A stretch of DNA of 12,986 bases. Origin: Octopus sinensis (taxonomy: Eukaryota). The position numbers and the translations under genes were made by a program. Under the pieces are notes generated by a model. The model saw only the letters and a list, made by a program, of their open reading frames with translations, ran no database searches and had not been told where the DNA came from. Shown here piece by piece: positions 1-12,986 of the stretch. The stretch lies in NCBI RefSeq assembly GCF_006345805.1, contig NW_021826426.1, forward strand, positions 1-12,986. Reading direction: 5' to 3'. Numbering within the stretch: position 1 is the first letter of the stretch; every line of letters starts with the position of its first letter.

Positions 1-123
1 TTCTCTCTCACTGTCTGTCTGTTTGTCAGTCTGTCCGTCGCCCAAAATCATTTTAATTTCTGTTTTTCAAAGTCTGGTATTTATCTGTTACCTTATACCA
101 AACCGGCAGATTGCAGACAGCCA

Positions 124-320
124 AAACAAACCAACACCGGTTGTGGAGCGGTGGTGGTGGTGAGGTGGGTGACAAACACAGGCATAAACACACACACTCA
201 CACAAACACGGACAGGCACACAAACACGCACAAACACATACACACACATATATGACAGGCTTCAACTCAGTTTCCATCTACCAAATTTTCTCATAAGGCA
301 ATTGGTTGGTTGGGGGTTAT
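124..320 (-). mobile_element. Diverged internal fragment of tRNA-derived SINE family A
   Basis: CCAACACCGGTTGT...GACAAACAC-(CA)n-GACAGGCTTCAACTCAGTTTCCATCTACCAAAT...CATAAGGCAATTGGT is the reverse complement of the central part of the 915-1380 copy and co-linear with 6595-6810. Confidence 0.8.
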
Positions 321-327
321 GTTAATT

Positions 328-375
328 CGGTGCCCCAGCCTGGCCGCAGTCCAATGACCGAAACGAGTAGAAAGA
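328..375 (+). mobile_element. 3' tail fragment of SINE family A
   Basis: CGGTGCCCCAGCCTGGCCGCAGTCCAATGACCGAAACGAGTAGAAAGA matches 1320-1366 (CGGTGCTCCAGCATGGCCGCAGTCAAATGACTGAAACAAGTTAAAGA). Confidence 0.8.
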
Positions 376-914
376 TGACAAACTAAAAGATAATGAAGCG
401 ATAAATGGACGCCATATTTTTTGTGTGCTCATTACAGACTACATTTGTCTGTAATTAACAGGATTAAATTATACATATTTTTTCTTAACTGTCATGGCCT
501 TTAGCTGTTATCATTAAATAAATTCAAAATGCGTGCAAAACTCATTGCGGAATGTCGAAATCGGAATAAGCTTCGTTAATTGAAGAAAATCAAAGAGAAA
601 TTTTAAAAAAGAAAATGTTTGTGGAAAAAGTTAAACGATTTCCACGCTGATGTATTAACAAAATAAAAACAGGTTAGAGTTTGCAGAAGATTAAATAAAC
701 TTTGTGTACTGAAAGTGTACTTAGAAGTTAAAGAAAACATTTTATTCCGGTCTCTTATATAATCCATACGCGTGTTATATAGTTACGCGGTGTTATTACT
801 TCTGGCTGGTGATATAAGTAAGATTTCGTAACCTGTAACGTGAATCTGCTAAATCGGTTAAATGCATGAGAGTAGGAGAATTGCAATGCAATGAAGCCTA
901 TGCAATTAGGCGTA

Positions 915-1380
915 GGCGCAGGCTTGGCTGTGTGGTAAGAAGCTTGCTTCCTAACCACATGGCTCCGGGTTCAGTCCCACCACGCGGCACCTGGGGCAAG
1001 TGTCTTTAACTATCACCAAAGTGTCTTTTACTACGACAAAAGCCTTGTGAGTGGAATTAGGAGATGGAAACTGAGAGAAACTTATTTTATACATTGATAT
1101 ATATTTATATGTGTGTGTGTGTGAGCGTGAGTGTGTGTATGTATATATTTATGTGTGTGTGTGTCTGTATTTGTCCCCCCACCATCGATCAACAACCCAT
1201 GTTGGTGTGTTTACGTCCCCGTCACCTAGAGGTTCGGCGAAAAGAGACGATAGAATAAGTACTAGGCTTACAAAGAATAAATCCTGGGGTTGATTTCTTA
1301 AACTAAGAACTCTTTAAGGCGGTGCTCCAGCATGGCCGCAGTCAAATGACTGAAACAAGTTAAAGAATAAAAAGAAAATA
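915..1380 (+). mobile_element. Full-length tRNA-derived SINE family A (CORE-like central motif, internal (TG)n, A-rich tail)
   Basis: Pol III A-box TGGCTGTGTGG 925-935, B-box GGTTCAGTCCC 968-978, CORE-like CACCTGGGGCAAGTGTCTT, internal TA/TG microsatellite, 3' end GAAACAAGTTAAAGAATAAAAAG; four other partial copies in the window. Confidence 0.9.
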
Positions 1381-1501
1381 ATATATATATAATAACAGTT
1401 ATCGCCATACGAATATGGCATTCTTATAAAAATAAGAATAAAGCTGTCCGCTTATTAGCTCCATGAGGCCATCGCCTTAAGTTAGCTATTTGATACACAA
1501 A

Positions 1502-1720
1502 CTTTTACTTGTTTTAGTTATTGGACCGTGGCCATACTGGAGCACTGTCTTGAAGGGTTTTAGTTGAGGCCTATCGACCCCGGACTTATGTTTTTTAACC
1601 CTGGAGCTTATTCTATTGCAACCTTTTTGCTGTACCTCTAACTTACGAGGACATTAACAAACCAATACCGGTTGTAAAACAGTGGTGAGTGGAGAAACAC
1701 AAAAATACACGCACGCACAC
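1502..1720 (-). mobile_element. 3' half of SINE family A (diverged, opposite orientation)
   Basis: CTTTTACTTGTTTTAGTTATTGGACCGTGGCCATACTGGAGCACTG...TCGACCCCGGACTTAT...CTTATTCTAT is the reverse complement of ~1160-1370. Confidence 0.85.
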
Positions 1721-1752
1721 ACCCACAAAAATATACATACTACATACATGCA

Positions 1753-1786
1753 TATATATATATATATAATATAGATATATATATAT

Positions 1787-1830
<44 letters not shown>

Positions 1831-1847
1831 CAACATATATATATATA
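1753..1847. repeat. (TA)n microsatellite, left flank of the Helitron
   Basis: Directly visible TA dinucleotide array. Confidence 0.95.
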
Positions 1848-2080
1848 CTAGCCTAGGTGACCTGCTCTACGCGCGAGTAAGAGTGTGGTTGTTACTTTCT
1901 GTTGCTTCCTTTCTGTTTCTTATCACCACATTCTCCCCCTTTGTTTCTCTCTCCTTTCTCTCTCACTTTCCCACTCTCTTACCCTTCCTTTCTCTCGGAT
2001 TCTCCCTCGCTTTCTCTTACTCTCTATCTTTCTCTATCTCTTTCTCACTCCCATTTATAAACAACAAAAAATCTTGAGTA

Positions 2081-2727
2081 AGTTGCCATGCAAACTCGCC
2101 AGCACTTTTAACATAGGTGTGCATATTTTGAAAGATCAATCATAAATATCAGGCAGTGACAACGGAAAGGTCTGCTTCAAGGCAGACAGCAAAACACTGA
2201 CATTTAAAAGGGACAGACGAACTTGCGAGCTGAATAGAAATAAAAAAAATATTGGAAACCAAAGTTTGAAGGGATAGAATCTGAGGATAGTAGAGTCACC
2301 ATGGCTGACATTTCTTAACGACGGACAGCAACATAGTGGCAGTTTAACGGCTGGCATAAAATTTTTAGCTTGATGTAAAAGAAAATTCCTAAACACCAAG
2401 TTTTGAAGTGATTCTTTCTCACGACAGTAGACTCACCATGGCAAGCATTCAAAACTTCTTCATCATGGACGGCAACACATTGAAGATTTAAAGGCTGGCG
2501 CAAATTTTTTAGCTTGATGTAACAGAGAATTCCTAAATACCTGCTCCTGTAAATCTTAATCCCCTTCCAGCCCATTTAGCCCCTTTTTCACATTTTGGTT
2601 AATATAGCCCGATTTCATTCGGGTCTACTCGGGCCACATTTTATAAGATGAGGTCACGCCTTTCATTTGAGGAAAAAATAGTTACCATGCAAACTCGCCA
2701 GCACTTTAACATAGGTGTGCATATTTT
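2081..2727. repeat. ~49-bp dispersed direct repeat pair (2081-2129 and 2680-2727)
   Basis: AGTT(G/A)CCATGCAAACTCGCCAGCACTTT(T)AACATAGGTGTGCATATTTT occurs twice, with one substitution and one indel. Confidence 0.9.
2150..2541. repeat. Three diverged ~140-bp tandem units inside the Helitron
   Basis: 2286-2397 vs 2423-2541 share AGTAGA(G/C)TCACCATGGC...GGAC(A/G)GCAACA...TTTAA(C/A)GGCTGGC...TTTTTAGCTTGATGTAA...AATTCCTAAA(C/T)ACC; 2150-2285 is a more decayed unit (GACAGCAAAACACTGACATTTAAA, AAGTTTGAAG). Confidence 0.8.
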
Positions 2728-2784
2728 CAGCTCAACCGACCACATATGCGCACATTGATAATATATATTATATATATATATAGA

Positions 2785-2797
2785 TATATATATATAT

Positions 2798-2836
<39 letters not shown>

Positions 2837-2963
2837 ATATTTACATATATACGCATTATATATACAAATGGTATACAAATTATATATATATATGCATTAA
2901 ATATATATGTACATATATACGCATTATATATACAAATGTATACAAATTATATATATATATATA
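2785..2963. repeat. (TA)n-rich microsatellite with a 68-bp-period duplication
   Basis: TACATATATACGCATTATATATACAAATG(G)TATACAAATTATATATATA at ~2842 and ~2910. Confidence 0.9.
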
Positions 2964-2968
2964 ATATA

Positions 2969-3521
2969 ATTCATAAATGAGGCAAGGAAAAAAATTCTAA
3001 TGCCAAATAATGCCGAAAAATTGGACATATTGTCCATTAACCATATAATTTTTTCACAATACGCACGCTACCTCGAAAAAGGCTGACAGAAATTTCTAAA
3101 AAATTCCATTATTACCATATCGGACCGATTTCAGAGTTAGCTACTAAGAGCTCTCTCTTCGTCAGTGATACATGTGGTAAAAGAAATAAATGAGATACTT
3201 ACATCATACCCATGGAAGAAGCAAACACTAAGTCACGGGCACGACTAAGTACCCCCCAAATACATCCAAATAGAAATACTCCAGCCCATCCGAGGCACAC
3301 GTGCGATTGAACTGAGGCTCTCACGAGTGGAGTTAGTTAGTTCGGAAGTGAACGCTTAAATTTATATCAAATGTGAGGATAAAATTCTTTTCGAAAAAAA
3401 TTTTATCAATGGCCAGCATATTAAAAAAATACCTTTAACGGTTAAATTTATAAACATTCATAAATGAGGGCAAAGGAAAAAAATTCTAATGCCAAAAATG
3501 CCGAAAAATTGGACATATTGT
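2969..3521 (-). mobile_element. Hammerhead-containing repeat, 487-bp unit plus ~65-bp terminal redundancy (PLE pseudo-LTR or retrozyme-like)
   Basis: ATTCATAAATGAGG...GGAAAAAAATTCTAATGCCAAA.AATGCCGAAAAATTGGACATATTGT at 2969-3033 and 3456-3521; a hammerhead lies between; no ORF. Confidence 0.65.
3112..3180 (-). ncRNA. Minimal type-I hammerhead ribozyme, intact catalytic core
   Basis: Minus strand: UUACCA-CAU-GUAUCA [CUGACGA] AGAG-AG-AGCU-CUUAGU-AGCU-AA-CUCU [GAAA] UCG [GUC] CGAUAU-GGUAA. Core at 3165-3159 and 3132-3129; predicted cut between 3123 and 3122; stem I has one A-C mismatch next to the cut. Confidence 0.8.
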
Positions 3522-3837
3522 TCGAGTCAAATATTGTTCTCCATTTCTAATCATTTCTTTCAGAATGATAAACATTTTCCAGCAACGATGTAGAAGGTGC
3601 TAAACATTTGAGGAATTAAGGATGTAACAGACAAGAACTCGATGAAGGGCGAAAGTTCATTGAAAGGACACAAAGTTTACTTCTTTCTCTTGTTTCTATT
3701 TCACCTCATTTGAGATTGGAGCAAAATGATTCCATTAAACTCACGCACCTTTATAATTATAATTCACAAATTCATCAATTTATTAACTCTTTTTAGCATA
3801 AAGTGAGGATCAAAGCGGAAATAAGATGTATAATATA

Positions 3838-4083
3838 CAGTTGTGGTACAAAAGTAGATGTACAGTATCGTATCAATGCTATAGTAATTAATTCATTAAA
3901 ATTATTAGAACATTAAATTAATTAGCCTCGTTTTTGATATTTTCAGTGTCTTTAATCCTGATAATACATTTATCATAACTATAATAATACTTTTATCGTA
4001 ACTTTTAATTTTTTGATAAAAATATATTGAGGATTGTACGTGTTTTCGTTTATCATAACGGCGCACCTACTTTTGCACCAACC

Positions 4084-4085
<2 letters not shown>
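3838..4085. mobile_element. Tc1/mariner-type MITE (~248 bp), old
   Basis: Left TA|CAGTTGTGGTACAAAAGTAGATGTACAGT vs right (revcomp) TA|CAGGT-TGGTGCAAAAGTAGGTGCGCCGT, about 22/29 identical by hand; TA on both sides; AT-rich non-coding interior. Confidence 0.7.
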
Positions 4086-4116
<31 letters not shown>

Positions 4117-4310
4117 AATTATCTACATGCAGATTTGCATATACATGTATACATACGCACATGCATATATGTATATATATCTGTCTATATGCATGTATGT
4201 ATGTATTTATATGTACACACACACACACACGTATATATATATATGATATATATGTGTATGTGTATATATATATATGTGTGTGTGAGTGTGTGAGTGTATG
4301 TGTGTGTATG

Positions 4311-4369
<59 letters not shown>
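4086..4369. repeat. Compound (TG)n/(TA)n/(CA)n microsatellite
   Basis: Directly visible. Confidence 0.95.
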
Positions 4370-4370
<1 letters not shown>

Positions 4371-4680
4371 GAGGCGCAATGGCCCAGTGGTTAGGGCAGC
4401 GGACTCGCGGTCGTAGGATTGCAGTTTCGATTCCCAGACCGGACGTTGTGAGTGTTTATTGAGCGAAAACACCTAAAGCTCCACGATGCTCGGGCAGGGG
4501 GTGGTGGCGATCCCTGCTGTACTCTTTCGCCACAACTTTCTTTCACTCTTTCTTCTGTTGGTCTGCTCGCTTAGCCAGCGGGGTGGCGTCATTTGAAGGC
4601 TAAAACAATGCGATCGCATTGTGACCAGCGATGTGTAGCAACATCTGATAGCCTGGTCGGTCACGGTGATCACCGTGATA
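4370..4680 (+). mobile_element. tRNA-derived SINE family B (tRNA-Arg-like head; resembles octopus OR-type SINEs)
   Basis: A-box TGGCCCAGTGG 4380-4390, B-box GTTTCGATTCC 4424-4434; second copy at 12763+; structured 3' end with hairpin and 18-bp palindrome. Confidence 0.88.
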
Positions 4681-5097
4681 TATATATATATATAATCCAA
4701 TACAAGAAAATCAGTCTCTTCTACACTGGTTTGGCGGTTTTATACCAATATAGCAGAGAAAAAGTTTTCTACTATTCAAATGGGTATATATTCAATATAC
4801 AAAAATGAAAAGAAAATGGAGATTACTATTGACACATTCTAATTTATTAAAATAATATATTATTGATAAAATATAATATAATATAATATAATATAATATA
4901 AATATATACATTATAATCCTACAATTGTTTCAATTGAGACCCTATAATAAATTTATAAAAAACCATGCCTATGGGTAAGAATCTCACCAAGAAAATATTT
5001 GACTAAAATTACAAGTGACGATTTTTAGTTCTTACAAAAGACTGATTTCAATCCATTCTAGAATCTAAAAATCTTCATAAGTAATTTTTGTTAAATG

Positions 5098-5175
5098 TTT
5101 CCCTGATGAGGTTCTTACCCATAAGTGATTTTTTATAAATTTATTATTGGGTCTCAACCGAAACAATTGTGGGAT
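5098..5175 (+). ncRNA. Minimal type-I hammerhead ribozyme motif with long stem II (cleavage triplet GUG, probably inactive)
   Basis: UUUCC [CUGAUGA 5103-5109] GGUU...ACCCAUAA...UUAUUGGGU...AACC [GAAA 5160-5163] CAAUUG U G GGA. Palindromic stem III ACAAUUGU. The inverted copy at ~4915-4992 keeps GUA but has a decayed core. Confidence 0.7.
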
Positions 5176-5204
5176 TATATTATTTATATTTATATTATAT
5201 CATC

Positions 5205-5205
<1 letters not shown>

Positions 5206-5261
<56 letters not shown>

Positions 5262-5275
5262 TAATAATAATAATA
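5206..5275. repeat. (TAA)n microsatellite within the right arm of the inverted repeat
   Basis: Directly visible. Confidence 0.95.
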
Positions 5276-5427
5276 TGTCACTAAATTAAAATGTGCCAAT
5301 CGTAAATCTCCCTTTTCTTTTCATTTTTGTGTATATTTATATGTGAGTATATATAAATATATATCTATACATATATGTGTATATATGTATATATGTGTGT
5401 GTATGTGTGTGTATATGTGCATGTATG

Positions 5428-5462
<35 letters not shown>

Positions 5463-5496
5463 TGTGTGTAATAGTAAATAATATAGTCGAATATAT

Positions 5497-5539
5497 AACC
5501 ACATGTGAGTCGTTGGCGACTTTTTCCTCCATCAGGTTT
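5497..5539 (-). ncRNA. Degenerate hammerhead relic downstream of the PLE ORF
   Basis: Minus: AAAC [CUGAUGG] AGGAAAA-AGUCG-CCAA-CGACU-C (GAA missing) ACAUGU GGUU; stem II and palindromic stem III are recognisable, core is broken. Confidence 0.5.
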
Positions 5540-5565
5540 GAGGGGGAGAGAGGCGAGGGGGGAGG

Positions 5566-5768
5566 TTAGATGAAGAGGGGAGGAGAGTTGAGCCCATGTG
5601 GTGCAAAGGAGCGAAGAGAGAAGATTAATCCCTGTCCACGGCACAAACAAGAGTCCGGATGGCTCCTGTGCAAGGAAATTCCGAACACGGACAGGTGTGG
5701 CAAAGTGACCGGTAGAGCGGAAATGGCGCGAGACCGAGGTATCCTTACCGAGTCGTGTCTCGGAGGTG
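5566..5768 (-). pseudogene. C-terminal GIY-YIG endonuclease fragment of a Penelope-like retroelement (frameshifted)
   Basis: Manual translation across two frameshifts: HLRD/RLGKDTSVSRHFRSTGH/HLSVFGISLHRSHPDSCLCRGQGLIFSLRSFAPHGLNSPPLFI* (stop 5568-5566). This fits the PLE EN pattern EH..PVxxHFxxxGH..R..E..I..L.T..P.GLN. Missed by the ORF track. Confidence 0.8.
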
Positions 5769-5789
5769 TATATATATATATAAGGGGGG

Positions 5790-5960
5790 GGGGGTACAGG
5801 ACATCACCAACGGTGTAAATAACATGAAATACGTAAACAAACGAGTTGAATACGTATACAACGAGAAAAAATGGAAAATTGGACCAGTAAACGCAGAGAA
5901 AGGACCCTTCATCAGTTGTTGGCCGGATGAATCCTTCGAATGTTCAAAACGAGAGAAAAG
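5790..5960 (-). repeat. Unclassified interspersed repeat (family D), related to 8215-8385
   Basis: Minus strand ACAACTGATGAAGG...T-rich...GATGTCCTGTACCC parallels ACAACCGATGAAGA...T-rich...GACGTCCTGTACCC at 8245-8383. Confidence 0.55.
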
Positions 5961-6134
5961 GAAACCGCGATGTTCCTCTGGAACACTTCTGTCCTCAACC
6001 GTAAAGAGAACATTTACGTAATGTTTGCGGTTTTAGACATTAGAGTGGTACTTTATCAGGCTTGCATCAAAGTTGCGCTCTTACATTGTACGCTTCTCCG
6101 GAAATACCCCACCTCTATACCCTACAAAGACCTA

Positions 6135-6192
6135 GATATATATAATATACTTACATATATACATACACACACACACACACATACATCACATA

Positions 6193-6235
<43 letters not shown>

Positions 6236-6403
6236 TATATATAATATATTATATATATACATGTATATATATATATGGTATATATATATATACACATACA
6301 TATATCACAAAGTAGGGAGACAAGTCCAGGTATGTATGTATGTATGTATGTATGTATGTATGTATGTATGTATGCGTGTGTACATATGTATATGCATACA
6401 TAT
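6135..6403. repeat. Compound (TA)n/(CA)n/(TATG)n microsatellite
   Basis: Directly visible; explains ORF 5940-6482. Confidence 0.95.
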
Positions 6404-6426
6404 AGTCGTTGATTATGGCCGGTTAG

Positions 6427-6571
6427 AAGCTGGCGAGCTGGCAGAAATGCTTAGCGGTATTTCGTCTGTCTTTACGTTCTGAGTTCAAATTCCGCCGAGG
6501 TCAACATTGCCTTTCATCCTTTCGGGGTAGATCTAATCGACTAACCCCACCACCCAAAATTCTGAGCCTTG
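6427..6571 (+). mobile_element. Internally deleted SINE family C copy
   Basis: GGCGAGCTGGCAGAAATGCTTAGCGGTATTTCGTCTG..TTACGTTCTGAGTTCAAATTCCGCCGAGGTC..TTGCCTTTCATCCTTTCGGGGT matches 11488-11608; CCCAAAATTCT matches ~11850. Confidence 0.85.
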
Positions 6572-6675
6572 CCGAATAGCTAAGTTACAGGGACGTAAAT
6601 ACATCAGCATTGGTTGTCAAGCGATGTTGGACACACACACACTCACACGCACGCACGCACGCACGCACACACACA

Positions 6676-6734
<59 letters not shown>

Positions 6735-6912
6735 ATATGTATATACGACAGGCTTCTTTCAGTTTCCGTCAACAAAACCACTTACAAGTCTTTGGTCGTC
6801 CCGCAGTTATAGTAAAAGACACTTGCCCAAGGTGCCACGCAGTAGGACTGAACCCGGAACCATATGGTTGGGAAGCAAGCTATTGTACTTACCACGCAGC
6901 CACTCCTGTGCC
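6569..6912 (-). mobile_element. SINE family A, 3'-truncated, with long internal (CA)n (6631-6732)
   Basis: Reverse complement of 915-1240, including the tRNA head (GACACTTGCCCAAGGTGCCACGCAGTAGGACTGAACCCGGAACCATATGGTTGGGAAGCAAGC...ACCACGCAGCCACTCCTGTGCC). Confidence 0.9.
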
Positions 6913-7169
6913 TGTATATTTATATATACAGATAGACAAACAGACTGACATACCGACAGACAGACAGATGGATAATTAGGTAGATAGATAAACTGATGGG
7001 TTTGGGTGACCTCCTGTGCGCATGTGCACGCGCGTGTTGCTTATTTTCTATTAATAAACGAGTATATGTCAACTTGAGAAAACATTAATCATAAATATAG
7101 GCATATACATACCTACGCACACGCATATACACCTATACATTCATATGTGTACATGCACGCACCTGTGTC

Positions 7170-7371
7170 TTTATATATATATATATATACACACACACAT
7201 ATACGTGTAATTATATATTATACAAATATTGGTACAAAATTCTCTCTCTCTTCACTCTTTCTATGTATATATATGTGTTGTGTGTGCGTGTATATACACA
7301 CACACAACACACATATATATATATATTTACACACTCTAATATACATGAGTGTATAAGTGTATATATATATA

Positions 7372-7436
<65 letters not shown>

Positions 7437-7497
7437 GCACACACACACACATATATATATATATATTTACACACTCTAATAATATATGAGTGTATAG

Positions 7498-7547
<50 letters not shown>

Positions 7548-7552
7548 TATAT
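7170..7552. repeat. Compound TA/CA microsatellite with 140-bp-period duplication
   Basis: ATTTACACACTCTAAT(A)ATA(C/T)ATGAGTGTATA(A/G)GTGT at 7325-7360 and 7465-7502. Confidence 0.9.
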
Positions 7553-7774
7553 TACATGAAGTTATGAAATGTACAAATACTGTAGGCAAATACATAAAAA
7601 TCCATCGTGCATGCTAATTTGCAAAAATATCTTCTAATTGTACTGATAATGCCGAATAATCGAAGGTTTTAGTATCTATTACATACGTGAGATGCTACCA
7701 TATTTGCATTCTGCTTACAGAGCAGTCCCTTCAGTTCCACACCCTCTTTCACCTTCTCCCGCCTTCTCTATGAG

Positions 7775-7788
7775 TATATACATATATG

Positions 7789-7852
<64 letters not shown>

Positions 7853-7890
7853 GATATATATTATATATAATATATATATATATATATATG
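7775..7890. repeat. (TA)n microsatellite
   Basis: Directly visible. Confidence 0.95.
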
Positions 7891-8214
7891 ATACGTACAT
7901 ACATAAGTATGGGCGTAGTATAATATTTATATTCATCTTGTTTTTTCTTCACCCTTCCCAAGTCATATGATGCTATAGAAATTTTGGCGTAGGATTGGAA
8001 TCCAGGTTGGGCTTTTTCGCTCGTCGAAATTCCTGACCCTGCACAATAATTATAGCGTACTACACCATTAAATTCAGCATCAACCCATCCCTTATTTCTG
8101 GTGTTCTACATTTTGAACCTTAATAAATTTATTCTCACCAGGATTTCTTCAAAATTCGAACTTTCATTTTGTACTTGCTTATTCGATCCTGACTTTTATT
8201 TTAAAAAAATATTC

Positions 8215-8385
8215 TTTCGAAACGCGGAGTAGATAAAATAGGGGACAACCGATGAAGAAAATGTTGCCTCTCTCGTTTCTCTATTTGTTTGTTTCGTTGT
8301 TCGAAAAAAAATTCGTTTTCCATGTTTTTGTTTTTATGCTCTCATTTCTCATTTTGTTGACGTATTTTTGACGTCCTGTACCCAT
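8215..8385 (+). repeat. Unclassified interspersed repeat (family D), related to 5790-5960
   Basis: Shares the CAAC(C/T)GATGAAG and GA(C/T)GTCCTGTACCC motifs, with similar T-rich spacing. Confidence 0.55.
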
Positions 8386-8733
8386 ATATGCATGTATATA
8401 TACATATATATGTAGGTATGTACATACATGTATGCATATATATAAATATATATATATTATTTATATTATTATATGATCGAACGCCACGCATCCATTTCCA
8501 GGTAAATTTTATCGCTCCTCTCTCTCTCTCTCTACTATTTGCAGAGGGGTAAAAATGGTAACAAAAGCAGGACAGTAACGACAGTACAAAATATAAGCAG
8601 TAAAAGACAGGACAAGGAAAATAACAAGACAAGAAGGGCTGTTAAGCTGAACGAGATAAAATATTACAAACGCTAATTTCTGTGAACGGCGAACGGAGCG
8701 AAGAGAATTGCCATTATATATATATATATATAT

Positions 8734-8824
8734 TTCCTGAGCGTCAATAATACTTTAATTGTTCCACGTCCTGCGTTGCTGTGTTTTTTTCTCTTTTTTT
8801 CTGTGTTTCTTGTTTGGATTAACT
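8734..8824 (+). repeat. 3' fragment related to the PLE-like terminus at 12546-12680
   Basis: TTCCTGAGCGTCAATAATAC...TTGTTCCACGTCCTGCGT resembles TTCCTGAGCGCCATACTAATAC...TTGT (12599-12650); both end in a T-rich tract followed by (TA)n. Confidence 0.5.
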
Positions 8825-8829
8825 ATATA

Positions 8830-8869
<40 letters not shown>

Positions 8870-9023
8870 TTATTGTATATATATGTATGTATGTATACAT
8901 AAATGTGTGTGGCACGTGTGTGTGTCGTGTGTGTGTGTGTGTGTATGTGTGTGTGTGTGTGGTTGTGTTGTGTGTGTGTGGTGGTGGTGTATGTGTGTGT
9001 GTGCGGTGTGTGTGTGTGGTGTG
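8824..9023. repeat. (TA)n then (TG)n compound microsatellite
   Basis: Directly visible. Confidence 0.95.
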
Positions 9024-9040
9024 TACAAAGATTAATTTTT

Positions 9041-9290
9041 GATGAAGCTACTGGCTTTTTGTGATATCATTGCCTGATTAGACACAGAGATTCTATACAG
9101 CATTGACGGGAGATTCGGCTGTTATCTCGCTGCTGGATATCTGTGACTGAGGAAGACATAGGAGGTTGAAATCAAGTGATATGGCAGCTCCGGTCACCGT
9201 AGCAGACGATTCTCGTGTGTCGCTGATATCATTTAGAGTGTTTTTATGCACCACGAATCTTTATGGGAAATTCTCTCAAAGGAAGTCACG
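9041..9290 (+). pseudogene. Possible highly decayed Tc1/mariner transposase relic
   Basis: Hand translation gives A*LDTEI (9072-9092), IGG*NQVIWQLRSP*QT (9158-9208) and LWEILSKEV (~9261-9287), in the same order as the IS630/Tc1/mariner motif WL...WIGR...WPPRSPDLTP.DF.LWG.LK..V, but interrupted and full of stops. Confidence 0.35.
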
Positions 9291-9562
9291 CATTATTCTG
9301 TGTTCTGACACAATTTCCGTGGTACAACGGAGTTCAAGACTGCTTTTCGGTATTAATATAGCTTTTGTCATTATTAATTAGTCCATATTAAGGTTTGTCA
9401 CTGTTCAAGTAGTGTGGTTCTCCATGATCTCTACTTACAGACAAGAAGTTTCGCAGAGAGGTGCTATTTTATATATTTTCCAGGCATTTTCTTTAATCCA
9501 GCTATGTGGTAGGCTAATCACAGCCTTTCTATAGTCTATCCAGGGCGATTGACAAGTTTTTG

Positions 9563-9579
9563 TATTATTATTATTATTA

Positions 9580-9632
<53 letters not shown>

Positions 9633-9676
9633 ATTATTATTATATTATCATCATCATCATCATTATTATTATTATT
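9563..9676. repeat. (TTA)n/(TCA)n microsatellite, 3' flank/tail of the LINE
   Basis: Directly visible; abuts the LINE 3' UTR. Confidence 0.95.
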
Positions 9677-11410
9677 CTATGTTTGACTTTTGCTTTATAT
9701 TTGTACAAGTTGGCTCCAAGTCTCACCCAGAGACCTCAAGAGACAACAGGGTTGGAAGTTCATGTTGTTGTTATGCCTAGTGTGCCATATATTTGGGGGG
9801 TGGGGATGTTGTACTAATGAATGTCTAAAAAAAAGGTTTTTTTTTTTTTTTTTTTTAACCGAAAATTATGTTTGTTTAAACCTTGAGATTACATAGAGAG
9901 TATTTTGCGAAGGATATGAGCAGTTCCCATGAGCACTTTCTTTTTAACTTCTGCCATTTTTGGGTTTCCTGGTATCTGAGTTAGGTAGCTATCAGCCCCT
10001 TTTGCTATCATTCCCAGGGCACCTATGACAACAGGTATTGTTTTAGTCTTCAGCTTCCACATTTTGCTGATTTCTATTTCAAGATCTTTATATTTGCTCA
10101 GTTTTTTGGTAGGTCTTGACAGATACGTTATATCGATTGGGACAGTCATATCAATGAGGAGGCATGTTCTTTGTTTGAAGTCTTTCAATATGATGTCTGG
10201 CCTATTTGCATCTATCTTCCTGTCAGTTTGAATGGTGAAGTTCCAGAGGAGTGAGATGTGGTCATTTTCAAGCACTGGGGTGGTTTGTGTTCCCACCAGT
10301 TTTTTTCATGGGGCAAATCCAGGTTTTTACAGATTACCCAGTGAATATATTGTGCAGCTCTATCGTGCCTGTTTGAGATACTCTGTAGGCGCTAGAAAAC
10401 TGCACTTGGAGACCACATGGTCAATGGTTTCATTTTGTGCTTGCATACACGACACGTTGGACTGCTTCTGATCTTTAATATGTTGGGCCTGGTAGTTTCT
10501 TGTTGTAGGCATTGATCTTGAGCTGCTATGATAAACCCTCTGTTTCAGATTTTAAGCCAGAGGCCATTAGCCATTGATGGTCAGGGCTTTGTCAATATCT
10601 GCATTATTCGCTCTCTTCGGGTATTTGCCATAGAGAGTTTTTTCTTGCCATTTATTATTCAGAATATCTAAGGCCGCAGTTTTGGCACGGGTTTCATGCG
10701 CCTAGCTTTTTCTGTGCTTGTTTTCTTGTATATCTATCTCTATTCCGAAATTGGTTGTATTCGGAATTCACTTAGATATTCCTTTGCCTGTTTTGTGACT
10801 GAGTATGATTGCTTTCTTGTTTTCATGTTTTGAGACAAGTTTTAGCATCCAGTCCTCAGAGTTTTTCAGGTAGGTGTCTAGGTCAATTGTAGCAATCTTC
10901 ATTGTTATTGCCAGTTGCAAAAGACCACGGCCTCCCTCTTTTCTTGGCAGATAGAGTCGTTCTGTATCTGCCTTAGGGGGTGGCATTCTATGCATTGTCA
11001 CAGTTTCCTTATTTTCTGTCGAGCTGACATATTTCAGTAATTGACCAGTTAACAATATTGAAACTGTAAGTCACGACTGGTATAGCTAATGCATTGATTG
11101 CTTCGATCCTGTTTTCTTGCATTCAGCTCTGTCTTGAGTATTGCTCTCACTCTTCGATAGCATTCTCTCCTGATCCTTTCCTTCATCTCTGAATGCCTTA
11201 TTCCTTCCGTTCCCTTCAATTACCCCTAGGTACTTGTAGCTCTCCGCTGGGTCTAGTTCTTTTATGACATTCTGTTGGTCAAGGTTAACGTTGAGGTTTC
11301 TGTCATTTTCCTTTGATAAGGTAGCCTTTGCACATTTATCGAGGCCGAATTGCATTCTGATGTCGTCACTGAATTGTTTGACTATCGCTAGTAAGCCCTT
11401 GAGTTGTTGT
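9677..11410 (-). mobile_element. 5'-truncated R4/Dong-clade non-LTR retrotransposon with restriction-like endonuclease
   Basis: Domain order RT C-half, CCHC, RLE, ~210-bp 3' UTR (9888-9677); (TAA)n at both junctions. Confidence 0.9.
9889..11410 (-). pseudogene. Frameshifted RT-RLE polyprotein C-terminal half
   Basis: QQLKGLLAIVKQFSDDIRMQFGLDKCAK (just after the missing YxDD), YKYLGV, RLYLPRKEGGRGL, CRVC...ETIDHVVSKC (CCHC, ~10455-10402), LWNFTIQTDRKIDANRPDIILKD...LLIDMTVP...KLSKYKDL...IPVVIGALG...GTAHILRKILSM*; split over several frames. Confidence 0.92.
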
Positions 11411-11412
11411 TA

Positions 11413-11468
<56 letters not shown>
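11411..11468. repeat. (TTA)n microsatellite at the LINE 5' truncation point
   Basis: Directly visible. Confidence 0.95.
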
Positions 11469-11469
<1 letters not shown>

Positions 11470-11485
11470 TGCTGCTGCTACTACC

Positions 11486-11891
11486 AAGGCGGCGATCAAG
11501 CAGAATCTTTAAGACACTGGGCGAAATGCGTAGCCGTATTTCGTCTGCCGTTACGTTCTGAGTTCAAATTCCGCCGAGGTCGACTTTGCCTTTCATTCTT
11601 TCGGGGTCGATAAATTAAGTACCAGTGACGCACTTGGGTCGATATAATCGACTTAATCCGTTTGTCTGTCCTTGTTTGTCCCTTCTGTATGTAGCCCCTC
11701 GTGGGTAGTAAAGAAATAGGTATTTCGTCTGCCGTTACGTTCTGAGTTCAAATGCCACCGGGACCGACTTTGCTTTTCATCTCTTCGCGGTCGATAAATA
11801 AAGTACCAGTTACGCACTGGTGTCGATGTAATCGACTGGTCCCCTCCCCCAAAATTCTAGACCTTGTACCTATAGTGGAAAGGATTATTAT
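11486..11891 (+). mobile_element. Full-length dimeric tRNA-derived SINE family C with (ATT)n tail
   Basis: B-box-like GAGTTCAAATTCC; internal duplication 11536-11653 / 11720-11837; central GACTTTGCCTTTCATTCTTTCGGGGTCGATAAATTAAGTACCAG resembles, from memory, the MetaSINE/Sauria-type conserved domain; ends AAAGGATTATTAT. Confidence 0.88.
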
Positions 11892-12261
11892 CGTTAGTCA
11901 ACTAATTAACCAATTAACCATTTAACTAACAGCTGTTTGATTAAGCGTTCAGTTAATCAGTTGGGTGCGGCAGTGTTCTTTCGTAACCATTGGCGACCTC
12001 GTCAGTGACATGATCTCTCTACTCCAGGAAGAGCCTGCGCGGCGGAAATTGTCATTTGGTCTGTGATGTCGTTCACCAAATAAGTACCTAAAACAATGAG
12101 TTTTCACACACGCGAAGTTCCTGAAATTTTCACCCAGGACTCTCCACAGCGAAAGATCTTATGACGTCCGAATACATTTGAAAGTGTTAAACCCTACAAA
12201 AAAAATTTTTTTTTTCTCTCTGAGTCTCCCCCCGCCCCGCCAAATTCTTTCTAATGTTTCT

Positions 12262-12300
12262 AAGGTTTGATAAGATGGATAAATCGAAATCGGTCATATT
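12262..12300 (+). ncRNA. Degenerate hammerhead relic
   Basis: AAGGU [UUGAUAA] GAU-GGAUAA-AUC [GAAA] UCG [GUC] AUAUU: two transitions from CUGAUGA; same GAAAUCGGUC as the 3112-3180 ribozyme. Confidence 0.45.
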
Positions 12301-12362
12301 TTATCAAATATTCTCTAAAATATTCTTCTGTGCCTTGCCTTTTCCAACTTTATATTCATTTT

Positions 12363-12404
<42 letters not shown>

Positions 12405-12439
12405 AATTATATACACACACACACACCCCCACACACACG

Positions 12440-12680
12440 TTGATTCGCTAGCCTCTGCACGCATTTTTTTCTCTCTTTTTTCTCTCCTTTTTTTTCTCTC
12501 CTTTTTTTTCTCTCCTTGTTTCTTTCTGTGTTTCTTTTCTGTGTATCTTTCTGTTGAAGAGCGTAGGCTCGAAACGTAAAAGACTTGTTTTATTTATATT
12601 CCTGAGCGCCATACTAATACAATTGTTTGTTTGTACTCCATCTGCCTTCGTCTTTTGTTTATTTTCATAAAGCTTCCCGT
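12440..12680 (+). mobile_element. PLE-like terminal repeat fragment carrying the variant hammerhead
   Basis: Pyrimidine-rich leader, hammerhead, T-rich trailer, bounded by CA/TA microsatellites; partial relative at 8734-8824. Confidence 0.55.
12546..12583 (+). ncRNA. Minimal hammerhead-like ribozyme with variant core (CUGUUGA-A)
   Basis: UCUUU [CUGUUGA] A GAGC-GUAG-GCUC [GAAA] CG UA AAAGA: perfect 5-bp stem I, perfect 4-bp stem II, palindromic ACGU stem III, GUA triplet (cut after 12578). Confidence 0.7.
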
Positions 12681-12762
12681 TATATATATATATATTATAT
12701 ATATGTACACATACACACACATATGTATATATACATACATATATATTTACATATATACATAT

Positions 12763-12986
12763 GTAGGAGCAATGGCCCGGTGGTTAGGGGAGCGGACTCG
12801 CGGTCGTAGGATCGCAGTTTCGATTCCCAAGCCCGGCGTTGTGAGTGTTTATTGAGCGAAAACAATTAAAAGCTCCACGGCGCTCCGGCAGTGGGTAGTG
12901 GCGAACCCTGCTGTATTTTTTTCACCACAACATTCACTCTTTCTTCCTGTTTCTCTTGTACCTGTATTTCAAAGGGGCCAGCCTAG
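12763..12986 (+). mobile_element. SINE family B copy with alternative 3' region (runs off window)
   Basis: Co-linear with 4370-4554 (GCAATGGCCC.GTGGTTAGGG.AGCGGACTCGCGGTCGTAGGAT...CACTCTTTCTTC), then diverges. Confidence 0.88.

What the first reader, a model, noticed from the sequence alone, without database searches (positions are those of the whole stretch)
2969..3521. Intact hammerhead inside a terminally redundant 487-bp non-coding unit: candidate retrozyme/circRNA-forming element
Seen: a complete CUGACGA/GAAA/GUC hammerhead on the minus strand, within a unit whose first ~65 bp recur 487 bp later; no ORF. Known: minimal type-I hammerheads occur in Penelope pseudo-LTRs and in metazoan non-LTR retrozymes, where tandem copies self-cleave to monomers that can circularise. 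Inference: a ~1.13-unit insertion is what reverse transcription past the start of a circular or tandem RNA would leave, so this may be a non-autonomous ribozyme-processed retroelement family.
Basis: partly seen in the sequence, partly recalled or inferred. Interest (0 to 1): 0.75.

Follow-up and report, generated by a model that had tools for sequence, protein, structure and literature searches.

The report
Hammerhead mini-element with Penelope-style insertions
This is one copy of a repeated, protein-free ~500-base jumping element that carries a hammerhead-ribozyme fold and lands in TA repeats, mostly as two back-to-back arms that pair a long end with a short end, so it is likely pasted in by Penelope-type retrotransposon enzymes; self-cutting and RNA circles are untested.

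Summary
A minimal type I hammerhead lies on the minus strand (3112-3180) and a ~65-bp repeat recurs 487 bp later. The ribozyme has an A·C mismatch at the base of stem I and a dimer-type stem III. The 65 bp is not a terminal repeat. The family unit is ~500 bp, with at least 621 hammerhead-bearing matches in the genome. Copies have two fixed 3' ends 105 nt apart that run into (TA)n (212 of 222 arms) and variable 5' ends. Of 86 head-to-head junctions, 72 pair long with short, 2 long-long and 0 short-short; 12 have an unclassed end. Two protein-coding Penelope-like (PLE) families in this genome show the same two-end pattern. No copy examined is joined to an ORF, and no partner PLE was identified. 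Best reading: a non-autonomous PLE-mobilised retrozyme-type element. A circular template is possible but unproven: insertions read through the cleavage site without scars, but the longest arrays look mostly like DNA duplications. The scan has reported this pattern before in other families and genomes. New member of a known kind.

The parts
2968..3521 (-). Whole insertion: one arm of 1.13 units, 5'-truncated at 3521 and ending at the family's short 3' end
   Evidence: no inverted partner arm found in the window
2761..2967 (.). (TA)n-rich target microsatellite directly beyond the short 3' end
   Evidence: 212 of 222 family 3' ends have (TA)4+ within 60 nt, against 234 of 1963 flank windows
2968..3033 (-). 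Terminal partial unit, stopping at the fixed short end
3112..3180 (-). Minimal type I hammerhead fold; predicted cut 3123/3122; A·C mismatch at 2.1/1.1; palindromic stem III
3361..3375 (-). Internal (read-through) copy of the fixed long 3' end, junction near 3366/3365
3378..3407 (-). Hairpin in the tail between the short and long ends; this copy lacks a 17-bp duplicated piece found in the young subfamily
3455..3521 (-). First occurrence of the 65-bp overlap, ending at the internal copy of the short end; 5' truncation at 3521 beside a repeated 7-mer in the flank

Best explanation
This is a 5'-truncated copy of a non-coding ~500-bp hammerhead-bearing repeat with two fixed 3' ends in (TA)n, likely copied into the genome in trans by the reverse transcriptase and GIY-YIG nuclease of a Penelope-like (probably Neptune-type) retrotransposon. 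Shown: the dispersed family, the fixed ends, TA targets, variable 5' ends, head-to-head arms, the long-plus-short pairing, shared variants between arms, and no joined ORF in the loci examined. Inferred: the nuclease cuts both strands of (TA)n. One DNA end primes reverse transcription at the short site and the other at the long site of the same or a sister RNA. The two cDNAs stop at random and join by microhomology. The template is continuous across the ribozyme site: either a ligated circle (about 40%) or an uncleaved tandem transcript (about 60%). The ribozyme is predicted to need a dimer or protein help.
For: Ends and pairing: in 139 deduplicated loci, 86 head-to-head junctions gave 72 long+short, 2 long+long, 0 short+short and 12 with one unclassed end; 72 of 74 classed pairs, binomial p 3e-19. 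Single-arm loci are balanced: 27 short, 25 long, 2 other of 54. Target: (TA)n at 212 of 222 ends. Junction overlap of 1-24 nt at 49 of 86 junctions (BLAST edges). Arms of one insertion share non-consensus bases at 1.5% of sites against 0.25% between insertions (154 non-independent pairs, 63 loci). Two ORF-bearing PLE families here also have two fixed ends about 40 nt apart in (TA)n: 2 of 2 clean head-to-head pairs were long+short in the 781-aa family, and 4 of 6 in the second. The 781-aa frame has RVT_1 and GIY-YIG matches and a CxxxxCxxC linker. Hammerhead stems: 97% of cells paired and 3 pairs with two-sided change in 20 hand-picked copies, 0 of 500 shuffles as high for paired cells. Literature: one-sided tail, inverted 5'-truncated copy and (TA)n bias in PLEs (PMC8557442, PMC3846280); two internal RT start sites and cutting of both strands in vitro (PMC11167929).
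Against: No autonomous partner sharing this unit was found: 0 of 30 GIY-YIG loci matched the unit, and the 1 match among 20 extended PLE loci was a neighbour carried in a duplication. The tail is ~105 nt, longer than the 30-40 nt described for PLEs. Cleavage is untested; 8 of 9 Xenopus retrozyme dimers did not cleave (bioRxiv 10.64898/2026.07.22.740005), and the PAc hammerhead needed protein and was dispensable for insertion in vitro (PMC11167929). One of the three covarying pairs was built into my search patterns. The long class was a wide window (unit positions 125-195). Two-arm priming is inferred from genomic products only.
Confidence: 0.82

Rival explanations
1. A true retrozyme with a circular intermediate: tandem transcripts self-cleave at 3123/3122, monomers are ligated, and the PLE enzyme copies round the circle. 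This is a special case of the best reading.
For: No run-off at the cut site (1 of 222 arm 5' ends in that 12-nt bin) and no recurrent scar there. Stop rate is roughly constant, 0.54-0.70 per 100 nt from 200 to 800 nt. Cross-pass copies in one insertion are as alike as same-pass copies (3.4-3.9% against 3.2%, p 0.23). The circular unit folds better than shuffles (z -4.9, -3.7, -2.1; 14 shuffles each). Circles are proven for coral, mussel and axolotl retrozymes (PMC7229834).
Against: Three of the four longest arms have near-identical extra units (1/366, 3/423, 1/390 differences), which points to later DNA duplication. The fourth (L011) alternates long and short units. Rare variants are shared slightly more by same-pass arms (48 of 9323 sites) than cross-pass (27 of 8537; p 0.018), which favours a linear multi-unit template. 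The ribozyme is of the weak minimal type. No circle data were available.
Confidence: 0.4
2. The copies are truncated pseudo-LTR stubs of an ordinary ORF-bearing PLE, present but unsampled or now lost.
For: Every insertion hallmark is that of PLEs. ORF-bearing PLEs also leave many short stubs. Only 151 loci of more than 600 were read.
Against: Read-through of the long end goes back into the unit in 93 of the first 100 of 252 matches; the other 7 lead into mutually unrelated sequence (counted by eye). No shared foreign sequence lies upstream in the first 100 of 272 matches (by eye). The 9 of 151 loci with PLE protein hits nearby were separate insertions in the 7 that I extended.
Confidence: 0.12
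3. A dispersed satellite spread by DNA-level recombination, with a chance or dead hammerhead.
For: Some local DNA duplications exist (L002, L009, L128, L164).
Against: Fixed 3' ends, TA targeting, 5' truncation and inverted arms are not satellite behaviour. The core is kept across subfamilies with compensatory stem changes.
Confidence: 0.03

Closest known systems
Metazoan non-LTR retrozymes (PMC7229834; bioRxiv 10.64898/2026.07.22.740005)
   Same: ORF-less unit of a few hundred bases, GC under 45% (36%), one type I hammerhead per unit, coexists with PLEs.
   Different: Mostly under two units per arm, not long tandem arrays; minimal rather than canonical ribozyme; fixed PLE-type ends and head-to-head arms; circles and cleavage not shown.
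EN+ Penelope-like elements, Neptune type, and PAc/Poseidon (PMC8557442, PMC11167929, PMC3846280, PMC4209133)
   Same: Partial tandems, 5' truncation, inverted adjacent copy, optional tail at one end, (TA)n targets, minimal hammerhead with palindromic helix III.
   Different: No RT or GIY-YIG ORF; tail ~105 nt instead of 30-40; the unit closes on itself instead of continuing into an ORF.
Non-autonomous Chlamys elements such as MRC1 (PMC8557442, passage)
   Same: Non-coding PLE passengers that form pLTR-like and head-to-tail insertions.
   Different: Those generally resemble an autonomous family at the 3' end and mostly lack canonical hammerheads; here no partner with extended similarity was found.

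Membership tests
Type I (minimal) hammerhead ribozyme | Core CUGANGA, GAAA, UH with stems I and II | tested here: met
   one mismatch at 2.1/1.1
Type I (minimal) hammerhead ribozyme | Short palindromic helix III allowing a dimer fold | tested here: met
   AUCGGU is self-complementary with two G-U pairs and invariant in 20 of 20 aligned copies (partly fixed by the search patterns). The cofold did not give this dimer as the lowest-energy form.
Type I (minimal) hammerhead ribozyme | Match to an Rfam hammerhead model | tested here: not met
   no hammerhead hit at E up to 1 and 10
Type I (minimal) hammerhead ribozyme | Self-cleavage at the predicted site | not testable with these tools
   only assembled contigs were available
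Non-LTR retrozyme | Non-coding repeat unit with one type I hammerhead | tested here: met
Non-LTR retrozyme | Tandem copies with two or more hammerheads in line | tested here: inconclusive
   14 of 222 arms hold 2 or more hammerhead sites; the window copy holds one; no long arrays seen
Non-LTR retrozyme | Expressed as monomeric circular RNA | not testable with these tools
   contigs of guessed-RNA runs cover the unit but cannot show ends or circles
EN+ PLE (autonomous) | ORF with RT and GIY-YIG between pLTRs | tested here: not met
PLE-type insertion | Fixed 3' end with optional tail, 5' truncation, inverted adjacent copy | tested here: met
PLE-type insertion | Microsatellite (TA)n target bias, as in Neptune and Naiad | tested here: met
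   212 of 222 against 234 of 1963
Non-autonomous PLE derivative | Shared terminal sequence with an identified autonomous partner | tested here: inconclusive
   no extended similarity; only a short shared motif at the long end with the 781-aa family, seen by eye

The most novel reading that the evidence does not exclude
A dimeric Penelope-type enzyme primes both cut DNA strands at two set points on one small ribozyme-made RNA circle and copies round it. This would be a genomic record that retrozyme circles are PLE substrates, and it would explain both the PLE tail and the head-to-head inversions.
Probability: 0.3. Interest if true: 0.72.

Novelty: new member of a known kind. Interest (0 to 1): 0.45.

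Why it matters
That PLEs move animal retrozymes is proposed in print from co-occurrence and pLTR similarity (PMC7229834; the 2026 preprint), but the papers I read do not show it from insertion anatomy. This family shows PLE-type ends on an ORF-less ribozyme unit. It also puts a number on the 'tail at one end only' remark: 72 of 74 classed pairs are long plus short. That gives a direct in vitro test of two-site priming with a 500-nt RNA. The element class is known, and this scan has already seen the same rule in other families, so the gain is confirmation and a clean test substrate.

Tried and rejected
1) L091 looked like the autonomous partner, with two unit copies around two ORFs. Rejected: sister PLE copies end before the unit, and both unit copies lie in a 1653-bp, 99.3% duplication that includes flank and a SINE-like repeat. 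2) Searches for an ORF-joined form found none: GIY-YIG loci, divergent hammerhead pattern (16 matches, 13 family variants by eye, flanks not read), read-through patterns, 9-kb extensions of 7 of 9 loci with nearby PLE hits. 3) Rfam gave no hammerhead. 4) Expression: no RNA holder on record was listed. Contigs of 7 guessed-RNA runs cover the unit; in the 3 laid on L187 a unique flank had no cover but neighbouring repeats had as much or more. This is no evidence on level, ends or circles, and no clear splice joint was seen. 5) A length wall that would separate circle from linear template was not found; too few long arms (the 'all arms' hazard line there is faulty and was not used). 6) 5'-end peaks near unit positions 325 and 466 coincide with short palindromes and with ascertainment, so I do not call them transcription starts. 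7) One search used a mis-registered structure and was redone. 8) One search gave no useful names. 9) Rows dropped: 12 of 151 loci as repeat fetches, 13, and a further 10 compound or duplicated loci plus non-contiguous ones.

Full report
OBSERVATION. On the minus strand the window reads stem I, CUGACGA (3165-3159), stem II, GAAA (3132-3129), UCGGUC (3128-3123) and the second strand of stem I. Folding recovers stems I and II. The base of stem I is an A·C mismatch. Stem III is two pairs around a 2-nt loop, the palindromic form that PMC4209133 (parts 1-2 of 4 read) describes for PLE hammerheads, which cleave weakly and as dimers. Rfam has no hit. The repeat 2968-3033 / 3455-3521 is real (94%). No ORF lies in the unit.

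FAMILY. The window lies in a 2.7-Gb eukaryotic genome; earlier scan notes call it an octopus, which I did not test. A DNA search gave 2830 candidates, 40 scored, best sisters at 87-93% over the full length. Two non-overlapping hammerhead patterns gave 194 and 427 matches, reversed controls 0. Subfamilies share the whole unit. In 20 hand-picked copies 97.2% of stem cells pair and three pairs change on both sides. One of the three was fixed by my patterns, and relatedness inflates such counts.

ANATOMY. I read 151 loci and kept 139 after dropping repeat fetches. Arms end at unit position ~69 (short) or ~174 (long), 159 and 264 nt past the predicted cut, and run into (TA)n in 212 of 222 cases against 234 of 1963 flank windows. 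5' ends are spread over the unit. Eighty-five loci hold 86 head-to-head junctions: 72 long+short, 2 long+long, 0 short+short, 12 with one unclassed end, several of them deletions next to an end. The 54 single-arm loci are 27 short, 25 long and 2 other. The window copy is a single short-ended arm truncated 65 nt upstream of the previous short site, so its 'terminal redundancy' is one value of a variable overlap.

NO ORF LINK FOUND. None of 30 GIY-YIG loci matched the unit. The one apparent partner, L091, proved to be a neighbour in a duplication. PLE protein hits occur near 9 of 151 loci; in the 7 extended to 9 kb they are separate insertions. Read-through of the long end returns to the unit in 93 of the first 100 of 252 matches, and no shared foreign sequence precedes it in the first 100 of 272; both were counted by eye. 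This is a sample, not a census.

PLE COMPARISON. This genome has young ORF-bearing PLEs. In 30 loci each of two such families (524 and 544 pattern matches) the 3' ends also fall at two sites about 40 nt apart in (TA)n. Clean head-to-head pairs were long+short in 2 of 2 and 4 of 6; one further pair read on into the ORF and one was unclear. In print: partial tandems, an inverted 5'-truncated copy, a 30-40-bp tail often at one end only, and (TA)n bias (PMC8557442, passages; PMC3846280, passages). PMC11167929 (parts 1-2 of 4) shows two internal RT start sites matching the tail, cutting and extension of both strands, a predicted dimer, and a hammerhead that needs protein and is dispensable for insertion in vitro.

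MECHANISM. Most likely a PLE enzyme binds this RNA in trans, cuts both strands of (TA)n, primes at the short site from one end and at the long site from the other, and the two cDNAs join at short homologies (overlap at 49 of 86 junctions). The two arms come from one source lineage (shared variants 1.5% against 0.25%); this does not prove one molecule. The enzyme, the priming and the joining are inferred. PMC3846280 offers self-priming on an antisense template as another route to head-to-head products; it does not predict the long+short rule.

CIRCLE OR NOT. For a circle: no run-off or recurrent scar at the cut site, a constant stop rate, equal divergence of cross-pass and same-pass copies, and strong folding. 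Against: three of the four longest arms look like later DNA duplications, and rare variants are shared a little more by same-pass arms (p 0.018). DNA duplication could also restore multi-unit sources without a circle. Sequencing data were contigs only and decide nothing. I put the circle at about 40%.

KNOWN AND NEW. It works like a PLE passenger and fits the non-LTR retrozyme description in part (PMC7229834, passages and Discussion). The preprint 10.64898/2026.07.22.740005 (parts 1-3 of 5) already argues that animal retrozymes derive from PLE pLTRs. It is not an autonomous PLE. Seven library searches showed no paper on this family or a counted long+short rule. Subscription journals, Repbase, Dfam and all supplements were not seen, so the family may be named there. 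One note (e1-9815200) reports that ORF-bearing PLEs show the same two-end pattern in another genome; I saw it before running the check. Those notes are not independent support.

VERDICT. A real feature and a new member of a known kind. Interest 0.45.

Noticed in passing
window 2083-2128 and 2684-2728: A ~45-bp direct repeat brackets about 560 bp that itself holds an 86-bp repeat at 144-bp spacing (2312-2397 and 2456-2541, 79%); possibly another insertion with a long duplication.
   Followed up: no
window 9889-11409, minus strand: Broken reading frames that look like the end of a non-LTR retrotransposon RT with a restriction-like nuclease (recalled motif resemblance); no Pfam hit at E 0.1 in 3 frames.
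   Followed up: partly
L091 6350-6390; L100, L203, L204, L206 3' UTRs: Several PLE families here seem to carry a hammerhead with U3-A8 in place of C3-G8, a variant named in PMC4209133; seen by eye only.
   Followed up: no
L091 1-1653 and 5934-7591: A two-ORF PLE (479-aa and 781-aa frames) sits between two 99.3% identical 1653-bp stretches that include its own 3' end plus neighbouring repeats; a 3' flank transduction or a local duplication.
   Followed up: partly
window 3190-3365, minus strand: The unit has promoter-like and splice-donor-like motifs upstream of the ribozyme (TATA-like, ETS-like, initiator-like, GTAAGT; motifs recalled, not tested). D. virilis Penelope has an intron ending at its hammerhead (PMC4209133).
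   Followed up: partly
L011 119-2007: An arm of about 3.8 units in which two units share a 28-bp deletion that the unit between them lacks.
   Followed up: partly
L112, L124, L147, L175, L181: Arms scored as single have a tiny inverted stub of the opposite end type beside them, in line with the long+short rule (by eye).
   Followed up: partly
window 4318-4477 and 12711-12870; 6457-6574, 11536-11653, 11720-11837: Dispersed SINE-like repeats; label recalled, not tested.
   Followed up: no
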